The notes under the pieces are model-generated. The model was not told the DNA's origin and did not search any database. It was given only the letters and a program-made list of their open reading frames with translations. Of a stretch of 64,000 bases of DNA, positions 1 through 64,000 are shown piece by piece (positions within the stretch are counted from its first letter, which is position 1; each line of letters opens with the position of its first letter). The stretch is from the sequence record PZ026127.1. One strand, given 5' to 3'. The position numbers and the translations under genes are program-made. Source of the stretch: a phage.

Positions 1-148
1 TTATCGTGACGTTTATTATACAAGTTATGAAAGTGTTATCAATGCAATTCGTGAAGCTTATGGATTGGATTCGTTATCTCTTGACCGCCTGTATAATGCA
101 AGCCTTTACACCAGCGGATTTATTTTAGAACAGCTACAAAAATAGTTT
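1..148 (+). CDS. 3' end of an upstream early gene (partial; possibly denB/endonuclease IV by T4 synteny)
   Basis: Open frame from window edge to TAG near 146-148; sits immediately 5' of ndd as denB does in T4; no sequence-level recognition. Confidence 0.3.
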
Positions 149-173
149 ACAACCTCGAGAATCATGTTATAAT
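145..173 (+). promoter_or_regulatory. T4-type early promoter upstream of ndd
   Basis: GTTTAC, 17 nt, TATAAT. Confidence 0.6.
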
Positions 174-222
174 GGTTCTCGTTGACTGGATAACAAACCA
201 TTAATCTACTGAGGAAATTGAT

Positions 223-672
223 ATGAATACTTATATGACTCGCCGTAACGTTCTGTCTGCTGGTGCTACTACTGTTGCTTATGTTAAGAACGGTGAATAC
301 CAAAATGGTAAACCTTCTAAAGAAATCTCTGCTCAGCCAGGCTTCTACTTCTTTGTTAAAGGTGGAGCTGATTCTCGTGTCGTAGCGGCTCGTTTTTATG
401 TCGGTAATCAACGTTCGGCCCAAGGGCTCGACGGTATCGTGGCTAACATTCGTAAGAAACGTTCTCAATCAGCTCGCACTATGGCAGTGAACGGTGTTGT
501 GTATGAAGTTCTTTATGTACCGGCTTCTAAGATGAAACCTCTGACTACCGGTTTTGGTAAGGGTCAAATTGCAATGGCTTTCACTCGCAATCATAGTTCC
601 GACCTCCAGACACTGGAAGAAATGAACCGTATGTTGGCTGATAACTTTAAATTCATCCTGCAGGCTTACTAA
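223..672 (+). CDS. ndd: Ndd nucleoid disruption protein
   Basis: 149 aa; C-terminal [23 protein letters not shown]...[20 protein letters not shown] matches remembered T4 Ndd (151 aa); early promoter and RBS upstream. Confidence 0.85.
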
Positions 673-845
673 TGAAATCTCTATTTGTAATGGGTTACCT
701 ATTAGTTTTAGCCTTATTCACATCGACCGGAGCCTTTATGGCTTTAGGTCTACCTCTTAATGATAATGTGGCTGTCGTTATGTGTGTAGGTGGTGGATTT
801 ATTTGTTTTGAACGTTTATGCAAAATGTGTGGTGTGTATGAGTAA
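672..845 (+). CDS. small hydrophobic membrane protein (57 aa), translationally coupled to ndd (TAATG)
   Basis: ATG overlaps ndd stop; hydrophobic [16 protein letters not shown]...; below ORF-track size cut-off, read by eye. Confidence 0.35.
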
Positions 846-915
846 TTTCCATAACGAACATGTGATGCAGTTCTATCGTAACAATCTTAAAACTAAAGGC
901 GTCTTCGGACGCTAA
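838..915 (+). CDS. stp: Stp peptide (suppressor of three-prime phosphatase; anti-restriction peptide that activates host PrrC)
   Basis: 25-aa [28 protein letters not shown], near-identical to remembered T4 Stp (26 aa); position between ndd and gene 52 as in T4. Confidence 0.8.
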
Positions 916-925
916 TGAGGAAAAT

Positions 926-1087
926 ATGGTTATCCTAGTTTTTATTGAACTTATTATGGCTATAGTCTGTTCAGTTTGCTTCTTTTTAGGTGTGTGGACC
1001 CCTGGTCCAATATTCTTAAGTTTTCTGCTTATTGGCTGGGTTCTTTCTACTTCTGTCGGTTTACTTAAGACGATTAAAAATGATTAA
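926..1087 (+). CDS. small membrane protein (53 aa)
   Basis: Hydrophobic ORF MVILVFIELIMAIVCSVCFFLGVW...; read by eye, not in ORF track. Confidence 0.3.
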   Translation: MVILVFIELIMAIVCSVCFFLGVWTPGPIFLSFLLIGWVLSTSVGLLKTIKND

Positions 1088-1220
1088 TAAAATCTTGGGC
1101 TACTCGTTAGCCCTTGCTGCTTTATTAGTAGCGCTGTATTATGGAGTAATGTTCGGACTTATCCAAGTTGTGCTTTTTATTTCCGATGTTATTATGGCTA
1201 TTCATTCACTAGTATGGTAA
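1032..1220 (+). CDS. small membrane protein (possible ac-like; alternative ATG start near 1080)
   Basis: 62-aa track ORF, hydrophobic; position directly upstream of gene 52 where T4 has ac; assignment by synteny only. Confidence 0.35.
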   Translation: MAGFFLLLSVYLRRLKMINKILGYSLALAALLVALYYGVMFGLIQVVLFISDVIMAIHSLVW

Positions 1221-1224
1221 AATT

Positions 1225-2553
1225 ATGGAATTAACATCTCGTGGTTTAAAAAGTATTATCGACAACGAAGCATTGGCTTATGCAATGTATACTGTCGAAA
1301 ACCGAGCCATTCCAAATATGATTGATGGCTTTAAACCTGTACAACGTTTTGTAGTTGCTCGTTGTCTTGATATGGCTCGTGGTAATAAAGAAAAATTCCA
1401 CAAACTAGCTTCTATTGCAGGTGGCGTAGCCGACCTTGGATATCACCACGGTGAAGGTTCTGCTCAGGAAGCTGGCGCTTTGATGGCTAACACGTGGAAT
1501 AACAACTATCCACTGTTAGATGGTCAGGGTAACTTTGGTTCCCGATTGGTTCAAAAAGCTGCGGCCTCTCGTTATATCTTTGCACGCATTGGAAGTAACT
1601 TTGCAAAAGTTTATAAGGACACAGAATATGCTCCGGTTCATGCTGATGTCGAACATAAGCCACCGGCTTTTTATCTGCCTATTATTCCTACTGTTCTTCT
1701 TAATGGCGTTTCCGGTATTGCAACTGGTTATGCAACTAATATTCTTCCTCATAGTTTTGATTCTGTTAAGAAAGCTGTATTGCAAGTTCTTCAGGAAAAA
1801 CGAGTAACCAAACCTAAAGTGGCTTATCCTGAATTCCGCGGTGATGTTGTTGAGATTGAACCAGGTAGTTATGAGATTCGTGGAACGTATAAGTTCACGT
1901 CTCGAACCCAAATGCATATCACAGAAATCCCATACAAATACGACCGTGAAACATATGTGGCCAAGATATTAGACCCTCTGGAAGAAAAAGGGTATATCAC
2001 ATATGATGATGACTGTGACGAGAACGGTTTCGGCTTCAAGGTTAAGATTCGTAAAGAATACGAATTGCCTACTGATGAAGATAAGAAGCATGAAAAAATC
2101 ATGAAGGACTTCGGGTTAATCGAACGTCGTTCACAAAACCTGACCGTCATTAATGAGAAAGGTAAACTTAAGGTTTACGAAGATGCAGTTGAACTGATTC
2201 GTGATTTCGTTGAGGTCCGTAAGACCTTTGTACAGAAACGTATTGATGGTAAAATCATCGAAACTGAAGAAGCTTTCAAACTGGCATTGGCTAAAGCCAC
2301 ATTTATCAAAGATGTTATTGATGGTGTAGTGGTTATCCAAGGTAAGACTCGTAAGGTTTTAACCGAAGAATTGGCCGGTAATAAAGTCTATGGCGAATAT
2401 GCCGATAAACTAGTGGCCATGAACATTTTCCATATCACTTCTGATGAAGCTAAGAAACTGGCTTTGGAAGCCAAGGCTAAGAAAGAAGAGCATCAATATT
2501 GGAAAACCACTGATGTGGTAACTGAGTATGTTAAAGATTTGGAGGCTCTATGA
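1225..2553 (+). CDS. 52: DNA topoisomerase II medium subunit
   Basis: 442 aa, same length as T4 gp52; topo II A-subunit-like N-terminus (IIDNEALAYAMYTVENRAIP...); followed by intrinsic terminator. Confidence 0.9.
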   Translation: MELTSRGLKSIIDNEALAYAMYTVENRAIPNMIDGFKPVQRFVVARCLDMARGNKEKFHKLASIAGGVADLGYHHGEGSAQEAGALMANTWNNNYPLLDGQGNFGSRLVQKAAASRYIFARIGSNFAKVYKDTEYAPVHADVEHKPPAFYLPIIPTVLLNGVSGIATGYATNILPHSFDSVKKAVLQVLQEKRVTKPKVAYPEFRGDVVEIEPGSYEIRGTYKFTSRTQMHITEIPYKYDRETYVAKILDPLEEKGYITYDDDCDENGFGFKVKIRKEYELPTDEDKKHEKIMKDFGLIERRSQNLTVINEKGKLKVYEDAVELIRDFVEVRKTFVQKRIDGKIIETEEAFKLALAKATFIKDVIDGVVVIQGKTRKVLTEELAGNKVYGEYADKLVAMNIFHITSDEAKKLALEAKAKKEEHQYWKTTDVVTEYVKDLEAL

Positions 2554-2652
2554 GCCTTGGAGTCGAGTTCTTGTTACTCTGTATCTTTGCTGTTATCCTA
2601 GGCCTGGCGACAGGCTTAGCTATAGGTTTAATAGCAGCCCACTTTAAAAAGT

Positions 2653-2677
2653 AAGGAACCTTCGGGTTCCTTTTTTT
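2653..2677 (+). terminator. intrinsic terminator after gene 52
   Basis: GGAACC-TTCG-GGTTCC stem-loop followed by T7. Confidence 0.7.
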
Positions 2678-2696
2678 GGGTTTAGTGCAAAAAAGT

Positions 2697-2728
2697 GTTT
2701 ACATCTGCTTTAAACATGATACTATAGA
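2697..2728 (+). promoter_or_regulatory. early promoter upstream of motA
   Basis: GTTTACA ... TGATACTATAGACC; member of repeated promoter family. Confidence 0.6.
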
Positions 2729-2763
2729 CCTATCAAATAAATGAACTGAAACGGAGATACAAA

Positions 2764-3399
2764 ATGTCTAAAATTACTTATATCATCAAAGCTTCTGAAG
2801 ACGTCCTGAATGAAAAAACTGCTTCGATCTTAGTACATATCATCAAGCATAACTTCATCACTTCAGGCGAAGTCCGTGAAGCCCTGAGTGAGCAATTTAG
2901 TGCAGCAGTGGTTAACTCTAACATCGGTGTATTGATTAAGAAAGGATTCATCGAAAAATCTGGTGACGGTTTAGTGGCTACAGGTGAAGCAATGGACCTG
3001 GTTCAAAAAGCTGCCGACCTGTTCGCTTCTGAAAATGCTCCAGAGATGTTGGAAAAACGTAAAACGCGTAGTTCACGTGGTGTTACTCCTGAAATGGTAA
3101 CACTGGCTGATGAAGTTAAAGCTTTATTAGAAGACCGTATCGAGATTCGTGAAATTGCTGAAAACCGTAGCAACCTTGAAGTTCGATTCGCTAAACGTAC
3201 CAATGGTATTCGTCAAATTGAAGTCCGTCGTGATGGAATGATGCGTATCTTCGGTTATAATATGACTGATAAAGAAAAACAAGTGTTTACTTCCTTGAAT
3301 CTTGATGTTAAGATTAAGACTGGTGGTAAGAATACTTATATCGACTTCCAAAACGTATCATCTGAAGTTATCAAAACCGTAACCAACGCAATTATCTGA
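2764..3399 (+). CDS. motA: MotA middle-transcription activator
   Basis: 211 aa (T4 MotA 211 aa); N-terminus MSKITYIIKAS.DVLNEKTA and ...SNIGVLIKKG..EKSGDGL match remembered T4 MotA; own early promoter. Confidence 0.85.
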   Translation: MSKITYIIKASEDVLNEKTASILVHIIKHNFITSGEVREALSEQFSAAVVNSNIGVLIKKGFIEKSGDGLVATGEAMDLVQKAADLFASENAPEMLEKRKTRSSRGVTPEMVTLADEVKALLEDRIEIREIAENRSNLEVRFAKRTNGIRQIEVRRDGMMRIFGYNMTDKEKQVFTSLNLDVKIKTGGKNTYIDFQNVSSEVIKTVTNAII

Positions 3400-3413
3400 C
3401 TGAGGAAATTATT

Positions 3414-3743
3414 ATGAACAAGCTGAATATTGTTAATGAACTTCGTCGTTGTGCAGAACCTACTCAAGAAGGTTGGGATATTTGGTACCACGGTGCTTAC
3501 CTCGGCACTATTGTTAAGATTAAAGCAGGTAAATACTTAATCATCCGTGGTGGTTCTGAAGCTTCTATGGGTATTCGCAAAAACTTTATGGCAGCAATCA
3601 GCACCTTTGTTCCGGCGGCCTACGAAGTTTATAAAGCGGACTACAAAGAATACCAGGAATCACAGCCGGTTATTCGTTCAATTGGTGTTAATAAAGCTCA
3701 ACAGAAAACTTTATGGCAACGTGTTAAAGGATGGTTCAAATGA
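3414..3743 (+). CDS. hypothetical early protein
   Basis: 109-aa ORF with RBS GAGGAAA; motA-asiA accessory region. Confidence 0.5.
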   Translation: MNKLNIVNELRRCAEPTQEGWDIWYHGAYLGTIVKIKAGKYLIIRGGSEASMGIRKNFMAAISTFVPAAYEVYKADYKEYQESQPVIRSIGVNKAQQKTLWQRVKGWFK

Positions 3744-4078
3744 TTCCGATGGAACTTGACTGGGACGGCGAAGGCCATTCCCTTAAATTAATCGAAGAGC
3801 AGCGTAATGATTGGGACGAGCGTGTAGCTCTGGTAAACGGTATTAAGAAAATTTATCAACTCAATCTCCAGATTGATAACGTTCATCTTGAATTTGGTAT
3901 GCAGTTATTACGATTTCTTGAGATTATTTTTATTGAAAAGGTAAATATAACTTCGTATGGCGAGGGCCAAACAGTTGATATTAAATTATCATCCTATTAT
4001 AAAGGTGATTTAATTGAAACTGCCACCAAAATTCAAGAATTTGCTAAAGATAATGGCCATAAGGTGATTTTCAAATGA
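3740..4078 (+). CDS. hypothetical early protein
   Basis: ATGA overlap with upstream ORF; track ORF trimmed to internal ATG. Confidence 0.45.
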
Positions 4079-4563
4079 ATCCATTAAAAGCTAAAGAATT
4101 ATCCTTTAAACACCGTCTGGCTTTATTAGATAAAGCACTTTCTCGTGAGACGCCCGAAAGTCTAGCAGCTAAATTACAGGCCTATGGCGACTACACCGAA
4201 TATACGGAAGAGGATGTTCTGGAAGAGGTTCCTGAAATCTGTTGGCAGATTGCTCATTGGAACAACAATGAAAAATATCAGCGTCGGATTGTGTGTGCAG
4301 CCAACCGCTTTAAGTTAAAAGACGGTGGGACTCTGGTTATTCCTGGTGCTCGTCATTATTCTAAAGATATGGCTGAAGTTCTCGACCAGGTAAGTGATAA
4401 ACTTGTATCAGACCATGTTTGTGGTGATGACCAAGGATTTATTGACCAATATTCAAACTATTGGACTCGCGAAGAAGCAATGATTATTGCAACTTATGCT
4501 AATCAAGTTCGTATTGAACGTGGCGGTAGTGAAAAAGAACTTTACTCTGAGGACCTTTACTAA
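4075..4563 (+). CDS. hypothetical early protein
   Basis: 162 aa; ATGA coupling; RBS AAGGTGA. Confidence 0.5.
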
Positions 4564-4844
4564 TGAATCTTAAACAACTCCAAATTGATGCAATCGAAGC
4601 CCATATTAATCATGTTAAACGTCTGAATGTCATGGTGGAAGATAATTGGGGAACTTATGTGAACCAACCAGCTTGGGATGCCTTAGACCATGAATATATA
4701 AAGAATATTAGTTCTAAGACAATCCATGGTAATATGGAAGGGTTGAAGCCGTTCCTACGTGATATGTATATTGCAACTAATAAAGAAATTATCAGCTCTC
4801 TTGAATATCAATTAAGGAAATTACGTGAACAATCTGGTAGCTAA
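4563..4844 (+). CDS. hypothetical early protein
   Basis: 93 aa; TAATG coupling. Confidence 0.5.
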   Translation: MNLKQLQIDAIEAHINHVKRLNVMVEDNWGTYVNQPAWDALDHEYIKNISSKTIHGNMEGLKPFLRDMYIATNKEIISSLEYQLRKLREQSGS

Positions 4845-4933
4845 GCACGATTTCAATAAGGCTTCTGTCCATAAGGACAAGAAGAAAAATCTTAAAGAGT
4901 CTAAACGTAAGCAGAAACATAAGGGTAAAGGCT

Positions 4934-5218
4934 ATGATTACTAAGCTCCACACACATAAAGTAACGGAACTGGTTATTCTCATCGATGAGCTTTTTAAAA
5001 TCTATGCTTCTGTACCAGCGGAAATCTTTACAGAAATTCTTTGCGATTTGGATAGTAGCTTTGCCTATATCCAGCCAGAATACGTCATTCAGTTCTTTGG
5101 TGAACGTCCCGGTTATGCTAAAGTAGTTTTTGGCCCCGGATTAGATGAAGAACAAGTTTTAAGAGAAATCCAAGAAGAAATTGATGACTTTGGATTAGAA
5201 GATTACATTGAGGAATAA
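4934..5218 (+). CDS. hypothetical acidic protein (position compatible with an Arn-like gene)
   Basis: 94 aa, highly acidic C-terminus (EEIDDFGLEDYIEE); only positional resemblance to T4 arn. Confidence 0.4.
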   Translation: MITKLHTHKVTELVILIDELFKIYASVPAEIFTEILCDLDSSFAYIQPEYVIQFFGERPGYAKVVFGPGLDEEQVLREIQEEIDDFGLEDYIEE

Positions 5219-5220
5219 TT

Positions 5221-5379
5221 ATGAGTCATAACTTAGAGAATACCGTAACAGGCATGCGTACACGTGAGCAGGAGTGCTTTGAGGAATTCCTGGGAGCTGA
5301 TTTTAAGTTCCAGGAACCAATAGAAGAGATGTATCAGGAATATGTTAAAAAGAACGAAGGACATGTTTACAATCCCTAA
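5221..5379 (+). CDS. small hypothetical protein (52 aa)
   Basis: ORF read by eye, RBS GAGGAA upstream; below track cut-off. Confidence 0.3.
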   Translation: MSHNLENTVTGMRTREQECFEEFLGADFKFQEPIEEMYQEYVKKNEGHVYNP

Positions 5380-5395
5380 GGATATGTTAGTATAG
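5365..5395 (+). promoter_or_regulatory. early promoter upstream of asiA
   Basis: GTTTAC, 17 nt, TAGTAT. Confidence 0.5.
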
Positions 5396-5434
5396 CCATA
5401 TCAGATAATGTCGTACTGAATTGAAGAGAATATT

Positions 5435-5710
5435 ATGACTAAAATTGAAATCGTTTCCGAAATTGCCACTATTGTTTCCATTTTGATTAAAACGGATTGT
5501 GAAGACATCATGCAACGTCGTGATGAGTTTATTGCCTTTTTGAATGAGTTAGGTATTCGTAATGAACATGGAAAGGAACTTAATGGTTTGTCTTATAACA
5601 AATTATTTAAGTCTTTAACTGAAGATGAGCGTGAAACTCTTATTGAGCAATTTAATGAAGGGTATGAAGATATACACCGTTATTTAATGATGTATACCTC
5701 CAATTTCTAA
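5435..5710 (+). CDS. asiA: AsiA anti-sigma70 factor
   Basis: 91 aa (T4 AsiA 90 aa); VSILIK...FIAFLNE.G...LIEQFNEGYE...RYL.MYT matches remembered AsiA. Confidence 0.85.
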   Translation: MTKIEIVSEIATIVSILIKTDCEDIMQRRDEFIAFLNELGIRNEHGKELNGLSYNKLFKSLTEDERETLIEQFNEGYEDIHRYLMMYTSNF

Positions 5711-6360
5711 CGTGTTCGACCTAATGTCCTCCCGGCTTGACCACACATAGACGAAAGTCTAGGAAATCCTAAATCCGGTTTGATATCATACCAGTACAAC
5801 GATATCGAGCCGGCGTAGACGTTATCCAAATTAAAAAACGGGCATGAAAACATATACGTGAATTGTGTTTTCTTCTTTGTAGGGAGAAACACTGATTCAG
5901 TACTTGATTCAAAATAGTTCCCGTTAACTCCCGCCATATATTCTACTGACGTTTTGTCAATTGGAAACCCTCCCGTGTTTTTTGCGTCTACCGTTTCCGG
6001 TAATTTACCCTCGTAAGCCACCATATCCACAAAATAATTCATGTTGGTTGGTCTAAAAGAATATATTGCTGTGAAGTCTGCGCCTGAAGAAGAATGCACT
6101 ATTCGGAGCTGCTCGATAGCCGCAATTTTAAATCTATTGTCCTGGTCTTGTCTAATCATTTCAGTATAAGAGGCATAAGTTGTCTCTTTGTAAAAGTTTA
6201 GAATATACTCGCCTTTATACCAAACCAATGCCATAAAGAACAATAATATTACGACTAGGACCCGGGAAAAAACAACTTTCCCGGAAGAAGTATCTTTAAA
6301 AATTCTATCAAGAAGTCCAAAAAGTAGGTCTGATAATGATATTCCTACTTTTGGTTCCAT
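5707..6360 (-). CDS. t: holin T
   Basis: 217 aa (T4 T 218 aa); LSDLLFGLLDRIFKD..GKV..SRV.VVILLFFMA.VWY and C-terminal SMCGQAGRTLGR match T4 holin; late promoter and RBS upstream. Confidence 0.9.
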   Translation of the reverse strand: MEPKVGISLSDLLFGLLDRIFKDTSSGKVVFSRVLVVILLFFMALVWYKGEYILNFYKETTYASYTEMIRQDQDNRFKIAAIEQLRIVHSSSGADFTAIYSFRPTNMNYFVDMVAYEGKLPETVDAKNTGGFPIDKTSVEYMAGVNGNYFESSTESVFLPTKKKTQFTYMFSCPFFNLDNVYAGSISLYWYDIKPDLGFPRLSSMCGQAGRTLGRTR

Positions 6361-6378
6361 ACTTTTCTCCTTTAAAGA

Positions 6379-6386
6379 TATTTATA
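6379..6386 (-). promoter_or_regulatory. late promoter of holin t
   Basis: TATAAATA on minus strand about 20 nt upstream of t start. Confidence 0.6.
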
Positions 6387-6391
6387 AATTC

Positions 6392-7189
6392 TTAACTAAG
6401 CCAAGGGCCGTAAATCGTACCGGTCGCGCCCCATGCAGGAGCAGAAACGGCAACAGCAGCTCCAGAACCGCCCGCTGCCCCAACTTTAAGAACTTTACCA
6501 CCATCATTCCATGCGTTCTGGCCTGCGGCGCCAGCATCACCGCCATGACCTGAGTGGGCGTTACCATAATTGTATCCACCGCCAGGGCTTTCATAAGAAG
6601 CACCACCACCGGAGTATCCACCACCGCCACCAGGACCAAATGGACGTCCACCACCACCACCGATATCTTGCCAGTTAGCACCTGAGTGAGGACGATACGC
6701 AATGCCACCACCGCCACCACCACCGCCACAGATAACCCCATAGTTCCAAATACGTAGTCTATGACCTATATGGTTGACTATACAATCACCGCCCCATTGA
6801 CCGTTACCGTCGCCACCTGAATGGGTCCACCCACCGTGGCCGCCTCGGCCCCACATATGCACGCCTCCATGAATAGTCAAATTGACATATTCATTAGGTG
6901 TGTCGGCATTCATAAAGAACAATGGAACATTACGGTCGTAAGATACTATATCGCCTGTGATATTAAACACAATAGGTGCGCTGCCTGCTTCAAAACAGCG
7001 GTCGCGGAACCACTGGCCATTAAAATTATGGTTTGCTGTTATGGTGTGAATTACTTCAACAGACCGACCGTTCATATTACTCATCCAAAATGGGACACCC
7101 ATTCTTAATCTTACAGCGGCTCCTGCCATCCAAGGGTCTCCTGTCTGCGCCCTTGCAGAAGTTCCTATCCACGGTCCTGCTACTGCCAT
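6392..7189 (-). CDS. 38: long tail fibre tip adhesin gp38 (T2/T6-type, glycine-rich motifs)
   Basis: Poly-glycine motifs ([23 protein letters not shown]) separating variable segments in C-terminal half; ATG with GGAGG RBS; track ORF begins at upstream TTG (7201). Confidence 0.8.
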
Positions 7190-7220
7190 ATAAACCTCCA
7201 AGGGGCCGAAGCCCCTCTTA

Positions 7221-10200
7221 TTATTTTAACAATGATTTAATTAATGCTTTAAGTTCTTCAATCTCTGATTTCAATTCTGCTATTTCTGCAGTGTGCTCAT
7301 TGATTGCAGCTGTATTTAAACCAATTACACCGTTATAGTTCAAACGAAGTAAAGCTTCACCATCAGGGTCGCCTTCAACCAATTCAGGTAAAATAGCTTG
7401 AACTTCTTGAGCAATTAAACCAGCGTTAGGTTCCCATTTCTGATTACCTTCTTCATCCAGGCCACGTTTCTGCATATAAGTGTAGCCGTTAATTTTAGAA
7501 AGCTTCTCAGAAGCATTTTCAAATTTAACAAGGTCTTTTTTAACACGAATATCAGAACGAACATAAACGTCACGGACAAATGTTGAATAGGCATCGCTTT
7601 GTTGGATTAAATGACCAAAAGAAATAATAGCTCTTCCTGTTTCAGTCCACAAAGCACCAGTGGTATCCCAAAGACCTTCATGGATATGGTAAGAACTAGA
7701 CCATGAAGCAATATGCATACCATTGGCAACCATATTGATTCGGCCGTCACCACCATGCGATAATCCTGTGTCGTTATCACCAATAGCAATACTAGGAGAG
7801 CCTAATCCATTAACAGTACCAACACCAATTGCAGGAGTCTGGACTAAAGACGGGGCGTAAAATAAACCACTAGAGTGGAATTCGAAAATACCTGCAGGAT
7901 CGTTGCCATTTTCCTGGTTACCAACACGGATAATAGCTTGGGCCCATGTATTAGTAATACGACGCATACCGAAATCAACACCCGATACATATCCTTCATT
8001 AGTAATACCAGATTTTCCTTTGATAATCGGATAATAACTATCATTACCAACATTACCAAAATCTACAAACACCGGAGCTTCTTGCTTCCATTGGTTTCCC
8101 CAATCGCCAGCCTGGTGCGCAGCCCATTGTGTACCCTTTATATAAAGACGGTCCTTATTAAAATAAAAAGTATCCGACCCTTGAGGAGCTAAACCAATTT
8201 CCCCACTATTATGAATATTAAAACCTGAATTAGTTTGGAAACTATAAAACGATAAGGCATTATCAGCGCCGCCATTACCTACATACCAGTTATTAACGCC
8301 GGCTTTTTGCCCTTTAACATAACCGGATTCGGTTGCAGCACTGTTAATAACAATAGCATCCGAGTTTGCATTAAGAGTTAAGCGGCCGGTCATCGTGTCG
8401 CCTTCTTTAGAAACACGGCTATAGACAGCACCAAGAAGATTGGTTACATCACCGGCAGAAGTAAACGTTTTCCAGATATCAGACCAGATGTTACCATTTT
8501 TGCTAATAGTAGCTTCACCACCGCCAACCTGCACGTTATCCGGGAAATTAACTGTACCATCAGCATTAAATCTTGATGTATGACCTTGGGTCCCGTCTTC
8601 TTTGTAATGATGCAAAACAAAAGTCCCGGAATTAATTTCAGTACCTAAAGACCAAACAGCTTTTCCTTGTAAGAATTTCTGCTTAACAATAGGATAATAT
8701 TTACTTACCGCGTCATCATCAATTTCTTGGAAAACAGGAGCTGCTTGTGCATATTGAATATCGTAACCGCCTGCACCTGCACCATGTCCACCGAATTTAA
8801 TATAGCCGTTCGCAGTGATCGTATTGTATCTTGACTGTAAATCTGGAATACTTACTTTACCGGTATCTAAAGCCATACTAAATGGGCGAAGTGGTCCGAT
8901 ATCACCGGACATGCCTTCACCGAATGCAGTAGGAATAATATGAAGACTTCCTTCCGAACGTCTAAAAATGACCCCGTAATCGTTGTTCCAGATGCGGAGC
9001 CCGTTAACAGCATTTGTAGTAATTTCGCCTGCGGTATGGACCGCTCTATCAACCAAAATATCTTTTTTAACAACAAGATTTTCGTTAATAGTTTGTTGTC
9101 CATTTAATACGGCCTCAACGGTATTATCTTTATTGCGCTGGATATAATGCATCCAACTTACGGCATCAGATATTTCCATCACGTTTTTACGGGTGCCGCC
9201 TACTGTATTAAATGTGTTACCCCATACGGCAATAGACATATTATCAACAGAGCTCTGACCAGTGGTATAACCTTTAAAAAGCAAAACTGAGTTGTTATTT
9301 CGGCCATCAATATTAACCGAACCACCAACAACATCAATATTACCAGGAGTAACTAACAAACCACCAGCGGTGTTAACGTTTGTAGTACCCTTACCACGGA
9401 AATAGTGGTGATAATTACCGCCTTGATAATACCCTAAAAGAGTTTGTCCGTCGCCGTAAGCATTATTATCATGATAAGTGACAACTGTAGCCAAAGCATA
9501 GTTTTCCGACGGAGGTGTTGTCATAAGAACCCCGTCCGGAGAATAACCCATAACCATTTTTCTAAGGCTTTGTGTTTCCGTAGGTCCGTAAATGAAAGTT
9601 CTTGTTCCGTTGTTTACTGTATGGAAATATCCATCCTGATGCCATTTTAACCCGGTGTCATTATCACCAAGAGCAATTGAAGCAGTTCCTAATTCAGAAT
9701 ATCCTTTAGAGTTACCTGGGGTGCCTACAGAAATAGAATGACCGGCTTTCAATCCACCAGACCAAGTAAATGACCAAAGATAGGCGTCTAATCCATCTCC
9801 AGCATACCAGGTTATCCCGTCATTATCTTTAACTTCATGGAAAATGCTCGAACTAACTGCATTTCGCATAACACGGAGATGGTTAATAGCTGTTTCACTT
9901 TCTGCCAATGGGCTATTATCGGCCATTGAATAGATATCATAATCGCCTATCTTCTTCCCGTTTGTAATAACTTTATCGGTCAGAATTTGTGGAGATGAAA
10001 TAGATTTCCATGCTGATACTTCAGGTGAAGTAAATAGTCCACTGCCTGAAAATGCATAAGTGCTTTCGCTTCCTGCAGCATAATCTTGAACGCGAATATT
10101 AACTACTTGATTGGTCAAACCCGCATTGTTAGGAGAAAAGATAATACCACGCTCACGGTCATCGCCATCAAAGAAACGAAGATGAGAAGTTGAGGCGCTC

Positions 10201-10541
10201 TTAGAAATAAGTTCTCCACCTTCGGTCATTATCCGACCTGCAGCAATAATATCACGAGTTACGCGAGCAATCCCTGTTAAATTAAAATCACCTGTTTGGG
10301 TAAAGGTACCATTTAAGGTATAATCGCCGGTCTGGTTGTAATTTCCTTTATGAATAACGTTACCGTCAATATTACCACCTTTAGCAAAGCCAAGGTCGAT
10401 GATAGCGCCAGAGTCGTCTTTAGTAAAAAGTAATCGGTCCTTTAAGTTAATAGCCAGTTCGCCTTCAGCCAACTGGGCCGGTGTTGGACGTACACCGGCT
10501 ACTTTACTTCTTTTAAATTGGATTTGCTTTAAAGTAGCCAT
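7221..10541 (-). CDS. 37: long tail fibre distal subunit gp37 with C-terminal intramolecular chaperone (S74-like) domain
   Basis: 1106 aa; synteny 36-37-38; C-terminal ...[25 protein letters not shown]...[17 protein letters not shown]... resembles self-cleaving tail-fibre chaperone domains. Confidence 0.85.
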
Positions 10542-10549
10542 AATGCCTC

Positions 10550-11197
10550 TTAATAATAACCAAAATCTTGAATAGAATCTTTAATAACAATCTGGTCAAA
10601 ACGAGGAACGTGTCCTGCGTCAGAGGCCGGATTCAGCGAAATAAAGTTAGGAGCAGCAAGTACTCCGGTCATTGTTTGCATGTTAGTATTATTTATTTGG
10701 ACTTGTTTTGCGTTATCTACTAACGATAATCCTACTTGAGCTTTAGTAGGGGTGTTGCCTGGGCTGAATACACGACCTGATTCGTCATAAACTTGACGGA
10801 ATAATGAATCACCCATTACTGTGAGGCGTTTAGCACCCACTACTGTACTTGGGTCAAATATAACGAACGGTGTACCATCTTCCGTTTCATATCCAAAAGC
10901 ACCTTTAATACGGAAAGAAGCTGTGAACGGGGCTCCGCCAGTTCTTGCTCCTAATTTAATACCGTATCCATTGGTATCATTAAAGGTCAGCCCTTTTTCA
11001 AAATACACGTTATTCTTATAATTACCACCATCTGCTTTTGAAACAAAATCGTTATCAGTGGCTTGTGGTTTATTATATTCGGTGTAAACTTTATATGTTT
11101 TGTAAAGAAGGTCATTTGATACAGGCGTTAAGGGAAAATTACCTTGGTGCCATAATACCGAACCTCCTGCTGTAGAACCTAATTTTAAATCTGCCAT
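10550..11197 (-). CDS. 36: long tail fibre distal connector gp36
   Basis: 215 aa (T4 gp36 221 aa); synteny. Confidence 0.8.
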   Translation of the reverse strand: MADLKLGSTAGGSVLWHQGNFPLTPVSNDLLYKTYKVYTEYNKPQATDNDFVSKADGGNYKNNVYFEKGLTFNDTNGYGIKLGARTGGAPFTASFRIKGAFGYETEDGTPFVIFDPSTVVGAKRLTVMGDSLFRQVYDESGRVFSPGNTPTKAQVGLSLVDNAKQVQINNTNMQTMTGVLAAPNFISLNPASDAGHVPRFDQIVIKDSIQDFGYY

Positions 11198-11240
11198 TTG
11201 AGTTTCCTTTGGGAGTTATAGCCTTTTATATATTTATGGC

Positions 11241-11273
11241 TGTAAAAACGAAAAAGGAACCCGAAGGTTCCTT
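11241..11273 (-). terminator. intrinsic terminator after gene 35
   Basis: AAGGAACC-TTCG-GGTTCCTT (minus sense) followed by U-rich tract. Confidence 0.55.
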
Positions 11274-12393
11274 AATATTTTTCTCTAAATTCAGCGACCC
11301 AAACCTGACCAGGTTTAGTGCCTGTTTTATCATATAGCTGGGCTATGGTAGTACCCATATTTTTAGTTTCCGTACCAAAGTTCATACGAATACCGTTAAC
11401 ACCAAATTCAGCAGGTTTTGGCTGAGGTTCTGATTCAGATATCTCACCGAACATAACATTTCGAACTCCGCCTTGGCCAGCCGAAGCTGTTTTTCTGGCA
11501 TAAAGAGTAAAGTCTGTAGTACCTTCAGGAACCATTACTACCCGTTCAAATGTCATCCATGCACCAGCAGGAACGTTGGAAGGAACGTCCATATTAACTG
11601 TCCCAGTTAAAGCACCTGAGGCATTAAAAAATCTAACAGACATCTGAGAAGTCCCTACGTCTTTTAAAGCTTGGTCGCGCATTAATTGAAACTTAAGGTA
11701 AAAGAATTCACCTGGTTTCATATTATAATCTGTTAATGGGGTGGTAGGAGATTCGGTAGGAAATCGCTTAATTTCATCTCCATCATTGCTTAGATAAGTG
11801 CTTTCGTCTTCAACAATTCTGACAGGATATCCTGTACCACCGACATCACTGATATCATCAAATACCACTTCCAATGGAGTAGAAACATCTTCGACCAATA
11901 CCCCATCATTATAAAGCACATGTTCCATTACTATAGCATTCCTTCCTGAAACATAAAATGCCGAATAAGACGGCTCGAAGCGGTCTATTAGCCATTTAGA
12001 TGGAAATGCGGTACTTCCTGCTGCACGGAACCAATCGATAAGTTTTTGTGAAGCATTTAATCTACCAGAAGATACTAAACAAACTATTCTATTAGCCGGT
12101 ATAGAATTTATATACGTTATAAAAGCTTCAGAAATAACATCAAAATCTTTTGTAAAACTATAAGTTTTGTTAGCCACTATTTTGGGTTCAGCACTAACAT
12201 CAATTTCTATAAGGTTTAATCCATTTTGAAAATTCTGGGAACCGAAGTTCCCATCTTGAAATTTAACATATGCTTTTGTGGTAGACTTAGTACAACTACC
12301 CGCTATACTAAGTTTATACCTTACAGCATTGTTTTCAGATAATGTAGGAACCTGGACATATCCTTGTCCAAATTCTGCCATAAATCTTTCCAT
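11272..12393 (-). CDS. 35: long tail fibre hinge/knee protein gp35
   Basis: 373 aa (T4 gp35 372 aa); synteny; RBS AAGAGG. Confidence 0.8.
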   Translation of the reverse strand: MERFMAEFGQGYVQVPTLSENNAVRYKLSIAGSCTKSTTKAYVKFQDGNFGSQNFQNGLNLIEIDVSAEPKIVANKTYSFTKDFDVISEAFITYINSIPANRIVCLVSSGRLNASQKLIDWFRAAGSTAFPSKWLIDRFEPSYSAFYVSGRNAIVMEHVLYNDGVLVEDVSTPLEVVFDDISDVGGTGYPVRIVEDESTYLSNDGDEIKRFPTESPTTPLTDYNMKPGEFFYLKFQLMRDQALKDVGTSQMSVRFFNASGALTGTVNMDVPSNVPAGAWMTFERVVMVPEGTTDFTLYARKTASAGQGGVRNVMFGEISESEPQPKPAEFGVNGIRMNFGTETKNMGTTIAQLYDKTGTKPGQVWVAEFREKY

Positions 12394-12401
12394 AATACCT
12401 C

Positions 12402-15400
12402 TTATTCAATCCACTCAAACTTAACGGATTTAGTGACCGGGTCAGGAATAATACGCACGTTACCAATACGTAACCAATCAAGGATTGTAATGTTTTTCAT
12501 GGTAGCATTATCTGCAGGTAAAGCACCCACGTCATTGGCTGTAGGCGGGTTAGCTGCTGTATAAACCATAGCAAAATCCGTCCACTCATTTTTATTTTTC
12601 TGCCAAGTACGTGTATAACGAATAGTACCACCATTCAGTCCTGTAGGGTAACATATCCAATCTTGATAACATGAATCCAAGGTATTGCCAAACTGGGTTA
12701 ACGTACCAGGGTATTTAATTTCATTTTTATCTCTATCAAAGAAATCAAACCATTGGCCTCTAAGCTTTTCATCATTAGAGCCTAAAACTGGGGCTCCTTC
12801 AGTACCATCCTCATTCAGATAATGTATTTCAGGCGAATCAAAAGTTCCATCTAACGTCAACCAACCTGTAGCTTTCCAATCTCCATCCGTTACTGAAGGC
12901 GGCTTGGTCTGAATTGTATCAATAGTTATATGACGACGTAATATCATTCTATGATAACCCGGGAACTTACTATAAGTAGCCTCGTCACTGATATCAACAG
13001 ACCAGAAGCCAACTGTTTCTGCAGTAGGAGCTTGCTCGATAAGACTTGGCTTAGTACCAAATGCACGAACTGGAGCATTAACACGGAGAACACCTGTCAT
13101 TGTGTCGCCGGCCTGGTTAACAAAGTTCCGGTCTACAATTTCTACAGCGTTTTTCTCGGTCAGAACTTTATAAGCACCGCCACCATTAGCTACGATATTT
13201 CCTGCATCTAATGTTTTAAGAACCAAATTCTGAGAATTATCGCCTAAAGACAATGTAGCACCAGAAGATTCACCTGTGGTGGTTGCGATGGTTCTTCCAT
13301 TCAGGACAAAGTTATTTTTGGCCTGGACATCATTCCCAGCACTAAGGTTATTCAGAGCAGCCACATTACCTGTAGCGGTGTTCATAGTCAATACGTTAGT
13401 CGTATCACCAATGGTTAATGTAGTTCCTGTAGATGGAGCTGTTATTTTCCATTTATTGGTTCCGTTAACAACGTTCACTGTGCCAAAGGTAGAATTCGTA
13501 GCTGTAACATCCGTAAATGTAGCAGTACTAGAAGACACCAGAGGAGCTGCCAGGTTCAATTGTTTGGTCAGGGTTAAAGAACCATTAACCGTTTGGTCGA
13601 CGTCTCTACGAATGAACTGGAGTGAATCTAGGCCATCCAATTTCTCGGAGTTCACAGCCGTAGCATTTATAGGTAAAAAGTTCTGTAAAGTTTTATTCAT
13701 CTCGTAAGATGAAACCGCATAACCCGTTTTAGGGTAGTTAGCTGCGTTCAGAACAGTATCATCGTTCTCGTAAAGGCCTGTGCCTGAGTTAAATTTAACA
13801 CCGGAACCGGTAACTTTATTTCCTGAATGGGTTAAAGCACCTTCGGTTAGTTTAACAAATCCACGACGAAGTGCAGTAGCTTCCCAAGTGGTTTCGGTCT
13901 GTACTACATATTTTAAACCAGAAGGGCTTACAGCCAGAACTTTAGAAGTTCCTGCAGTTGTTTCGGTATTCGTTGCAACACGAATAATACCTTCAGAACT
14001 TTCAGTAGATTTTTTAGAATGCAATTTCAAAGGAGTGATGATAGTTTTATCATCGGTACCAACGTTGACTTCGGTCTGGGTTGCCAGGCGAGCAGTACCA
14101 CGTTGAGTCTCATTTGCTTCTCTAATATCTAGTGTATAATGGTTCCATAAGGTTCCTGATTCAACCAAACCACTGGCTGCTGAGACAGAAGTTCTAGCAG
14201 TATCATTAAATCTTGTTTTAACTTTCAACGGAGTTGAAATAACATTATCTAACGTACCAGCATCAAATTCTACCTGTGTTGCAATTCTAGCAATACCAGT
14301 CAATCCTTCCGTAGCTTTCCTATCATTTAACGTTTTAGGCGTTACTGCACGAGTATAATCTGTTCCAGTATCAGTTTCCTGTTGCGTAGCAATTTCAATT
14401 AACCCTGTACGAGTATCAAGAGCCACACGAGCATGTAATGTTTCAGGAGAAACAGCACTGTTGGCAAATCCACTTGCAGTTTGACCTGCGTTAACTTCAG
14501 ATTGGTTAGAAAGATATACCGTACCCTGTTGAACTTGGGTAGCTTTATACTGGTCAAGAGCTTTAGGAGAAATAACCAAATTGCCTACGTTCTTATTATA
14601 AACGTTAGTACCTACGGTGTCCCTAGCAGTCGCAGGAGCGGTTCCTACAGTAGAGGTATATGTTACAATACCTGAAAGACTTTCCGAACCCTGGCGCGCT
14701 TGTAGCTTCTTAGGAGTGATGATTGTAGTATCATCTGTACCCGTGTTAGTTTCAACTTGCGTAGCAATTTCAGCAACACCACGACGAGTTTCGGTTGCAG
14801 TACGTTCGTTTAATTTCTTAGGAGAAATAATCAAATCGTCCTGGAATGCGAAGGTTGTGTCCTGGTTCACCTGAGCAGTAGTAGCAATACGAGCAATACC
14901 ACGACGAGATTCAGTCGCCACACGATTAGCTAAAGTCTGCGGAGTAATTGCCAGTTCTTTTTCAGGATTATTTTCATGGTCAACGTTTGCTTGAGTCTGG
15001 GACGCAAGGGCAATAACACCTAAACGAGCACGAGTTAAATCATCTTTAGAATCCACACGTTCTATAGTAGGAACGTTCTGGGCAACAACCCAATATTTGC
15101 CACCTGTAGTGGTGTCTTCGATATAACTCAGTTCAATAACCGGAGTATAACTTATATTGCCATTAAAGGTCAGTACGTCATTCAATACCCATTCGGTTTC
15201 TGGTGGATATTCTGAACGTTTAGGGAATTGAAGCAACTGGACGGATGAAGCAATCTTATCTCCTACGGCAGCCTTAATATTTACTGTCTGAGCTTTACGG
15301 AGATAGTTCAGAGCAATCTTAACGACATCACCCTGGGCCACACCGGTAGGTAATGTGATATTAATTGTCTGGGGTGTCGTGTTATTAGGACCAAAAACAA

Positions 15401-16373
15401 TAACACTTTCGTTAGCCAAGAGTTCAACATCGTCACGAATTACACGTAAACGAGTTTGAAGGTCGCCGTCCCAAACATACCATAATTTTTCGTTAGAGTT
15501 ATAAACGAAGAATCCATCGCCTGAGGTACGGAATTCCATGCTATGCTGATCAGGTTTACCTAATGCAGACGAAGCATCAAACGTTTCAACGATTAAGTGG
15601 AACTTACTTCCTAAACCATCGATATCAACGGTTTTAATCATATCACCTTGGTTCGCATACTTAGGAAGAGTAAACTTAATTACTGCACCTGAAGTATAAC
15701 GACGGAGAACATTATCACCGGCTTGAGCTTGGAACTGAGCGGTGTTCGGTTCTACACGAATACCACGTTCTTCGTTACCAGCTTCCCAGAAATGCCAAAG
15801 ACGGTTAGCAAAGATAAGCATGTTATAAGAAAAAGGCTTCGTAATTAAGGTCTCAGTAAACTGATTACCAAAACGAACAATTTTCTGGTTACCGCCACCA
15901 GGAGCAGAACTAGACTGAACCTTTATTTCGTTATAACCAACACGTCCACCGATATCTTTAATTACAACGGTATCGCCGTCTGTAGGGTTAGGAGGCAAGG
16001 TAAATGTAGTAAAGCTAGCAGCGGAATCCACCGCAATATATTCACCAGAAGCCAGTTGGCGTGTAGGAGATGCTACGGTAATCCATTTAGGGTCCGTACG
16101 GGTAGCGGTCCAATAACCAGGTACAAAGGTTCCTGCCGGAGCATCGATATCACGTTGAGCAACCCAGATACGTTGGTCATGGATTACGGCGAACCCTTTC
16201 TTATATCCACGCGTCTCGTCGTACGCCTGGATGGTGTTCTCATCTATAAAGAATTCAACGTTGACGCCGTCGTCTAATACATTGTAATCGGCTTTGGCAA
16301 CATTGATAACTTTCTCGCCTGCAGCATCGAGTCCGGATGTAGCACGGAAGGCAGGTTTTAAAATATCGGCCAT
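12402..16373 (-). CDS. 34: long tail fibre proximal subunit gp34
   Basis: 1323 aa (T4 gp34 1289 aa); synteny; late promoter upstream. Confidence 0.85.
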   Translation of the reverse strand: MADILKPAFRATSGLDAAGEKVINVAKADYNVLDDGVNVEFFIDENTIQAYDETRGYKKGFAVIHDQRIWVAQRDIDAPAGTFVPGYWTATRTDPKWITVASPTRQLASGEYIAVDSAASFTTFTLPPNPTDGDTVVIKDIGGRVGYNEIKVQSSSAPGGGNQKIVRFGNQFTETLITKPFSYNMLIFANRLWHFWEAGNEERGIRVEPNTAQFQAQAGDNVLRRYTSGAVIKFTLPKYANQGDMIKTVDIDGLGSKFHLIVETFDASSALGKPDQHSMEFRTSGDGFFVYNSNEKLWYVWDGDLQTRLRVIRDDVELLANESVIVFGPNNTTPQTINITLPTGVAQGDVVKIALNYLRKAQTVNIKAAVGDKIASSVQLLQFPKRSEYPPETEWVLNDVLTFNGNISYTPVIELSYIEDTTTGGKYWVVAQNVPTIERVDSKDDLTRARLGVIALASQTQANVDHENNPEKELAITPQTLANRVATESRRGIARIATTAQVNQDTTFAFQDDLIISPKKLNERTATETRRGVAEIATQVETNTGTDDTTIITPKKLQARQGSESLSGIVTYTSTVGTAPATARDTVGTNVYNKNVGNLVISPKALDQYKATQVQQGTVYLSNQSEVNAGQTASGFANSAVSPETLHARVALDTRTGLIEIATQQETDTGTDYTRAVTPKTLNDRKATEGLTGIARIATQVEFDAGTLDNVISTPLKVKTRFNDTARTSVSAASGLVESGTLWNHYTLDIREANETQRGTARLATQTEVNVGTDDKTIITPLKLHSKKSTESSEGIIRVATNTETTAGTSKVLAVSPSGLKYVVQTETTWEATALRRGFVKLTEGALTHSGNKVTGSGVKFNSGTGLYENDDTVLNAANYPKTGYAVSSYEMNKTLQNFLPINATAVNSEKLDGLDSLQFIRRDVDQTVNGSLTLTKQLNLAAPLVSSSTATFTDVTATNSTFGTVNVVNGTNKWKITAPSTGTTLTIGDTTNVLTMNTATGNVAALNNLSAGNDVQAKNNFVLNGRTIATTTGESSGATLSLGDNSQNLVLKTLDAGNIVANGGGAYKVLTEKNAVEIVDRNFVNQAGDTMTGVLRVNAPVRAFGTKPSLIEQAPTAETVGFWSVDISDEATYSKFPGYHRMILRRHITIDTIQTKPPSVTDGDWKATGWLTLDGTFDSPEIHYLNEDGTEGAPVLGSNDEKLRGQWFDFFDRDKNEIKYPGTLTQFGNTLDSCYQDWICYPTGLNGGTIRYTRTWQKNKNEWTDFAMVYTAANPPTANDVGALPADNATMKNITILDWLRIGNVRIIPDPVTKSVKFEWIE

Positions 16374-16405
16374 TTTATTTCCTTTTCGTTTTCAGGGTAT
16401 AGAAC

Positions 16406-16413
16406 TATTTATA
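16406..16413 (-). promoter_or_regulatory. late promoter of gene 34
   Basis: TATAAATA on minus strand upstream of gene 34. Confidence 0.6.
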
Positions 16414-16420
16414 GCAAGAT

Positions 16421-16449
16421 GTTTACTTCCTTAAAACCCATGATATAAT
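16421..16449 (+). promoter_or_regulatory. early promoter upstream of rnh
   Basis: GTTTAC, 17 nt, TATAAT. Confidence 0.6.
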
Positions 16450-16480
16450 GGACCTCTCAACTACTTGAACAGAGGTTCAT

Positions 16481-17428
16481 ATGAACGATTTAGATTTTTT
16501 ACTTCCTGAAGAAGACCAACAAAAAGATGGATTTTTACTCCTAGATTTCAGCCAAATCATTATGGCTGCGGCTTTCCAAGAGTTTGGTGAGAATGCTGGA
16601 TTTCCTAAAGTAACTACAGCAATGCTTCGACACCTCGTGTTGAATTCAATTAAGAAAAACATTAAAGACTTTAAAAAACAAGGTTACAGCCAACTGGTTA
16701 TTTGTGTTGACAACTCTAAATCAGGTTATTGGCGTCGTCGCTATTCACCTTATTATAAGAAAAACCGTGCTAAGGCTCGTGAAGAATCATTATTTGATTG
16801 GGAAGGCTTATTTACGGCAATGCATATTATTGTTGATGAGCTTGAACATAACATGCCTTATATTGTTATGAACATCGATACTGTCGAGGCCGATGACCAT
16901 ATTGCTGTTTTAACCCGAATCCTCACGGCTTTAGGCCATCCTGTTATGATCGGTTCTTCGGATGGTGACTTTACCCAGCTCCATAAATTCCCTGGGGTAA
17001 AACAATGGTCTCCAATGCAGAAAAAATTCGTCAAAACAAAATCTGGCGATTCATTGCTTGATTGCGTGACTAAGGTTGTTAAAGGTGACCGTAAAGATAA
17101 CGTCGCGAGTATTAAAGTTCGTGGTGATTACTGGTTGACGATGGTTGAAGGCGAACGTACTCCTAGCACTCGTGCCAAGGAACTTGAAGCAATTGCTCTG
17201 AATTATTATGACCATGATATAATTAAAACACTTCTTACTGAAGAACAATATGAACGTTTCTGTGAAAACCAAATCTTAATTGATATGGACTTTATTCCAG
17301 ATGATATTGTTGCTTTAATTACTGAAAGATATAATACGTATAACAAACCTTCGAAATCTAAAGTCTATCCTTATTTCGTTAAATCTGGTTTGTCTAAACT
17401 AACCGCTACAGTAGCTGATTTTTATTAA
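16481..17428 (+). CDS. rnh: RNase H (5'-3' exonuclease, FEN-like)
   Basis: 315 aa; IDNSKSGYWRR...YYKKNR.KAREES.FDWEG, EADDHIAVL, SSDGDFTQLHK, KQWSPM.KK match T4 RNase H. Confidence 0.9.
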   Translation: MNDLDFLLPEEDQQKDGFLLLDFSQIIMAAAFQEFGENAGFPKVTTAMLRHLVLNSIKKNIKDFKKQGYSQLVICVDNSKSGYWRRRYSPYYKKNRAKAREESLFDWEGLFTAMHIIVDELEHNMPYIVMNIDTVEADDHIAVLTRILTALGHPVMIGSSDGDFTQLHKFPGVKQWSPMQKKFVKTKSGDSLLDCVTKVVKGDRKDNVASIKVRGDYWLTMVEGERTPSTRAKELEAIALNYYDHDIIKTLLTEEQYERFCENQILIDMDFIPDDIVALITERYNTYNKPSKSKVYPYFVKSGLSKLTATVADFY

Positions 17429-17438
17429 GGTGAATATA

Positions 17439-17708
17439 ATGGCTAAAGAAAAAGTGAAAGTTGAATTCAATCAAGAAGAACATGGTAACACATTGGCACA
17501 ACTGATTAAGTCGGCTTCTGATACTAAATTAAAAATGGAAGCTTACGGTGACGAAATTAAAGATATCAAAGACCGTGCTAAGACTGAACTTGGTGTAGAC
17601 GGTAAAATGTTTAACCAACTGTTCTCTCTGTACCATAAAGGCACTCGTGAACGTTTCGAAGACGAAAAAACTGAAGTGGTAGAACTGTATGACACAATCT
17701 TTGAATGA
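17439..17708 (+). CDS. dsbA: DsbA double-stranded DNA-binding protein (late transcription enhancer)
   Basis: 89 aa from ATG (T4 DsbA 89 aa); synteny rnh-dsbA-33; track ORF starts at upstream GTG. Confidence 0.7.
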   Translation: MAKEKVKVEFNQEEHGNTLAQLIKSASDTKLKMEAYGDEIKDIKDRAKTELGVDGKMFNQLFSLYHKGTRERFEDEKTEVVELYDTIFE

Positions 17709-17991
17709 TTTTGATGGAGCGGTTAATACCGCTTCCGAACCTGTCCATGTGCTCGTAAACAAACAACAGAATGGCCTTGATATTGAGGCCTTTGTTGAAG
17801 CTGAAGGTTGTAGTTACCTCGAAGCGGCTACCGCATGGTTGGAAGAGAACAGCATCCCTGAAGGTAACTTTGCTCGTTATTTGCCTGCAGGAATTATTGA
17901 TAAAATTATGAACGAAGCCATTGATGATAACTTGCTTCGACCTTCAATGGCTCGAACGCAAAAAACTAATACTCTGGATTTCTTGTTATGA
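17689..17991 (+). CDS. 33: late transcription co-activator gp33
   Basis: 100 aa; synteny between dsbA and 59; overlaps dsbA 3' end. Confidence 0.6.
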   Translation: MTQSLNDFDGAVNTASEPVHVLVNKQQNGLDIEAFVEAEGCSYLEAATAWLEENSIPEGNFARYLPAGIIDKIMNEAIDDNLLRPSMARTQKTNTLDFLL

Positions 17992-18641
17992 TTAAGATTC
18001 GCATGCCACCAAACAATAACCGTATGGTGAATGGTAAGAGCGTATATTCACTATACTTAATGCTCAAACATCACTTCAATGCCAAATACGACGTTATAAA
18101 ATATAACTGGGTCATGCGAATCTCTGATACGGCTTATCAAAAACGTCGTGACAAATATTTCTTTGAGAAATTGAGTGATAAATACACTTTGAAAGAGCTT
18201 GCTCTTATTTTCATGAGTAACTTGGTGGCTAACCAAGACGCATGGATTGGCGACATCAGTGATGCCGACGCCTTAGTCTTTTACCGAGAATATATCGGTA
18301 GACTTAAAAGAATAAAACAAGTTTTTGAGGATGATATCAAAAACATCTATTATTTCAGTAAGAAAGTGGAAGTTAAAGCGCTTTCTGAAATTTTTGATTA
18401 TAATAAAAAAGTTAACTCGAGCTATATTTTTAAGCTCCTTCAATCGAATGTTATTTCATTCGAAACGTTTATTTTGCTTGATTCATTTATGGATATAATT
18501 GATAAACATGATGAACAGACCAACGATTTAGTGTGGTCTAAGTATTCGACTAAATTAAATGCTTATAAGAAAATTCTTATAATCGATAATTTAGAAGCTC
18601 GTAAATTGTTCATTGAAACTATCAAATCTTGTAAGTTTTAA
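17988..18641 (+). CDS. 59: helicase loader gp59
   Basis: 217 aa (T4 gp59 217 aa); DVIKYNWVMR.SD.AYQKRRDKYFF.KLS.KY.LKELALIF.SNLVANQDAWIGDISDADALVFYREYIGRLK near-identical to T4. Confidence 0.9.
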   Translation: MIKIRMPPNNNRMVNGKSVYSLYLMLKHHFNAKYDVIKYNWVMRISDTAYQKRRDKYFFEKLSDKYTLKELALIFMSNLVANQDAWIGDISDADALVFYREYIGRLKRIKQVFEDDIKNIYYFSKKVEVKALSEIFDYNKKVNSSYIFKLLQSNVISFETFILLDSFMDIIDKHDEQTNDLVWSKYSTKLNAYKKILIIDNLEARKLFIETIKSCKF

Positions 18642-18666
18642 TGCTTCAAACCAACTGTGTTAATAT
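18640..18666 (+). promoter_or_regulatory. MotA-dependent middle promoter of gene 32
   Basis: MotA box AATGCTTCA about 12 nt upstream of TAATAT -10. Confidence 0.5.
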
Positions 18667-18730
18667 ACTAACTCAATCTGTTAAAAACTGTTAATAAAAT
18701 ATAACTGCTAAATCTGCTAAGGTAAATAAT
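18667..18730 (+). promoter_or_regulatory. gene 32 5' leader / putative autoregulatory translational operator
   Basis: AU-rich leader with repeated CUG(U/C)UAA-like motifs immediately upstream of gene 32 ATG; T4 gp32 autoregulates translation via its leader. Confidence 0.45.
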
Positions 18731-19636
18731 ATGTTTAAACGTAAAGACCCTTCCCAACTGGCTGCTCAACTGTCTGCAATGAAAGGTGGTTCTTCTTTCT
18801 CTTCCGATGATAAAGCTGAATGGAAATTGAAAGATGACAATGGCGTTGGTACTGCGGTAATTCGTTTCCTACCTTCGAAAAACGAAGAAAATCCATCTCC
18901 ATTCATTAAGCTCGTTAACCACGGCTTTAAGAAAAATGGTCAATGGTACATTGAAAACTGTACGTCTACACACGGTGATTTCGATTCATGTCCTGTATGT
19001 AAATACATGAACCAGAATGATACCTTTAATACTAATAATGCCGAATACAAACTGATGAAACGTAAAACTTCCTTCTGGGCTAACATCCTTGTTATTAAGG
19101 ATAGTGCAGTGCCTGCTAACGAAGGTAAAGTGTTTAAATTCCGTTTCGGTCAGAAAATTATGGATAAAATCAACCAGATGGTTGAAGTTGATACCGATAT
19201 TGGTGAAGTGCCGGTTGACGTAACATGTCCGTTTGATGGTGCGAACTTCGTACTGAAATCTAAGAAAGTTGGCGACTTCAAGAACTATGACGATTCCAAA
19301 TTCATGGGTCAGTCTGAAATTCCTAACATCAATGATGAAGCTTACCAAGCTAAATTGATGGAAGAAATGCACGACCTTTCTAAACTGCTCGATTTCAAAT
19401 CATTCGAAACTAACGAAGCCAAGTTTAAGAAAGTTGTTGGTACAGCTGCTCTTGGTGGTGCTGCCGCTAAAGCTTCTGCAGCCGCTGATAAGATTGGTGA
19501 TGACCTGGACGCATTCAGTGCAGACCTTGATGCATATGATTCTAAACCATCTACACCGACTCGTTCCACTACTCCTGAGCCGTCAGTAAGTCCTTCTGAT
19601 GACGATGGTCTGGACGACCTGTTAGCTGGTCTATAA
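18731..19636 (+). CDS. 32: single-stranded DNA-binding protein gp32
   Basis: 301 aa (T4 gp32 301 aa); IRFLPSKN...[27 protein letters not shown] and acidic C-terminus match T4 gp32. Confidence 0.95.
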
Positions 19637-19652
19637 GTTATTGATTTATAAT

Positions 19653-19677
19653 GGGAAGACTTCGGTCTTCCCTTTTT
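19653..19677 (+). terminator. intrinsic terminator after gene 32
   Basis: GGGAAGAC-TTCG-GTCTTCCC followed by T5. Confidence 0.7.
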
Positions 19678-19688
19678 GGCATTTAATG

Positions 19689-19717
19689 GTTTACAACGCC
19701 TTTAAACATGATACTAT
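19689..19717 (+). promoter_or_regulatory. early promoter (frd-upstream cluster, first)
   Basis: GTTTACAACGCCTTTAAACATGATACTAT; identical copy at 20401. Confidence 0.6.
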
Positions 19718-19746
19718 AGACCTATCAACTACATGAGGAAATAAAA

Positions 19747-20136
19747 ATGGAAATCGGTAAAACTTATGAACTTCGTCCTGAATGCATTAAAGACTTTATT
19801 GAAATGGACGAATATGAAAATAATAAAAGCATGGTCGGCCTTATCCAAGACAACGGCGGTTGGTTTGAAGTAAAGGATATGGTGACTATGGATGGCGACA
19901 AATTTGTGACTGAAATCGAATGCGCCAACGGCGAGATTTATAATGAAGTTGGGTTGGTGCCAAATTATTTTGAGTTGCATGAAGACGAGTTCTATTGCTT
20001 CCGTGAATATGTTGTGGAAGATAAAGAAATCGATGAGCCTATTGCTAAGGCCGGTGTGACTCAAATCCATTGCATTGTCACCGAACAGAACGTTGACCAA
20101 ATCATTGAACTTTTGCAAAAAACTTTTAAGGCCTAA
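19747..20136 (+). CDS. hypothetical early protein (frd-upstream cluster)
   Basis: 129-aa ORF with own early promoter and RBS. Confidence 0.5.
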   Translation: MEIGKTYELRPECIKDFIEMDEYENNKSMVGLIQDNGGWFEVKDMVTMDGDKFVTEIECANGEIYNEVGLVPNYFELHEDEFYCFREYVVEDKEIDEPIAKAGVTQIHCIVTEQNVDQIIELLQKTFKA

Positions 20137-20137
20137 T

Positions 20138-20398
20138 ATGACTAAAGATGATTTCCTGGATGCAGTAGAAAAAGCCAGTGAGAAATTTGAAGTGATGGGT
20201 GTACGAGTTCATAAAGACCGAAATTACGGGCTCGATATCCAAACTTATTCATTATGGCTTGTAGGTGAACATAGTCTTGTAACCACCTTAGTTATGGGTG
20301 TTGATGCCCAACCTTTACTGGTTAAATTTAGAAGTATGGAAAAAGCTACCAAAGAAATGATTAAACTTGGTAAATGGCTTGATAAAATTCAAAAATAA
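20138..20398 (+). CDS. hypothetical early protein
   Basis: 86 aa from ATG; track ORF extended upstream. Confidence 0.45.
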   Translation: MTKDDFLDAVEKASEKFEVMGVRVHKDRNYGLDIQTYSLWLVGEHSLVTTLVMGVDAQPLLVKFRSMEKATKEMIKLGKWLDKIQK

Positions 20399-20400
20399 AT

Positions 20401-20429
20401 GTTTACAACGCCTTTAAACATGATACTAT
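20401..20429 (+). promoter_or_regulatory. early promoter (repeat copy)
   Basis: 41-nt identity with promoter at 19689. Confidence 0.6.
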
Positions 20430-20461
20430 AGACCTATCAACTAATGAGTGAGGAAAATAAA

Positions 20462-20689
20462 ATGGCTAAGGTTAATATTGATATCGTTGATTTTGAATAC
20501 ACTTACGAAGTTATCCGTAATCGTTATCCTTCTTTAGTTATGACCCATATTAAAGATACTCAATTCTGTAGTATGCAAATTGAAGTCCAAGGTCCTCTTG
20601 AAGACCTTACCCGCTTTATGGCTGACGAGTATTGTGACGGTATGCACCCGGAAGACGCTAAATTTTATATGGGCTTAATTCAAAAATAA
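20462..20689 (+). CDS. hypothetical early protein
   Basis: 75 aa; RBS GAGGAAAATAAA; own early promoter. Confidence 0.5.
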
Positions 20690-20719
20690 GTTTACACCAG
20701 GCTATGGTAGTGATACTAT
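20690..20719 (+). promoter_or_regulatory. early promoter
   Basis: GTTTACA ... TGATACTAT. Confidence 0.55.
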
Positions 20720-20744
20720 AGCCTTATCAACTAAGGAGAATAAA

Positions 20745-22433
<1,689 letters not shown>

Positions 22434-22494
22434 AAATTCAAATAATCTGTACTCTGTTTTTGGTTATTATGGTCGGGCTGAATTTGGTGCTATA

Positions 22495-22788
22495 ATGAGA
22501 GTCTGTAGAGTTGTTAACAAGTATAAAGAAGATTTTGATGTCAACATCCAACGTGGAACTATGTGGGGTAATCCATTTAAAGATGGAACCCGCGAGGAAA
22601 ACATCAAGAACTTTAAAGAATACTTTATTGCTAAAATAAAATCGGGCGAAATTAAAAGAGAACATCTTGAAACCCTTAGAGGTATGCGTATAGCGTGTAC
22701 CTGTAAACCTAAGGACTGTCATGGGGATGTGATAGCCTTGATTGTTAACAAACTTTTCAAAGACACGTTCTCATTAGAAGACCTATAA
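22495..22788 (+). CDS. hypothetical protein with GNPF and C.C...C.HGD motifs
   Basis: 97-aa ORF between td and nrdA; conserved-looking WGNPF and CTCKPKDCHGD motifs; family not confidently identified. Confidence 0.45.
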   Translation: MRVCRVVNKYKEDFDVNIQRGTMWGNPFKDGTREENIKNFKEYFIAKIKSGEIKREHLETLRGMRIACTCKPKDCHGDVIALIVNKLFKDTFSLEDL

Positions 22789-22854
22789 ATATCAGTCCAT
22801 GCTTAACAGGTTCTATGATAGAATAATTGTAGAACCTAACATATTGAGGAAATT

Positions 22855-25110
22855 ATGCAAGTACAAAAAAGTAGTGGTGTATCCCAAGATTTTGACGCAC
22901 AAAAAATTATTAAAGTTCTGACTTGGGGCTGTGAAGGAACCCAAATCGACCCCTATGAATTATACGAAGAAATCAAATCTCATCTTCGTGATGGTATGAC
23001 TACCAAAGATATCCAAAATCTGACTGTTAAGGTAGCAGCCAACCTTATTTCAGTTGAAGAGCCTGATTACCAATATGTTGCTGCAAAGCAATTGATGTTT
23101 GCACTGCGTAAAGAAGTTTATGGCCAGTTCGAACCACGTAGCTTTATCGACCATATTTCCTATTGTGTTAACGAAGGTAAATATGACCCTGAATTGCTGT
23201 CTCGATATTCTGCAGAAGAAATTACTTTCTTAGAATCTCATATCAAGCATGAACGTGACTTTGAATTGACCTATGCAGGTGCGATGCAGCTGAAAGAGAA
23301 ATATCTGGTTAAAGATAAGACTACGGGTAAAATCTACGAAACCCCTCAGTTCGCTATCATGTGTATTGGCATGGCCTTACACCAAGAAGAGCCAGGTAAT
23401 CGTTTGGCACATATTATTCGTTTTTATGATGCTGTAAGTACCCGTCAGGTTTCATTACCAACTCCTATTATGGCTGGAGCACGTACACCTACCCGTCAAT
23501 TTAGTTCTTGTGTGGTTATTGAAGCAGGCGACTCACTGAAATCTATTAACAAAACTGCTAACTCAATAATTGAATACATTTCTAAACGTGCAGGTATTGG
23601 TATCAACGTTGGTATGATTCGTGCTGAAGGTTCTCGTATTGGCATGGGTGAAGTCAAACATACTGGCGTTATTCCATTCTGGAAACATTTCCAGACTGCT
23701 GTTAAATCATGTTCACAAGGTGGAATCCGTGGCGGCGCTGCTACTGCTTATTATCCTATTTGGCATTTGGAAGTTGAAAATCTGCTCGTTCTGAAAAACA
23801 ACAAAGGCGTAGATGAGAACCGTATTCGTCATATGGACTACGGAATCCAGATGAACGACCTTATGATGGAACGTTTCGGTAAAAATGATTACATCACGCT
23901 GTTTAGTCCTCATGAAATGGGTGGTGAGCTTTATTATTCTTATTTCGAAGACCAAGACCGTTTCCGTGAATTGTATGAAGCAGCTGAAAAAGACCCTAGT
24001 ATTCGTAAGAAACGTATTAAAGCACGTGACCTCTTCGAATTGTTCATGACCGAACGTTCAGGCACTGCACGAATTTATCCTCAGTTCGTTGATAACACTA
24101 ACAACTTCACACCATTTATTCGTGAAAAAGCTCCTATTCGACAGAGCAACTTGTGTTGTGAAATTGCTATCCCGACTACTGACGTGAATAGTCCGGACGC
24201 TGAAATTGGTTTGTGTACGTTGTCTGCATTCGTATTGGATAACTTCGATTGGCAGGACCAAGACAAAATCAACGAGCTCGCTGAAGTCCAGGTACGTGCA
24301 CTTGATAACCTATTGGACTACCAAGATTATCCTGTTCCTGAAGCTCTGAAGGCCAAGAAACGTCGTAATCTAGGTGTTGGTGTTACTAACTACGCCGCTT
24401 GGTTGGCAAGCAACTTTGCTTCTTATGAAGACGCTAATGATTTAACTCATGAACTGTTTGAGAGATTACAATATGGACTTATCCGAGCATCAATCAAGTT
24501 GGCCGAAGAAAAAGGACCTTGCGAGTATTATTCAGACACTAAATGGTCTCGAGGCGAATTACCTATCGACTGGTACAATAAAAAGATTGACCAAATCGCA
24601 GCCCCTAACTATGTTTGTGACTGGACGTCGTTGCGGGAAGACTTGGCTAAACATGGCATCCGTAATAGCACATTATCAGCACTTATGCCGTGTGAATCAA
24701 GCAGCCAGGTTTCCAACTCTACAAACGGTATCGAACCTCCACGTGGTCCGGTAAGTATTAAAGAATCTAAAGAAGGTAACTTCCGTCAGGTAGTTCCTAA
24801 TGTAGAACATAACCAAGGACTCTACGATTACGCTTGGAGCCTCGCTAAGAAAGGTAATAAACCTTATCTTACCCAAGTGGCAATAGCGTTGAAATGGGTG
24901 TGTCAATCAGCATCAGCGAATACATATTACGACCCGCAGATTTTCCCAAAAGGAAAAGTTCCGATGTCGGTAATGCTTGATGACCTGCTGTATTTCTGGT
25001 ACTACGGCGGTAAGAACCTTTACTATCATAACACCCGTGATGGCTCTGGTACTGATGACTACGAAATCGAAACTCCTAAAGCCGACGATTGTGCAGCTTG
25101 TAAGCTTTAA
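22855..25110 (+). CDS. nrdA: ribonucleotide reductase large subunit
   Basis: 751 aa (T4 NrdA 754 aa); class Ia RNR features including C-terminal Cys pair (CAACKL). Confidence 0.95.
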   Translation: MQVQKSSGVSQDFDAQKIIKVLTWGCEGTQIDPYELYEEIKSHLRDGMTTKDIQNLTVKVAANLISVEEPDYQYVAAKQLMFALRKEVYGQFEPRSFIDHISYCVNEGKYDPELLSRYSAEEITFLESHIKHERDFELTYAGAMQLKEKYLVKDKTTGKIYETPQFAIMCIGMALHQEEPGNRLAHIIRFYDAVSTRQVSLPTPIMAGARTPTRQFSSCVVIEAGDSLKSINKTANSIIEYISKRAGIGINVGMIRAEGSRIGMGEVKHTGVIPFWKHFQTAVKSCSQGGIRGGAATAYYPIWHLEVENLLVLKNNKGVDENRIRHMDYGIQMNDLMMERFGKNDYITLFSPHEMGGELYYSYFEDQDRFRELYEAAEKDPSIRKKRIKARDLFELFMTERSGTARIYPQFVDNTNNFTPFIREKAPIRQSNLCCEIAIPTTDVNSPDAEIGLCTLSAFVLDNFDWQDQDKINELAEVQVRALDNLLDYQDYPVPEALKAKKRRNLGVGVTNYAAWLASNFASYEDANDLTHELFERLQYGLIRASIKLAEEKGPCEYYSDTKWSRGELPIDWYNKKIDQIAAPNYVCDWTSLREDLAKHGIRNSTLSALMPCESSSQVSNSTNGIEPPRGPVSIKESKEGNFRQVVPNVEHNQGLYDYAWSLAKKGNKPYLTQVAIALKWVCQSASANTYYDPQIFPKGKVPMSVMLDDLLYFWYYGGKNLYYHNTRDGSGTDDYEIETPKADDCAACKL

Positions 25111-25163
25111 TAAAATCTGATTATAATTGACTCATGGATGAGTCACTAACAAATGAGAATAAC

Positions 25164-26342
25164 ATGTCTACAGTTTTTAATACCACCCCAGTTGATGTTT
25201 TAGTCGAACCGATGTTCTTTGGTTCAGGATTGGGTATTGCCCGTTATGATATCCAACGTCATAAAGTATTCGAAGAGCTTTGTGAAAAGCAGTTGAGTTT
25301 TTTCTGGCGTCCAGAAGAAGTCAACTTGATGATGGATGCTGCTCAATTTAATAAGCTTCCACAATTCCAACAAAATATTTTTACCAATAACCTGAAGTAT
25401 CAATCACTTCTGGATAGTATCCAAGGACGTGCTCCTTCTGCTGCACTTCAAGCCTTGATTTCAGACCCTAGCCTTGATACATGGGTGGCTACATGGACCT
25501 TTAGTGAGACTATTCACTCTCGTTCATATACCCATATCATGCGTAACCTCTATACAGACCCGTCAAAGGTATTTGATGAAATTCTGTTAGATGACGCTAT
25601 TATGAAACGTGCCGAATCTATTGGTCGTTATTACGACGACGTTATTGAGAAAACTCGCTATTGGCAGAATGCTAAAGCTGATATCGAATACCAAAAAGAA
25701 ATTAATGCAGACGAAGACGATATTGAAGATGCTATTGAGCATGAGATGTATTGGAAGCGTGAGCTAATGAAATCCCTTTACCTTTGCCTTCATGTAATCA
25801 ACGCATTGGAAGCTATTCGTTTTTATGTATCTTTCGCATGCACCTTTAACTTCCATAAAAACATGGAAATCATGGAAGGTAATGCTAAGATTATGAAGTT
25901 CATTGCACGTGATGAACAGCTTCACCTTAAAGGTACTCAGTACATTATTCGTCAACTCCAACTTGGTACTGACGGTGACGAATGGGTTAAAATTGCTCAA
26001 GAGTGTGAACAAGAAGCAGTTGATATTTTCATGGAAGTTAACCGTCAAGAAAAAGAATGGGCTGCTCATCTGTTCAAAGATGGTACTTGCCCTGGATTAA
26101 ATACTCAGAACATGGGTGCTTTTGTCGATTACCTGACAGTTTCTCGTATGAAGCAATGTGGCTTACCGTGTCCTATTACTGATGCTCCTGCCCGCCATCC
26201 TTATCCTTGGATTCGCGAATACCTGAACTCTGATGCTGTACAGGCTGCTCCTCAGGAAGTGGAAATCAGTTCTTACCTTGTAGCACAAATTGATAACGAT
26301 GTCGATGAAAAAGTAATGGCATCGTACAAGAAATATTTTTAA
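25164..26342 (+). CDS. nrdB: ribonucleotide reductase small subunit (uninterrupted)
   Basis: MSTVFNT.PVDVL.EPMFFG start matches T4 NrdB; continuous ORF, no intron; alternative upstream ATG at 25134. Confidence 0.9.
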   Translation: MSTVFNTTPVDVLVEPMFFGSGLGIARYDIQRHKVFEELCEKQLSFFWRPEEVNLMMDAAQFNKLPQFQQNIFTNNLKYQSLLDSIQGRAPSAALQALISDPSLDTWVATWTFSETIHSRSYTHIMRNLYTDPSKVFDEILLDDAIMKRAESIGRYYDDVIEKTRYWQNAKADIEYQKEINADEDDIEDAIEHEMYWKRELMKSLYLCLHVINALEAIRFYVSFACTFNFHKNMEIMEGNAKIMKFIARDEQLHLKGTQYIIRQLQLGTDGDEWVKIAQECEQEAVDIFMEVNRQEKEWAAHLFKDGTCPGLNTQNMGAFVDYLTVSRMKQCGLPCPITDAPARHPYPWIREYLNSDAVQAAPQEVEISSYLVAQIDNDVDEKVMASYKKYF

Positions 26343-26369
26343 GGAATGGGGCTTCGGCCCCTTATTGCT

Positions 26370-26783
26370 ATGAAAGAAATCGCAGACGAATTTAGCTTTA
26401 TCAAGTACGTCACCCTAGAACTCCAAGATGACGCCAGCATTGCTCCACTCACAGTACCAAATAAACAAAATGTCATATATGCTATAGCGGTTGATGATAT
26501 ACTAGTCTACATCGGGAAGACTAAAAATCTTCGTAAGCGCATCAACTACTACCGAACCGCTATTAATCGTAAGGACCAAACGTCAGATTCGACCAAGTCC
26601 ATTCTGATTCATGAAGCATTAATGGCAGGTAAAAAGGTAGAGTTCTATGCACGGCAGTGCTTTAATCTGTCGATGACTAACGAACTTGGAACTATGTCAG
26701 TTGAGACCATGTCTCTTGAAGAGCCAATGTTCATAAAGAAATTTAATCCACCTTGGAATACCCAACATAGGATAAAGCAATGA
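26370..26783 (+). CDS. denA: endonuclease II (GIY-YIG family)
   Basis: MKEIA.E.SFIKY..LEL.D...I..L..PNK.NVIYAIA..D.LVYIGKTKNLRKRINYYRTAINRKD.TSDSTKS near-identical to T4 DenA. Confidence 0.85.
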   Translation: MKEIADEFSFIKYVTLELQDDASIAPLTVPNKQNVIYAIAVDDILVYIGKTKNLRKRINYYRTAINRKDQTSDSTKSILIHEALMAGKKVEFYARQCFNLSMTNELGTMSVETMSLEEPMFIKKFNPPWNTQHRIKQ

Positions 26784-27928
26784 TTGAATTATATGATAAC
26801 TTGATGGCCCTGGTTAAAAACTCGACTAAATCTAAGTTCTTCTTTAAAGACTTTCAGAGTGCGCTAGGAGTCAACTATCGCATCTTTAGTTATAACTATG
26901 CATCGTACAGTGATTGGTTGGAAGACGGCGCACTAGAGTGCCGAGGCATTATGTTTGAAATGGACGAGAACGGTCCAGTACGTATTGCTGCTCGTCCTAT
27001 GCAAAAGTTCTTTAACCTTGACGAAAACCCTCTGACCATCGGTCTAGATTTGTCACCAGAAAATATTGACCTCGTAATGGCTAAGGAAGATGGTTCTCTG
27101 ATTTCTACATTCATGGACCGACAGTATCTTTCTGTTAAATCTAAAGGCTCTATCCATTCATCAATGGTGCATGATTCTTTACGGTTCCTTCGTCTCCCTG
27201 AGAACGAGGCTTTTGCCGCACGTCTAGAAGAAATCACCAAAGCTGGGTATACCTGCAACCTTGAATATGTTGCACCTACCAACCGTATCGTGCTGGCTTA
27301 CCAAGAAACAAATCTCATCCTGTTGAACGTTCGTAATAATGAAACCGGTGAATATATTCCATATGCGGAATTGTTTAAGGACGGCGCACTGCGTAAGCAT
27401 TTGGTTGAAAGCTATGAGCTCGCTGAGGGCGATTTCGTAGAAAACATCCGTAAGCAGGAAGGCATTGAAGGTTTCATCTTTGTACTGAAAGATGGTACGT
27501 TCTTTAAACTCAAAACCGCCTGGTACAGTGCACTGCATCATACCAAAGATTCCATTAACAACAACGAACGTTTGTTTGAAGTTGTAGTGGCTGGTGGAAC
27601 TGATGACCTTCGTGGTCTGTTCAGTACAGATTCCTTTGCTATCGAGAAAATCGATGCCTTTGAACGCATCCATTTAGATTACCTAGAACAATCATTAGCC
27701 TTGTTAGAAGCAGCTTACTCTCAACTCAAAGGTCGCGACCGTAAAGACTATGCCGTTACTGGACAGCTAATCCTTAAGGACTTCCCAGGGTTGTTCTCTA
27801 TTCTTATGCAGGCGTACGTAGGCGGTATTAATTATGATACGGTCATGGACCAGATTAACTCTGTGTTCTTGAAAAATCATAAGGCCCAAATCCCTGAAAA
27901 ATATTTGAAAGAAATTGTGGTAGAGTAG
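26780..27928 (+). CDS. rnlA: RNA ligase 1
   Basis: 382 aa; YRIFSYNYASYSDWL...ALECRGIMFEMD...PVRIA.RPM.KFFNL.ENP match T4 Rnl1. Confidence 0.9.
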   Translation: MIELYDNLMALVKNSTKSKFFFKDFQSALGVNYRIFSYNYASYSDWLEDGALECRGIMFEMDENGPVRIAARPMQKFFNLDENPLTIGLDLSPENIDLVMAKEDGSLISTFMDRQYLSVKSKGSIHSSMVHDSLRFLRLPENEAFAARLEEITKAGYTCNLEYVAPTNRIVLAYQETNLILLNVRNNETGEYIPYAELFKDGALRKHLVESYELAEGDFVENIRKQEGIEGFIFVLKDGTFFKLKTAWYSALHHTKDSINNNERLFEVVVAGGTDDLRGLFSTDSFAIEKIDAFERIHLDYLEQSLALLEAAYSQLKGRDRKDYAVTGQLILKDFPGLFSILMQAYVGGINYDTVMDQINSVFLKNHKAQIPEKYLKEIVVE

Positions 27929-27956
27929 TTTACATCTCCTCATGACGTGTTAGTAT
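27926..27956 (+). promoter_or_regulatory. early promoter upstream of alc-like gene
   Basis: GTTTACA, 17 nt, TAGTAT. Confidence 0.5.
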
Positions 27957-27986
27957 AGACTTACCAACTAATGAGGAGAAAACAAA

Positions 27987-28487
27987 ATGAATATGCAAAT
28001 GATTACTAACGAAATGGTTGTTAAGGCTTTTGGTGACTCTACTGACGGCATCCAAGTTTTTAAAGGTTCTCGTGCAGTAGGTTACCTGACCGATCTTCGT
28101 GTCACTTTAGCTAAAAATGCTAAAAAGAAAATCAAGCAAAAAGAATACTCTACCCGTTATGCAGAAGAAAAGCGTGAAGCCATGCCGGAAGCTGTTAACT
28201 CTATGGTTGAGTTTCTCCAAAATAACCTTTCCAAGTACGATGCCGAGGTATTCATTAATATTAGCCAACCTAATGTTAAAATCTCAGGCATCACTTTCTA
28301 TTTGATTTGTGACCCATTAAGCGACAAGTTTAATCGCCTTGGCATTTCAAGTCCTTACCATACTGCTGAAGAATTATGTTTTATGTTTGAAACGTATAAA
28401 ATTCAGTGTGAAAATCCTAAAACGGTTCTTATTAATTCCCTGTCACGTGATGACATCATCGAGATTATTACCAAATGTCTAAATTAA
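27987..28487 (+). CDS. hypothetical early protein (position and size compatible with Alc)
   Basis: 166 aa (T4 Alc 167 aa); synteny rnlA-alc-pseT.3; no sequence-level confirmation. Confidence 0.45.
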   Translation: MNMQMITNEMVVKAFGDSTDGIQVFKGSRAVGYLTDLRVTLAKNAKKKIKQKEYSTRYAEEKREAMPEAVNSMVEFLQNNLSKYDAEVFINISQPNVKISGITFYLICDPLSDKFNRLGISSPYHTAEELCFMFETYKIQCENPKTVLINSLSRDDIIEIITKCLN

Positions 28488-28828
28488 GTATTTACCTTTT
28501 AGCTGGAGCCATTGCAGTAGGTGCTTATGGTTTTATTTCGTATCAATCAAGTCGTATTGATACCCTTACTGAAGAACTGAAAACAACCCAGCAAACGGCC
28601 AAACAGAATGCCGAAGCCGTAGATGACCTACGTGGCCAATACTCTGATATTGAATTCCGTACTACTGAAATGAATGCCCGAATGGATAAAATTAAGGTAG
28701 AAAATGAAAAGCTCCGTAAAGATTCGAAGAAGGCGCACGTGGTGGCAAGTAAGCCAGGATTGGTCGAAAAACAAATCAACAAGTCCTTCGATTCCTTTAC
28801 AGAAGACTTCAGGAGCATTACAGAATGA
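28475..28828 (+). CDS. i-spanin (inner-membrane spanin, Rz-like)
   Basis: 117 aa; N-terminal TM helix (LSIYLLAGAIAVGAYGFISY) then charged coiled-coil region; synteny with T4 pseT.3. Confidence 0.65.
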   Translation: MSKLSIYLLAGAIAVGAYGFISYQSSRIDTLTEELKTTQQTAKQNAEAVDDLRGQYSDIEFRTTEMNARMDKIKVENEKLRKDSKKAHVVASKPGLVEKQINKSFDSFTEDFRSITE

Positions 28829-29115
28829 TTAAATTATCTGTGGTAGTATTATCTATTGGCTTGTTAGTTGGATGTGCCCAGGACATCCCTGTAGTGCCTA
28901 AGCAACAACTACATCCTTCATGGCCACAACCTATTGCCAAACATAATGTTAAATGGCAGGTTAAGGTAATCGATGGTAAAGCTTGGGTTGGAATGCCATT
29001 TGAAGATTCCCAAGAACATCGTATTTGGTTGAATGACGTAAAAAGATATGTACAAGACCAGAAATCTATGTTATGTTATTATCGTTCTGGACTAAAAGAG
29101 GAGAAGTGCAAATGA
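28825..29115 (+). CDS. o-spanin (outer-membrane lipoprotein spanin, Rz1-like)
   Basis: 96 aa; lipoprotein signal with lipobox LLVGC; proline-rich mature region; ATGA overlap with i-spanin. Confidence 0.65.
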   Translation: MIKLSVVVLSIGLLVGCAQDIPVVPKQQLHPSWPQPIAKHNVKWQVKVIDGKAWVGMPFEDSQEHRIWLNDVKRYVQDQKSMLCYYRSGLKEEKCK

Positions 29116-29218
29116 TTGAAGCGTGTACTGATGGATGGGATATCGTTCGATTCGGTTTTGTCTGCTTTTGTTTTGGAATTCTGATTAGTATATGTATTGG
29201 CGGTCTTTTCGGAAAGTA

Positions 29219-29248
29219 GTTTACAAACTCATGGGAGCAGAGTATAAT
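29219..29248 (+). promoter_or_regulatory. early promoter
   Basis: GTTTAC, 18 nt, TATAAT. Confidence 0.55.
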
Positions 29249-29282
29249 GCTCCTACGGATTATAAAAATCGAGGAAATTATT

Positions 29283-29761
29283 ATGACTTTACGTGATAAC
29301 AGTTTTGTGGCTAAGCCTGAATACATTTCAGGCGTTAAATCTCCTGTATTACAAAAGCTCTTAAAATTAGGGTCCTGTGCAAGTACACCAATTGAAAAGA
29401 AGGCAACTTTCGATTTTGCTTGGGCTATGGTAGACGGTATTGATGTAGTAAGACAGGTATCTTTTTATGCTCCAGGGTCTATTGAGCCTTCGCAGATTAT
29501 TAATTTGAATGGAAGTAATTATATTACCGTCCAACAGTGGTATCGTATGATGCGCCCGGTTTGGGAATACCCTGAATTCATTGAAGAGTACAATGAAAAA
29601 GAACGTATTCGCGAGCTAGTAAAAAGTTTTGAATATGCGGCTAAACGCCATGGACAAATGCAATCCGCAGTAACCCTCGGTGATGTTCCTGAAAGTGTTG
29701 CTTACGAATCAGGTAAAACCCTTAAAACTTGCCGTGAAGAACTTTATAAGGAACTTGGTGT

Positions 29762-29765
<4 letters not shown>
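29283..29765 (+). CDS. hypothetical early protein
   Basis: 160 aa from ATG with RBS GAGGAAA and own early promoter. Confidence 0.5.
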
Positions 29766-30965
<1,200 letters not shown>

Positions 30966-30966
<1 letters not shown>

Positions 30967-31163
30967 TGAATAATATCGAAAAGATTTTTCGTACAATCGA
31001 AGAAATTGAAAAACGTAAATGCTTTTTCTTCGGTGTATGGCCTTTAACTGATGGACGTATTGGCCTGGATGTTATGGACTATAAAGATGAAGACAAGGTC
31101 GATGGTGGTATTTTTAAATCCGCTCCTGAACTCCTTGCCTTCTTGGAAGAACATTATGTATAA
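30966..31163 (+). CDS. hypothetical small protein
   Basis: 65 aa; TAATG coupling with pseT. Confidence 0.4.
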
Positions 31164-31371
31164 CAAACACCACGAAGTTGAAGAAGAAGCTTATAAAGAG
31201 CTTCAGAAACTGGTAGGTCAGAATATGTCTCCTACCCTCATTAACTCACTAGCAGCCCTTCGTAATGACCTCAATGAACGTTACAAAGGCGAGTACTATG
31301 TTGAGTTCGTTCCTCTGACTGAAGTCGTTGACCGGTTTATTGTTAACGTGAAGGTCCATACAGTACACTGA
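31156..31371 (+). CDS. hypothetical small protein
   Basis: 71 aa; ATGTATAA overlap; RBS GGAAGA. Confidence 0.45.
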   Translation: MYNKHHEVEEEAYKELQKLVGQNMSPTLINSLAALRNDLNERYKGEYYVEFVPLTEVVDRFIVNVKVHTVH

Positions 31372-31378
31372 GGTAATT

Positions 31379-31657
31379 ATGTTCCCTACTTATTCTGAAA
31401 TTGTTAAAGTAGTTTTTAGTCAGATTGTATCTGATTACCTATACGAACCCGTCGACACGTCGACTGAACTAAAGGTGCATGGTCGTTTGTCTGCTATTCT
31501 GGAAATCATGTTCCCGGATGCAGTTGATGCAATCACTGTTCAACTCACGCCTGGTGCAGCAATTGCAATTGTCCCATTTAAAATTGATAACCACATTTTG
31601 GCTATTTCATGCAAAATGGACTTCCAGAAACAAACGGTAGTTGTCGAAGCAATTTAA
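31379..31657 (+). CDS. hypothetical protein
   Basis: 92 aa; RBS GAGGTAA. Confidence 0.5.
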   Translation: MFPTYSEIVKVVFSQIVSDYLYEPVDTSTELKVHGRLSAILEIMFPDAVDAITVQLTPGAAIAIVPFKIDNHILAISCKMDFQKQTVVVEAI

Positions 31658-31659
31658 GT

Positions 31660-31689
31660 GTTTACACTATGGTAGGACTGTGGTATAGT
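31660..31689 (+). promoter_or_regulatory. early promoter
   Basis: GTTTACA, 18 nt, TATAGT; -10 flanked by inverted repeat GGTAGGACT/AGTCCTACC. Confidence 0.55.
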
Positions 31690-31719
31690 AGTCCTACCGA
31701 AACAAATGAGGAAATCGAA

Positions 31720-32274
31720 ATGAGCCAGTTCTTTGAAGAGCGTAAGTTTTATAAGTTCGTTGGTGAATACACTAAAAACAAATTCACTAATAACGGTGCT
31801 TATGGCCTCAATACAGCTTTTGCTAAGTATGTGGGTATGAATCCGTTTGAAGTTGAAATTGATTACCATAACGGGAAGCCACGTGTAAGCCGAATTCGTG
31901 TATATGACGAGATGATGTTTGTCGACCCGAGCAAAATGACAGGTAATCCTAATGATGCAAATAGTGTTCTTTTTAATTCATCAGGCTTTTTTAGCCATGA
32001 ATTCGAATACTTTATCGAAGTGGTAGACCCTAAAGAACTGCAGTTAGTTTTCCAGAACCCTGAAATCAAACCTATTAAAACTCCGGCCGATTGGAAAGTG
32101 CTTATTGTTAAAAATGGTAAGATTGAAGTTCATTCTCGCCATAACACAAAGGAACAAGCCGATCGTCAGGCTGAAGAGCTTTTGACTAATTCGTTCCAAC
32201 AAGTGTGTTATATTGTTAAAGGCGACGTTACCCAAGCTACCACTACCAAACAACTTAAGTTGGAGACCATCTAA
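31720..32274 (+). CDS. hypothetical protein
   Basis: 184 aa from ATG with RBS GAGGAAA and own early promoter; track ORF extended upstream. Confidence 0.5.
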   Translation: MSQFFEERKFYKFVGEYTKNKFTNNGAYGLNTAFAKYVGMNPFEVEIDYHNGKPRVSRIRVYDEMMFVDPSKMTGNPNDANSVLFNSSGFFSHEFEYFIEVVDPKELQLVFQNPEIKPIKTPADWKVLIVKNGKIEVHSRHNTKEQADRQAEELLTNSFQQVCYIVKGDVTQATTTKQLKLETI

Positions 32275-32510
32275 TGCTGAGCGAACAACCTATTACTGTA
32301 GAGCAGTTCCAAGTTAAAGTTAAAGAATTTGCTCAGGCCCTGATTAATAAGGTTTCTGTACATTTTCCTGATGCAACTCTGCGAGTAATCCAGGAAACAC
32401 CACGTGCGGTATTGGTTATAGTTAATCTTAAAAATGGCGGCCAGGTTACCCAATTGAAACTTGGTTCTGATGGTCTGGTCGAAGCGCAGCGGGTGTATAT
32501 TGATGCTTAA
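32274..32510 (+). CDS. hypothetical small protein
   Basis: 78 aa; coupled. Confidence 0.5.
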   Translation: MLSEQPITVEQFQVKVKEFAQALINKVSVHFPDATLRVIQETPRAVLVIVNLKNGGQVTQLKLGSDGLVEAQRVYIDA

Positions 32511-32841
32511 TTTAAAACCGGCAGTTAATGCCACCTTACAATCTGACGAAGACGGAGACCATCGAGGTCTCTCTGAAAAGGCTACTCAGTACATCAAAGA
32601 CCTTTTTAAACTGAGTGAAGATTTCCAAAGCATCCATACTTCAACATATGATGCTGTGCTGGCTACTGTTCTTCCGGTTGAAATTGGTGATCGAATTCCG
32701 GCAGCGGTATTTTTCGATAAACAAAAACGCTTCCCAGACGGTTATGGTATATTAACCTCACGTGTGAAATCTATCACTAAACTTCGTACCGATTTATATC
32801 GTGTCGAAACCAATAATACAGCTTATCTAGTGGTGATGTAA
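32503..32841 (+). CDS. hypothetical protein
   Basis: about 112 aa from internal ATG overlapping upstream stop. Confidence 0.4.
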   Translation: MLNLKPAVNATLQSDEDGDHRGLSEKATQYIKDLFKLSEDFQSIHTSTYDAVLATVLPVEIGDRIPAAVFFDKQKRFPDGYGILTSRVKSITKLRTDLYRVETNNTAYLVVM

Positions 32842-33386
32842 TGAAAGCAAGCACATACCTTCAGATTGCATATCTGATTTCTCAAGAATCAAAATGTTGT
32901 TCGTGGAAAGTGGGTGCGGTTATCGAAAAGAATGGTCGCATTATCTCTACAGGCTATAACGGTTCGCCTTCTGGTGGTGTTAACTGTTGTGACCATGCTG
33001 TGGAACAGGACTGGACCCGTGTTGTGTATGACCCAGCGCGGATGTCGCATAAATCTGTTCTTCTTAAAGAACACCGCATGGCTCACGCTGCATGGTCATC
33101 TAAAAATGAAATCCATGCTGAACTGAATGCTATTTTGTTTGCAGCTCGTACCGGAAGTTCTATTGATGGCGCTACGATGTACGTGACATTATCTCCGTGC
33201 GCCGATTGTGCTAAGTCTATTGCGCAGTCTGGAATTAAAACATTGGTTTATGCTGAGCTCTATGACCGAAATCCTGAAGGGTGGGACGATATCCTCCGTG
33301 AATCAGGCATCGAAGTTATCCAGTATAATCGTACAGGTCTCCGTTCTTTGAACTGGGAATCAATTCAAAACTATTGCGGTGAATAA
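32841..33386 (+). CDS. cd: dCMP deaminase
   Basis: 181 aa; cytidine/deoxycytidylate deaminase zinc motifs HAE.NAI and PC..C (SPCADCAKSIAQSGIKTLVY). Confidence 0.9.
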   Translation: MKASTYLQIAYLISQESKCCSWKVGAVIEKNGRIISTGYNGSPSGGVNCCDHAVEQDWTRVVYDPARMSHKSVLLKEHRMAHAAWSSKNEIHAELNAILFAARTGSSIDGATMYVTLSPCADCAKSIAQSGIKTLVYAELYDRNPEGWDDILRESGIEVIQYNRTGLRSLNWESIQNYCGE

Positions 33387-33691
33387 TGAATATTTTATTT
33401 GAAAAACCTAAACAAGTGGTTACTGTTGATTACACAGATACATTTATTGATGCTCTTCTCCAAAAAGGTATCAAATCTATTAAAGTAGGTCCACTTTATG
33501 TTATTGAACAGCTTAAAGGCAATTCTACTGGCGAAATTTCGACTCATTCTACTAGTGATATCGAATATGTTATCGACCAATTGGTAAATGTAAACCCAGA
33601 ATTGGTATTAGTCCGTGAAGTTCGTAAAGAAACTCGTGGCGGCGAAACCAAGTATATTGTCCGCATTGATTATATAAAAATCGAAGGCTAA
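33386..33691 (+). CDS. hypothetical protein
   Basis: 101 aa; TAATG coupling. Confidence 0.5.
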   Translation: MNILFEKPKQVVTVDYTDTFIDALLQKGIKSIKVGPLYVIEQLKGNSTGEISTHSTSDIEYVIDQLVNVNPELVLVREVRKETRGGETKYIVRIDYIKIEG

Positions 33692-33714
33692 GCATCCTAA
33701 TTGAAGGAAACAAA

Positions 33715-33948
33715 ATGAAATTTCGTTTAGTTAAGTTTTCAGGTCTGAACTCAAAAGGTGAAAACCTGATAGCTTATTCAGTAGAATATAAAAAGTACTT
33801 TTTCTCTCGTTGGAAATCGTACTATAAATCCGAGTGGGTTCGCGCTGAAATGAAATATAAAACGGTGCCTATTCTTGATAATTGCCATAGCCTATTAAGA
33901 GCTCTAAAAGAGCGTAATGCAACCACTATCAAAACTATTCTGGAATAA
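33715..33948 (+). CDS. hypothetical protein
   Basis: 77 aa; RBS GAAGGAAA. Confidence 0.5.
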   Translation: MKFRLVKFSGLNSKGENLIAYSVEYKKYFFSRWKSYYKSEWVRAEMKYKTVPILDNCHSLLRALKERNATTIKTILE

Positions 33949-33950
33949 TT

Positions 33951-34250
33951 ATGATTTTAACCGAACAAGAAACTATTCGTCTCCGTGAAAAAGTCAAGAC
34001 TATTTTGTCTGTTGGTTTTCACGAAGTCCTGTTTGAAAAAGCTGATGGTAGTGCCCGTCGTATGACTTGTACTCGCGACTTAGACCTGCTGCCGTATAAA
34101 GAAGTCCAGGCCCCTGGGCCAGAAGCCAATAAAGAACCTGTTAATTATATCAGAGTATTTGATACCAAGGTTAATGATTGGCGCTCATTCCGTTTCGATA
34201 AGCTGATTTCTATTAACGGCCTTCAGACTGAAACTCTGCTTGTCCTGTAA
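33951..34250 (+). CDS. hypothetical protein
   Basis: 99 aa. Confidence 0.5.
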   Translation: MILTEQETIRLREKVKTILSVGFHEVLFEKADGSARRMTCTRDLDLLPYKEVQAPGPEANKEPVNYIRVFDTKVNDWRSFRFDKLISINGLQTETLLVL

Positions 34251-34308
34251 TATGCTTTAAGAATAGCGTGTTATTATTAATCTATCAACAAAACAATATG
34301 GATTAAAT

Positions 34309-34632
34309 ATGGAACTTCCTATTAAAGCGGTCGGAGAATATGTTATTCTCGTTTCCGAACCAAAACAAGCCGGTGATGAAGAAACTACTGCATCTGGTAT
34401 CGTTATTGGCAAACTTCATCAAGGTGAAATCCCTGAACTTTGTGAAATTTATTCTGTAGGACCTGATGTCCCTGAAGATTTTTGTGAAGTAGGCGATTTG
34501 ACTCCACTTCCTGTTGGTAAGATTGCTAACGTGCCTCATCCGTTGGTTGCATTGGGTATTAAACAACCTAAAGAAATTAAACAAAAATTCGTTACCTGTC
34601 ACTATAAAGCTATTCCTTGCCTTTATAAGTGA
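34309..34632 (+). CDS. 31: co-chaperonin gp31 (GroES-like)
   Basis: 107 aa (T4 gp31 111 aa); [52 protein letters not shown] near-identical to T4. Confidence 0.9.
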
Positions 34633-34640
34633 TATAAATA
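34633..34640 (+). promoter_or_regulatory. late promoter-like TATAAATA downstream of gene 31
   Basis: Exact TATAAATA on plus strand; about 140 nt upstream of rIII. Confidence 0.4.
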
Positions 34641-34778
34641 ATAATATGGATTGGCTGCCGGACTAGTTAGTTAACCGGAGAATCCTAAGCGGTGGACTAC
34701 AACTGAGAGACTTGCCGAAAGGAAGTGAAATTCAGAAGAACGTGTCCACCAATCTTTATCTCGAATTGAGAAACTAAA

Positions 34779-35027
34779 ATGAACAAACAATTGAATCACG
34801 CTCTTGAACTGCAACGCAACGCTTGGAACAACGGTCACGAAAACTACGGCGCATCTATTGATGTTGAGGCCGAAGCACTGGAAATCCTGCGTTATTTCAA
34901 ACATCTGAATCCTGCTCAGGCTACTCTGGCTGCTGAACTGGAAGCTAAAGATGAACTGAAATTTGCTAAGCCTTTGGCTTCAGCAGCTCGTAAAGCAGTA
35001 CGTCATTTTATTATTACCCTGAAGTAA
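34779..35027 (+). CDS. rIII: RIII lysis-inhibition accessory protein
   Basis: 82 aa (T4 RIII 82 aa); position between 31 and the 30.x cluster. Confidence 0.65.
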   Translation: MNKQLNHALELQRNAWNNGHENYGASIDVEAEALEILRYFKHLNPAQATLAAELEAKDELKFAKPLASAARKAVRHFIITLK

Positions 35028-35289
35028 GTTAAATCGAGGAGCCGTCGAACTGTTTGATTAATGATTTGCGAATCATTATAGTTTTAAGACCCCAACAGTT
35101 TTACGGTGTACCTCTTGAATGTATTTTGTACTATCACGCGTCAGAAAAAGGTTATCTGTCTAAGTCGTGGTTGGTATGATGACGAGGTTTATGGTTATCC
35201 TGTCGTTAAATATCCGAAACCTATGTTCCCCTTGAGGGCTTGCGCAGGCAACGCCAATAAGTCCTGCATCCTAATTTAAGAGATTTAAA

Positions 35290-35451
35290 ATGGCCAAGAA
35301 AGAAGTTAAAGTAGTTGACGGTACCTCTAAACGCGCTGGTTACAAGCGTGCGTCCAACAAGCGTATCGATCAGGTAGTTGATAAGCTTCAAGCTCGTGCT
35401 CGTGCGGTATTGCGTGCAGATGCTGCTTGCTTTGGTAAGCCTCAGGCATAA
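35290..35451 (+). CDS. small basic protein (53 aa)
   Basis: ORF read by eye, Lys/Arg-rich; followed by intrinsic terminator. Confidence 0.35.
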   Translation: MAKKEVKVVDGTSKRAGYKRASNKRIDQVVDKLQARARAVLRADAACFGKPQA

Positions 35452-35454
35452 GTT

Positions 35455-35480
35455 ATGGGACTCTTCGGAGTCCCATTTTT
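35455..35480 (+). terminator. intrinsic terminator
   Basis: GGGACTC-TTCG-GAGTCCC followed by ATTTTTGTTT. Confidence 0.65.
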
Positions 35481-35502
35481 GTTTCTAAATCTTTAAAAAA
35501 TG

Positions 35503-35531
35503 GTGTACATCTCCGGTAGGCATGATACTAT
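35503..35531 (+). promoter_or_regulatory. early promoter (variant -35 GTGTAC)
   Basis: GTGTAC, 17 nt, TACTAT. Confidence 0.5.
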
Positions 35532-35562
35532 AGACATGTACTAAATAATACGAAAACAAACT
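35531..35562 (+). repeat. promoter-proximal leader repeat, copy 1
   Basis: TAGACATGTACTAAATAATACGAAAACAAACT; near-identical copy at 35974-36005. Confidence 0.7.
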
Positions 35563-35572
35563 GGAGAATAAA

Positions 35573-35941
35573 ATGAAAATCAATCTTAACTCATATATCA
35601 AATGTAAAGACCACGACGGTTACAAAGCAATCGAAACTAAAGAAATGCAATGGCACTTGTACAAAGAACAATTTGAATTTGTAGGTTGCATGACTCCGGA
35701 AGGTCCTTCTGATGACTTCTCTTGGAAAATTATGGTAACAAACTTTTTTACCGGTGATACCTACGAACTGAAAACTATCATAACCGGTAAGATTCGTTGT
35801 AAGACCTATGAAGATGAAGAAACCGGTTATTCTGAAGATGTTACATGGTATCAAAATGGTCGCACTACTGCTGATGAGTTGATTGAAAAAATGAAAGCCA
35901 AAGGTGAATTAAATTTAGATAATTGGATTAAAGTTGCATAA
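35573..35941 (+). CDS. hypothetical early protein
   Basis: 122 aa; RBS GGAGAATAAA; own early promoter. Confidence 0.5.
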   Translation: MKINLNSYIKCKDHDGYKAIETKEMQWHLYKEQFEFVGCMTPEGPSDDFSWKIMVTNFFTGDTYELKTIITGKIRCKTYEDEETGYSEDVTWYQNGRTTADELIEKMKAKGELNLDNWIKVA

Positions 35942-35945
35942 AACA

Positions 35946-35976
35946 GTTTACTTTGGTACAGGTTGTGTTATTATAG
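35946..35976 (+). promoter_or_regulatory. early promoter
   Basis: GTTTAC, 17 nt, TATTAT; flanked by inverted repeat GGTACAGG/CCTGTACC. Confidence 0.55.
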
Positions 35977-36005
35977 ACCTGTACCAAATAATACGAAAAC
36001 AAACT
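35974..36005 (+). repeat. promoter-proximal leader repeat, copy 2
   Basis: TAGACCTGTACCAAATAATACGAAAACAAACT (2 mismatches to copy 1). Confidence 0.7.
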
Positions 36006-36023
36006 AAACCAAAGGATAATAAA

Positions 36024-36389
36024 ATGAACTACATCAACTTCGAACGTAAATATGTTTCTATCGGTGCGGTTGGTTCTAACGAATACATGTGTTTATGGGA
36101 GCATAAAAACGGTTCAGTTTGCGAAATCGACCATTGGGTTTCTCCTGATTATGTTTATATGCGATTTGAAAATGGTATCACTCTTTCAATCACTAAAGAA
36201 GGTTCTTCTTTTAAAATAGCTTTAGATGATGATTTCCGTCAACGTGATTTAGGTACTCATCCTTGCTGGAACGGCGTTAATCGTAAGCTTCTGGTTAAAA
36301 CTTGGATTCGTCACATCCTGAGCAACCGAGCTAAACCTGAACACCTGGAAGCAATCTTTGATGTAGTTCTGAACGAATTCGACATCTAA
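36024..36389 (+). CDS. hypothetical early protein
   Basis: 121 aa from ATG; shares promoter-leader repeat with upstream gene. Confidence 0.5.
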   Translation: MNYINFERKYVSIGAVGSNEYMCLWEHKNGSVCEIDHWVSPDYVYMRFENGITLSITKEGSSFKIALDDDFRQRDLGTHPCWNGVNRKLLVKTWIRHILSNRAKPEHLEAIFDVVLNEFDI

Positions 36390-36399
36390 TCTTAAAAAT

Positions 36400-36418
36400 G
36401 GAGGCTTCGGCCTCCTTT
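36400..36418 (+). terminator. hairpin/weak terminator
   Basis: GGAGGC-TTCG-GCCTCC followed by TTT. Confidence 0.4.
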
Positions 36419-36430
36419 GAGGAAAATATT

Positions 36431-36718
36431 ATGTTTATGACCACTTATTTCGATACTCGTAAAAATTTCTGTGAAGTTGTTTTCTCTAAAGCAGGTAAAG
36501 ACGTTCCTGCCGACAAACAACCCACTCGTGAATCTATTAAGGCCTATGCTGATGTTGTATGCCCGGTAGAATTCCGTACTGTTAATGGTCGTGATACCCT
36601 AGCAATCACTAAGCTCAACCATGATATCAATATCGACCCAAGTGTCGCCCGTGAAGTCAATACCTCTGACATCTATGGTGGTAATGTTAAATCACACGGC
36701 TTTCAGATGAGGTTCTAA
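36431..36718 (+). CDS. hypothetical protein
   Basis: 95 aa from ATG with RBS GAGGAAAA; upstream ATG of track ORF lies inside a hairpin. Confidence 0.5.
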   Translation: MFMTTYFDTRKNFCEVVFSKAGKDVPADKQPTRESIKAYADVVCPVEFRTVNGRDTLAITKLNHDINIDPSVAREVNTSDIYGGNVKSHGFQMRF

Positions 36719-36912
36719 TGCAACTATTTTTATCGCAAACAGTCCAGTTAAAAGGCGTAGGTATTCCTGGAATGATTTCAAAGGTTCTACCTGCTTTTAA
36801 ATTAGGTAATGTTACTATTAAAGAAGCCTACACCGTCTTATGGGTCGATGGAACTGAAGACGTTCGCATGGGCGGTGAACTGTCTGTAATCAAATGTTTA
36901 AAGCGAGGATAA
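36718..36912 (+). CDS. hypothetical small protein
   Basis: 64 aa; TAATG coupling. Confidence 0.45.
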   Translation: MQLFLSQTVQLKGVGIPGMISKVLPAFKLGNVTIKEAYTVLWVDGTEDVRMGGELSVIKCLKRG

Positions 36913-36913
36913 T

Positions 36914-37126
36914 ATGTTTAAGAAATTGATTCAGAAATTATTAGGTACGGAAATGGTCGAAGTGACTTATCGTGTGACTGATTTATCTCCTGTGCATCCG
37001 CAAGATGAACCATATACTAAAACAATTAAAATGCTGAAATCTGATGGCGGATTATCTATTGAAGACCGTCTACCTGGTTATGGTCATTGGGCTGATGTCG
37101 AAATTATAAGTGTCAAAGATGTCTGA
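36914..37126 (+). CDS. hypothetical small protein
   Basis: 70 aa. Confidence 0.45.
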   Translation: MFKKLIQKLLGTEMVEVTYRVTDLSPVHPQDEPYTKTIKMLKSDGGLSIEDRLPGYGHWADVEIISVKDV

Positions 37127-37577
37127 GTTAGAAATAAGAAGCAATTTTCCATGGCCATCGTGTGCATTAAGTAACTTTGCTAAATGGCCTTTCGTTATGG
37201 ATGGTATCCAATTTGGTGGGCTCGAAGGATTCCTCCAAGGATGTAAGGTGAGAAATCATGAACAACAAAAACGTATATTTGGGATGTCCGGTCTGGCCGC
37301 ACAACAAACTGGAAGAGCTTATGCTAGAGCTGCGGACCGTGGGACGCTGTTCTGGCTTGGAATTCCCTTTTCAAGATACTCTACATCATGGAAAGAGTTG
37401 TATACAAATGCATATTTTGAAGCAGCGCTCCAAAACAAAGGATTCCGCGACGCATTACAAGCTACAAAGGGCAAAGTTTTAAAGCATTCGATGGCGAGCC
37501 ACCTTACAGAATGTGATACAATACTAACTGAAAAAGAGTTTATCGACATCCTAAACAAATTGAGAGATTTATTATGA
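37119..37577 (+). CDS. NADAR-family (YbiA-like) protein, putative ADP-ribose/N-glycoside hydrolase
   Basis: ALSNFAKWPFVMDGIQF.G.EGFLQ resembles the signature N-terminal motif of E. coli YbiA/NADAR domain (DFSNFAAWPIKVDG); track ORF starts at GTG 37110. Confidence 0.6.
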   Translation: MSELEIRSNFPWPSCALSNFAKWPFVMDGIQFGGLEGFLQGCKVRNHEQQKRIFGMSGLAAQQTGRAYARAADRGTLFWLGIPFSRYSTSWKELYTNAYFEAALQNKGFRDALQATKGKVLKHSMASHLTECDTILTEKEFIDILNKLRDLL

Positions 37578-38212
37578 AACCAGTTATCTTAACAGATATC
37601 GATGGAGTATGTTTAAGTTGGCAGTCCGGCTTGCCTTATTTCGCACAGAAATATAATTTGCCTTTAGAACATATTTTGAATATGATTCAGGACGAACGTT
37701 TCTTATCTCCTGGTGAGCTGTTTAATTGTGATAATGAATTAGGCGCTCGTTTAATCGAGAAGTACAATCAGTCAGATTTTATTCGTTATCTGTCTCCTTA
37801 CATGGACGCATTAAAACATATCAACAAGCTCAAAAAAGACTTCGATTTTGTAGCCGTGACTGCGCTAGGCGACTCAATTGATGCACTGCTGAATAGACAA
37901 TTCAATTTGAATGCTTTGTTCCCTGGCGCATTCAAGGAGATTCTGATGTGTGGTCATTCAGAATCAAAAGAAGACCTCTTCATAAGAGCTAAAAATACGT
38001 ACGGTAAACGTATTAAGTTTTATGTTGATGATTTGGCTCACCACTGTGATGCTGCATCTAATGTTCTCATGGATATCCAAGTTTATTGGTTAGCTCGTGG
38101 TGAACGTGACTTTAAACCTAATTTAGCCGTAAAGGTTAATTCATGGGACGATATCGCAGCAATCGAATCCCTTCGTAATAATGCCGCAGTTGAATGGATT
38201 GCTCGAGGTTAA
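37574..38212 (+). CDS. HAD-superfamily-like hydrolase (putative phosphatase/nucleotidase)
   Basis: N-terminal ILTDIDGV motif (HAD motif I DxDG); 212 aa; ATGA coupling with NADAR gene. Confidence 0.45.
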   Translation: MKPVILTDIDGVCLSWQSGLPYFAQKYNLPLEHILNMIQDERFLSPGELFNCDNELGARLIEKYNQSDFIRYLSPYMDALKHINKLKKDFDFVAVTALGDSIDALLNRQFNLNALFPGAFKEILMCGHSESKEDLFIRAKNTYGKRIKFYVDDLAHHCDAASNVLMDIQVYWLARGERDFKPNLAVKVNSWDDIAAIESLRNNAAVEWIARG

Positions 38213-38213
38213 T

Positions 38214-38492
38214 ATGTTTGTAGTTCATACAATTTCAGACTATGGTCCTACCACTACAATGGATTATGGTCATGTAAACCAGTTTATTCGTCATGTGAAT
38301 CATGATTACTCATTTGATGTAAATCCGGCTAAAGACCATCCTGTTTGGCGCGAATGCGTCGAACAGGGATTCATTTATGTCCACTTTATGTCCAAGTTCA
38401 AATCTGATGGGCGAATGAGATTTGTGTTCTCTTATCATAAGCGATTAGACTTGCTTTTGGCTGATGTGGCTTATAATAGAATCCATGACTAA
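38214..38492 (+). CDS. hypothetical protein
   Basis: about 92 aa from ATG; His-rich. Confidence 0.4.
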   Translation: MFVVHTISDYGPTTTMDYGHVNQFIRHVNHDYSFDVNPAKDHPVWRECVEQGFIYVHFMSKFKSDGRMRFVFSYHKRLDLLLADVAYNRIHD

Positions 38493-38502
38493 TGAGGTGA
38501 TT

Positions 38503-40026
38503 ATGATTTTAGATATTTTAAACGAAATTGCTGCTATTGATTCTACTAAAGCTAAAGAAGCCATTATTGCTCGTGAAAAGGACAATGAGCTTCTGAAACG
38601 TGTTTATCGTATGGCGTATACCCGTCGTCTGAACTACGGTATTAAAAAGTGGCCAGAACCTGGATTTACATCTCAATCCTTTGGTATGATTACTCTTGAA
38701 GACCTTCTTGATTTCGCTGAATTCACATTAGCCACACGTAAGATTACGGGTAATGCGGCTATTGAAGAACTGGCTCAAATCATTGCTGATGCTAAGGCCC
38801 CGGATGCCGAGGTATTACGTCGTGTAATGATGCGCGACCTTGAATGTGGTGCATCGATTTCTATTGCTAACAAGGTTTGGAAAGGTTTAATCCCTGAACA
38901 ACCGCAGATGTTGGCGAGTTCTTATGATGAAGCTTTGATTAAGAAAAATATTAAATGGCCAGCGTTTGCTCAATTAAAAGCTGATGGCGCTCGTTGTTTT
39001 GCTGAAGTTCGTAATGATGGTGTGACGTTCCTTACTCGTGGTGGTAATGAATACCAAGGGCTTCATCTTTTAGCTGCTGAATTAATGGTGATGACCGAAG
39101 AAGCTCGTCAACGTCATCCTAATGGTGTTATGATTGATGGTGAATTAGTTTACCATACTCCTAAAGTAGAACCTAAAGCATCTAATGATTTGTTTAGTAT
39201 GTTTGATGAGGAACTTCCTGAATTAAGTAAGGCTAAGGAATTCCAAACTGTCGCCGATCGTTCCACTTCAAACGGCTTGGCTAACAAGGCTCTTCAAGGA
39301 ACTATTACTCCGACCGAAGCCGCAGGTATGGTATTACAGGCATGGGATTATGTCCCATTGGATGTCGTATATTCCGAAGGTAAAATTAAAGGCGATAAGT
39401 ATGATGTACGCTTTACAGCCTTAGAACTTATGGTTGCCCATAATGTCGTATTGCATGGTACAACGCGTGTTGAAGCTATTGAAAACCAATGGGTTAACAA
39501 TTTGGCTGAAGCTAAAGCGGTTTATAAGAAATATATCGGTAAACGCTTGGAAGGTATTATCCTTAAGAACATGGACTCCTACTGGGAGAACCGCCGTTCT
39601 AAGAATCTTATCAAGTTCAAAGAAGTAATCGATATTGCTTTAGAAGTAGTAGGTTACTATGAACACTCGAAGGACCCCAATAAGATTGGCGGTATAGAGT
39701 TAGTATCACGTTGTCGTCGTATTACAACTGACTGTGGTTCTGGTTTTAAAGATACCACCCATAAGAAAGATAAATCTGGTAAAAAGGTATTGATTCCATT
39801 GGAAGATCGTCCTGATTTAGACCGTGAACTTCTTATGAAACAAGCCCGTGAAGGTAAGTTGATTGGGCGTATTGCCGACTGTGAATGTAATGGGTGGGTT
39901 CATTCTAAAGGACGCACTGATACTGTAAGTATTTTCCTTCCAACTATTAAAGGTTGGCGTTTCGATAAAACGGAAGCCGATTCATTTGAAGATGTATTTG
40001 GCGATTGGTCTCAAACTGGACTATAA
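38503..40026 (+). CDS. 30: ATP-dependent DNA ligase
   Basis: MILDILNEIA.I.STKAK start and ...FAQLKADGARCFAEVR (adenylation Lys motif KxDG), ECNGW match T4 DNA ligase; RBS GAGGTGA. Confidence 0.9.
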   Translation: MILDILNEIAAIDSTKAKEAIIAREKDNELLKRVYRMAYTRRLNYGIKKWPEPGFTSQSFGMITLEDLLDFAEFTLATRKITGNAAIEELAQIIADAKAPDAEVLRRVMMRDLECGASISIANKVWKGLIPEQPQMLASSYDEALIKKNIKWPAFAQLKADGARCFAEVRNDGVTFLTRGGNEYQGLHLLAAELMVMTEEARQRHPNGVMIDGELVYHTPKVEPKASNDLFSMFDEELPELSKAKEFQTVADRSTSNGLANKALQGTITPTEAAGMVLQAWDYVPLDVVYSEGKIKGDKYDVRFTALELMVAHNVVLHGTTRVEAIENQWVNNLAEAKAVYKKYIGKRLEGIILKNMDSYWENRRSKNLIKFKEVIDIALEVVGYYEHSKDPNKIGGIELVSRCRRITTDCGSGFKDTTHKKDKSGKKVLIPLEDRPDLDRELLMKQAREGKLIGRIADCECNGWVHSKGRTDTVSIFLPTIKGWRFDKTEADSFEDVFGDWSQTGL

Positions 40027-40027
40027 T

Positions 40028-40210
40028 ATGAAAGCTTATTTAGAAACCGTGGTTATTGGATATAAAGAAGGTGGCGATGTCTCCACCGCAGTGTCCCAAA
40101 TTGTCCTTGAATTTGAAAATGAAATCGCATTCGCTGATTTTAAAGATAATTTCGACCGCTATGAAAAGGGTCCTAAATTTGAAGTATACCGTACGTTGCT
40201 ACCACTTTAA
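40028..40210 (+). CDS. hypothetical small protein
   Basis: 60 aa from ATG overlapping ligase stop; followed by terminator. Confidence 0.4.
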   Translation: MKAYLETVVIGYKEGGDVSTAVSQIVLEFENEIAFADFKDNFDRYEKGPKFEVYRTLLPL

Positions 40211-40227
40211 GGCCTTCGGGCCTTTTC
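40209..40227 (+). terminator. intrinsic terminator before alt array
   Basis: AAGGCC-TTCG-GGCCTT followed by TTCT. Confidence 0.5.
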
Positions 40228-40260
40228 TGGCATAAATAAGGTTATTAAAGAGGAATTATT

Positions 40261-42156
40261 ATGTCCGAACAATTGAATGAGGTATTTGACGGCGCTATAG
40301 ATTTATCAGCTGTCAATTTAAACCCTAAACTTAAAGTACCGCAGATTTGGAATATAAAGGCTGAAGGTAATGAGAACCTTGTTGCACGCATGGTTTCATA
40401 TACTTCTGAAGGTGATACAATCCGCCAAGTTAAACCGGGTGACAAATACGTTCATATTATTTTAATGAGCCTATCATCTAAAGGGGCCCCGGCAGAACTC
40501 AAAGGTGGTTTAGGTAGTAACCCCATTTCCGCTATTCGTTCTATATTTGATACGGTTTATGAACAAGTTAAAAAGCTCCGTATGGATGCCGTTATGTTCC
40601 GTTTTCCTACTAAGAAAATGAAAGGTCAGGAAAAAGCTGTACAACGAGTTCTAGCCAAATTAATAGCTACTAGAGCAGGTGGGCAATTCAAGGTCCTTGA
40701 TGCCTTGTATCAATATACAGGCAAACATTCATATGTTTTTATCTATCGTAAAAATAAAAATATAGAATCAATAAACGGTATTCCTAATATTAATCCGGAA
40801 TTGTATACTAAAGTCGAATCTGAAGTCGGTGATGTGTATGTTTCAAAGAAAACAGGCGAAGATGTTACCAAATTAGAAGCTATAGCTAAGTCTATAGACG
40901 AAATAGAAAAATCACGTTCTGATAAAATGGTTATAACCAAGACTAAGGTTTCTAAACGGGCCGCTATAAATGCGTTATATTCTACCGCCGAGCCTACAGG
41001 ATTGAGTAAATTTTCGGCAGAGCACAAAAAAGCTTATGCAGATTATTCTGCTACTAGTTCCGTTCATTCTTCTGAAGATTCTAAAGAAAGCCAAATAGCT
41101 TTAGCCAGTAATAAAATATTAAAAGACGCCTCTAAAGAAATGGCAGAATATTTGGATTATATTTTTAACGGTGTTAATCCATCATTTGAAGTAGACGAGC
41201 GCAAACTTAAACTAATTGCTGATATAAAGTTTGCTTTAGAGGCATCAGATTCTTTAGATAAATCTAATAGTGTCATAGAGGCTTTAAAATCAGGTAAATC
41301 TCATGTAGACATTCTTAGACTAGTCGCTGCGGCCCTTTTAGATGATTCAGTTAAAGGTACTTGGGCTAGAGAATCTAAAATCAAGGAAGTAATAAAATCC
41401 TTAGTAGCAGTTTATACAAAATCTATCCAACCGTTGTTTAAGATATCTGATAATCCTAATTTATCCAAACCTCAAGAAGAGGCAGTCAAAAAGTATACTC
41501 GTGGCGGCTACAACCATATAAACAACTTTTTGCTAGGTAAAACAGATACCACCGATGAAATGATAAAAATGATTGGTGAGTTGGATTCTACATTTGAAAA
41601 TGGTACAAAACTTCCTAAAGGAACCATAGTGTATCGTTCTCAGATAATGCCTACCGAAATGGCTTTGAATTCTATAAAACATAAGGTGATGTATCTTCCT
41701 ATTTTTGCATCAACTTCATTGGCTCCTAATATTTTCGGTGAAATGGGTCATGCTCAATCCAACTTAGACCCTGAAGCTCTTTCTAGCGATATAGATAGTA
41801 ATCTTGAAGACACCATTAAAAGTGCGACCGGAAGTGCTAGAGATACCATTAAGCTAGGGCTAATTATTAAAGGTGCTGATAAAATTAAGGTTATTGTGCC
41901 CGGTGACTTGGCTAATTGGTCTACAGAAACCGAAGTAATTCTTCCTCGTGGGGTTATGCTTAAGATTAATAAAGTATACGGTGCTTCCAAGGGACCTATG
42001 GGTTCAATTGGTAAATATGTTTTAGTGGAATGTGAAGTTGTAGCTACCGAGCAAATCACAGAGGAAAATTCATATAGCACCGGATTCTCGTTTGGAAATT
42101 ATGATAGAATTATGTATGAAGATTCTATGGAAAAATTAGCAAATTTATTTAAATAG
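40261..42156 (+). CDS. Alt-like ADP-ribosyltransferase, paralog 1
   Basis: 631 aa; conserved Alt-type N-terminal module; C-terminal R-S-ExE ART signature (YRSQ, FASTSL, TETEVILPRG). Confidence 0.8.
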   Translation: MSEQLNEVFDGAIDLSAVNLNPKLKVPQIWNIKAEGNENLVARMVSYTSEGDTIRQVKPGDKYVHIILMSLSSKGAPAELKGGLGSNPISAIRSIFDTVYEQVKKLRMDAVMFRFPTKKMKGQEKAVQRVLAKLIATRAGGQFKVLDALYQYTGKHSYVFIYRKNKNIESINGIPNINPELYTKVESEVGDVYVSKKTGEDVTKLEAIAKSIDEIEKSRSDKMVITKTKVSKRAAINALYSTAEPTGLSKFSAEHKKAYADYSATSSVHSSEDSKESQIALASNKILKDASKEMAEYLDYIFNGVNPSFEVDERKLKLIADIKFALEASDSLDKSNSVIEALKSGKSHVDILRLVAAALLDDSVKGTWARESKIKEVIKSLVAVYTKSIQPLFKISDNPNLSKPQEEAVKKYTRGGYNHINNFLLGKTDTTDEMIKMIGELDSTFENGTKLPKGTIVYRSQIMPTEMALNSIKHKVMYLPIFASTSLAPNIFGEMGHAQSNLDPEALSSDIDSNLEDTIKSATGSARDTIKLGLIIKGADKIKVIVPGDLANWSTETEVILPRGVMLKINKVYGASKGPMGSIGKYVLVECEVVATEQITEENSYSTGFSFGNYDRIMYEDSMEKLANLFK

Positions 42157-42164
42157 GATAGATT

Positions 42165-44246
42165 ATGACCCAATTAAATGAAGTGTTCGAGTCCGAAGGT
42201 ACACTGCCTGTTGTGAACTTGAACCCAAAACTTAAAGTACCTCAGATTTGGAAGATTGGAGACGCGGAGTCTCAGTTAGTAGCACGTATGGTATCCTATG
42301 CTTCTGAAGGCGATGCTATTAAACAGGTTAAGATGGGTGATAAATATGCCCACGTTATCCTTATGAGCCTTTCAGCTAAAGGTTCGCCTGCCGAACTTAA
42401 AGGCGGCTTAGGCCCTACTCCTGTAGATGCGATTAATACTATTTTTGATGTAGTTTATGACCAAGTTAAAAAGCTTCGTATGGATGCCGTGATGTTCCGT
42501 TTTCCTACCAAGAAAATGAAAGGTCAAGGCCCTATCGTTCAACGTATTATCCAACGTTTGGTAGCACAGAAAACCGGTGGACGTTTTAAAGTGGTTCCGG
42601 CTATGTACCAATTTACCGGTAAACATACTTACATCCTGGTAGTCCGTAAACAAGCTGATATCGAAGATATCAAAGGTATGCCTGGAATTAATGCTGAATT
42701 GTATACTAAGGTAGATTCTGATGTCGGTGAAGTTTATATTTCCAAAAAAGAAGGTGTGCAGGTTACTAAAGAAACTGCTATTGCTGGCAGTATTGCTAAG
42801 GTTGAAGAACGTCGCACTGATAAAATGGTTATAACCAAGACTAAGATTTCTAGGCGCGCCATTGCAGCAAGCCAATCATTGGAATCTTATCGTAATGAAA
42901 GTGAATTGTTTAAGAAATATGAAGCTACTGCAGCGGATTTTAATAAACCGGCAACAGTTCCATTAATCCCTGAGGCTCAGGAAATGGTTACTAATAACAA
43001 TTCTCCTGCGGCTAAAAATAAGGTTGCTAATATAGTGGCTGAAGGCACTGCTGAAGAATTGCATTACGATTATAAAATGTTTCCTCTTCACGGTATAGGT
43101 GAAATCCAAGAGAAAATTAAAGAGAAAATTCTTACAGCAATAAAAAACGAACCTTTGACATCTGTTAAAGCTCTAGAAAAATATGCCTCTGCTATTAATA
43201 CCGTTTTCGAAGAATACAAAGGTGAATGGCTGGCTATCCATAACAGAACTCGTAAAGGCCAACCTGATGACCTTTGGAACGAATTGACAGAGGCCAAGTG
43301 GAAAGCAGCCAAGACTAAGTTCATTAAAAAACGTGTATATAGTTTTGCTGGTGTGGGTGGCGGTATTATGGTTGATATTACTATTGCTCGTGAGGGCTCT
43401 AAATATACCCCATCACAAAAGCGCGGAATCAGAGAATATTGTGGTTCAGGATATACAGACATAAATAATCTTCTTTTAGGACGTTATAATCCTCAGAACT
43501 ATGAGGTTATGAGCGAAAAAGATATCGAATCTGCAGTTAATAATTTGGATTCTGCTTTTGAAAACGGCGACCGTATACCAGAAGGCATCACAGTTTATCG
43601 CGCACAGAGTATGACTGCTCCTATATACGAAGCACTAGTTAAAAATAAAGTGTTCTATTTCAGAAATTTTGTATCTACTTCTTTAACTCCTATCATTTTC
43701 GGACGTTTTGGTGTTACCCACGCAGGTATTGGTCTTTTAGAACCTGAAGTTCGCAATGAATTGACAGTCGATAAAAATGAAGAAGGAATAACTATTAACC
43801 CTAATGAAATAAGAGCGTATAAAGAAAACCCTGATTACGTTAAAGTTCAAATAGGATGGGTAATTGATGGAGCCCATAAAGTTAATGTCGTATATCCAGG
43901 AAATCTCGGAATAGCAACTGAAGCCGAAGTTATTCTGCCGCGTGGATTAATGGTCAAAGTTAATAAAATAACAGATGCTTCTAATAATGATGGAACAACA
44001 TCTAGTAATACAAAACTCATCCAAGCTGAAGTTATGACAACAGATGAGCTTCAAGAATCTGTGGTATATGATGGTGACGTACTAATGGAAACCGGCGAGC
44101 TGGTCGTGTATCAAGATGATTTCGATACTTCCGAAAGCCCTGTATCTTTTGATTCATTTGTTAAATCTACACGGTTTGATGTACTGCCTCTTTTGGCTTC
44201 ATGCATAGACCTCTATGACATCCCAGAAAAATTCATCCAAGGGTAA
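42165..44246 (+). CDS. alt: Alt-like ADP-ribosyltransferase, paralog 2
   Basis: 693 aa (T4 Alt 682 aa); same N-terminal module; YRAQ, FVSTSL, TEAEVILPRG. Confidence 0.8.
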   Translation: MTQLNEVFESEGTLPVVNLNPKLKVPQIWKIGDAESQLVARMVSYASEGDAIKQVKMGDKYAHVILMSLSAKGSPAELKGGLGPTPVDAINTIFDVVYDQVKKLRMDAVMFRFPTKKMKGQGPIVQRIIQRLVAQKTGGRFKVVPAMYQFTGKHTYILVVRKQADIEDIKGMPGINAELYTKVDSDVGEVYISKKEGVQVTKETAIAGSIAKVEERRTDKMVITKTKISRRAIAASQSLESYRNESELFKKYEATAADFNKPATVPLIPEAQEMVTNNNSPAAKNKVANIVAEGTAEELHYDYKMFPLHGIGEIQEKIKEKILTAIKNEPLTSVKALEKYASAINTVFEEYKGEWLAIHNRTRKGQPDDLWNELTEAKWKAAKTKFIKKRVYSFAGVGGGIMVDITIAREGSKYTPSQKRGIREYCGSGYTDINNLLLGRYNPQNYEVMSEKDIESAVNNLDSAFENGDRIPEGITVYRAQSMTAPIYEALVKNKVFYFRNFVSTSLTPIIFGRFGVTHAGIGLLEPEVRNELTVDKNEEGITINPNEIRAYKENPDYVKVQIGWVIDGAHKVNVVYPGNLGIATEAEVILPRGLMVKVNKITDASNNDGTTSSNTKLIQAEVMTTDELQESVVYDGDVLMETGELVVYQDDFDTSESPVSFDSFVKSTRFDVLPLLASCIDLYDIPEKFIQG

Positions 44247-44249
44247 ATA

Positions 44250-46373
44250 ATGGAAAATTTAAACGAGGTTTTTGATAGTGATTCCGCTAAAAACTATCCA
44301 GTAACAAATCTTAAACCGGGTTCCGGTATTCCACAGATTTTCTCTATCCAAGCACCAGGTAACGATAACCTGGTTGCTCGCATGGTATCTTATGCGTCTG
44401 AAGGCGACGCTATTAAGATGGTTAAGGCGGGCGATAAGTACGTCCATGTTATCTTAATGAGTTTATCTGCTAAAGGCGCTCCGGCAGAACTCAAGGGTGG
44501 GTTGGGTACCGATCCACTCGGTACACTGAACACCATTTTCGATACCATATACGAACAAATAAACAAACTTAAAATGGACGCGGTTTTATTCCGTTTCCCT
44601 ACTAAGAAAATGAAAGGTAAAGGCCCTACCGTTCAGCGCGTATTAGCTCGTTTGGCTATGGCCCGTACCGGTGGTAAGTTTAAAGTTGTTGACGACATGT
44701 TCCAATTCAGCGGAAAACATACCTACGTTCTTTTAGTACGTCGTGGTGCTAATATTGAAGATATCAAGGGTATGCCTGAAATTAATGCCGATCTTTATAC
44801 TAAAGTTGAGTCTAAAGTTGGCGAAGTGTATGTTTCTAAGAAAACCGGCCAGGCCGTAAGTAAGGTCGAAGCAGTAGCGGCATCTATTGCACAAGTTGAA
44901 GAGAAACGTACTGATAAGGCTGTCATTACCCGTACTAAGATTTCCCGTCGTATGGCAGCAGCCGCACAGTATTCTACTGCCGAGCCTGAAACTTTGTCCC
45001 CTAAAGAATTGCAGGTTTATAACGAGTTTGAAGCTTCTGTACCGGTTCACACGGCTGAAGGCCCTGAGAATGAAGGTATTGAACAGATTAGTCAGAACTT
45101 TAAAAAAGGTGCTATTACTAAAATGCGCCAGGCTTCTCAGTTTAAATCTAAGAGCGAGGACCTTGCCAACTTTAGATACACTATTGCTCTCACACACGCT
45201 TTAATGACTGATAGTAAATTTAAACTAAATTATGCTAATAGAGATAAACAAGGGTTTGAAATTTACTCTAATAATATGGCATTTTTTAATACAGAAGTCG
45301 ATAGACTTTTAAGTGGCCTTTCGCAAATCAATACAACCAATAGTCTGGATATTATTAAGAAAATTGTTAATAACCTGAGTACCCGTTTTAAGGGTTCCCC
45401 TTCAGAGAAAGCATCTAGAATTGCTTTCGCTATGGAAGCCGTTTATAAACTGGTTAACGATTCTATTAGTGATGCATATGCTTATTCAGGCGAGCTCATT
45501 AAACCTAAGGACCTAACCAAAGACGAAAGCAATGCTATTATTGAATATTGCGCGGCTGAATATGCTCCTATGAACTTATTCCTTTTAGGTAAACCTGAAT
45601 CCGAAAACAATACAACGGCTATTAAATTGATTAAGGATTTAGACTCGGCATTTACTAAGGGTATTAAACTTCCTAAGGGTACTATTTTGTATCGTGGTCA
45701 GGATTTGCCATACAAAATTCTGCGCCATAATATCGATAACAAAACATTTTACTTTAAGAACTTTGTGTCAGCCTCACTAAAACCTAACATCTTTGGTGAA
45801 TTTGGTAAAAATTATATGGCCCTCGACAACCAAGCCGTTTTTGTTGGCGGTGAAGGTTCTTTATCCTCCGCTGATGAGTTGTTTAAATTGGCTAGTGGTA
45901 GTTCGTCTGATGTAGGTGAAGTCGATGACGAAGAGGTAGAATGGGAAGAAGACGAGTTTGGTAATCCAATTGCACCTGAAGGTCCTGCAGATAGAATTGC
46001 TGAAATTGGTATGGTTATTCGAGGTGCTGAAGCAGTTAAAGTTATCGCTCCTGGTGACCTTACAGAATATGCCGAAGAAGCAGAAATTATCCTTCCGCGT
46101 GGATTATTGTTGAAGGTTGATAAAGTAGCGGCTTTTGCCATGAATGATAGAGTATCTCACAAATACCTTATGGAAGCTACCGTAACACCTCCTTCAGAGC
46201 TCAGCGAATCTGTTTACGATGGTGACCATTTGATGGAAACTGGTGAAGTTCGCCTGATGGATGGGTTCAGTCAATTCTTGGTTAATGAATCTGTTTCTGA
46301 AAGCAACGAGGCTATGGAAATCCTTGCAGCGTCTTTGGATATCTCTTCTTTATCAAATAAATTCAAAATGTAG
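44250..46373 (+). CDS. Alt-like ADP-ribosyltransferase, paralog 3
   Basis: 707 aa; same N-terminal module; YRGQ, FVSASL, EEAEIILPRG. Confidence 0.8.
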   Translation: MENLNEVFDSDSAKNYPVTNLKPGSGIPQIFSIQAPGNDNLVARMVSYASEGDAIKMVKAGDKYVHVILMSLSAKGAPAELKGGLGTDPLGTLNTIFDTIYEQINKLKMDAVLFRFPTKKMKGKGPTVQRVLARLAMARTGGKFKVVDDMFQFSGKHTYVLLVRRGANIEDIKGMPEINADLYTKVESKVGEVYVSKKTGQAVSKVEAVAASIAQVEEKRTDKAVITRTKISRRMAAAAQYSTAEPETLSPKELQVYNEFEASVPVHTAEGPENEGIEQISQNFKKGAITKMRQASQFKSKSEDLANFRYTIALTHALMTDSKFKLNYANRDKQGFEIYSNNMAFFNTEVDRLLSGLSQINTTNSLDIIKKIVNNLSTRFKGSPSEKASRIAFAMEAVYKLVNDSISDAYAYSGELIKPKDLTKDESNAIIEYCAAEYAPMNLFLLGKPESENNTTAIKLIKDLDSAFTKGIKLPKGTILYRGQDLPYKILRHNIDNKTFYFKNFVSASLKPNIFGEFGKNYMALDNQAVFVGGEGSLSSADELFKLASGSSSDVGEVDDEEVEWEEDEFGNPIAPEGPADRIAEIGMVIRGAEAVKVIAPGDLTEYAEEAEIILPRGLLLKVDKVAAFAMNDRVSHKYLMEATVTPPSELSESVYDGDHLMETGEVRLMDGFSQFLVNESVSESNEAMEILAASLDISSLSNKFKM

Positions 46374-46402
46374 TTTACAACACCACAAGGATGTGGTACT
46401 AT
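46373..46402 (+). promoter_or_regulatory. early promoter
   Basis: GTTTACA, 18 nt, TACTAT. Confidence 0.55.
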
Positions 46403-46430
46403 TACCTTACACAAACATGAGGAGAACATT

Positions 46431-46721
46431 ATGAAATCTGCATTCCGTTTTAATGGTCAAGAACTGGTAGTTGAAAACGTTATCCCTGCTTCTGAAGAGT
46501 TTGACAGTGCAGTGGGTAATGAATTACGTCGAGTTTTCGGTGAAGACAAACAGTTTGATATCCGACCTGTTGAGAATTTTTCTTATCCAGAACAAACCGA
46601 AAACATTTTTAACGGTGTAGTGACAGGACAACTCGAATCCGAAGCTCCTATTTCGGTTACGGTGTTTGTTAAAAAGCAACCACTAATGACCACAGCAGGT
46701 TTCATTTCGTTCCGTAAATAA
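46431..46721 (+). CDS. hypothetical protein
   Basis: 96 aa; own early promoter and RBS GAGGAGAA; followed by bidirectional terminator. Confidence 0.5.
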   Translation: MKSAFRFNGQELVVENVIPASEEFDSAVGNELRRVFGEDKQFDIRPVENFSYPEQTENIFNGVVTGQLESEAPISVTVFVKKQPLMTTAGFISFRK

Positions 46722-46727
46722 ACCCCT

Positions 46728-46755
46728 AAAGGAGAGCATATGCTCTCCTTTTTTG
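46728..46755. terminator. bidirectional terminator between convergent + and - gene blocks
   Basis: Perfect palindrome AAAGGAGAGCATATGCTCTCCTTTT with T-run. Confidence 0.7.
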
Positions 46756-47685
46756 TTATAACAACCTCGATATTCCACTATTAACCAATCCTGTTAATCC
46801 ACTAGAAGCTCCTGAAAGTCGGCTTAATTTAGCTACTGAAGAACTCAGGGAATTGCTCTCACTTATACCCGCCACGCCTTTAAGGACTTTATCTTCCAAC
46901 CATTCATAAGCAGCTTGTTTGCCAACTGCACCAGTCTGTACACTTCTATAAGCAAATGTAACATCAAATGAAGCAATTTGGTTATCACCGTCGTAAGATA
47001 ATTCCGGGGAAGATACGCTCATTGGAACGCAACCATTAAGCATTACTACCGTATGTGGTAATCCATTACGGGAATGAAGGTTGACTTGAATGTCAGCTTC
47101 AACATCCTCCGGTAATGCTCTTAATTGTGTAATAGGGTCTTGAACACTATTGACCCAATCATTAAAAGCACGGTAGTTAGCAGCTTCAGAATCCATACGG
47201 AAGCTTAATACTAATGGAGAATATTCTCTTCCGGTAATTTTGATGTTAGGTGAGTTGTGGTTCAAATCCATTTCATAGTTCAAAGTATTATCCGGGATTT
47301 TAACGGCGTGGACTAAAAGACCTGCCGTAGGATAGGCCATATTGAAAAAATCCATCAGATATGTACCTACTTCAAACTCTCCTAGTAAGCTCTGCACAAC
47401 CCTGGATGACATAGCTCCAATCAAATATTTACTTATGCCTGACTTACGAATCAACTTCTGAGTGCCCGCTGTCACTAATGTCGTAACACCTTGGGTCAAC
47501 TCTCCTTGTGTAATACCAAACAAATCGCTATTCAATGGGATATTGTTAAATAAAGCTCCACCGAACTGGTCGAGGAGCGCTTGAGATTTAGAAGAAGGAA
47601 CCGTTGCAAATACCACACTAAACAGGTTATTCCTTTGTAGGTCAATATTAATTGCCTGATTCTGAAATTCTTGTAAAGTATACAT
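46756..47685 (-). CDS. 54: baseplate tail-tube initiator gp54
   Basis: 309 aa (T4 gp54 320 aa); synteny 54-48-29. Confidence 0.75.
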   Translation of the reverse strand: MYTLQEFQNQAINIDLQRNNLFSVVFATVPSSKSQALLDQFGGALFNNIPLNSDLFGITQGELTQGVTTLVTAGTQKLIRKSGISKYLIGAMSSRVVQSLLGEFEVGTYLMDFFNMAYPTAGLLVHAVKIPDNTLNYEMDLNHNSPNIKITGREYSPLVLSFRMDSEAANYRAFNDWVNSVQDPITQLRALPEDVEADIQVNLHSRNGLPHTVVMLNGCVPMSVSSPELSYDGDNQIASFDVTFAYRSVQTGAVGKQAAYEWLEDKVLKGVAGISESNSLSSSVAKLSRLSGASSGLTGLVNSGISRLL

Positions 47686-48773
47686 TAGAATCCTTCCGTA
47701 TAAAGTGAGCCACGGTTCAGAGTAATAATTTCACGGAAAGTAACTTCTAAACTAAACGTAGATGGTAAGTTAGGAGCAATAGCCAATCCGTTAAAATGGC
47801 CGTCCGGAGTTTTATCAAAACGGATACTCTGGATTTGGCATGGACCAAAAATATCTTCACGACCATCATATGAACTGCTATCGCCAAAGTTTCGGATATA
47901 CCAAATGGTCGGGTTACTTACCACAATAACATTAGAAAGGAAGCTTGTAATACTTTCCCCTAATAGCTTACCGTCAAACTTGTCAATAGCTTCTTTTTTA
48001 AACGTAGAACGATACCAGGTATCAATCTTCTCTTTTAATTCACCAGCGAAGGCTGAGTTGCCGGTTTCACCATAAGAATAGTAATTAAAGATTTCGTATA
48101 TTTTAATAATCTGGATAAGGTCTTGGGCGTTTCGTGGAGTCATTTCCCAGGTAAATACCTTAGTACGGTTATCCGGCCCTGCATACATACTACGGGCGGT
48201 AGTGTATATCTGCTCGCCTGAATCAGCCATTACGCCGTTAGTTACAGATTCCAATGCACCAAATACTGCAGTACTTGCAATGTTACTTAAAATACCTGTA
48301 GCAGTACCACCACCTTTAGTAATTAATGATTCACCGACATCATTAAATTTATGCGACACCGAATCCACGTCAGATTTAGAACGTGGGAGTAAAATATTTG
48401 CCAAAGCTTGGTTGTCAAATTTAACGCCCTTAGTATTTCCAGCAAATAAGTTTTTAACAGCACTATATGTTCCACTATTGCCTGTTAATTTGCTGGCTGC
48501 ACTTGAGAACTTTTTAGTCATTTGACTCGAACGGTCGTTACGCAAATCCGGAGATACACGAGAACTAAAATTATATGCGGTAAAAAGCAATCCATTTTTA
48601 TAGAGGTCGTTTAATACCATATCGGTTGAGGTATCATTACCTGAAGCCCGCTCAGCTGGATACTGAGCGGTTACCGTGGTTTTTATTGGTGGTGTTTTAG
48701 ATTGACCTGCGGAGGTCTTTGAACCTCCTTTAAACAAGGAGGCTACATCAAAGTCAAGTTCTTTTACTTTCAT
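47685..48773 (-). CDS. 48: baseplate tail-tube junction protein gp48
   Basis: 362 aa (T4 gp48 364 aa); synteny. Confidence 0.75.
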   Translation of the reverse strand: MKVKELDFDVASLFKGGSKTSAGQSKTPPIKTTVTAQYPAERASGNDTSTDMVLNDLYKNGLLFTAYNFSSRVSPDLRNDRSSQMTKKFSSAASKLTGNSGTYSAVKNLFAGNTKGVKFDNQALANILLPRSKSDVDSVSHKFNDVGESLITKGGGTATGILSNIASTAVFGALESVTNGVMADSGEQIYTTARSMYAGPDNRTKVFTWEMTPRNAQDLIQIIKIYEIFNYYSYGETGNSAFAGELKEKIDTWYRSTFKKEAIDKFDGKLLGESITSFLSNVIVVSNPTIWYIRNFGDSSSYDGREDIFGPCQIQSIRFDKTPDGHFNGLAIAPNLPSTFSLEVTFREIITLNRGSLYTEGF

Positions 48774-48781
48774 TATTAATC

Positions 48782-50518
48782 CTAATTAACTTTAGTAGCT
48801 TGACGCATACCAGGAGCAGGAGTAGAGGACTGTGGGGGCATATTATAGCTTGTCTTACTCGTTTTCTTGATATTCGTTTGCTGATTTATTTGAGTTGGAG
48901 CTTGCTGACTATATTTAGCATTTTCCTTTGCTCTCATTTGCTCATCAACCTTTTTAACCTGGGTATTTTCAGGAGATTCCGCTACAGAAGCAGGTTTAGG
49001 CTTTTCAGCTTCATTAAATTTCTCTAAAGATTTATTCATCTTATCAAGTAATTGCTGGATATTAAGGTCTTTCGGTGCCCCACCTTTAGCCATAATAGGG
49101 TCGGCCAATTGTTTCTCGATATCAGCTTTAAATGCTTTAGCATTTTCGATATCTTTAGAATCTGGCTTCATTATATTATCAGCGGTTTGTGTCAAACGAA
49201 TAATATCAGCCTGAGCTTTATCACGTTTCTTGAAATACTCTAAACGTTCTTCTTCAGGGAGGTCACGGAAGCTTGTGTCAATTCCACCTGCGCGTAATTG
49301 GTCGGCTTGTTCTTTAGTAAGATTACCGTATTTCTCTGCCTGGTTTATAAGCTCAGGTTTATCCTTATACTTCTTATTCATTTTCTCGGCTGTTTCTAAA
49401 GCCTCGGCTGAACGTCTATCATGGTACTTGGCCACTTTAGTTTGGTCTTCATCGTCCAAAGTGGCTCCGGTATTTTGCTGATATGACATTAAAGCAGAAG
49501 CCTCTACGTTTTCAGCTAAATCACCCATACCAGGTATTTTACTTAAAATAGCAGAAATCAACTTAGAAATACCAAGCATTAAAAGTTGTGCCATATTTTT
49601 GGTAAGATTAACCATACCACGAATAATAGCTTCAGCCAGACCTAACCAGTTTCCTTCACTAAACATGGCTTCAGCATTCTTGGCCCATGTCATTAGCCCT
49701 TCAAGTAATGGTCCCCACTCTTTAAACTTATCGTTAAATTCTTTCCACCCTGACTCAAATTGGTCCATGAAATATTGGAAGTATACGCGAATGGCATCTA
49801 TACCAAATATTAAAAGGACTAAACCTGCTGCGAGTTTAGCAGCTTCAGCGGCAGCGGTAATGGTATACTTAAAAAGCATGCCTGAAATTCTATCAGCGAC
49901 GCCTATAGAAGCTTTAAATCCCTTTTCAGTTATTTTAGTAAGGGCTTCGATTTTCTCGGAAAGAGAAGTCTTATCACCTTCTTTACCTTCATCTGAATTT
50001 TTAGGAGGCTCAGGCATAAATTCGGCGTCAGGTTTATTATCTTCAGGTGGAAGAATATCTTCAACAACAGCAGGAACTTTAGGAGTTTCGGCCTTAGGTT
50101 CTTCTGGAATAGAGTCTTCAATAACCTTTAATGAGCTCCCTTCCGGTGGAATAGAAATACCAGAAAATTTAGCCTCCAACATATTAGAAAGCTTATTAAT
50201 CTTTTCGTTTAATGCATCCGAAAGAGCTTTAGACTGTTGGGTTTGTTCTGATATGGCTTCGGCCGTTAATTCTGTTCCAGCGACAACATCTTGGACGCTT
50301 TTGTCTACTCGGTCTACAGAATTAATAATCTGGTTAGACTTTGTCTCAACAACTTCAGAGAGCAATTCAGACGCCGCCTGGGAATCGGATAAAACATCTG
50401 ATATATTTCCTAATTCGTCGTTCTGAGTTTGGGCTAGCGCCTCAGCACGACGCTGAGGAGCCATTTCTTCAATCAGTTTATTGCGACGAAAACTATTCTG
50501 ATTAGATTCGTTCTTCAT
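48782..50518 (-). CDS. 29: tail tape measure / baseplate hub protein gp29
   Basis: 578 aa (T4 gp29 590 aa); long predicted helical/coiled-coil regions; synteny. Confidence 0.8.
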   Translation of the reverse strand: MKNESNQNSFRRNKLIEEMAPQRRAEALAQTQNDELGNISDVLSDSQAASELLSEVVETKSNQIINSVDRVDKSVQDVVAGTELTAEAISEQTQQSKALSDALNEKINKLSNMLEAKFSGISIPPEGSSLKVIEDSIPEEPKAETPKVPAVVEDILPPEDNKPDAEFMPEPPKNSDEGKEGDKTSLSEKIEALTKITEKGFKASIGVADRISGMLFKYTITAAAEAAKLAAGLVLLIFGIDAIRVYFQYFMDQFESGWKEFNDKFKEWGPLLEGLMTWAKNAEAMFSEGNWLGLAEAIIRGMVNLTKNMAQLLMLGISKLISAILSKIPGMGDLAENVEASALMSYQQNTGATLDDEDQTKVAKYHDRRSAEALETAEKMNKKYKDKPELINQAEKYGNLTKEQADQLRAGGIDTSFRDLPEEERLEYFKKRDKAQADIIRLTQTADNIMKPDSKDIENAKAFKADIEKQLADPIMAKGGAPKDLNIQQLLDKMNKSLEKFNEAEKPKPASVAESPENTQVKKVDEQMRAKENAKYSQQAPTQINQQTNIKKTSKTSYNMPPQSSTPAPGMRQATKVN

Positions 50519-51029
50519 TTAAGATATCCATGATTTTAAGCAATCCTTTGATAGGACCATTAGGACCAGGGATAGCTACAGTAGAAGTTATATCGTCGGC
50601 CCATGTAGCAACAAAGGCAGGCATATCCAGAAAATCTGGTACATCATCACCAAGATAAAGAGATTGTAGTACACTATCAACAGGACCAAATGTTTGAAAT
50701 GGTTCGTGTGATTTAAATTTAAATGTCTTACCTTGGAACTGGAATTCAAGTCGTTGGCAAATATAAAGGTCATTTAAATTATATGTGAATCCATCTTTAG
50801 TTACTTTTTCTTTTAATCGTCCGTTGAATTCTAAAAGGTGTAAAGCAGCAAAATCTGTTTCTGCTGCAGACAGTCCTTTACAAATGGATTCCATTGTCAT
50901 ATAGAGGGCCTTGTAAGGGTCCTTTTCATCTTTAACCAATTTCTGGTGTTTAAGACCCAATTTAGGAATGGAAATCTCTTTGTCACCCAGCGTTATTTTC
51001 TTGATCGGGAGTATCAGTTTTAAGTTCAT
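50502..51029 (-). CDS. 28: baseplate hub distal subunit gp28
   Basis: about 175 aa from internal ATG with RBS (T4 gp28 177 aa); track ORF extended. Confidence 0.65.
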
Positions 51030-52152
51030 TTTTAACCTTCGGCGGTTCTTCAATCTTAATAGGCTTACCATTAGTAAACATATAAAGGTTTGTAATTGAT
51101 GTATTGTTACTCACTTCATGAATAACTTCGTCTACATAAAAATCGTACTGGAATTGGTTTTTAGGGTCATAGAAATTAATCTTATCGCCTGGAGTTAGTT
51201 CAAAGTTACCATATACCTTACAATGAGCGTATCCATCGTATTGGGCCATAGTAACTAATCTATCGGCTTCTTCAAAACCGTTTCGGTAGGTATAATCAGA
51301 ATATCCACCGGAGCGAGAAACCAATATACTGTTTTGCCCGTCACCAAAAGTAATTCGTGTGGCGTTTTTGTCTAAGAAAGAGTGGGCGTATACAGTAGCG
51401 TTTTCATATGGTTTTCTGGAATGTTGGTTGGCTTTAGTTAACCATTCAAAATCAAATGCGATAGGTGTATCCATATCTTGAACGTATTGACCTATTAATC
51501 GCGGCTCACCCACTACAAAATTAATAGGCTCTTGGTTAACCATAAATTCGTAGTCCATGATAGAAATACCATCTATATCTTCCCAGACAAATACAAATTT
51601 ATCAGATTCAACGGCCATACCTACTTCTCGTACAAATTCCATATAACGGTCCATTGAATCACACCAAGGAACATTAGGAACGTAAACGTTTATCCCGTTC
51701 AAAGGAGGAGCAAGAAGCGGACGGTCTTGATAAATAACACCAATCATTTCAGTTAATGTTTCTTGAACACTCGGGAAGAACATACGACTAAATTTAAGAT
51801 TCTCTAAAAAGTGGATTGGGGCGAGTTGTATTGTTATGATATTGTCGCCCTTCGAATCCACTCCTACAGCAAAGTGTTTACTTCCATAAATTCTTGATTG
51901 GGTACGTTCAGAGTTAGCATTCTTAACAGAAATTTGAATAATCTGCTCACCATCCATTTTAGTATGAAGGTTCTTTGCATCATAAAACTGAAGCAACCCT
52001 TCATTACTACCGTAAAGCCCATCTCGCATTGTTAGAGTAGTAAATGTCGCGCCTAGTTCAACAAAACGATGCTCTAACCAGGCGTCATAATCTTCGTAAA
52101 GGCGTATACTAATATTAGGAAAGCCTTCACGTTGCATAGTTTTTGAACTCAT
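50983..52152 (-). CDS. 27: baseplate hub subunit gp27
   Basis: 389 aa (T4 gp27 391 aa); synteny. Confidence 0.85.
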
Positions 52153-52901
52153 TTCTTAAGGTCCTTTTCAACCAAAGACAAAGCAATACCGCGTTCGATT
52201 GGAATCATCTGCATAATGCTTTCTAATGAATAATTGTTCTTTACCAGTAAATGGTTTATTTGGTAAAATAAAAATATCTCATCCGGGTTGACTATAAGCT
52301 TAAACACCTCTAAAATATCGGTATACGTAATTGTTCTACGATTACAGCATCCATATTTTAGTTCAAAATTAATAGGGCTAGTTTGTTTGACTATATCCTC
52401 TAAAGTGGATAAGTCTATAGCATCTATTACGGCTAATTGGTCTTCTTCAGAAAGGTCAGTCCAATTATATTTCCCGTTTTCATCTTCCACGGTTTGGAGG
52501 GTGTTCAGAATCAATTCGGATTTGTCTTGATATTCTATTTCCGGAAATTTGAATGTTAGCTTCAAGCCGGCCACTTCAATTGTGGGATTATCTAACTTGG
52601 TCTGTTTCAAATTGAATAAAACTTGTCTATCCTTTTCACACTTACTACAAGTGTATCGGATAGGAATTTTGGTCTTGCCGAGTGATGACGTATAAAGTTC
52701 AATGAACATATATGGGCGCCATGACATAGGATATTCACCGAAGTATTCTTCCAGTAACTCATCTAAAATTTGTTTTTGCTCTTCAGGCGATTTATTATTC
52801 ATGTCATTTCGAATCAAAATAAAATCACGATAATCAGCTACTGTAAAAGGTTTAAATCGGTGGACTCCATCAGGCATTTCACAACGTACTATATTAGCCA
52901 T
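52149..52901 (-). CDS. 51: baseplate hub assembly catalyst gp51
   Basis: 250 aa from ATG with RBS GAGGA (T4 gp51 249 aa); track ORF begins at upstream TTG. Confidence 0.75.
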
Positions 52902-52921
52902 AGGGTGTCCTCTTATTGATG

Positions 52922-52933
52922 TATTTATAAATA
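52922..52933. promoter_or_regulatory. overlapping divergent late promoters (gene 51 leftward, gene 26 rightward)
   Basis: TATTTATAAATA contains TATAAATA on both strands. Confidence 0.6.
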
Positions 52934-52951
52934 AGCTTAAAGGAGAAGACA

Positions 52952-53575
52952 ATGAATTATACTTTTGACGTAAAAATTAAAAACAAAACCATAAAATACA
53001 GAGCATTTACCCTCAGAGAGTATAAGGACTTGCTCCAAGCTAAATTAGAAGGCAGAATAGAGTCCTTTATCAATGAACTCATTTCGAATTGCACAGATGC
53101 TCGTGATTTAAACAAGCAAGAATCTGAGCTCCTGGTGATAAACCTGTGGGCCCATTCATTAGCTGAAGTGAATATAGAACGTGAGTGGGTTTGTAGTTGC
53201 GGTCGCTCACAGGTTGTTCCTATGACACTAACTCGCGCAACATTAGGTAAAGAGCCAGATGTTATTAAAGACTTTGGCAACTTTAAAATTGTTTTCAGAT
53301 ATCCTAAACTCTTTGAAGATAAAAATAGGGCTATGATGGTCGCAGGGTGTATCGATTATATTTTAACTTCTGCAGGCGAAAAGCTTTTTCTTTCCGATTT
53401 AAGCGATGCGGAACTTGATGACCTTTATTCTGCGATAACAGAAAAAGACATAAAAGAAGTTTATGATGCACTAGTCGCCCCTAAGCCTATTTTGGCTATA
53501 CCTATTTCTTGTGAATGTGGTGAACATACCGTCCACGTTATTGAGGGACTTAAAGAGTTCTTTAAGGTGATGTAA
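52952..53575 (+). CDS. 26: baseplate hub subunit gp26
   Basis: 207 aa (T4 gp26 208 aa); divergent from gene 51 with late promoters between; RBS AAAGGAGAAG. Confidence 0.75.
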   Translation: MNYTFDVKIKNKTIKYRAFTLREYKDLLQAKLEGRIESFINELISNCTDARDLNKQESELLVINLWAHSLAEVNIEREWVCSCGRSQVVPMTLTRATLGKEPDVIKDFGNFKIVFRYPKLFEDKNRAMMVAGCIDYILTSAGEKLFLSDLSDAELDDLYSAITEKDIKEVYDALVAPKPILAIPISCECGEHTVHVIEGLKEFFKVM

Positions 53576-53964
53576 TGAATATCAATAAAATGTATTCAGA
53601 TTTAGACCCTGAAATGAGGACGTCTTGGAATAGAGACGTCGCTAAAGCTACAGGTGCTCGTGCAGTTAAAAATAGTTTGTTAGGCATTATTACTACTCGC
53701 AAAGGTTCACGCCCTTTTATGCCTGAATTTGGTTGTGACATCAGTAACCAATTGTTTGAGAATATCACCCCATTAATCACGGATACCATTAAGCGTAATA
53801 TAGTTTCCGCAGTGCGGAACTTCGAGCCTCGAATCTCTGCCTTGGCTGTAGGTGTAACACCCGTGTATGATGATAACTCGATTATAGTAACGGTTCAGTT
53901 TAGTATAGTTGATGACCCGGATACATTAGAGCAAATTAGAATCCAGCTCTCACAGAGTGGTTAA
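53575..53964 (+). CDS. 25: baseplate wedge subunit gp25 (lysozyme-like fold)
   Basis: 129 aa; YSD.DPEM...WN.DV.....G.R..KNSLLGIITTRKGSRPF.PEFGCD.S.QLFEN.TPL matches T4 gp25. Confidence 0.85.
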   Translation: MNINKMYSDLDPEMRTSWNRDVAKATGARAVKNSLLGIITTRKGSRPFMPEFGCDISNQLFENITPLITDTIKRNIVSAVRNFEPRISALAVGVTPVYDDNSIIVTVQFSIVDDPDTLEQIRIQLSQSG

Positions 53965-53991
53965 TTGCTGTTCAAATGAATAGTGTATAAT
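53964..53991 (+). promoter_or_regulatory. putative MotA-dependent middle promoter of uvsY
   Basis: MotA-box-like ATTGCTGTT centred about -30 relative to TATAAT; uvsY is middle-transcribed in T4. Confidence 0.4.
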
Positions 53992-54022
53992 GGTCCTATG
54001 GTTATTACACAGGAAACATGCG

Positions 54023-54457
54023 ATGAGTAAAGAGATTGAATATAAGTTGGAGTCGTTTCAAGATGCATTAGACGAGGATTTAAAGATTGATGGAACTCGT
54101 TTACAATATGAAGTACAGAACAACGTTTTGCTGCACAGCAAATGGCTAAGGCTGTATACGAATTGTAAGAAAGAAATAATGAGATTAGAAATCCAGAAAA
54201 AGACCTCACTTAAGAAGCGATTAGATTTCTACACGGGACGTGGAGAGCCTGGTGATGAGGTTTGTATGGACCAATATGAGAAGTCTGAATTAAAGACCGT
54301 TATGGCTGCGGATTCTAGTGTAATTAAAATCGACACATCAATTCAGTATTGGGCTTTATTACAAGACTTTTGTAGTTCAGCACTTGATGCTATTAAGGCG
54401 CGTGGTTTTAACCTTAAGACCATGCATGAGATGAGACAATTTGAGGCGGGCAAATGA
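54023..54457 (+). CDS. uvsY: UvsY recombination mediator
   Basis: TRLQYE...NNV.L.SKWL, YEKSE.KTV..AD..V.K.DTS.QYW..L.DFCS.ALDAIK.RGF..K...MR.FEAGK match T4 UvsY. Confidence 0.9.
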   Translation: MSKEIEYKLESFQDALDEDLKIDGTRLQYEVQNNVLLHSKWLRLYTNCKKEIMRLEIQKKTSLKKRLDFYTGRGEPGDEVCMDQYEKSELKTVMAADSSVIKIDTSIQYWALLQDFCSSALDAIKARGFNLKTMHEMRQFEAGK

Positions 54458-54558
54458 GTTATCGTAAACCAGTCATCAATAAATGCCCTAAACCATCTAA
54501 AGAGCGGATGGACGAACTCCAAAAATTCATTAATGCTGCTTTAGCAAGTAATAAATAG
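54454..54558 (+). CDS. small protein (34 aa), uvsY.-1-like
   Basis: ATGA overlap with uvsY; read by eye. Confidence 0.3.
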   Translation: MSYRKPVINKCPKPSKERMDELQKFINAALASNK

Positions 54559-54586
54559 GTATGTAAGTTAAACTAAGGAGACAATC

Positions 54587-54754
54587 ATGTCAGATAAGAT
54601 TTGCGTTGTCTGTAAAACTCCAATCGATGCTGCATTGGTTGTTGAAACAGAAAAAGGTCCGGTTCATCCGGGCTCATGCTATAATTACGTTCAAAGCCTG
54701 CCGGTTACGGAAAACACTGAAGAACAGCTGAACGAAACCCAATTACTACTTTAG
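54587..54754 (+). CDS. small Cys-containing protein (55 aa), uvsY.-2-like
   Basis: RBS AAGGAG; CVVC ... HPGSC suggests a small zinc-binding fold; read by eye. Confidence 0.4.
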   Translation: MSDKICVVCKTPIDAALVVETEKGPVHPGSCYNYVQSLPVTENTEEQLNETQLLL

Positions 54755-54783
54755 TCTAGTGTGTATAGCCATTTATGGTTATT

Positions 54784-54811
54784 GGCCCTTCCGAAAGGTT
54801 GGGCCTTTTTT
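54784..54811 (+). terminator. intrinsic terminator after uvsY operon (convergent with uvsW.1)
   Basis: GGCCC...GGGCC stem followed by T6. Confidence 0.65.
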
Positions 54812-54813
54812 GT

Positions 54814-55041
54814 TTAGAAATCTTCCTCTTCCTCGTCGTCCATCGACTCCAATTCAGCTCTCTTACCAGCCAATGCATCACGCACGCTAATATCATCCGA
54901 ATCACGAAGTTCGGCTTCCTTACTACGAGTTTTGTAATACTTTTCCAATTCCTTCAGACCATCCATAGTCTGACAAGAACCAATTTTAGCCATGAAGCTT
55001 TCAATAGATGCTTCTTGAATAACTTCTTTAAAGGTTTTCAT
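54814..55041 (-). CDS. uvsW.1: UvsW.1 small acidic protein
   Basis: 75 aa; acidic C-terminus (SMDDEEEEDF); immediately downstream of uvsW with ATGA overlap as in T4. Confidence 0.7.
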   Translation of the reverse strand: MKTFKEVIQEASIESFMAKIGSCQTMDGLKELEKYYKTRSKEAELRDSDDISVRDALAGKRAELESMDDEEEEDF

Positions 55042-56534
55042 AAATCCACCTGTTTCATTACGTAATTAAATTTCTCATCAGCATAACGTTGAATACGTTC
55101 TAAAGCGTGTTTGAGGGCGTAGTTCAAATGAACATATTTCTTTTTAGCCGTAGCTGATTTAGGCTTAACACCCATGTCGTCGATGATATCCCACACCTGT
55201 GCTGTTGGTTTAGAGGCATGTTTACGGAGTACACGACCAATTGTCTGGAGTACAATGATTTTAGATTTTACTGGATGGGCAAATACAACGTGGTGAAGGT
55301 TCTTAACGGAAATACCAGTAGAGAACACACCATAACTTGCCACAACAATAATACCCTTACCATTTTCCGCCATTACTTTCAGAGCATTACGCGTTTCGGT
55401 ATTAACTTCACCTGATACGTAATAAACTTCTTTATGTTGCTCTTTAACCATTTCAAAAAGAGTTTTACCGTGTTCGATGTTTTTAAACATCAGGAATACG
55501 TTCTCTTCTTTCTTAGCGAGTTTAACAGCTAAATTAGCAACCCATTTATTACGACGAGTAGCCTTAGTAATGACCTTGATTTCTGATTGGTAATCTTTAC
55601 CTTTCATTTTAACCGTGAATTCGTCTGGGTATCGAAGGAAAATACTGTTGATTTTAAGGTCAGTAACCTGTCCTTCTTCCATTAACTGGGAGGTGGATAC
55701 TGGCTTAAACACATCACCAAACAAGCCCATATATTGCATTAAATTAGCTTTACCATCTTTTAAAGAACCCGACAAACCGAATTTAAACATACAGTTGGTT
55801 AGGCCTTCGATGATAGTAGAAATAGATTTACCTGTAGCCAAATGGCATTCGTCGTTCATAAACATACCGAACTGAGCAAACCATTCTTTAGGTTGCTTGA
55901 TAGCGGTTTGATAAGTTGAAACATAAATCATTGCATCGGAATCACGAGCAGTACCTGAACGAATACCAAGCATTGCGGCTTTAGGGAACAGACGATAATC
56001 GATGAAGTCGTTAATCATCTGGTCGACAAGTGCAGTAGTAGGAACTAAGATGAGGATTTTACCTTCATAGTTCTCAACGTAATATCGACTCAGGAGTGCC
56101 TGGATTAATGATTTACCTGCAGATGTAGGTAAATTCAGAATTGCGCGACGTTTTGTCAGGCCGTTGTATACGGCTTCATTCTGATACCAATGAGGCTCAA
56201 TCTTGGTAGACCCTGAATAAATTTCTTGAGAAGCCACCCATGAATCAAAATCTTCACGAGAAATATCTTCCTGTTCAAGAATACGTGGGTCAATCCACAG
56301 AGAGTATTCAAATTGTTCAGCGAACTTTTTAATTTGAGGGACCAATCCATAAGGAAGTTTACGGTTGTAATCCAGAAGGCGAATACGTCCGTCCCATTGG
56401 CCATAACGAAATTTAGGGTTGAATTTATATCCATCAGCTTCAAAGCTAAAATAGTCTCTGAGTTCGTAGAATGTAGATTCATCGCATTCAATACGGACAT
56501 GACTAAAATTATCAAAATGTACTTGAATTTGCAT
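55038..56534 (-). CDS. uvsW: UvsW RNA-DNA/DNA helicase (SF2)
   Basis: 498 aa; HWYQ...LNLPTSAGKS (Walker A), MNDECH (DExH), VASYGVFSTGISVKNLHHVV, QTIGRVLRKH match T4 UvsW. Confidence 0.9.
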   Translation of the reverse strand: MQIQVHFDNFSHVRIECDESTFYELRDYFSFEADGYKFNPKFRYGQWDGRIRLLDYNRKLPYGLVPQIKKFAEQFEYSLWIDPRILEQEDISREDFDSWVASQEIYSGSTKIEPHWYQNEAVYNGLTKRRAILNLPTSAGKSLIQALLSRYYVENYEGKILILVPTTALVDQMINDFIDYRLFPKAAMLGIRSGTARDSDAMIYVSTYQTAIKQPKEWFAQFGMFMNDECHLATGKSISTIIEGLTNCMFKFGLSGSLKDGKANLMQYMGLFGDVFKPVSTSQLMEEGQVTDLKINSIFLRYPDEFTVKMKGKDYQSEIKVITKATRRNKWVANLAVKLAKKEENVFLMFKNIEHGKTLFEMVKEQHKEVYYVSGEVNTETRNALKVMAENGKGIIVVASYGVFSTGISVKNLHHVVFAHPVKSKIIVLQTIGRVLRKHASKPTAQVWDIIDDMGVKPKSATAKKKYVHLNYALKHALERIQRYADEKFNYVMKQVDL

Positions 56535-56548
56535 AAGTAATTCTCAGT

Positions 56549-56570
56549 TATAAATATAGTTATATTTATA
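56549..56570. promoter_or_regulatory. divergent late promoters (inh rightward, uvsW leftward)
   Basis: plus TATAAATA at 56549-56556; minus TATAAATA at 56563-56570. Confidence 0.55.
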
Positions 56571-56589
56571 CACCAACAAGAGACTAATT

Positions 56590-57261
56590 ATGGATACTCA
56601 ATATATTGAAGAGCTTCGTGCACTCGAAGATAAAAAAGAAGCTAAAGCTAAGTTAATCGAATACGGCGAACAGTTCGGTTTAAAACTTAAGAAAACCCGT
56701 TCGTTTGATAATTTGATTATCGATATCTCTGAAGGCCTTAAAGCCTTGGCTGACGAACCACTTCCAGAAACCGAAGGGTTGTCCATTTCTGATTTGATTG
56801 ATGCTGCCGACGAACTTACAGGTGCTAACGAATTTGTTGATGGTGCTGAACCAGCTAAAGAAGAAGCCACCCTGTTGTTCGATGCCCCTGAGGCTGCAGT
56901 AGAAGTCGTTGAGGTAGCCGAACTTCCTAAGGTAGAGATTATCGAAGAGGATGTTCCATTTGACGAAGAGAAATTCAAAGGGGCTATAGCCAAGGTTGTT
57001 GAATCTGAAAAACCCGTATTCTCTTTACCTGAAAACTTCAGTCCTAATCTTTTGCTTATCGGTAAGAACCCAGGTTATTGCACCGTTCCTTGGTGGATTT
57101 ACCAATGGATTTCTGAGACCCCGGATTGGAAAGAACGTCCAACTGCTTTCCAACATCCTTCTGCCCACCAAACATTATTTAGTCTGATTTATTACATTAA
57201 TCGTAATGGTTCAGTATTAGTACGTGAAACTCGTAACTCATCTTTTGTCACTTTAAAATAA
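56590..57261 (+). CDS. inh: Inh inhibitor of prohead protease
   Basis: 223 aa (T4 Inh about 226 aa); position between uvsW and hoc; late promoter upstream. Confidence 0.65.
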   Translation: MDTQYIEELRALEDKKEAKAKLIEYGEQFGLKLKKTRSFDNLIIDISEGLKALADEPLPETEGLSISDLIDAADELTGANEFVDGAEPAKEEATLLFDAPEAAVEVVEVAELPKVEIIEEDVPFDEEKFKGAIAKVVESEKPVFSLPENFSPNLLLIGKNPGYCTVPWWIYQWISETPDWKERPTAFQHPSAHQTLFSLIYYINRNGSVLVRETRNSSFVTLK

Positions 57262-57270
57262 GGGTTTATT

Positions 57271-58404
57271 ATGGCTTATACCGTAGATATGGCTCCTTTG
57301 GCGGCTACGGCCGTTATTGGAGCAACAACCAATTTCACTGCGACCGGTTCCGGTGCTGCAGCTGAAGGTACCGAATCATTTGTCTGGACCGTTGATGGCG
57401 TTCCTCAATCTTCTGTGACTGCTGCAATGGATTATGTTGCTGTTGGCCCAGCAGGCAGCAAGACTATTAAAGTTGTTGCAACAACTACACCAGCGGACGG
57501 CGAACCAGAAACAGCTGAAGCCGAAACAACTTTAACTATCCAGAATAAAACAATGCCTGCTATTACATTGACTTTAGACCCTGCCTCTGTTTCTAAAGAA
57601 GTCGGCCAATCTCAAGTTGTTACTGCTAACGTGACGGGTGCGCCTGCTGGTGCAACAATTGCTTATGTTTGGAAACGTAACACTAGCGTAATCCCAGGTC
57701 AAACTGGTAAAACTATTACTGTTACCGAATCAGCAGAAGCAAATTATACATTGAACTGCGAAGTTACTGTTTCTGCACCCGATTATAATAATGGCACCGC
57801 AACTAAAGGAGCGGCGGTAACTTTTGTTAAGAAAACTATGTCGGGTGTTTCTGTTAATTTAACGCCAGCCTCTATTAATGTACCTGAAGGAACTCCGGCT
57901 TCTTTTAAAGCGGACGTAGTCGGCGCTCCTGCTGGTGCTACTTTTGCCTATTCTTGGAAGAAAGACGGTTCTCCTGTAGTTGGCACCACGGATACTCTAG
58001 CAATCGATACAAGCACTGAAGGTTCACAGGTTATTGAAGTTTCTGTTGTGGTTTCGGCGACTGATTATAACCCGGTGACTGTTACAAAAACTGGTAATGT
58101 AACAATCACGGCTAAAGTCGCTCCTGAACCAGAGGGCGAATTACCTTACGTTCATCCGCTACCAGTTCGCAATTCGGCTTATATCTGGTGTGGTTGGTGG
58201 GTTATGGATGAAATCCAGAAAATGACTCTTGAAGGCAAAGACTGGAAAACAGATGACCCGGATAGCCCGTATTATTTGCACCGATACACGCTTCAAAAAA
58301 TGATTACCGACTATCCAGAGGTTGATGTACAAGAATCTCGTAATGGTCGAATTATTCATCGCACCGCTTTAGAAGCTGGTATTATATACGATTACGTTTA
58401 CTAA
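57271..58404 (+). CDS. hoc: Hoc highly immunogenic outer capsid protein
   Basis: 377 aa (T4 Hoc 376 aa); Ig-like repeats; C-terminal VTVTKTGNVT.TAKVAPEPEGELPYVHPLP.R.SAYIWCGWWVMDEIQKMT.EGKDWKTDDPDS.YYLHRYTLQKM near-identical to T4. Confidence 0.9.
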   Translation: MAYTVDMAPLAATAVIGATTNFTATGSGAAAEGTESFVWTVDGVPQSSVTAAMDYVAVGPAGSKTIKVVATTTPADGEPETAEAETTLTIQNKTMPAITLTLDPASVSKEVGQSQVVTANVTGAPAGATIAYVWKRNTSVIPGQTGKTITVTESAEANYTLNCEVTVSAPDYNNGTATKGAAVTFVKKTMSGVSVNLTPASINVPEGTPASFKADVVGAPAGATFAYSWKKDGSPVVGTTDTLAIDTSTEGSQVIEVSVVVSATDYNPVTVTKTGNVTITAKVAPEPEGELPYVHPLPVRNSAYIWCGWWVMDEIQKMTLEGKDWKTDDPDSPYYLHRYTLQKMITDYPEVDVQESRNGRIIHRTALEAGIIYDYVY

Positions 58405-58406
58405 TT

Positions 58407-58428
58407 ATGGGCCTTGCGGCCCATTTTG
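58407..58428 (+). terminator. intrinsic terminator after hoc
   Basis: ATGGGCC-TTGC-GGCCCAT followed by TTTT. Confidence 0.65.
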
Positions 58429-58448
58429 CATTAAAGTACAAAATTACT

Positions 58449-58478
58449 GTTTACAAGTTAAAAATCCTATGTTAAGAT
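58449..58478 (+). promoter_or_regulatory. early promoter-like element
   Basis: GTTTACA ... GTTAAGAT; weaker -10. Confidence 0.4.
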
Positions 58479-58507
58479 GGGTTTACCAACTCAACGAGAG
58501 AATTGTT

Positions 58508-58717
58508 ATGGATAAGGTTAAAGTACATTTTTTACACGAATCTGGGTTGAATTTTATAGAAATTGCTAAAAAAATGGGCGGGACCGCTAAGGATATGGCC
58601 AAAGCATGGGTTGATGTAGAACAAGCCAAGGTCAAATTTAAAGCGAAAGAAAAGGTTGTTTATCGTAAAAGATTGAACAACAAGGTTCGGCGCAAAGCGC
58701 GTTCTGGTTCAAAGTAA
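58508..58717 (+). CDS. small basic protein
   Basis: 69 aa from ATG; Lys/Arg-rich C-terminus; own early promoter. Confidence 0.45.
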   Translation: MDKVKVHFLHESGLNFIEIAKKMGGTAKDMAKAWVDVEQAKVKFKAKEKVVYRKRLNNKVRRKARSGSK

Positions 58718-58745
58718 TATGCTTTAAATTTAGGTGTGATATAAT
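58718..58745 (+). promoter_or_regulatory. putative middle promoter upstream of rnlB
   Basis: MotA box TGCTTTA 13 nt upstream of TATAAT. Confidence 0.45.
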
Positions 58746-58831
58746 GGGTCTAGGTCCTTCCGTTAAACCATTTGGCTTGGTGACAGAAGACTACTAGCTC
58801 TTCTATTTAATTATATTTATTATGGTGATTT

Positions 58832-59839
58832 ATGTTCAAGAAATATAGCAGTCTCGAAAACCACTACAACAATAAGTTTATCGAAAAACTCCGTACTAAT
58901 GGTTTGACTGGTGGTGAATGGGTAGCACGTGAAAAGATTCACGGGACCAACTTTAGTTTAATCATAGAACGTGACGCAGTCACATGCGCCAAGCGCACTG
59001 GCCCTATCCTCCCTGCTGAAGATTTCTATGGTTATGAAATTGTACTTAAGAACTATGCTGATTCTATTAAATCTGTTCAACATCTAATTGAATCGATTAA
59101 TTACCAGTCATATCAGATTTACGGTGAATTCGCTGGGCCAGGTATCCAGAAGAATGTGGACTATGGTGATAAAGACTTTTATGTGTTCGATATCCGAGTT
59201 ACTAAGGAAGATGGTACTGAATCTGTTCTAACCGATACATTGATGGAAGCCTTTTGTATTATTCATAAGTTTAAGGTAGCTCCATGTCTGGCTACTGGTA
59301 GCTTTGAAGACCTTATTAAATTACCTAATGACTTTGATTCGGTTATTCCTGATTATAATTTTGCGGTGGATAACGCTGGCCTAACTATTGCAAACTCGAC
59401 AGACTTTATTCCTAAGGTAGAAGGTAAAGTATTCACGGCTGAAGGCTTTGTACTTAAACCCGATATTCCTATCTGGCTTCCTAATGGAAATCGTGTAGCG
59501 ATTAAATGCAAGAACTCTAAATTCAGCGAGAAGAAAAAGTCTGATAAGCCTATTAAGGTGGCTGTAGTTTTATCCCAAGATGATATGGATTTGCTGTGGC
59601 AATTCACTGATTATGTGACAGTTAACCGTATCAATAACGTTATCAGTAAGATTGGTGAAGTATCTAAAAAGGATTTTGGAAAGGTAATGGGCTTGACAGT
59701 CCAAGATATCTTAGAAGAAGCTGCCCGTGAAGAATTAGAATTAACTGATGCAGAAAATCCTGTTGAAGTTAAAAAGCAGCTCGTTGAGTGTGTAAAAGAT
59801 ACCCTACGAGCCGTATGGATTGAACTAGTATCCAAATAA
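58832..59839 (+). CDS. rnlB: RNA ligase 2
   Basis: 335 aa (T4 Rnl2 334 aa); [74 protein letters not shown] near-identical to T4. Confidence 0.9.
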
Positions 59840-59845
59840 ATGATA

Positions 59846-59868
59846 AAGGGACCTTACGGTCCCTTTTT
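59846..59868 (+). terminator. intrinsic terminator after rnlB
   Basis: GGGACC-TTAC-GGTCCC followed by TTTTT. Confidence 0.65.
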
Positions 59869-61150
59869 AGTTTTTATCCAATGGGGGAAGTTTTACACCA
59901 AGATAAGAACTCAATTGACTTTGATTAGCCATTTTATCCATATCCGCCCCATCGATAATACGAGCTTCTTTGTCGTCTTTAGCGACAGTATAAGGATTCG
60001 CAGTCAATGCATATCGAGCCAATAAAGATATGGTAGGTTGCAATGAATCCGGGTCTACAATAACCTTGAATTCACCTACTGAAGTATCACCTTCATCATC
60101 AACCTCTTCGAGCCCTTCCGTATAAGGCGCATAATACAAAGATGCGACCGTCTGCCCTTCACCCATCCAGGCATTTACACCGACAATAACATAATCACAC
60201 GGACTATTCATATCAGCATAAAGTGGTAGACCATTTTTAAGTATACCATAAGCTAATTCGTCTTGGTCTTCTTTTTTCTCAACCCAACCGGATGCAGCGA
60301 GAATAGCAGCACAACGAGAAGAAGCTACTGCATAAGTACCTGCAAACGAAGTCTGGCGTTGAACAGCAGAATTCATTTCACACATATAGTAATACAAGGT
60401 ACGCGCTCGGTCTTGGGCGTTATCATATTGTGGGTCTGTTAAGTTCAAGACACCTTTCTCAGAAACTCCTTCGACTTTAAAACGAGAACTTACCGTAATT
60501 AAGGACTGTAATACGTCTTTATTAATTTCTTCAGCCATTTGAATAGCCAAAATATTGTCTATAAAGTCTGGTGCATTAAACCCGTTGGATTCTAAATCCT
60601 GGGCCAGTTCCACAGTCAAAGAAGTTTTAAGTTTACGCGATTTAACTTCAGTCTGCCACTTATCAATGCGGAACCCTGCTTCAGCAATCTCAGGATGGCC
60701 TTTTTCAAATTTATTGGTAAAGGCTGCATCAGACATCATACGAATATGGCCTGCTGCAATAGCTTCTGAAATAACTTCACTCAAATCGGTTTCAGTTGTT
60801 CCTGCAAACGGAGAAGCTTCTAATACCTTGAAAACCACACTTTCGAATTGGAACATATCACCAACAGCATATGCTTCATCTTTATCGGTGAACTCTGGAA
60901 TGTTTTTACGTTCAAACATACCAATTTCGCCCGCAAAAGTGGCTCCACCGAGATAAGTCATTTTATCGTCTGGGTTTAAAACACGGACACCATATAATGC
61001 TGCAACAGGTTGAGTAGTTTTTTGTTCAGCAACAAGGGCTTTAAAAATTCTTTTATTAGTTGCCTGGGTATATGAAAGAAGATTAGGACGGGCGACCTGG
61101 TTGGCCGCCGTCAAAGTTGATTCTTGTATTAATGCATTAATCTTTTTCAT
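59867..61150 (-). CDS. second gp24-like capsid vertex protein (divergent paralog)
   Basis: 427 aa; shares gp24/gp23-fold motifs with the adjacent gene (SRKLKT.LTVELAQD.ESNGF.AP.F...LLA..MA.EINKDVLQSLITVS, PYTVAKDDKEARIIDG) but with many substitutions. Confidence 0.8.
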   Translation of the reverse strand: MKKINALIQESTLTAANQVARPNLLSYTQATNKRIFKALVAEQKTTQPVAALYGVRVLNPDDKMTYLGGATFAGEIGMFERKNIPEFTDKDEAYAVGDMFQFESVVFKVLEASPFAGTTETDLSEVISEAIAAGHIRMMSDAAFTNKFEKGHPEIAEAGFRIDKWQTEVKSRKLKTSLTVELAQDLESNGFNAPDFIDNILAIQMAEEINKDVLQSLITVSSRFKVEGVSEKGVLNLTDPQYDNAQDRARTLYYYMCEMNSAVQRQTSFAGTYAVASSRCAAILAASGWVEKKEDQDELAYGILKNGLPLYADMNSPCDYVIVGVNAWMGEGQTVASLYYAPYTEGLEEVDDEGDTSVGEFKVIVDPDSLQPTISLLARYALTANPYTVAKDDKEARIIDGADMDKMANQSQLSSYLGVKLPPLDKN

Positions 61151-62431
61151 TTATGCCTCGTAAATAATTGGAGGAAGTTTAACACCAAGCAGATAAGACA
61201 TGTTACTCTGGCCTGCCATTAAATCCATATTAGTTGCGTCTATAACACGAGCTTCTTTATCATCTTTAGCAACGGTATACGGGTTTGCTGAAAGTGCATA
61301 ACGAACCATCAGAGAAATAGCCGGTTGCAAACTATCAGGGTCTACAATAACTTTATAGGCGCCAACATGTTCTTGGTCGTCTAAATCCAGACCTTCGGTA
61401 TACGGAGCATAGAAAATAGAACCAACTACTTCATTACCACCGTAATCTTCTTTAACGCCTACGATAACATAATCTAAAGGACTATTAACATCACAGAATA
61501 CAGGCAATCCGTTAATCAAATAACCATAAGCAGTTTCTGGGAGCCAAGCTTCATCTTCAGGTTTGTGTTTCAACCAACCTGAACCAGCGAGCATCGCAGC
61601 AACACGACTAGATGCGACAACAAACGTACCTGAATAAGAAGTGGTTTTCTGAATTTCAGAATTCATCTCACAAACCATTTCGTATAATTTACGTGCAGAT
61701 TCTGGAGCACTGTCATAAGACAAATCGACAATACCGTTATCAGACACACCAGTAACTTTATAGCGTTTAGATACAGTTATTAGAGACTGCAGAACGTCTT
61801 TATTAATTTCATCAGCCATTACAGTGGCTAAAAGGTCTTCTAAGAACGCAGGGGCGTCGAAGCCATTAGATTCCATGTCTTGGGCTAGTTCTACAGTCAA
61901 AGCGGTTTTAAGCTTACGGGACTTAACAGGGGCGTTCCATTTATTAACCTGGAATACTGCATTGCTAATTTCAACATCACCTGCTTCGAATTTTTCTGTG
62001 TGAGCCGCATCAGGAACCAGACGACATGTTAATGACACTAAACCTTCTTGAAGAGCATCAGCCAATTCTGTGGCGCTAGTGGACGCGAGTGGGCTTGCTT
62101 TAAGAGCCTTATAAACCACATTCTGGTACTTGAAATATTCACCCTGAGCAATCGCCTGGGCCTTATCTGTGAGTTCTGGGATAGTTTCACGGTCTTTAGA
62201 ACCAACTTCACCACCATAAGAGGCACCTGTCTGGAAACTAAATTCATTATCAGGGGTAAGATATTTGACACCATACAGTGCAGCAATAGGCTGGCTAGTA
62301 CGTTGTTCGGCGATAATATCACGGTAAATCAATTTGGTTGTAGCACGGGTCAAAGCAACAAGATTAGGGCGACCCAATGAGTTGCTGGAAGTAGTTGTTG
62401 ACTCGCGCAGTAATTCGTTAATCTTTGCCAT
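61151..62431 (-). CDS. 24: capsid vertex protein gp24
   Basis: 426 aa; N-terminus MAKINELLRESTTT.SNS.GRPNLVALTRATTKLIY and C-terminal region closely match remembered T4 gp24 (427 aa); late promoter upstream. Confidence 0.85.
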   Translation of the reverse strand: MAKINELLRESTTTSSNSLGRPNLVALTRATTKLIYRDIIAEQRTSQPIAALYGVKYLTPDNEFSFQTGASYGGEVGSKDRETIPELTDKAQAIAQGEYFKYQNVVYKALKASPLASTSATELADALQEGLVSLTCRLVPDAAHTEKFEAGDVEISNAVFQVNKWNAPVKSRKLKTALTVELAQDMESNGFDAPAFLEDLLATVMADEINKDVLQSLITVSKRYKVTGVSDNGIVDLSYDSAPESARKLYEMVCEMNSEIQKTTSYSGTFVVASSRVAAMLAGSGWLKHKPEDEAWLPETAYGYLINGLPVFCDVNSPLDYVIVGVKEDYGGNEVVGSIFYAPYTEGLDLDDQEHVGAYKVIVDPDSLQPAISLMVRYALSANPYTVAKDDKEARVIDATNMDLMAGQSNMSYLLGVKLPPIIYEA

Positions 62432-62459
62432 TGCGCTTTCCTTATTGAGGGTATATGTT

Positions 62460-62467
62460 TATTTATA
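62460..62467 (-). promoter_or_regulatory. late promoter of gene 24
   Basis: TATAAATA on minus strand upstream of gene 24 start (62431). Confidence 0.55.
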
Positions 62468-62473
62468 AAAGTT

Positions 62474-62503
62474 GTTTACAGCAAGATTCTCACATGTTAC
62501 TAT
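62474..62503 (+). promoter_or_regulatory. early promoter upstream of the 93-aa ORF and segD
   Basis: GTTTACA, 18 nt, TACTATAGACCTATCAA. Confidence 0.55.
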
Positions 62504-62517
62504 AGACCTATCAAAAC

Positions 62518-62799
62518 ATGAGGAGATTAAAAATGAACAAGTTAAACTTTATTCGTACTACTCTTTCCGCTCTTGATAAAGACATCAAAGCTCTGGTAGA
62601 AAAATTCGGTAACAATCCTAATGGTAATGCAGTGAATGCCTTAGTTAAGAAATACGAAGCCATGGCTTATGCTACCGACTTCTGGTGGAACGGTGAATAC
62701 TCTACCCATACCAAAGACAAATCTGGTAACTGGCTGAAAATCCAAGAAAATCGTATTGACTTCCGTGATATCATCAACCGTCGTGTCAAAGCAGCGTAA
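62518..62799 (+). CDS. hypothetical early protein
   Basis: 93 aa; RBS GAGGAGA; own early promoter. Confidence 0.5.
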   Translation: MRRLKMNKLNFIRTTLSALDKDIKALVEKFGNNPNGNAVNALVKKYEAMAYATDFWWNGEYSTHTKDKSGNWLKIQENRIDFRDIINRRVKAA

Positions 62800-62802
62800 A
62801 AT

Positions 62803-63474
62803 ATGAATTATTTAATTTACAAAATAACCAATCTCATTAATAACAAGATTTATGTTGGAGCTCATGCCACTACAGATGTTAACGATTCTTATATGGGCTC
62901 CGGGGTTAACATAGTAAAATCCATAAAGAAATACGGTTTAGAGAATTTTAAAAAGGAAATCCTTTTCAATTTCGAAACATCTGAAGAGATGTATGCTAAG
63001 GAAGCCGAACTAGTTGACGAGGCTTTTGTCATGAGAACGGATACTTATAACGCAGCCTTAGGCGGCAAGGGTAATCCTGTTATAGTAGCTTTACAGGAAC
63101 CTGGGTATCGTGAGATGTTATCCGAAAAGACAAAAGCCGGCATGACTGAAGAAGTACGAGCAAGACTTTCAAAAATGAAAATGGGTATGAAATATTCTCA
63201 AGAAACCCAAGACAAAAAATCAAAAGCTATGAAAGACCTCTATAAAACTAAAAGCCATCCCAGAACCGGTAAGAAACACAGCGAAGAATCCAAGGCTAAA
63301 ATTAGAGCGGGTTCTAATAAAGGTCAAAAGATTGTTTTTGTTGATATTATGATTAAAGGTCTTAAATTCTCCCATTATGATGATGCAGCAAAACATTTTA
63401 ACGTGAGCGCCAAAACCATCCGTAATTGGATTAAAGAAACTAGACCACAATTTGCAGATTGCTATAAGGTGTAG
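62803..63474 (+). CDS. segD: free-standing GIY-YIG homing endonuclease (SegD-like)
   Basis: 223 aa (T4 SegD 223 aa); N-terminal YLIYKITN...KIYVGAH GIY-YIG motif, repeated K/S-rich NUMOD-like middle, C-terminal DNA-binding-like region; sits between genes 23 and 24 as segD does in T4. Confidence 0.75.
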   Translation: MNYLIYKITNLINNKIYVGAHATTDVNDSYMGSGVNIVKSIKKYGLENFKKEILFNFETSEEMYAKEAELVDEAFVMRTDTYNAALGGKGNPVIVALQEPGYREMLSEKTKAGMTEEVRARLSKMKMGMKYSQETQDKKSKAMKDLYKTKSHPRTGKKHSEESKAKIRAGSNKGQKIVFVDIMIKGLKFSHYDDAAKHFNVSAKTIRNWIKETRPQFADCYKV

Positions 63475-63484
63475 AAACAAGAAT

Positions 63485-63502
63485 GGGAGACCGAAGTCTC
63501 CC
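63485..63502. terminator. hairpin between convergent segD and gene 23
   Basis: GGGAGAC-CGAA-GTCTCCC; weak U-tract on either strand. Confidence 0.4.
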
Positions 63503-63533
63503 AAATAATTTTAAGAATTAATAACTTATGTTA

Positions 63534-64000
63534 TTAAATTCCTTTCACGTACACACGTCTAAAGTAACCATTCAGACCAAGGCTGTTAACGATGTCAGGC
63601 ATACCATTCTGGATACGTTTGGTAGGAGCCTGAGCAGCAGGGTCAGCGAACGGGTTGATACCGATACCGTAACGAGTTTTGAAGCCCATTACCGGTTGGA
63701 AGTTCTTCGGATCGGAACCACGCAGCGGGGTCAGTGCAACGTACGGAGCATAGTAGATACCTGCGTCCATTTCGTTAGCGCCTTTATAACCAATGGTGAA
63801 GTAATCGGAACGTGCATACTGGTCGATGTAAACGCGATATTTACCACCAAGAACACCGGCAAATACTGCTTTGGTTGTGTCAACGTTGAAACCTTGACCC
63901 AGACCTTGAGCTGCATAACTTACAGAAGTATCAACTGCAGCCAGTACGTTAACTACGTTACGGGAAGCGATGATGAAGTTACCAGCACCACGACCGGTCT
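63534..64000 (-). CDS. 23: major capsid protein gp23 (3' part; gene continues beyond window)
   Basis: C-terminus MDAGIYYAPYVALTPLRGSDPKNFQPVMGFKTRYGIGINPFA...FRRVYVKGI near-identical to T4 gp23; frame upstream of 63770 unclear in my reading (track shows a frame break). Confidence 0.8.
   Translation of the reverse strand, partial: TGRGAGNFIIASRNVVNVLAAVDTSVSYAAQGLGQGFNVDTTKAVFAGVLGGKYRVYIDQYARSDYFTIGYKGANEMDAGIYYAPYVALTPLRGSDPKNFQPVMGFKTRYGIGINPFADPAAQAPTKRIQNGMPDIVNSLGLNGYFRRVYVKGI

Follow-up and report, generated by a model that had tools for sequence, protein, structure and literature searches.

Upstream of the DNA ligase gene 30 of T4, Truncaite et al. reportedly described, in 2006, early promoters and RegB sites, two of each, together with a stem-loop conserved in 16 phages. 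Promoter-early stem-loop cassettes, or PeSLs, are a second relevant system, and they combine an AT-rich tract, a sigma-70 promoter (of the form TTTACW-N17-TAYWAT in T-even phages), a stable stem-loop that lies upstream of the promoter boxes or, often, between or over them, a Shine-Dalgarno sequence (SD) and an ATG (PMC2839356; PMC4122927). PeSLs recur along the genome, with clusters in variable (hyperplastic) regions. They were studied in RB49 and phi1 (Arbiol et al., 2010, PMC2839356), as well as in T4/PST and KVP40/nt-1 (Comeau et al., 2014, PMC4122927). PeSLs exhibit both promoter and terminator activity, recombination between flanking elements yields mini-circles, and the crossovers that were mapped occurred between the -10 box and the SD or ATG (PMC2839356; PMC4122927). 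The text of these two papers does not treat the 30.8/30.7 locus or the Dhakaviruses, and JS98 is named there for the g43 region only.

Early mRNAs of T4 are also targets of the RegB/S1 endoribonuclease. Its optimum, GGAGAAUAAAA, corresponds to the 11-nt pattern GGAGRAYARAA, in which GGA is invariant, G is preferred at position 4 and the tail is A-rich (PMC1702504). A GGAU target is tolerated, albeit weaker than GGAG (PMC1702504), and can be cleaved given a strict A-rich tail (Durand et al., 2006, PMC1702504). The SD of T4 30.7 was itself used as a RegB substrate in experiments, and cleavage is known for this T4 orthologue.

The DNA analyzed here is a 64-kb stretch of phage sequence (record PZ026127.1), called the window below. 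It belongs to a Dhakavirus, with 99.3% identity to Shigella phage PSD9 over 4 kb. In the 30.x region, whose gene content differs between relatives, a repeat precedes the orthologues of T4 genes 30.8 and 30.7 (Table 1). Taken as a whole, the locus is quite likely made of tandem early-promoter modules with a recombined leader specific to Dhakaviruses, which offer portable homology and carry a probable RegB site.

Table 1. Coordinates of the genes, putative signals and repeat copies at the 30.8/30.7 locus of the window.
Feature	Position	Strand	Description
Gene 30.9	35290..35451	+	53 aa, upstream neighbor; ORF list; gp30.9 homologue annotated in Bp7, QL01 and VR20
Intrinsic terminator	35455..35486	+	9-bp GC-rich hairpin (35455-35476) and T-run; terminator scan; forms in RNA fold
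Early promoter P30.8	35503..35531	+	-35 GTGTAC 35503-35508, 17-nt spacer, TG 35523-35524, -10 TACTAT 35526-35531; predicted start ~35538
Repeat copy 1	35523..35562	+	40 nt: -10 region, start region, A/C-rich leader; 20-mer AAATAATACGAAAACAAACT at 35543-35562
SD/start block of 30.8, GGAGAATAAAATGAA	35563..35577	+	GGAG 35563, ATG 35573; first 11 nt are the RegB/S1 optimum GGAGAAUAAAA (Durand et al., 2006, PMC1702504)
Gene 30.8	35573..35941	+	122 aa, PF06019; ORF list; cassette swapped or deleted between modules
Early promoter P30.7	35946..35974	+	-35 GTTTAC 35946-35951, 17-nt spacer, TG 35966-35967, -10 TATTAT 35969-35974; predicted start ~35981
Inverted repeat TTTGGTACAGGT (35952-35963) / ACCTGTACCAAA (35977-35988)	35952..35988		Perfect 12 bp, encloses the P30.7 -10; putative stem-loop of the second module
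Repeat copy 2	35966..36005	+	40 nt; 20-mer at 35986-36005
8 extra bases, AAACCAAA	36006..36013	+	Break the copy-2 module relative to Bp7, QL01 and IME341 (alignments)
SD/start block of 30.7, GGATAATAAAATGAA	36014..36028	+	GGAT 36014, ATG 36024; GGAU in place of GGAG
Gene 30.7	36024..36389	+	121 aa, PF06919; ORF list

The near-exact repeat that a preliminary description had reported upstream of both genes is real: the 32-mers at 35531-35562 and 35974-36005 of the + strand agree at 30 positions, and a repeat search of the window lengthens the pair to 40 nt, 36 of which are identical. A search for the 20-mer elsewhere, as had been proposed, returned exactly the two known sites in the 64-kb window, even when as many as 3 mismatches were tolerated (0.02 expected from shuffles). 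A second common block follows the first one, the two SD/start blocks being identical at 14 of 15 positions. In copy 2, the 8-nt insert sits between these blocks and places the SD 8 nt farther away. A divergent patch begins on its left side at this insert, of which phage VR5 has a shorter variant. In Bp7 and QL01, the repeat is unbroken and extends over 55 nt, from the -10 box into the start codon. The first ~180 nt of 30.7 form an allele of their own, with 41-55 identical positions per 61-nt bin against every other phage sampled; among the phages binned, it was matched by PSD9 only.

What is duplicated is a "-10 to leader" module rather than a whole promoter. The two promoters are 29/31 identical from the -10 box into the leader, whereas their -35/spacer halves share 13 of 30 positions and are unrelated past the promoter consensus, which rules out duplication of the entire promoter. 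The repetition of the -10 region noted earlier holds for this segment, but the hexamers themselves are unequal (TACTAT versus TATTAT). The two downstream proteins had been described as dissimilar and this was confirmed: BLASTP aligned nothing between gp30.8 and gp30.7, which belong to separate Pfam families, and homology between them was rejected on this basis.

Both copies are located within T4-type early promoters of the pattern GTKTAC-N17-TGn-TAYTAT. P30.8 and P30.7 fit the early-promoter family of the window, GTTTAC-N17-TGnTAYTAT-AGACCT, which counts about 13 modules. P30.7 also reads as TTTACT-16-TATTAT with TG and is kept in T4, Mosigvirus and Gaprivervirus. AT-rich tracts precede both promoters, TCTAAATCTTTAAAAAAT for P30.8 and GCATAAAACA for P30.7. 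Equivalent -35, -10, ribosome-binding site and stem-loops are annotated in the GenBank entry of TuIa (AJ621579), apparently with the labels of the -35 and the -10 exchanged. When transcription starts are placed 7 nt after the -10 box, about 25 nt of the common 32-mer should be transcribed. We infer the use of these promoters and their start sites from T4 and from the sequence; P30.8 and P30.7 would independently drive immediate-early expression of 30.8 and 30.7, respectively. When the 13 early promoters are compared, no pair stands out more than this one 3' of the -10 box (29/31); it is identical at all 20 positions of the 20-mer zone, the next best pair reaching 15/20. On the contrary, its -35/spacer identity (13/30) is ordinary among the 13.

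Comparison with relatives revealed a mosaic whose boundaries coincide with the modules. In Dhakaviruses, one of two 30.8 alleles, ~50% identical to each other, lies between ~98%-identical modules, and alleles of 110 and 122 aa are both found in this genus between the same modules. Compared to Bp7 and QL01, the window exhibits 97-100% identity up to position 35567, ~50% over the 30.8 coding sequence and 95% again at copy 2. The reverse pattern is observed with VR20, and the 30.8 of the window is 92-98% identical to the VR20/IME341 allele. The homology breakpoints of the swapped alleles thus fall at the two modules.

Gene 30.8 is missing in JM10, TuIa, G2285 and Nispero, and several Mosigviruses without it have their junctions inside the shared blocks, at the -10 box in JM10 and at the SD/ATG in TuIa and G2285. 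In JM10, the upstream half of a Mosigvirus P30.8 is joined to a P30.7 leader of the Dhakavirus type at GTGTTAY / TATAGACYTGTACCA, and in TuIa and G2285 the P30.8 leader is fused to the 30.7 coding sequence inside GGAGAATAAAATGAA. The suggestion that the repeat is a footprint of promoter-mediated cassette shuffling is well supported by this allele swap bounded by the modules and by these deletion junctions. The direct repeats of 40-55 nt, together with shorter shared blocks in other genera, would serve as portable homology, and recombination at the modules would replace or delete the 30.8 ORF while leaving the expression signals undisturbed.

The predicted deletion of 30.8 was found in none of the Dhakaviruses among the matches listed (40 of 329), despite flanking direct repeats of 55 nt. 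Likewise, a synthetic deletion junction compared with the GenBank phage collection gave no single-piece match among the matches listed. Either the repeat is poorly recombinogenic in Dhakaviruses or 30.8 is under selection. A functionally constrained shared leader would likewise result in Dhakaviruses devoid of the deletion.

Such a constraint is part of a broader reading, which we regard as unlikely, according to which the Dhakavirus leader of 40-55 nt goes beyond a scar of recombination, selection or gene conversion keeps it identical because gp30.8 and gp30.7 have to be produced and shut off together, and the P30.7 palindrome has a dual use. If so, an S1-loading leader associated with a RegB site would confer identical translation and decay kinetics to both mRNAs. 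The palindrome would then act as a promoter at the DNA level and, in read-through RNA, as a hairpin for processing or attenuation. Co-regulation of this kind would explain why 30.8 is retained in the Dhakaviruses examined despite the flanking direct repeats.

As a separate possibility, the shared leader of 20-25 nt, GUACCAAAUAAUACGAAAACAAACU, could be a specific post-transcriptional operator that co-regulates gp30.8 and gp30.7 and whose identity is kept by selection. It would be recognized by a translational repressor of the RegA type or some other RNA-binding protein, or else by an sRNA or RNase. The identity of all 20 positions in a part of the leader outside the promoter consensus speaks for such an operator, as does the presence of both copies and of 30.8 in every Dhakavirus among the matches listed, despite the direct repeats. 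In addition, the primary-transcript folds, whose minimum free energies are 0 and -0.9 kcal/mol, leave the leader single-stranded and accessible. However, a search of IMG/VR with a 19-mer retrieved just these two sites, in Dhakaviruses only, which argues against a regulon. A genome-wide motif was thus rejected, the search of the window (up to 3 mismatches) and that of IMG/VR both leading to two sites in a single genus. The 30.8 and 30.7 leaders of T4, Mosigvirus, Gaprivervirus, Roskildevirus and Jiaodavirus differ in sequence and length, contrary to what a conserved site would show, and in the window itself the distance between the leader and the SD varies by 8 nt. An Rfam scan (by E-value) of 35200-36300 returned a chance miRNA match only and no family for the leader; given folds close to 0 kcal/mol, a structured RNA element was also rejected. 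Finally, conservation among Dhakaviruses is as high in the flanking coding DNA as it is in the leader. Identity of the 20-mer thus needs no additional selection, and conservation cannot separate selection on it from recent common ancestry. RegA operators of T4 resemble this leader as AU-rich, unstructured stretches around the start codons of early mRNAs. The consensus obtained for RegA by SELEX reads AAAAUUGUUAUGUAA, to which nothing evident in the 20-mer corresponds. Altogether, we consider an operator in the leader quite improbable.

The idea of a common post-transcriptional or processing site, put forward in the preliminary description, thus finds no support in the 20-mer, which is unstructured, restricted to two sites of one genus and without Rfam family. 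It survives in spirit for the adjacent and widely used SD block GGAGAAUAAAA, the RegB optimum, but not for the repeat that had been flagged. The candidate of copy 1, GGAGAATAAAA (35563-35573), is an exact optimum, and that of copy 2, GGATAATAAAA, has U at position 4. Both lie in a single-stranded context, as indicated by the leader folds, at the SD of genes driven by early promoters. The GGAGAATAAAATGAA block has three near-copies in the window, one of them at 20735. No regB was found in the 64-kb window; RegB homologues (58% identity) are encoded by two closely related Dhakaviruses, IME540 and fDHCT2, with which the window shares 95-98% identity across the 4-kb region around the locus. Hence a RegB/S1 processing site probably adjoins the repeat on its 3' side rather than lying inside it, and the endoribonuclease would shut off both early mRNAs there.

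Each module also includes a stem-loop, namely the terminator hairpin before P30.8 and the inverted repeat of 12 bp around the -10 box of P30.7. Having a promoter and a stem-loop each, the modules therefore fit the published PeSL cassettes. The terminator after 30.9 is kept in Bp7, QL01, VR20 and T4, and its hairpin provides the first module with its stem-loop. In read-through RNA, the P30.7 hairpin reaches -19 kcal/mol (z = -3.5, compared to -4.3 for the T4 equivalent), but it is no canonical terminator because it is devoid of a U-run.

The right arm of this inverted repeat falls within copy 2, and the hairpin could be what chiefly matters about the repeat: ACCTGTACCAAA would belong to a DNA or RNA palindrome with a role as operator, attenuator or processing signal, of which the P30.8 copy would be a degenerate second instance. 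We judge this very improbable. In its favor, perfect pairing over 12 bp around the -10 box of P30.7 is kept in four genera, Cronus and Roth34 have other inverted repeats of 8-9 bp in its place, and 7 of the 13 early promoters have inverted repeats whose arms, 6 bp or longer, flank the -10 box (1.2 expected). Stem-loops over promoter boxes are, however, already part of the PeSL description. P30.8 pairs by a 6-bp arm only (GTACAT/ATGTAC), on the self-complementary GTAC, with a left arm displaced onto the -35 box, and this pairing is disrupted in IME341. Moreover, a palindrome leaves the identical downstream 20-mer unexplained. An apparent compensatory change for a P30.8 hairpin (GACATG with GTACAT versus GACCTG with ACAGG) was discounted, since GTAC is self-complementary, the left arm is displaced and IME341 is unpaired.

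The copies are best regarded as the downstream halves (-10 box, start region, A/C-rich leader, SD and ATG) of tandem T4-type sigma-70 early promoters, the near-identity of which would be the product of a recombination specific to the genus Dhakavirus. Within a genome, the two leaders match at 40 of 41 positions in Bp7; the corresponding values are 35/41 for Mosigvirus, 31/41 for Gaprivervirus and 21/37 for T4. The Dhakavirus P30.8 leader is closer to the P30.7 leader of Gaprivervirus (34-35/41) than to its P30.8 leader (29-30/41), and is equally related to those of Mosigvirus (33-34/41 and 32-33/41, respectively). The "-10 to ATG" segment of P30.7 may thus have been copied onto P30.8 through a crossover in the conserved TAYTATAGAC core, giving rise to a chimeric P30.8; a few short alignments suggest this direction of conversion. 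That both genes instead acquired the same optimal leader independently is hardly credible: strong constraints do act on early promoters of the T4 type and on SD blocks of the RegB type, and both recur, with a consensus AGACCTATCAACTAA after many -10 boxes and GGAGAATAAAATGAA also at 20735, but in the 20-mer zone none of the other 11 early promoters exceeds 15/20, the shared 20-mer differs from the consensus leader, and the chimeric P30.8 and the chimeric junctions of JM10, TuIa and G2285 show recombination between modules directly.

The locus represents, locally, a class of promoter cassettes that is already known; it reveals neither a new regulatory signal nor a new kind of element. It provides a clean natural case of small accessory-gene exchange in T4-like phages, in which conserved expression modules would offer portable homology for replacing or deleting an ORF while its neighbors are still expressed correctly. 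Sequenced phages show three outcomes: an allele swap and two kinds of deletion, with the crossover either at the -10 box or at the SD/ATG. The published picture of promoter cassettes is thereby extended to Dhakaviruses and to an experimentally studied region of T4. For annotation, when unrelated phage genes have identical leaders, recombination linkers are a more probable explanation than regulon motifs.

Compared to PeSLs, the locus presents the same composite parts, with promoter boxes, AT-rich tract, stem-loop and SD/ATG, repeated in tandem in a variable region around a small ORF of unknown function. Close relatives similarly show replacements and deletions with crossovers inside the element, between the -10 box and the SD/ATG. 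Unlike PeSLs, the modules share their downstream half only, their -35/spacer halves being unrelated, and identity runs through a non-consensus leader of 20 nt in one genus only. The SD block of copy 1 resembles known RegB/S1 sites, as it is the stated T4 optimum GGAGAAUAAAA, single-stranded and located at the SD of an early mRNA. It differs from them in that the candidate, recognized from its sequence and from T4, lies 3' of the repeat and in that copy 2 has GGAU. The region upstream of the T4 ligase gene 30 is the orthologous locus and harbors early-promoter-like sequences before 30.8 and 30.7, a terminator after 30.9, a GGTACAGG/CCTGTACC hairpin at P30.7 and GGAG SD sequences. However, the two leaders of T4 are unrelated (21/37) save for GGAGAATAAA, whereas the long shared leader is specific to Dhakaviruses.

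The 4-kb stretch around the repeat shares 99.3% identity with Shigella phage PSD9 and 94-98% with other Dhakaviruses such as QL01, WG01, Bp7, IME540, and IME341; these T-even phages belong to the Tevenvirinae. Its gene order is that of T4, i.e., cd, 31.2, 31.1, 31, rIII, 30.9, 30.8, 30.7, ... 30.1, and DNA ligase (gene 30). Gene content beside 30.7 varies among relatives: QL01 carries an additional 95-aa ORF (2887-3174 of comparison record L003), HX01 a 204-aa "30.6A" ORF also present in TuIa (1949-2563 of the HX01 record L027), and Roth34 an unrelated 162-aa ORF upstream of 30.7 (183-671 of record L029), which makes the entire 30.x segment a variable region. Right behind the DNA ligase lie three paralogous ORFs in tandem (631, 693, and 707 aa; 40261-46373, plus strand). 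Each has an ADP-ribosyltransferase domain (PF03496), and the three are the source of the direct-repeat families D1, D2, and D7; T4 has one alt gene at this place.

The preliminary description reported a near-exact repeat of the -10 region and leader in front of two dissimilar proteins, and both observations stand. The products of 30.8 and 30.7 fall in different Pfam families (see table), and protein comparison detected no similarity between them. On exact alignment the repeat becomes longer rather than shorter: 30/32 positions match between 35531-35562 and 35974-36005, the two strings first noticed, and a repeat search of the window extends this to a 40-nt direct repeat (35523-35562 and 35966-36005, 36/40; family D15). 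Both copies continue into a second common block, separated from the first by eight extra bases (36006-36013) in copy 2, ahead of 30.7; in Bp7 and QL01, the repeat begins at the -10 and reaches into the start codon without a break (55 nt). The 20-mer AAATAATACGAAAACAAACT, the leader part common to both copies, occurs in the 64 kb at just these two sites with up to three mismatches allowed (0.02 expected).

Features of the 30.8/30.7 locus and early promoters with inverted repeats
Feature	Position	Strand	Remarks
Classical intrinsic terminator	35455-35476 + T-run	+	Predicted; precedes P30.8
P30.8	-35 GTGTAC 35503-35508; TG 35523-35524; -10 TACTAT 35526-35531	+	Predicted T4-type sigma-70 early promoter; 17-nt spacer
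Second common block, copy 1	35563-35577	+	GGAGAATAAAATGAA
gp30.8 ORF	35573-35941	+	PF06019
P30.7	-35 GTTTAC 35946-35951; TG 35966-35967; -10 TATTAT 35969-35974	+	Predicted T4-type sigma-70 early promoter; 17-nt spacer
Perfect 12-bp inverted repeat	35952-35988		TTTGGTACAGGT-N13-ACCTGTACCAAA; -10 of P30.7 inside its loop
Second common block, copy 2	36014-36028	+	GGATAATAAAATGAA
gp30.7 ORF	36024-36389	+	PF06919
Early promoters with inverted repeat	-10 ends 173, 5393, 20719, 27956, 29248, 35531, 35974		

About 13 early promoters of the P30.8/P30.7 type are found in the window (families D3/D4/D8), with the consensus GTTTAC...ATGATACTATAGACCTATCAACTAA, so that part of the repeat (TATAGACCT...) belongs to the consensus of these promoters in general. 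When all 78 pairs of promoters are compared, 30.8/30.7 stands out clearly downstream of the -10 (29/31) and is identical in the 20-mer zone (20/20, the next best pair reaching 15/20), but is ordinary in the -35/spacer half (13/30). The duplicated part is thus the half running from the -10 to the leader (to the ATG), and a duplication of the complete promoter is ruled out by the low -35/spacer match. Upstream of the -10, P30.8 resembles the general promoter family (22/30 with the promoter at 2725). With starts assumed about 7 nt past the -10, near 35538 and 35981, some 25 nt of the common 32-mer would be transcribed. The GenBank entry of TuIa (AJ621579) annotates a -35, a -10, and a ribosome-binding site at the equivalent promoter; in AJ621579.1, the labels "minus_10_signal" and "minus_35_signal" are apparently swapped (features 78-86 and 101-106), 78-83 reading GTTTAC and 101-106 TACTAT. 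Elsewhere in the window, the early promoters at 2689-2740, 19681-19732, and 20393-20444, up to 17.7 kb apart, are near-identical in -35, spacer, and -10 (D3; 22-26/30 in the spacer half), and those at 19717, 20429, and 20719, in tandem at distances of 712 and 290 nt, may be another promoter-cassette cluster.

The shared leader had also been proposed to hold a common post-transcriptional or processing site, an idea that is not supported for the 20-mer and survives, as a prediction, for the adjoining RegB Shine-Dalgarno (SD) block. A 19-mer of the shared leader was found in just six IMG/VR genomes, all Dhakaviruses. They have it solely in front of 30.8 and 30.7, in two copies each, or in a single one if copy 1 has a point change. 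About 45 GenBank phage records contain the 52-nt module at 95% identity or more, usually at two sites each. In T4, Mosigvirus, Gaprivervirus, Roskildevirus (Cronus), and Jiaodavirus, the part of the orthologous leaders that lies between the conserved GTACC and GGAG varies in both sequence and length and is no more than A/C-rich. The 20-mer therefore has neither a regulon nor deep conservation, evidence against a regulatory motif, and a specific operator within it is improbable given its confinement to two sites in one genus and the differing leaders of other genera. RegB with S1 targets the 11-nt GGAGRAYARAA, GGAGAAUAAAA being the T4 optimum and GGAU being tolerated if a strict A-rich tail follows (Durand et al., 2006; PMC1702504). 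Copy 1 is exactly GGAGAAUAAAA (35563-35573) and copy 2 is GGAUAAUAAAA (36014-36024). The 30.7 SD variant AAACCAAAGGAT, with GGAU for GGAG, removes the canonical RegB GGAG from the 30.7 mRNA and is partly common to VR5. The RegB-optimal initiation block GGAGAATAAAATGAA recurs, as a third exact copy, at 20735-20749, behind the early promoter whose -10 ends at 20719; RegB homologues are found in the closely related Dhakaviruses IME540 and fDHCT2, and the SD of T4 30.7 mRNA serves experimentally as a RegB substrate. A post-transcriptional site very probably exists, as the widely used RegB SD block adjoining the repeat and not as the 20-mer.

From their predicted starts, the primary-transcript leaders are wholly unstructured (minimum free energies -0.9 and 0 kcal/mol), and an Rfam scan of the locus region matched no family. 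Both modules carry a stem-loop, the terminator ahead of P30.8 and the inverted repeat at P30.7. The inverted repeat at P30.7 is not a canonical terminator because no U-run follows it; it is conserved in T4 (about 5880-5915 of record L005, minus strand), Mosigvirus, and Gaprivervirus, and P30.8, too, carries its right arm as an orphan. The equivalent position is occupied in Cronus by a different inverted repeat (AGGGTTAT/ATAACCCT, upstream of 1167 in record L028) and in Roth34 by yet another (TTGGGTGGT/ACCACCCAA, upstream of 751 in record L029). Perfect inverted repeats of at least 6 bp, with arms in the -35/spacer and just past the -10, occur at 7/13 early promoters of the window, against 1.2 expected from mononucleotide shuffles (P ~0.0005); such repeats have apparently not been quantified previously for Dhakaviruses. 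A hairpin-centred function of the repeat is very unlikely.

Convergence of the two leaders is hardly credible. Promoter-mediated cassette shuffling, raised in the preliminary description, is well supported by an allele swap between the modules and by 30.8 deletions with junctions in the common blocks, whose breakpoints are directly observed. Compared with Bp7 and QL01, the window is 97-100% identical up to 35567, about 50% over the 30.8 CDS, and 95% again at copy 2; the pattern is inverse with Gaprivervirus VR20 (30.8 CDS about 93%, promoter/leader about 50%). Between the same pair of modules, Dhakaviruses carry one of two 30.8 alleles, of 110 aa (T4-like) or 122 aa (Gaprivervirus/Mosigvirus-like). 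The first ~180 nt of 30.7 form a further divergent patch (36006-36200), bounded on the left by the end of the 20-mer; among the phages binned, only PSD9 matches this 5' allele and the SD variant. PSD2002, outside that set, agrees with the window at 99.1% of positions across the 4 kb.

From the -10 onward, P30.8 is P30.7-like. Within one genome, the P30.8 and P30.7 leaders match at 40/41 positions in Bp7, 35/41 in Mosigvirus, 31/41 in Gaprivervirus, and 21/37 in T4. The Dhakavirus P30.8 leader matches the Gaprivervirus P30.7 leader at 34-35/41 and the Gaprivervirus P30.8 leader at 29-30/41, and the two Mosigvirus leaders about equally. These data point to a chimeric P30.8, onto which a P30.7 segment would have been copied by crossover in the TAYTATAGAC core; from this chimera, the leader identities, and the orphan palindrome arm, we infer copying from P30.7 to P30.8.

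Mosigvirus JM10 has a single promoter, with the upstream half of Mosigvirus P30.8 (as in HX01), and from GTGTTAT/TATAGACCTGTACCA on it matches the Dhakavirus P30.7 leader and the 5' part of 30.7 exactly. TuIa and G2285 keep the complete P30.8 promoter and its own leader, joined to the 30.7 CDS within GGAGAATAAAATGAA; single-piece matches suggest that five AV-series phages, SQ17, and PTE-Eco05 share this arrangement. Jiaodavirus Nispero is without 30.8. In a synthetic-junction search of GenBank phages, the predicted 30.8 deletion was found in no Dhakavirus among the matches listed (40 of 329), where all Dhakavirus matches were two-piece and spanned ~564 or ~601-618 nt.

Overall, a mechanism combining independent early promoters, non-allelic exchange, repeats as recombination linkers, and RegB shut-off is likely. 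P30.8 and P30.7 would be independent immediate-early promoters, whose unstructured, A/C-rich leaders, together with initiation regions of the form GGAG(U)AAUAAAAUG, would give strong translation and then RegB-mediated shut-off. Non-allelic exchange between the two modules would have produced the near-identity of the Dhakavirus leaders, and the repeats would thereafter serve as linkers for homologous recombination that exchanges or eliminates the 30.8 ORF.

Promoter-early stem-loops (PeSLs) were described in RB49/phi1 (Arbiol et al., 2010; PMC2839356), as well as in T4/PST and KVP40/nt-1 (Comeau et al., 2014; PMC4122927). They comprise an AT-rich tract, an early promoter, a stem-loop located upstream of, between or overlapping the promoter boxes, an SD, and an ATG, and they cluster in hyperplastic regions, flanking ORFs that vary between close relatives (PMC2839356; PMC4122927). 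Genes 30.7 and 30.8 are absent from the text of both papers, where JS98 appears only for the g43 region. All sequence-level defining features of PeSLs are found at 30.8/30.7, and the inverted repeats at 7/13 promoters agree with stem-loops overlapping the promoter boxes. The T4 30.8/30.7 locus was reportedly the subject of work by Truncaite and colleagues in 2006. It too has the terminator, both promoters, and the hairpin (GGTACAGG/CCTGTACC), and its SDs are GGAG, but its two leaders are unrelated (21/37). The repeat is real, and this already described type of cassette explains 30.8/30.7 well, as a further example.

Follow-up and report, generated by a model that had tools for sequence, protein, structure and literature searches.

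Probable Dhakavirus orthologue of the T4 anti-DarT gene adfN and its overlapping neighbor, a predicted HAD phosphatase gene

RESULTS

Gene order and context of the locus

Two overlapping genes, ORF1 and ORF2, were found at 37119..38212 of a 64,000-nucleotide stretch of phage DNA (sequence record PZ026127.1; hereafter the window), and all genes and codons of the window given below lie on its plus (+) strand. The surrounding region shared 99.7% identity with Shigella phage PSD9 and 99.5% with IME281 (Tevenvirinae, genus Dhakavirus), and by this similarity the window is assigned to a Dhakavirus-type T-even phage. Its gene order was collinear with the T4 block 30.8-30.7-30.6-30.5-30.4-30.3-30.2-30.1-30(ligase)-alt. 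The orthologue of gene 30.4 (36914..37126; PHROG 2042, E 3.6e-34) was followed by ORF1 (37119..37577; ATG start, 152 aa), assigned as the gene 30.3 orthologue adfN and predicted to encode a NADAR-superfamily DNA ADP-ribosylglycohydrolase, and by ORF2 (37574..38212; 212 aa), the orthologue of gene 30.2, predicted to encode a HAD-superfamily phosphatase with a helical C1 cap. Farther downstream were the orthologue of gene 30.1 (38214..38492; DUF3045, Pfam PF11243, E 3.9e-16) and gene 30, encoding an ATP-dependent DNA ligase (38503..40026; Pfam PF01068, E 3e-22). Three tandem Alt-like ADP-ribosyltransferase genes (40261..46373) came next, at 40261-42156, 42165-44246, and 44250-46373 (631, 693, and 707 aa); a PF03496 match on each ORF and a first start codon 2049 bases past ORF2 bore out the initial annotation, which had placed three ADP-ribosyltransferase genes about 2 kb downstream. 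T4, in contrast, carries one alt gene with the duplication remnants alt.-1 and alt.-2.

The cluster was tightly packed throughout. The stop codon of gene 30.4 overlapped the adfN start by 8 nt, and the TGA stop of ORF1 (37575-37577) overlapped the ATG of ORF2 (37574-37576), giving a shared ATGA at 37574..37577 that was read directly in the sequence. From 30.6 through gene 30, neighboring genes overlapped by up to 8 nt or stood at most 10 nt apart at all six junctions, and because all of these were equally tight, the ATGA overlap does not single out the adfN/30.2 pair. In a promoter and terminator scan covering 34.5-40.4 kb, promoter-like sites were no commoner than chance, no convincing terminator was found at the adfN-30.2 boundary, and no signal separated the two genes. 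Just upstream of gene 30.8, at 35455-35476, a GC-rich stem of 9 bp and a trailing T-run made up a strong terminator-like hairpin, and the transcription unit from 30.8 to the ligase gene probably begins there.

ORF1 encodes a NADAR-superfamily protein

The initial annotation had described a NADAR/YbiA-like N-terminal signature in a 152-aa ORF, and this signature was recovered at residues 16-32 of ORF1 (ALSNFAKWPFVMDGIQF). Pfam PF08010 (Phage_30_3) matched ORF1 with an E value of 3.6e-64, and ORF1 is therefore not a chance reading frame. Searched alone, the window protein gave no significant match to Pfam NADAR (PF08719) or to any NCBIfam model, so that its link to NADAR is transitive or structural. 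Within the family alignment of 65 ORF1 homologues (A1), 20 members matched PF08719, with a best E value of 1.5e-7. The only PDB sequence match of ORF1 was Escherichia coli YbiA (2b3w), aligned over FSNFAAWPIKVDG with the SNFAxWP motif common to both proteins; this match was borderline with the single protein (E 1.2) as well as with the family profile (E 0.039). A profile-profile comparison of the ORF1 family with E. coli YbiA in hhalign gave a probability of 86.9% and an E value of 4e-6 over 96 columns.

The AlphaFold2 model of ORF1, built on the family alignment (pLDDT 95, pTM 0.90), displayed the alpha+beta fold of YbiA, in which small beta-hairpins flank a helical core. In a Foldseek search of the PDB with this model, ranks 1-3 were taken by three solved NADAR structures, namely 2b3w, 8bau (NADAR of Phytophthora nicotianae), and 8bat (DarG1-type NADAR of Geobacter lovleyi), and every match beyond these three had an E value above 3. 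YbiA was the closest structure (E 1.5e-4, TM 0.69).

The E-x6-K spacing of the glutamate and lysine that follow the SNF motif, common to YbiA and ORF1, was present as E36 and K43. The catalytic glutamate E36 (codon GAA, 37224..37226) was invariant in the 65 homologues and corresponds to E36 of T4 AdfN, E48 of YbiA, and E43 of PnNADAR, and the catalytic lysine K43 (codon AAG, 37245..37247), kept in at least 90% of the 65 homologues, corresponds to K43 of T4 AdfN and K55 of YbiA; both hhalign and the PDB sequence alignment placed E36 and K43 on the YbiA residues. A histidine, H123 (codon CAT, 37485..37487), likewise invariant in the 65 homologues, stands where the YbiA family has a glutamate, facing YbiA E125 in the column that directly follows the hhalign match. 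Replacement of this glutamate by histidine is the mark of the gp30.3 clade of phage NADARs, in which the histidine of the last strand takes the place of the YbiA-family glutamate or the BC4488-family aspartate (PMC11543638, PMC11125620). The C-terminal helix of AdfN, residues 138-152, was intact (37530..37574; AlphaFold2 helix 138-151). T4 AdfN is impaired by the E36A or K43A mutation, and the RB69 allele lacks the last 15 residues, a truncation that inactivates the protein (PMC11825919).

Profiles, fold, catalytic residues, and orthology to T4 gp30.3 together supported the placement of ORF1 in the NADAR superfamily (gene family: de Souza and Aravind 2012, as cited in PMC11543638). This is the family named in the initial annotation, and the profile searches and the structural and active-site comparison with YbiA that it had recommended both came out in its favor.

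ORF1 and T4 gp30.3/AdfN were 86% identical over 152/152 aa, without gaps, and collinear to the last residue. The two proteins have in common their length, E36, K43, H123, and the C-terminal helix, and their genes share the neighbors 30.4 and 30.2 together with the 8-nt overlap with 30.4 and the identical 4-nt overlap with 30.2. The T4 protein belongs to a Tequatrovirus, whereas the window is of Dhakavirus type, and the 22 substitutions between them include none at known functional residues. The AdfN of the window is predicted to be active because it keeps E36, K43, and H123 and its C-terminal helix is complete; we infer this activity, shown for the T4 orthologue, from the gap-free identity and the retained functional residues.

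A further ORF inside adfN in the +1 frame (37258-37482) is the counterpart of T4 ORF 30.3' and matched Pfam DUF2883 (E 4e-27). Its identity to the T4 version was 62%, compared with 86% for the main frame, and 55 of the 88 nucleotide differences from T4 fell on third positions of the main frame. The +1 frame was often open for 40-100 codons in distant NADAR genes as well. By these three measures, 30.3' showed no sign of selection and was rejected as a real embedded gene.

ORF2 encodes a predicted HAD phosphatase

ORF2 begins with MKPVILTDIDGV and matched PHROG 420 with an E value of 1.5e-70; therefore, it is not a chance reading frame either. The HAD motif I that the initial annotation had read in a 212-aa ORF was confirmed as D8-I-D10-G-V (37595..37609), comprising the nucleophile aspartate and the general acid/base aspartate. 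D8 and D10 were invariant in an alignment of 52 gp30.2 homologues (A2), as were the motif III lysine K132 (37967..37969) and the motif IV pair D152-D153, predicted to bind Mg2+ (38027..38032). T96 was kept in at least 90% of the 52 homologues, and all four HAD motifs were present. The AlphaFold2 model (pLDDT 95) consisted of a Rossmannoid HAD core and a helical C1 cap formed by approximately residues 16-86. The second aspartate of HAD motif I is found in phosphatases, not in dehalogenases, and a capped HAD protein with both motif I aspartates is a small-molecule phosphatase. Judged from its motifs and the model, gp30.2 is predicted to be a Mg2+-dependent HAD phosphatase, and its C1 cap implies a small-molecule substrate.

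The substrate could not be read from the fold because the ranking among HAD subfamilies was flat. The weak sequence matches of gp30.2 were all to NT5C-type 5'(3')-deoxyribonucleotidases (comparison structures: 2jao, 2i7d, and 3bwv). PDB sequence searches returned the deoxyribonucleotidase cdN (2jao) at borderline significance for the protein (E 0.25) and for the family profile (E 0.13), and in this alignment, the invariant W16 fell on the aromatic residue (Phe) after motif I and an SGL tripeptide was found in both proteins. By analogy with these enzymes, the substrate of gp30.2 would most likely be a nucleoside monophosphate, and we tentatively favor a nucleotidase. Against the NT5C family itself (PF06941), gp30.2 scored 13.4 bits (E 0.074), below the Pfam gathering threshold of 24.8 bits; this is a resemblance, and gp30.2 was not filed as a member of the family. 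Our literature searches found no functional study of gp30.2.

ORF2 was 74% identical to T4 gp30.2 over 194 residues and lacks the C-terminal tail of approximately 85 aa of the T4 protein. This tail (38150-38212 in the window; 5475-5730 of the T4 locus, L001) was highly variable: the protein is 212 aa long here and ends in a short helix, has 278 aa in T4, and ranges from 196 to 347 aa among homologues.

Neighborhood statistics of adfN and 30.2

Among 72 gp30.2-encoding loci in IMG/VR, 34 by HMM search and 32 by BLASTP carried a gp30.3-type NADAR gene just upstream and in the same orientation, while 38 had no NADAR gene within 5 kb. Counted from the NADAR side, 30.2 was nearby in 19 of the best 80 NADAR loci and absent from 61, many of which were jumbo-phage or gut-phage contigs. 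A general NADAR-HAD module was ruled out by these two counts. A DNA ligase gene adjoined 30.2 in 68 of the 72 loci, and three distant ones (L070-L072) had the ligase upstream instead of downstream. Gene 30.2 thus associates more tightly with the DNA ligase than with the NADAR gene.

In at least nine T4-like genomes among the 38 that lacked a NADAR gene within 5 kb of 30.2, a gp30.3-family NADAR gene approximately 40% identical to that of the window was located 55-60 kb from the 30.2-ligase block (30.2 loci L017, L025, L027, L029, L031, L034, L047, L059, and L064, with NADAR partner loci L124, L150, L147, L145, L106, L120, L104, L143, and L137, respectively), a sign that the gene may have been moved or replaced within Straboviridae. 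In 50,697 cultured-phage records, the two genes occurred in 1,511 and 1,438, with nearly identical host-genus profiles, and these counts fit vertical inheritance of both as near-core genes of the T4-like phages. The pairing of adfN and 30.2 is lineage-specific synteny and provides only a slight prior for shared function. The initial annotation had described the two genes as translationally coupled; the ATGA overlap on which this was founded stands, whereas the functional coupling that it implied is not supported, in view of a lineage-specific synteny in which 30.2 tracks the ligase more closely.

DISCUSSION

Our analysis indicated that ORF1 is very probably the Dhakavirus orthologue of T4 gene 30.3 (adfN), encoding a predicted active guanine-ADP-ribose DNA glycohydrolase directed against DarTG1, that ORF2 is the HAD phosphatase gene 30.2, and that the overlap between them is a matter of packing. 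The family of ORF1, its biochemistry (2023-2024), and its anti-DarTG1 role (2025) have already been published. NADARs reverse the ADP-ribosylation of guanine that DarT1 carries out (Schuller et al. 2023; PMC11543638), and T4 gp30.3 strips guanine-ADP-ribose in vitro, although uninfected cells were not protected from DarT1 (Toxins 2024; PMC11125620). Gene 30.3 was renamed adfN (anti-DarT factor NADAR) by Johannesman et al. 2025, who reported that its deletion renders T4 and T2 sensitive to DarTG1, that ectopic AdfN rescues RB69, and that purified AdfN takes ADP-ribose off DNA (PMC11825919). In a T4 transposon screen (HIDEN-SEQ), 30.3 insertions were lost specifically under DarTG1 (bioRxiv 10.1101/2025.11.20.689424), and adfN is dispensable on E. 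coli K-12 (PMC11825919; HIDEN-SEQ preprint). The reversal of DarT-type DNA ADP-ribosylation that the initial annotation had offered as one possible function is thus what has been demonstrated for the T4 orthologue (PMC11825919; PMC11125620), and a counter-defense enzyme had been correctly recognized by a reader working from the sequence alone.

In the proposed scenario, the ORF1 product would be a free-standing N-glycosidase of NADAR fold made early in infection. Host DarTG1 would release DarT1, and guanines in the phage DNA would become ADP-ribosylated; AdfN would then hydrolyze the ribosyl-guanine bond, freeing ADP-ribose and restoring the base, and replication could proceed, so that the enzyme would serve as an "orphan antitoxin" for counter-defense. 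Genes adfN and 30.2 would be members of a single early transcription unit, tightly packed and running from 30.8 to 30 to alt, and their overlap would reflect packing and inherited synteny, rather than a demonstrated shared pathway. In uninfected cells, T4 AdfN does not work as an antitoxin, and its rescue of non-T-even phages is weak (PMC11825919, PMC11125620); its mechanism is therefore incomplete and needs a further phage factor. Full activity of AdfN-T4 was confined to T-even infection, with poor performance when the infecting phage was T5 or Bas25; hypermodification of the DNA was excluded as the cause of this dependence, and a phage protein was suspected (PMC11825919).

The DarG1-type NADARs (8bat; E. 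coli C7 NADAR; PMC11543638) have the fold (Foldseek probability 0.92) and the Glu/Lys catalytic pair in common with the phage protein, as well as the hydrolysis of guanine-ADP-ribose, which on the phage side has been shown for the T4 orthologue. Unlike DarG1, the phage protein has no basic N-terminal extension and carries a histidine where DarG1 has an aspartate. In addition, no DarT toxin gene adjoins the phage NADAR gene, and the T4 version cannot neutralize DarT1 in uninfected cells.

Two other roles for ORF1 were weighed against this anti-DarTG1 function. It is very unlikely, in our estimate, that the NADAR protein moderates the phage's own ADP-ribosylation, by removing ADP-ribose, or RNA linked via ADP-ribose, that the three Alt-like enzymes or ModA/ModB have placed on host proteins. 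The initial annotation had raised such tuning of phage-inflicted ADP-ribosylation in view of the three transferases, and it is true that adfN lies approximately 2 kb upstream of three Alt paralogues and that phage NADARs are co-expressed with ADP-ribosyltransferases as early genes (Iyer et al.; PMC9503650). An alt homologue was also present in 52 of the 72 30.2 loci, some of them with no nearby NADAR gene, so that the gene block is widely conserved. Against this role, the distance between the NADAR gene and alt is about 55-60 kb in many T4-like genomes, and the residues that Alt modifies are arginines in proteins. All tested NADARs, T4 gp30.3 included, act on guanine-ADP-ribose and not on thymidine-ADP-ribose (PMC11125620), and DarTG1 sensitivity is the sole reported phenotype of mutants in this non-essential gene (PMC11825919; HIDEN-SEQ preprint). 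Tuning of the phage's own modification is thus left without support. It is even more improbable, to the point of being nearly negligible, that ORF1 encodes a metabolic N-glycosidase of YbiA type with a role in detoxifying riboflavin-pathway intermediates. YbiA is the closest solved structure, and the weak NCBIfam match of ORF1 was to the riboflavin-intermediate N-glycosidase model (E 0.093). On the other hand, YbiA, which has that other physiological substrate, is 18% identical to ORF1, its defining glutamate is replaced by the invariant H123, and the T4 orthologue has a demonstrated role in DNA de-ADP-ribosylation (PMC11825919).

The remaining alternatives concern gp30.2. That it forms a functional pair with AdfN, either as the T-even factor that AdfN needs or by disposing of released ADP-ribose after pyrophosphatase cleavage, appears unlikely as a whole. 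The 4-nt overlap was kept in T4 and in 13/13 loci with a T-even-type AdfN (85-100% identical to that of the window), in each of the 34 loci with a NADAR gene near 30.2, that gene was upstream and in the same orientation, and the two genes were found in approximately 1,440-1,510 cultured-phage records each with near-identical host-genus profiles, three points in favor of a pair; the full activity of AdfN-T4 only in T-even infection, with DNA modification excluded, points the same way (PMC11825919). However, more than half of the 30.2 loci (38/72) had no NADAR gene within 5 kb, most of the best 80 NADAR loci (61) had no 30.2, and every junction in the cluster was equally tight. Moreover, removal of ADP-ribose from guanine offers a HAD enzyme no phosphomonoester to cleave, and the text of the transposon screen names only 30.3 under DarTG1 (bioRxiv 10.1101/2025.11.20.689424). 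The narrower proposal that gp30.2 is the T-even-encoded factor required for full AdfN-T4 activity is a slightly longer shot still. The protein is one candidate among many T-even-specific genes; if the proposal were true, the NADAR and HAD proteins would constitute a two-component anti-DarTG1 module. The adjacency of 30.2 and the ligase gene would fit a role of gp30.2 as an end-healing phosphatase unrelated to ADP-ribose, for example in removing 3'-phosphates to leave ligatable nicks, and we consider this doubtful, though a little less so than the pairing with AdfN. HAD caps usually enclose small substrates, and members that act on macromolecules, T4 Pnkp for example, have no cap, whereas gp30.2 has a helical C1 cap; strong T4-like synteny can also explain the adjacency to the ligase gene without a functional link.

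On the preferred reading, in which ORF1 is adfN and ORF2 a neighbor held in place by synteny, Dhakavirus genomes can be labeled as carrying an intact adfN and, as far as the sequence allows a prediction, as DarTG1 resistant. Wherever annotation was shown among the 60 phage records listed, adfN and 30.2 were named "hypothetical protein" or given similarly uninformative labels. In the record of IME281 (NC_055740, locus L154), the closest genome in RefSeq, the adfN/30.3 ORF at 3228-3674 was left unannotated, and the labels were shifted by one gene, the HAD gene being named "gp30.3" and the DUF3045 gene "gp30.2."

Follow-up and report, generated by a model that had tools for sequence, protein, structure and literature searches.

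The triple alt locus of a Dhakavirus-like phage: three Alt-family paralogues of apparently old divergence and mosaic history

Do three tandem genes for Alt-like ADP-ribosyltransferases (ARTs) in a T-even phage form an unusual, diversifying set of injected effectors, as an earlier note on this DNA had proposed, or do they have another history? The window analysed here (64,000 nucleotides of PZ026127.1) is ~98% identical to WG01 and LQ5 at the nucleotide level. The ORF map confirmed three same-strand ORFs of 631, 693 and 707 aa in tandem, separated by gaps of only 8 and 3 nt and here referred to as Alt1, Alt2 and Alt3 (Table 1). The ORF map, PHROG matches of the flanking ORFs and comparison with T4, RB14, JS98 and SP18 showed that the array is bounded by gene 30/alt.1 on one side and by alt.-3/gene 54 on the other and runs on the opposite strand from genes 54, 48 and 29, with synteny as in T4 (gene 30, alt.1, alt array, alt.-3, gene 54, gene 48). 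The upstream ORF occupies the position of T4 alt.1 and WG01 ORF202, and the downstream ORF is syntenic with alt.-3 of T4, RB14, JS98 and SP18. The true start of the alt.1 homologue is probably located downstream of 39986. Judged by these comparisons, the region represents the alt locus of a Dhakavirus (a WG01/LQ5-like T-even coliphage) with three intact paralogues of the T4 Alt family.

Table 1. Features of the alt locus (positions in the window; protein parts in residues, boundaries predicted).
Feature	Position	Strand	Protein parts	Basis
alt.1 homologue, a short conserved ORF 5' of the array	39986..40210	+		phrog_1976, E 4e-31, residues 15-74 matched
G+C-rich hairpin (GGCC-TTCG-GGCC, flanked by A/T pairs), then a T run, just 3' of alt.1	40209..40224	+		read from sequence
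Box resembling a late promoter, CATAAATA, 22 nt 5' of the Alt1 start codon (ATG)	40231..40238	+		motif match
GAGGA ribosome-binding site upstream of Alt1	40250-40254	+		sequence
Alt1, 631 aa, rare type	40261..42156	+	N-propeptide 1-7 (LNE/VF), basic N-domain 8-233, helical centre 234-407, ART 408-601, short C-propeptide 602-631 after ITE-601	ORF map, PF03496, alignment, predicted structure
29-nt stretch identical in Alt1 and Alt2 (encodes DKMVITKTK), N-domain/centre junction	40919..40947	+		exact match
Alt2, 693 aa, T4 Alt orthologue	42165..44246	+	N-propeptide 1-6, N-domain 7-231, centre 232-420, ART 421-631, C-propeptide 632-693 after LQE-631	BLASTP, PF03496, alignment
Alt3, 707 aa, orthologue of JS98 AltB and RB14 Alt.-2	44250..46373	+	N-propeptide 1-6, N-domain 7-234, centre 235-428, ART 429-653, C-propeptide 654-707 after LSE-653	BLASTP, PF03496, alignment
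alt.-3 homologue, conserved small ORF ending the array	46431..46721	+		phrog_1739, E 2.6e-42
Hairpin resembling a terminator, separating alt.-3 from convergent gene 54	46728..46751	+		10-bp stem, then T run

The upstream region resembles that of T4 alt, which is preceded by an identical copy of the hairpin and carries the T4 late consensus TATAAATA at the position equivalent to the Alt1 box. The latter differs from this consensus by one mismatch and may act as a late promoter. Inside the array no noteworthy candidates for a promoter or terminator were found, and the three alt genes probably form one late transcription unit.

The arrangement had been regarded as possibly unusual, T4 being credited with a single alt gene, a view that did not withstand comparison with related phages. 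T4 itself contains one alt gene and a decayed second copy (alt.-1/alt.-2), on record since 2006, in contrast to the three intact genes found here. Two copies each are present in RB14, JS98 and SP18 as well as in most Tequatroviruses, three in ~16 of ~38 Dhakavirus-like phages, and copy number among close relatives ranges from one to three. Three Alt-like genes have already been annotated by RefSeq in WG01, QL01 and MX01, and three are entered in the LQ5 record as well. The three-gene array is thus real, but it is already annotated in public genomes and common in Dhakavirus; not every T-even reference genome has literally this array, although more than one alt copy is the norm in this group. 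In WG01 and LQ5 all three genes recur in unchanged order, with identities per segment of 100% for Alt1, 98-100% for Alt2 and 97-100% for Alt3; the LQ5 paper (PMC12895675) does no more than list them. The two-gene arrays of JS98 and JS10 (alta/altb) and RB14 (alt/alt.-2) hold Alt2-type and/or Alt3-type orthologues, whereas SP18 alta/altb combines an Alt1-type gene with a different second gene. QL01 differs again, its array consisting of an Alt2-type gene, a gene of another type and an Alt3-type gene; the extra gene is distinct from Alt1 and occupies the middle and not the first place.

The ART domain PF03496 (ADPrib_exo_Tox) was detected above the Pfam gathering score (23.4 bits) in Alt1 (51.9 bits, E 7.6e-14), Alt2 (124.5 bits, E 4.3e-36) and Alt3 (63.3 bits, E 2.6e-17). 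The R, S-x-S and ExE residues are preserved without exception when the three proteins are aligned, corresponding to R459, S484/S486 and E556/E558 in Alt1, R479, S504/S506 and E586/E588 in Alt2, and R482, S507/S509 and E610/E612 in Alt3. A loss of the ExE glutamates, which the earlier note had considered, was found in none of the paralogues, and all three are predicted to be active ADP-ribosyltransferases. The stretch between S-x-S and ExE is highly variable among the three, and the Alt3 ART carries an acidic insertion. The motifs of the proposed common C-terminal ART were therefore confirmed, but not a shared module, as ART identity from one paralogue to another reaches no more than 37-41%, barely above that between any two Alt types.

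BLASTP comparisons assigned the proteins to different types. Alt2 shows 48% identity to T4 Alt, 66% to RB14 Alt and 70% to JS98 AltA, and Alt3 is 96% identical to JS98 AltB and 49% to RB14 Alt.-2. T4 alt.-1/alt.-2 match the start of RB14 Alt.-2 with 95-98% identity, indicating that in T4 the Alt3 orthologue survives only as this remnant. Alt1 aligns with T4 Alt over residues 3-605 (E 1e-99) and is 100% identical to the product of the first of the three WG01 alt genes. Its closest relative otherwise is SP18 alta (63% identity), no more than 14 phage records contain its type of centre, and Alt1 accordingly represents a rare third type that SP18 also has.

The paralogues have an N-terminal domain of ~232 aa in common with 63-68% identity, so that the postulated shared N-terminus was found, but it is neither near-identical nor limited to ~180 aa. 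This domain matches phrog_802 (E 1.6e-119, profile positions 1-235) and is 44-45% identical to that of T4 Alt. PF26846, the precomputed Alt N-terminal domain, is listed for the identical protein P0001 and was not reported by the local Pfam copy in the search of Alt1-Alt3. These matches place Alt1-Alt3 in the T4 Alt family (PHROG 802; PF03496 plus PF26846). Among 1.84 billion representative proteins the N-domain was found in only 70 clusters; it is N-terminal in all except the weakest match and nearly always followed by ART and tail. P0183 (541 aa) is the only member of full-length size without a recognisable ART, the remaining ART-less members being short N-domain fragments, and P0181 (1142 aa) combines the N-domain with a degenerate ART and ~700 aa of further sequence without assignment. 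The basic ~225-aa domain that follows the N-propeptide thus appears to be confined to Alt proteins.

In the model derived from the earlier note, constant delivery (N-terminal) and catalytic (C-terminal) modules enclose a swapped centre, put there at 250-300 aa, which would act as a diversifying target-recognition module. The modular layout with the centre as most divergent part was supported. The poorly alignable centre is, however, smaller (~174-194 aa), and its last ~40 residues lie inside the Pfam ART match, which in Alt2 begins at residue 378. Its lack of relatedness in sequence was corroborated: BLASTP found no match of the Alt2 centre to those of Alt1 and Alt3, the latter two, compared with one another, gave no better than E 0.008 over 59 aa, and in profile-profile comparisons of trimmed cores Alt2-type versus Alt1/Alt3-type did not exceed block-shuffled controls and Alt1-type versus Alt3-type was only marginal. 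Likewise, the centre of T4 Alt has no detectable similarity to the Alt1 and Alt3 centres. The centre is also always the least conserved part between orthologues (37% versus 62% for the ART in Alt2/JS98 AltA; 49% versus 70% in Alt1/SP18 alta). Such findings would suit a swapped centre, but the centres are of similar size, and those of Alt1 and Alt2, which were modelled, are predicted to be all-alpha with a colinear helix pattern, so that old divergence fits as well as replacement. In Foldseek searches the two models showed no cross-match to the other type; both matched, only weakly, the same Acinetobacter 'split Alt' proteins, and no functional clue was obtained from the fold matches.

The proposed diversification was not supported: dN/dS values for the centres of close pairs within a type are 0.00-0.05, arguing for strong purifying selection. 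Furthermore, neighbour-joining trees of centre and ART, calculated without support values from short, highly diverged segments, largely agree with each other and conflict with the N-domain tree, indicating that centre and ART usually move together. In C3/VIP2-type ARTs substrate choice depends on loops within the ART domain, and here the stretch between S-x-S and ExE is variable as well. One breakpoint of the expected kind exists between centre and ART, in Alt2 relative to RB14 Alt (dS 2.0 versus 0.53); the constancy of the N- and C-terminal modules is not borne out by identities and trees. Taken as a whole, the swapped-centre explanation appears rather unlikely to us.

Segment identities and sliding-window analyses instead showed that N-domain and C-terminal tail track the phage lineage. 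Alt2 is 97% identical to JS98 AltA in the N-domain and 98% in the tail, whereas relative to RB14 Alt it shows 68% identity in the centre and 94% in the ART, the N-domain being most distant (dS 3.0). We therefore regard Alt2, from these values, as a mosaic whose breakpoints lie at about residues 240, 410 and 625; the third falls at the position that corresponds to the C-terminal gp21 cut of T4 Alt (LTE-619). No two paralogues share a longer exact nucleotide match than the 29-nt stretch at the N-domain/centre junction (Table 1), which may represent a recombination site. The QL01 middle gene begins like Alt3, with 96-99% nucleotide identity in the first ~50 codons, and continues into a centre and ART resembling those of SP18 altb. 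Compared to WG01, Alt2 and the Alt3 N-domain show dS values of 0.13-0.31 and Alt1 and the rest of Alt3 only 0.00-0.06, pointing to a recombination patch in this phage which spans Alt2 and the Alt3 N-domain.

The paralogues themselves are saturated at synonymous sites in every segment (pS 0.62-0.84), their C-terminal tails are 16-41% identical, and close orthologue pairs show dN/dS values of 0.00-0.05 in every scorable segment. By this measure Alt1, Alt2 and Alt3 appear as old, separately conserved allele types and not as recent copies; variation comes from the exchange of old alleles rather than from rapid point change.

The likeness of the N-domains might alternatively be due to ongoing gene conversion between neighbours (concerted evolution) rather than to selection on an old shared packaging function and ancient recombination. 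Identity among the N-domains indeed amounts to 63-68% inside this genome and 68% inside RB14, compared to 42-47% between the two genera whatever the type, and both the 29-nt stretch and the near-identical copy of the Alt3 N-terminus in QL01 would be compatible with conversion. Synonymous divergence of the three N-domains is nevertheless saturated (pS 0.62-0.83), which argues against recent conversion in this genome, and outside Tequatrovirus the N-domains form three groups by paralogue type and position, not by genome. Concerted evolution is consequently a very unlikely cause.

We attribute equally little probability to redundant duplicates, which would raise the dose of one activity or head for decay like the second copy of T4. 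Although T4 can do without alt (PMC9026906) and has lost most of the second copy, and although close relatives differ in copy number, all three genes in this phage are intact with complete catalytic and processing motifs, and comparisons with close orthologues show strong purifying selection on each. The saturated paralogues differ by ~60% in protein sequence, and orthologues of each type have been retained in other genera.

The gp21 protease cleaves T4 Alt at ITE-6 and LTE-619 (PMC5694885). About 40 copies of T4 Alt are present per prohead core (PMC9958956), and the protein is incorporated into the core, found in the virion and injected with the DNA (PMC9958956, PMC9026906), its targets including Arg265 of RNA polymerase alpha, MazF and others (PMC5512222, PMC10286901). 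In a Klebsiella T4-like phage, virion peptides of its single ART are abundant (PMC13119998); a virion proteome of a phage with three alt copies was not found in the literature. gp21-type motifs are located at homologous alignment positions in all three paralogues (LNE-7/ITE-601 in Alt1, LNE-6/LQE-631 in Alt2, LNE-6/LSE-653 in Alt3), and the family as a whole largely keeps [LI]xE at both sites (N-site, 166 of 186 members; C-site, 142 of 145). By analogy to T4 Alt, the counterpart of Alt2 only, all three proteins may be packaged, cleaved and injected. The C-propeptide of Alt1 is divergent and, at 30 aa, much shorter than those of Alt2 and Alt3 (54-62 aa), suggesting that handling of Alt1 may differ.

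We propose that each gene encodes a four-part protein comprising an N-propeptide with the basic ~225-aa domain, a helical centre of ~175-195 aa, an R-S-ExE ART, presumably an arginine-type mono-ADP-ribosyltransferase, and an acidic C-terminal peptide beginning at the [LI]xE motif. Given the homology with T4 Alt, each precursor would most likely be assembled into the prohead core and subsequently trimmed at both ends by the gp21 protease. The mature proteins would stay in the head beside the DNA, be injected and, in the new host, transfer ADP-ribose from NAD+ onto host proteins ahead of any phage gene expression. The family would evolve as T-even phages that infect the same cell recombine where the four parts meet: N-domain and C-propeptide would stay with the phage lineage, centre and ART pieces would cross lineages and genera, and entire cassettes would be gained or lost, leaving one and a remnant in T4, two in JS98, RB14 and SP18, and three here and in QL01. 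This explanation as a whole, a Dhakavirus alt locus encoding four-part packaged enzymes of old allele types that recombine at their junctions, is in our view probably correct.

The three proteins resemble T4 Alt (gpAlt, NP_049811) in locus, four-part layout, R-S-ExE and [LI]xE motifs at the positions of both gp21 cuts mapped in T4 Alt, differences including the truncated C-propeptide of Alt1 and the number of intact genes. T4 ModA/ModB are likewise tandem phage ART paralogues of the R-S-E clade and provide a precedent for neighbouring paralogues with diverged substrates (PMC10468400; PMC5512222). In contrast to Alt, they are ~200-aa early proteins made after infection from another locus, lack the Alt N-domain, centre and propeptides and are not packaged. 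Polymorphic toxins and MuF-fused head-packaged effectors pair an invariant delivery part with enzymatic domains that can be exchanged (PMC5512222, PMC9503650). Such effectors are similar to Alt in their lineage-specific delivery part, exchangeable effector parts, transport in the head and location near morphogenesis genes, but the Alt N-domain is not MuF and the cargo is always an Alt-type ART, which argues for reassortment inside one family and not for true cargo polymorphism.

Divergence of the three proteins suggests that Alt1, Alt2 and Alt3 may have different target sets. Tentatively, and with less than even confidence, we consider the alt locus a reassorting array of effector cassettes. 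A packaging chassis belonging to the lineage, the basic N-domain and the acidic, protease-removed C-propeptide inherited together, would carry exchangeable centre/ART 'warheads' traded between T-even genera at domain junctions, one of them the C-terminal gp21 site, and the three enzymes would hit different host proteins. If so, the targets possibly include defence components, in the way that T4 Alt acts on MazF, and the composition of the array would help to set which strains the phage can take over.

Three adjoining plus-strand ORFs, named Alt1, Alt2 and Alt3 in 5'-3' order, are separated by only 8 nt (Alt1-Alt2) and 3 nt (Alt2-Alt3). All three matched the ADP-ribosyltransferase (ART) exoenzyme family PF03496 above the Pfam gathering score, and the Arg, Ser-x-Ser and Glu-x-Glu residues were invariant in their alignment, confirming the tandem Alt-like paralogues proposed in the earlier note. 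Each protein comprises a basic N-domain, a helical centre, the ART domain and an acidic tail. The dimensions given in that note had to be revised: the N-terminal region, described as near-identical over about 180 aa, extends over ~232 aa with 63-68% identity, the ART domains taken for a common C-terminal core are just 37-41% identical among the paralogues, and the poorly alignable centre, set at 250-300 aa, measures ~174-194 aa. The final ~40 residues of the centre already lie inside the Pfam ART match. NCBIfam holds no model for the three proteins, and a sequence search of the PDB gave nothing beyond weak similarity between the ART N-terminal helices and enzymatic components of binary toxins.

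The flanks of the array correspond to the T4 alt locus, with DNA ligase gene 30, an alt.1 homologue, the array and an alt.-3 homologue, beyond which genes 54, 48 and 29 are convergent with the array as in T4. Alt1 is preceded by a GGCC-TTCG-GGCC hairpin and by the box CATAAATA; T4 alt carries the identical hairpin with TATAAATA at the equivalent upstream position. A terminator-like hairpin is located 3' of alt.-3. Transcription of the whole array on one late transcript is the simplest reading. Compared to the 1,524-nt gene annotated in WG01, the mechanically called DNA ligase ORF is longer by 13 codons at its 5' end, and it overlaps with the ORF before it; the WG01-annotated start is probably the real one.

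Features of the alt array and its surroundings; identities of the Alt2 segments are nucleotide identities
Feature	Position (nt)	Strand	Details
DNA ligase ORF, mechanical call	38464-40026		520 aa
Alt1	40261-42156	+	631-aa ORF; ART motif R459, S484/S486, E556/E558; predicted gp21 sites LNE-7 and ITE-601
Alt2	42165-44246	+	693-aa ORF; ART motif R479, S504/S506, E586/E588; predicted gp21 sites LNE-6 and LQE-631
Alt3	44250-46373	+	707-aa ORF; ART motif R482, S507/S509, E610/E612; predicted gp21 sites LNE-6 and LSE-653
Alt1 N-domain	40282-40959
Alt2 N-domain	42183-42857
Alt3 N-domain	44268-44951
Alt1 predicted C-propeptide	42064-42153		30 aa
Alt2 predicted C-propeptide	44058-44243
Alt3 predicted C-propeptide	46209-46370
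Alt3 acidic insertion	45810-45960		~aa 520-570
29-nt match, Alt1 copy	40919-40947		encodes DKMVITKTK
29-nt match, Alt2 copy	42817-42845		encodes DKMVITKTK
Patch of raised dS against WG01	42165-44951		Alt2 and Alt3 N-domain; dS 0.13-0.31
Alt2 residues 1 to ~245 (N-domain)			JS98 AltA 83-97%; RB14 Alt 41-64% (to residue 222)
Alt2 residues 253-417 (centre)			JS98 AltA ~41-52%; RB14 Alt 62-79%
Alt2 residues 418-620 (ART)			JS98 AltA 53-77%; RB14 Alt 78-94%
Alt2 residues 624-693 (tail)			JS98 AltA 90-99%; RB14 Alt 47-63%

Escherichia phages LQ5 and WG01 (Dhakavirus, Tevenvirinae) share 98.2% and 97.8% identity, respectively, with the region, and the RefSeq records of WG01, QL01 and MX01 each contain three genes annotated as 'Alt-like RNA polymerase ADP-ribosyltransferase'. 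The three alt genes are also listed, without comment, in the LQ5 paper (PMC12895675). T4 itself carries alt plus alt.-1/alt.-2, annotated in its record as 'an old duplication of the first part of gene alt', and two full-length alt genes are present in each of RB14, JS98 and SP18. Paralogues of alt in T4, RB49 and 44RR were described by Nolan et al. in 2006 (PMC1524935), and a 2026 paper on a Tequatrovirus with two Alt paralogues proposed their functional divergence (PMC13600099). A tblastn search with the N-domain located 1,808 places across 1,202 phage records; among records with the Dhakavirus-type N-domain, three copies were counted in ~16 distinct phages and two in ~22. Based on this survey, tandem Alt arrays are the rule in the group and three copies are common in Dhakavirus. 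The supposition that a triple array is unusual was thus not borne out, as it is already annotated, is common in the genus and was prefigured by T4 and by publications from 2006 onwards; as a finding of a genome scan the array is ordinary. Two apparent expansions were discarded as artefacts. The three-copy array of Pseudomonas phage PsgM02F results from the point at which its circularly permuted genome was opened, and the extra alt places in phage 04086 (OR842557; nt 10240-11000 of the extracted locus L006) apparently from assembly: in this otherwise 99.7% identical phage the third alt gene contains an N and a duplicated N-domain stretch, which raises the apparent copy number and shortens the annotated CDS.

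BLASTP against reference proteins assigned Alt2 as the orthologue of T4 Alt (48%), RB14 Alt (66%) and JS98 AltA (70%), and Alt3 as that of JS98 AltB (96%) and RB14 Alt.-2 (49%); the T4 remnants alt.-1/alt.-2 match the beginning of RB14 Alt.-2 at 95-98% identity. Alt1 shows ~41% identity each to Alt2 and Alt3. Its centre type was found in just 14 phage records, WG01-like ones at 99-100% and SP18-like ones at 48-49%, and in SP18 an Alt1-type gene likewise heads the array. Synonymous sites are saturated between the paralogues in every segment (pS 0.62-0.84), and dN/dS is 0.00-0.05 in close orthologue pairs for all scorable segments including the centre. From this combination it follows that the three genes are old allele types, each maintained separately. 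The same values rule out recent duplicates or decaying copies, and the saturated dS also excludes recent gene conversion between the N-domains. Positive selection on the centre was not seen in close pairs (dN/dS ≤0.05).

Alt is a textbook case of a phage enzyme that is injected along with the DNA. To our knowledge, T4 Alt is the sole Alt protein studied so far. About 40 Alt molecules are incorporated into the T4 prohead core (PMC9958956). The prohead protease gp21 cuts Alt after ITE-6 and after LTE-619; the latter cut, identified in 2017 by mass spectrometry, takes 63 residues off the C-terminus and leaves a mature protein of 68.2 kDa (PMC5694885). Mature Alt leaves the head together with the DNA (PMC9026906) and ADP-ribosylates RNA polymerase alpha and other proteins, including the MazF toxin, which is inactivated (PMC5512222, PMC10286901). 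At both positions homologous to the T4 cuts, all three proteins contain an [LI]xE motif, which is kept in 166/186 family members at the N-terminal and 142/145 at the C-terminal site. Cleavage there would yield mature proteins of 65.3 (Alt1), 69.5 (Alt2) and 71.1 kDa (Alt3). With a pI of 9.7-9.8 and a net charge of +13, the N-domains are strongly basic, which is what would be expected of proteins lying within packaged DNA; the predicted C-propeptides are acidic (pI 4.1-4.5). By homology, Alt1, Alt2 and Alt3 would all be packaged, cleaved, injected and enzymatically active. The short C-propeptide of Alt1 lacks the conserved YDGDxLMETGE motif. In Alt3, a highly acidic insertion (...DVGEVDDEEVEWEEDEFGNPIAPEG...) between S-x-S and ExE interrupts the Pfam match, leaving two separate parts, and brings the pI of mature Alt3 down to 6.0, compared to 8.8-8.9 for Alt1 and Alt2.

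The segments of these genes differ in their relationships. N-domains are 63-68% identical within the window genome and 68% within RB14, but only 42-47% between the two genera, irrespective of paralogue type. ART domains, in contrast, cluster by type (Alt2-RB14 Alt 94%, Alt3-RB14 Alt.-2 58%, cross-type 35-42%). Neighbour-joining trees of centre and ART had largely the same topology, and the N-domain tree was incongruent with both. Judged by its identity profile (see table), Alt2 is a clear mosaic, with breakpoints near residues 240, 410 and 625. Synonymous divergence from RB14 Alt also steps down along the gene (N-domain 3.0, centre 2.0, ART domain 0.53), and the steps therefore reflect differing histories of the segments and not differing constraint. 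The breakpoint near residue 625 falls on the predicted C-terminal gp21 site, and the C-propeptide thus accompanies the N-domain rather than the enzyme. Similar combinations occur in relatives: the middle gene of QL01 combines an Alt3-like N-domain with an SP18 altb-like centre and ART, and in a 684-aa gene of Bp7 an Alt3-like N-domain precedes a T4 Alt-like centre and ART. In the QL01 gene (nt 3851-5896 of locus L005), the first ~50 codons show 96-99% nucleotide identity to the start of Alt3/JS98 AltB, followed by decay, and the gene is a chimera carrying the N-terminus of the neighbouring paralogue. The QL01 array reads Alt2-type, other type, Alt3-type, whereas the window has Alt1, Alt2, Alt3.

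On a shorter time scale, dS between the window and WG01 is raised over Alt2 and the Alt3 N-domain compared to 0.00-0.06 in Alt1 and the remainder of Alt3, which points to a recent patch of recombination within the array. The longest exact nucleotide match between paralogues (29 nt, Alt1 and Alt2) sits exactly where the N-domain passes into the centre, which is also the site of mosaic breakpoints; a role as crossover site or recombination hot spot is plausible, though unproven. The N-domain is limited to the Alt family (70 clusters among 1.84 billion representative proteins), is N-terminal in all hits except the weakest and is nearly always accompanied by ART and tail. Among the very few members off this layout, a metagenomic protein of 1142 aa (P0181) combines the N-domain with a degenerate ART-like stretch (residues 323-428) and ~700 more residues without a Pfam match. 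By the segment comparisons, the N-domain is inherited jointly with the C-terminal peptide that the protease removes, and separately from the enzyme part. Because of this joint inheritance, we suggest that the two Alt propeptides provide lineage-specific targeting to the prohead core, a concrete hypothesis on a question posed in the T4 literature.

Whether the three centres are related was approached at several levels. In pairwise BLASTP and in transitive clustering the three types stayed separate. A match of each centre alone to the same region of the Alt family profile phrog_802 was rejected as proof of homology, since the profile mixes all Alt types. Alignment of whole centres with hhalign gave a colinear match of the Alt2 type with the Alt1/Alt3 type (global E 2.8e-6, above 30/30 block shuffles); nevertheless, this signal was gone once 11 residues at the start and ~42 at the end had been trimmed off, as it stemmed from the conserved junction and the first ART helix. 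The same flank caveat applies to iterative HMM searches with 185 centre segments, which formed an Alt1+Alt3 class of 68 and an Alt2 class of 101. Between trimmed centres of the Alt1 and Alt3 types a marginal excess over shuffles was left. Modelled with AlphaFold2, the Alt1 centre and the Alt2 centre are each all-alpha and show a colinear run of ~9-11 helices. Foldseek searches with these models returned own-type matches only, apart from weak hits by both to the same Acinetobacter proteins, and no solved structure resembling the Alt2 centre was found. These sole cross-type structural neighbours are BFVD entries I3WW50 and A0A410T5F4 of phages ZZ1 and Henu6 (463-472 aa), annotated as 'split RNA polymerase ADP-ribosylase'. 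Non-homologous replacement is a possible origin, but the centres are probably one fast-evolving helical domain that has diverged past sequence recognition. That the centre is the target-recognition part is a guess.

Overall, a known system is modestly refined here. The three genes were assigned to conserved allele types, processing motifs were identified at both termini of each protein, and evidence was obtained that the family reassorts at three junctions, with N-domain and C-propeptide as a lineage-specific chassis. Several WG01-like phages are under development against avian pathogenic E. coli. Most T4 relatives carry two or three diverged alt copies, which raises the testable question of whether the injected paralogues differ in their targets. 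If the copies do differ in substrate, T-even phages would inject a small repertoire of host-modifying enzymes that can be reassorted, which would matter for host takeover, for escape from defence systems and for selecting phages for therapy.

What the first reader, a model, noticed from the sequence alone, without database searches (positions are those of the whole stretch)
59867..62431. Tandem duplication of the capsid vertex gene 24
Two adjacent minus-strand ORFs (426 and 427 aa) with no intergenic gap both have the gp24/gp23 fold signature. The upstream copy (61151-62431) closely matches remembered T4 gp24 at both termini. The downstream copy (59867-61150) is clearly homologous but substantially diverged, for example MKKINALIQESTLTAANQVARPNLLSYTQATNKRIFKAL versus MAKINELLRESTTTSSNSLGRPNLVALTRATTKLIYRDI. 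T4 has a single gene 24 forming the pentameric vertices. A second diverged paralog could mean heterogeneous or specialised vertices, or a vertex variant used under particular conditions.
Basis: partly seen in the sequence, partly recalled or inferred. Interest (0 to 1): 0.65.

Follow-up and report, generated by a model that had tools for sequence, protein, structure and literature searches.

The report
Known paired capsid vertex genes 24a/24b
This T4-like phage carries two adjacent, diverged copies of the capsid corner (vertex) protein gene; the pair is real and both copies look functional, but it is a standard, already annotated feature of JS98-like phages whose structural role has not been worked out.

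Summary
Two abutting minus-strand ORFs, 61151-62431 (426 aa) and 59867-61150 (427 aa), are full-length gp24-type vertex proteins that are 56% identical to each other.

The window is a Dhakavirus, 96-97% identical in DNA to IME08, IME281 and JS98. GenBank has annotated this pair as genes 24a and 24b since the JS98 record. About 119 of 1419 gp24-bearing phage records carry two copies. These include Dhakavirus, Gaprivervirus, Gelderlandvirus and Marfavirus records; the protein search adds Erwinia phage FBB1 and metagenomic relatives.

New here:
- The pair has the signals of one late operon: a single TATAAATA, stop and start codons that abut, and one terminator. This layout recurs in all 13 two-copy loci examined, except that IME08 has an inserted gene where the terminator sits.
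- Both copies keep the protease-cleavage residues Glu10|Ser11 and are under strong purifying selection (dN/dS 0.02-0.07).
- All 24b proteins form one old clade that lies outside the canonical gp24 clade containing T4.
- 24b is uniquely altered in its N-terminal arm.
- Same-genus relatives (MX01, SP18) have a single gp24 with a 96-99% identical gp23.

The most likely reading is a conserved two-component vertex. Its arrangement in the capsid is untested.

The parts
62460..62467 (-). T4-type late promoter motif TATAAATA upstream of 24a; the only one for the pair
   Evidence: One search gives this as the only match between 59867 and 62560. One search finds the same motif at the same distance in all 13 two-copy loci and none inside any 24a. 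This is a motif match only; chance expectation for the whole window is 7.1 against 9 found.
62436..62443 (-). Ribosome-binding site AAGGAAAG for 24a
   Evidence: Read directly. GGAAAG is conserved in 11 of the 13 two-copy loci; the two metagenomic loci have GAGAAG.
61151..62431 (-). Gene 24a: canonical capsid vertex protein, 426 aa
   Evidence: It is 98-99% identical to JS98 and IME08 24a and 69-70% identical to T4 gp24.
62402..62431 (-). 24a propeptide (residues 1-10, MAKINELLRE), predicted to be removed by the prohead protease gp21 after Glu10
   Evidence: The mature T4 gp24* chains 5vf3_a and 8gmo_A start at query residue 11. E10 and S11 are invariant in 37 aligned gp24 proteins. The cleavage itself is inferred.
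61156..61159 (-). Shine-Dalgarno GAGG for 24b, lying inside the last codons of 24a (tac GAG Gca taa ATG)
   Evidence: GAGG is conserved in the Dhakavirus, Gaprivervirus and Gelderlandvirus loci.
59867..61150 (-). Gene 24b: diverged capsid vertex paralog, 427 aa
   Evidence: It is 99% identical to JS98 24b. The AlphaFold model (pLDDT 71) is closest to T4 gp24 in the capsid, 5vf3_a, with TM 0.69-0.71.
61121..61150 (-). 24b propeptide (residues 1-10, MKKINALIQE), with the Glu10|Ser11 residues retained
   Evidence: E10 and S11 invariant. The cleavage is inferred.
59845..59866 (.). GC-rich hairpin AAAGGGACC-GTAA-GGTCCCTTT directly after the 24b stop; a two-way terminator shared with the convergent rnlB gene
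   Evidence: One search reports it on both strands. A hairpin directly follows the 24b stop in 12 of the 13 two-copy loci; the exception is IME08, where an inserted gene follows.

Best explanation
Genes 24a and 24b form a conserved two-gene vertex-protein cassette of JS98-like T-even phages.

Expression (read from sequence signals, not measured): the signals fit one late promoter transcribing both genes. 24b would then be translated by coupling to 24a, because its start codon abuts the 24a stop codon and its Shine-Dalgarno sequence lies in the last codons of 24a.

Proteins (shown by sequence and model): both are full-length gp24-type proteins with the HK97 fold plus the insertion domain. Both keep the residues Glu10|Ser11 at the gp21 cleavage site. 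Both have been held under strong purifying selection since before these genera diverged.

Roles (inferred): 24a is the ortholog of T4 gp24. 24b descends from one ancient duplication and has since been reshaped, mainly in the N-terminal arm and first insertion-domain linker. Both proteins are most likely built into the prohead and processed there. 24b most likely forms its own pentamers at a subset of the 11 non-portal vertices, rather than mixing freely with 24a.

The second protein is an optional elaboration. Same-genus phages with a practically identical gp23 lattice protein manage with a single gp24.
For: - Anatomy: one TATAAATA before 24a, none inside it, abutting stop and start codons, and a terminator after 24b. 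The same layout is found in 13 loci from several genera and metagenomes.
- Family and fold.
- Cleavage-site residues E10 and S11 are invariant in 37 sequences.
- Selection: dN/dS is 0.02-0.07 for each copy across Dhakavirus, Gaprivervirus and Gelderlandvirus pairs. Synonymous sites between 24a and 24b are saturated (pS 0.68), and no window of 30 codons shows a gene-conversion tract.
- Age and unity: all 24b proteins are monophyletic (100% bootstrap), whereas 24a proteins are never monophyletic (0%). The canonical clade that contains T4 and every 24a excludes 24b at 100%.
- Even the deepest 24b-type proteins (65-69% identical) sit as 23-24a-24b tandems.
- Own-interface argument: 29 fixed 24b-unique substitutions lie at sites where 24a and all nine single-copy gp24 proteins agree, against 8 such sites for 24a. 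Ten of the 29 fall in T4 residues 1-72. In T4, residues 26-29 pair with the insertion-domain linker of the neighbouring subunit of the same pentamer, and residues 11-20 lie on the adjacent gp23 hexamer (PMC9546572).
- Optional status: MX01 (Dhakavirus) and SP18 and RZ (Gaprivervirus) have one gp24. Their gp23 is 96-99% identical to that of two-copy relatives, and no gp23 column separates one-copy from two-copy phages.
Against: - There is no direct evidence that either product is in the virion. I found no proteomic or structural study of a two-copy phage in the held papers or the PDB.
- In T4 all 55 gp24* subunits are structurally alike, so geometry does not demand two vertex proteins.
- One-copy relatives with the same gp23 show that 24b is not needed to close that lattice.
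- The homopentamer and vertex-subset step rests on where substitutions fall along the sequence, not on a three-dimensional analysis. The enrichment P-values (0.017 and 0.004) are post hoc.
- The 24b model is only moderately confident, and residues 1-33 and 349-362 are below pLDDT 50.
Confidence: 0.55

Rival explanations
1. Redundant or alternative vertex proteins. Either 24a or 24b alone can build all 11 vertices. The pair is kept as bet-hedging, for example against host defences or conditions that disable one capsid protein, and capsids contain whichever protein is available or a random mix.
For: - T4 and about 1300 other records manage with one gp24.
- MX01, SP18 and RZ have one gp24 on a gp23 background 96-99% identical to that of two-copy relatives, with no diagnostic gp23 residue.
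- The locus is exchanged as a cassette between lineages. Gelderlandvirus 24a and 24b are 86% and 84% identical to the Dhakavirus copies, although rnlB next door is only 56% identical.
Against: - Pure redundancy should relax selection on one copy, yet both show dN/dS of 0.02-0.07 over long divergence.
- 24b carries 29 fixed changes at sites otherwise invariant across gp24, which suggests a distinct job.
- In every one of the 16 loci examined, 24b occurs only downstream of a 24a and never alone.
Confidence: 0.2
2. 24b is not a vertex capsomer in the mature head. It has taken on another role in head assembly, for example a prohead-only assembly or size-control factor, an adaptor near the portal, or an anchor for an accessory head protein.
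For: - The most altered part of 24b is the N-terminal arm, which in T4 makes the contacts to neighbouring capsomers.
- The 24b stem branch is long.
- Several relatives carry 'tail fiber-like' or collagen-repeat genes in the same neighbourhood.
Against: - The whole gp24 fold, its length, the Glu10|Ser11 residues and the highly conserved C-terminal half are retained.
- The window and JS98 lack the fibre-like gene at this locus yet keep 24b.
- Coupled translation predicts amounts similar to 24a rather than a trace factor.
Confidence: 0.12
3. Origin by capture rather than duplication. 24b was a foreign gp24 allele, from a Jiaodavirus-like or unsampled lineage, that recombination placed next to the resident gene 24. 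Exchange promoted by a homing endonuclease may have helped.
For: - 24b is not sister to its own 24a and falls outside the canonical clade.
- In the small tree it grouped with Jiaodavirus gp24 at 78% bootstrap, and it is 63% identical to that protein against 56% to T4 gp24.
- Cassette replacement at this locus is demonstrable.
- A segD-type homing endonuclease gene sits next to 24a.
Against: - With more taxa, the 24b plus Jiaodavirus grouping falls to 6%.
- No 24b-type protein was seen as a sole gp24. The 24b-type loci whose genome context was examined, including those at 65-69% identity, are second genes of a tandem pair with the same abutting junction. No donor lineage is therefore known.
- A single tandem duplication explains the constant order and junction.
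Confidence: 0.15
4. Recent duplicate or decaying pseudogene that is specific to this genome.
For: Only the adjacency of the two genes.
Against: - The ORFs are intact in all 13 two-copy loci examined, and about 119 phage records carry two gp24 matches.
- dN/dS is 0.02-0.07.
- The paralogs are 56% identical with saturated synonymous sites.
- The pair is shared across several genera.
Confidence: 0.01

Closest known systems
Genes 24a and 24b of Escherichia phage JS98 (GenBank EF469154; also IME08, JS10; 'capsid vertex protein I/II' of VR5, VR26)
   Same: Same two genes in the same order between gene 23 and rnlB, with abutting stop and start codons. 24a is 98-99% and 24b 99% identical in protein to JS98 and IME08. 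The DNA of the region is 96-97% identical.
   Different: Only strain-level differences. This window, like IME08, IME341 and UP19, has a segD-type homing endonuclease gene between 23 and 24a that JS98 lacks. It lacks the 'tail fiber-like' gene that IME08 has after 24b.
Bacteriophage T4 gp24 capsid vertex protein (PDB 1YUE, 5VF3, 7VRT/7VS5)
   Same: Same family, length and fold. Same propeptide with the cleavage site after Glu10. Same position in the late head-gene cluster, and a late promoter motif.
   Different: T4 has one gene 24, whose 55 subunits fill all 11 non-portal vertices and are structurally alike. Here a second paralog, 56% identical, follows the first.
The older gp23/gp24 paralogy of T4-like phages (hexamer protein and pentamer protein derived from one HK97-fold ancestor)
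   Same: The principle is the same: duplication of a capsid protein gene in the head cluster, followed by specialisation. All three proteins match PF07068 (background in PMC10580926 and PMC3012670).
   Different: gp23 and gp24 are only about 21% identical and have shown roles as hexamers and pentamers. 24a and 24b are 56% identical and their division of labour is unknown.
Single-gp24 allele of same-genus phages (Dhakavirus MX01; Gaprivervirus SP18, RZ)
   Same: Same locus, same flanking genes, and a gp23 96-99% identical to that of two-copy relatives.
   Different: There is one gene, about 69% identical to 24a and about 53% to 24b. It is not a 24a/24b hybrid.
Two-component Family 2B encapsulin shells (PMC11071501 / PMC12407261; PDB 9BIX)
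   Same: Analogy only: two HK97-fold paralogs are co-assembled into one shell (title and abstract seen; a distant fold match).
   Different: It is a bacterial nanocompartment, not a phage head, and there is no meaningful sequence relationship (11% identity).

Membership tests
T4 gp24-type capsid vertex protein (PF07068 family, gp24 branch) | Full-length match to the Gp23/Gp24 family profile | tested here: met
   PF07068 at 331 bits (24a, residues 19-417) and 330 bits (24b, residues 19-419), covering profile positions 3-376 of 376.
T4 gp24-type capsid vertex protein (PF07068 family, gp24 branch) | Closer to gp24 than to the hexamer protein gp23 | tested here: met
   Against PDB sequences, gp24 scores 657 bits (24a) and 502 bits (24b), while gp23 scores about 47 bits.
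T4 gp24-type capsid vertex protein (PF07068 family, gp24 branch) | HK97 fold with the T4-type insertion domain | tested here: met
   The 24b model (pLDDT 71, pTM 0.63) has as best matches 5vf3_a, 1yue and 7vrt gp24 (TM 0.64-0.71), then gp23, then HK97-fold capsid proteins. 24a was not modelled; it is 69-70% identical to 1YUE.
T4 gp24-type capsid vertex protein (PF07068 family, gp24 branch) | N-terminal propeptide removed by prohead protease gp21 after Glu10 | tested here: inconclusive
   The sequence is present in both copies (LLRE|S and LIQE|S). E10 and S11 are invariant in 37 homologs, and mature T4 chains start at residue 11. Actual cleavage cannot be tested here.
T4 gp24-type capsid vertex protein (PF07068 family, gp24 branch) | Late gene in the head cluster downstream of gene 23 | tested here: met
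   The gene order is 23 - orf - segD - 24a - 24b - rnlB - 24.3 - hoc - inh. A TATAAATA motif lies before 24a. The promoter is a motif match only.
T4 gp24-type capsid vertex protein (PF07068 family, gp24 branch) | Forms pentamers at the 11 non-portal vertices of the virion | not testable with these tools
   This needs virion proteomics or cryo-EM. No PDB chain is closer to 24b than T4 gp24.
24a/24b vertex cassette of JS98-like phages | Canonical copy upstream, divergent copy downstream, stop and start codons abutting or overlapping, one late promoter, terminator after the second gene | tested here: met
   for the window. The identical layout is seen in 13 loci, except that IME08 has an inserted gene in place of the terminator.
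24a/24b vertex cassette of JS98-like phages | The downstream protein belongs to the monophyletic 24b clade (signature N-terminal arm RPNLLSYT.ATNKRIF) | tested here: met
   99% identical to JS98 24b. The 24b clade has 100% bootstrap support. The signature is visible.
Pseudogene / decaying duplicate | Disrupted reading frame or relaxed selection (dN/dS near 1) | tested here: not met
   Both ORFs are intact. dN/dS is 0.02-0.07 for both copies, leaving out the saturated Marfavirus comparison.

The most novel reading that the evidence does not exclude
The two paralogs build two structurally distinct classes of pentameric vertex in one prolate head. For example, 24b pentamers could sit only at the apex on the long axis, or only in the ring next to the portal. 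That would make this a natural capsid in which the quasi-equivalent five-fold positions are filled by different gene products. The same gp23 lattice can also be closed by a single gp24 in sister species.
Probability: 0.3. Interest if true: 0.6.

Novelty: already known. Interest (0 to 1): 0.3.

Why it matters
The existence of the pair is ordinary database knowledge. The open part is what two vertex proteins do.

The T4 head is the best-studied prolate capsid and is used as a vaccine and delivery platform. Its corners are thought to need one protein, or none in bypass mutants. A long-conserved and strongly constrained second vertex protein implies some selective benefit at the vertices, such as stability, position-specific geometry or escape from host sensing.

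Nature also provides matched controls: same-genus phages with the same gp23 but one gp24. This makes the question directly testable. None of it changes the verdict that the finding as reported is not new.

Tried and rejected
1. Literature. Ten full-text searches and several paper reads (one search was rejected for a too-short term) found no held paper that discusses two gene-24 copies. The JS98 genome paper (PMC2168658) and the gp24 crystal-structure paper (PMC1129118) are not held. 'No functional study exists' is therefore only 'none found here'.
2. Gene conversion between 24a and 24b: rejected. Third-position identity is 0.2-0.57 in every 30-codon window.
3. The single gp24 of MX01, SP18 and RZ as a 24a/24b fusion. 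A long blastn alignment suggested it. It is rejected: the protein is uniformly closer to 24a and T4 gp24 than to 24b, with no switch point.
4. 24b as sister of Jiaodavirus gp24. This had 78% support in the 29-sequence tree but only 6% with more taxa. It is left unresolved.
5. The 'KHKPED...AYG' indel as a clean marker separating 24b from the canonical clade: withdrawn, because FBB1-type 24b proteins have the long form.
6. Co-adaptation of gp23 to the cassette type: none. No column out of 519 separates one-copy from two-copy phages.
7. A separate late promoter for 24b: none in any of 13 loci.
8. Trees are neighbour-joining on Kimura-corrected distances only. No likelihood program was available, so long-branch effects on the position of 24b cannot be fully excluded. 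24b is somewhat faster evolving: its mean distance to the Winklervirus and Acinetobacter-phage gp24 is 0.695, against 0.608 for the canonical proteins.
Full report
**Observation.** The stop codon of the first (TAA, 61151-61153) touches the ATG of the second (61148-61150). The proteins are 56% identical over their full length. Both match Pfam PF07068 end to end. Both match T4 gp24 (1YUE) at 657 and 502 bits, against about 47 bits for gp23.

**What genome this is, and whether the pair is known.** The 3.5-kb region is 96-97% identical in DNA to Escherichia phages IME08, IME341, IME281, LHE83 and JS98, all of genus Dhakavirus.
- The JS98 record (EF469154) annotates the same two genes as 24a and 24b, 'gp24 head vertex protein'. 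IME08 and JS10 do the same.
- VR5 and VR26 call them capsid vertex protein I and II.
- A tblastn search with the downstream protein finds 1419 phage records with a gp24 homolog and 1538 matching places. About 119 records therefore hold two copies.
- Two-copy loci were inspected in Dhakavirus, Gaprivervirus (VR26), Gelderlandvirus (UoN_LG358_1) and Marfavirus (Klebsiella phages VAC36 and Clarke).
- A search of 5.8 billion proteins adds Erwinia phage FBB1 and metagenomic relatives whose 24b-type protein is only 65-69% identical. Two of these metagenomic proteins were traced to their contigs, and both are again encoded as 23-24a-24b with abutting genes.

**Anatomy.**
- On the minus strand a single T4-type late promoter motif, TATAAATA (62460-62467), and a ribosome-binding site, AAGGAAAG, precede the 24a ATG.
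- No such motif lies inside 24a.
- The Shine-Dalgarno sequence GAGG for 24b lies within the last codons of 24a.
- A GC-rich hairpin (59845-59866) follows the 24b stop directly and also serves the convergent rnlB gene.
- This layout recurs in all 13 two-copy loci compared, including the deepest metagenomic ones. The one exception is IME08, where an inserted gene follows 24b instead of the hairpin.

I read this as one late, bicistronic, translationally coupled operon. That is inferred from sequence signals, not measured.

**Are both copies functional?** Both ORFs are intact here and in every relative examined.
- Nei-Gojobori dN/dS between the window and JS98, IME08, Bp7, JS10, dhabil, VR5, VR26 and the Gelderlandvirus locus is 0.03-0.06 for 24a and 0.02-0.07 for 24b.
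- Between the two paralogs, synonymous sites are saturated (pS 0.68). No 30-codon window shows raised third-position identity, so there has been no recent gene conversion.
- Glu10 and Ser11, the residues flanking the site where T4 gp24 is cut by the prohead protease, are invariant in 37 aligned homologs, including both window proteins.
- An AlphaFold model of 24b (mean pLDDT 71; residues 1-33 and 349-362 are poorly predicted) is closest to T4 gp24 in the capsid (5vf3_a, TM 0.69-0.71). Next come gp23 and then HK97-fold capsid proteins.

The pseudogene reading is rejected.

**Age and origin.** Neighbour-joining trees (Kimura distances, 200 bootstraps) give the following results.
- All 24b proteins form one clade (100%).
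- The 24a proteins never form a single clade (0%). They group instead with single-copy gp24 proteins.
- A canonical clade of T4, Karamvirus, Moonvirus, Kanagawavirus, the SP18-type proteins and every 24a has 100% support and excludes 24b.
- Where 24b attaches relative to Jiaodavirus and phiR1-RT gp24 is unresolved: 78% with Jiaodavirus in the small tree, 6% in the larger one.
- 24b evolves somewhat faster than the canonical proteins (mean distance to the Winklervirus and Acinetobacter-phage proteins 0.695 against 0.608). That is not enough to explain its separation from them (0.663 against 0.405 within the canonical set).

The simplest history is a single old tandem duplication, early reshaping of the downstream copy, and later loss or replacement in many lineages. 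Capture of a foreign allele is a weaker alternative, because no phage examined has a 24b-type protein as its only gp24.

**A dimorphic cassette.** Within Dhakavirus (MX01) and Gaprivervirus (SP18, RZ) some species carry only one gp24. It is about 69% identical to 24a and about 53% to 24b, and it is not a 24a/24b hybrid. Yet their gp23 is 96-99% identical and their rnlB 86-98% identical to those of two-copy relatives. None of the 26 variable gp23 columns separates one-copy from two-copy phages. Conversely, the Gelderlandvirus 24a and 24b are 86% and 84% identical to the Dhakavirus copies, although gp23 is 85% and rnlB only 56% identical. That suggests the pair moves between lineages as a unit. 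The same hexamer lattice can thus be closed either by one gp24 or by the pair.

**Where 24b differs.** Of 99 fixed differences between the two clades, 29 are unique to 24b at positions where 24a and all nine single-copy gp24 proteins agree. Only 8 are unique to 24a in the same sense.
- Ten of the 29 lie in T4 residues 1-72 and eight in residues 320-359. This is post hoc enrichment, P = 0.017 and 0.004.
- Over the first 60 residues 24b is only about 54% identical to any other gp24, whereas 24a, T4, MX01 and Jiaodavirus share 80-88% with one another.
- In the T4 head, residues 11-20 of gp24* lie on the neighbouring gp23 hexamer. Residues 26-29 pair with the insertion-domain linker of the adjacent subunit of the same pentamer. 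All 55 gp24* subunits are alike (PMC9546572).

Changes on both sides of that within-pentamer contact are what one would expect if 24b pairs with itself. This is inference from sequence position only.

**Mechanism.**
- Best explanation (0.55): both proteins are late-made, protease-processed vertex subunits. 24a is the T4 gp24 ortholog. 24b is an old, specialised paralog that probably forms its own pentamers at a subset of the 11 non-portal vertices. The second component is beneficial but not geometrically required.
- Rival, redundant or alternative vertex proteins (0.2). One-copy relatives favour it. Equal and strong constraint on both copies, and the 24b-specific fixed changes, count against it.
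- Rival, a non-vertex assembly or anchoring role for 24b (0.12).
- Rival, a recent duplicate or pseudogene (0.01).
- On origin, capture instead of duplication (0.15). This is a separate axis from function.

**Comparison and novelty.** The feature is a member of the 24a/24b cassette already annotated in JS98-like phages, so it is already known. I found no solved structure of a two-vertex-protein T4-like head, and the best PDB matches for both proteins are T4 gp24. I found no held paper on the function of the pair. The JS98 genome paper itself could not be read. The functional question is open and testable, with natural one-copy controls. It was not opened by this window.

**Limits.** Trees are distance-based. 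Promoter, ribosome-binding-site, terminator and cleavage calls are sequence motifs. Nothing here shows expression or virion incorporation. The two-copy count (about 119) comes from counts of matching places and is approximate.

Noticed in passing
window 62803-63474 (+): A GIY-YIG homing endonuclease gene lies between gene 23 and 24a, on the opposite strand. It is 59% identical to T4 SegD, which sits at the equivalent place in T4. Among close relatives it is present in IME08, IME341 and UP19 but absent from JS98, IME281, Bp7 and most others. It is therefore a mobile insertion next to a locus that is visibly exchanged as a cassette.
   Followed up: partly
L019 (MX01), L020 (SP18), L013 (RZ) compared with L001, L007, L009, L011: The vertex locus is dimorphic within genera. 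Some Dhakavirus and Gaprivervirus species have one gp24, about 69% identical to 24a, in place of the 24a-24b pair. Their gp23 is nevertheless 96-99% identical, and no diagnostic gp23 residue exists.
   Followed up: yes
window 57271-58404 (+): The Hoc head-decoration protein is 377 aa here, against 282 aa in JS98. The difference is one extra immunoglobulin-like repeat inserted after the first one. The C-terminal capsid-binding part is nearly identical.
   Followed up: partly
L002 1870-3057 (IME08); also L008 60-1067 (JS10), L011 54-1355 (VR5), L009 1-1102 (VR26): Several relatives carry a 'tail fiber-like' or collagen-repeat protein gene in the 24b-rnlB-hoc neighbourhood. In IME08 it lies directly after 24b. 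The window and JS98 have no such gene at this locus. Any link to the head or its vertices is unknown.
   Followed up: no
L005 (Gelderlandvirus UoN_LG358_1) compared with Dhakavirus loci: 24a and 24b of this Gelderlandvirus are 86% and 84% identical to the Dhakavirus proteins. The adjacent RNA ligase 2 is only 56% identical and gp23 85%. This hints that the two-gene cassette has moved between genera.
   Followed up: partly
window 62518-62799 (+): A 93-aa ORF with no Pfam match lies antisense between genes 23 and 24a. It is conserved as a 'hypothetical protein' (JS98 orf173) across Dhakavirus and Gaprivervirus, in one-copy and two-copy phages alike.
   Followed up: no
window 63484-63503 (both strands): A second two-way hairpin terminator (TGGGAGAC-TTCG-GTCTCCCA) lies between the end of gene 23 and the end of the convergent segD-like gene. 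It mirrors the terminator between 24b and rnlB.
   Followed up: no
L003 4788-5333 (VAC36), L012 3317-3862 (EnC15), L017 3282-3833 (LC53), L005 4803-5366: Marfavirus, Karamvirus, Winklervirus and Gelderlandvirus loci have an extra gene of about 180 aa between the last gene 24 and rnlB. It is annotated 'DNA recombination-mediator protein' in VAC36 (the PM2 RefSeq record uses 'DprA-like' for a gene beside gene 24) and 'hypothetical protein' in the others. Dhakavirus and T4 lack it.
   Followed up: no
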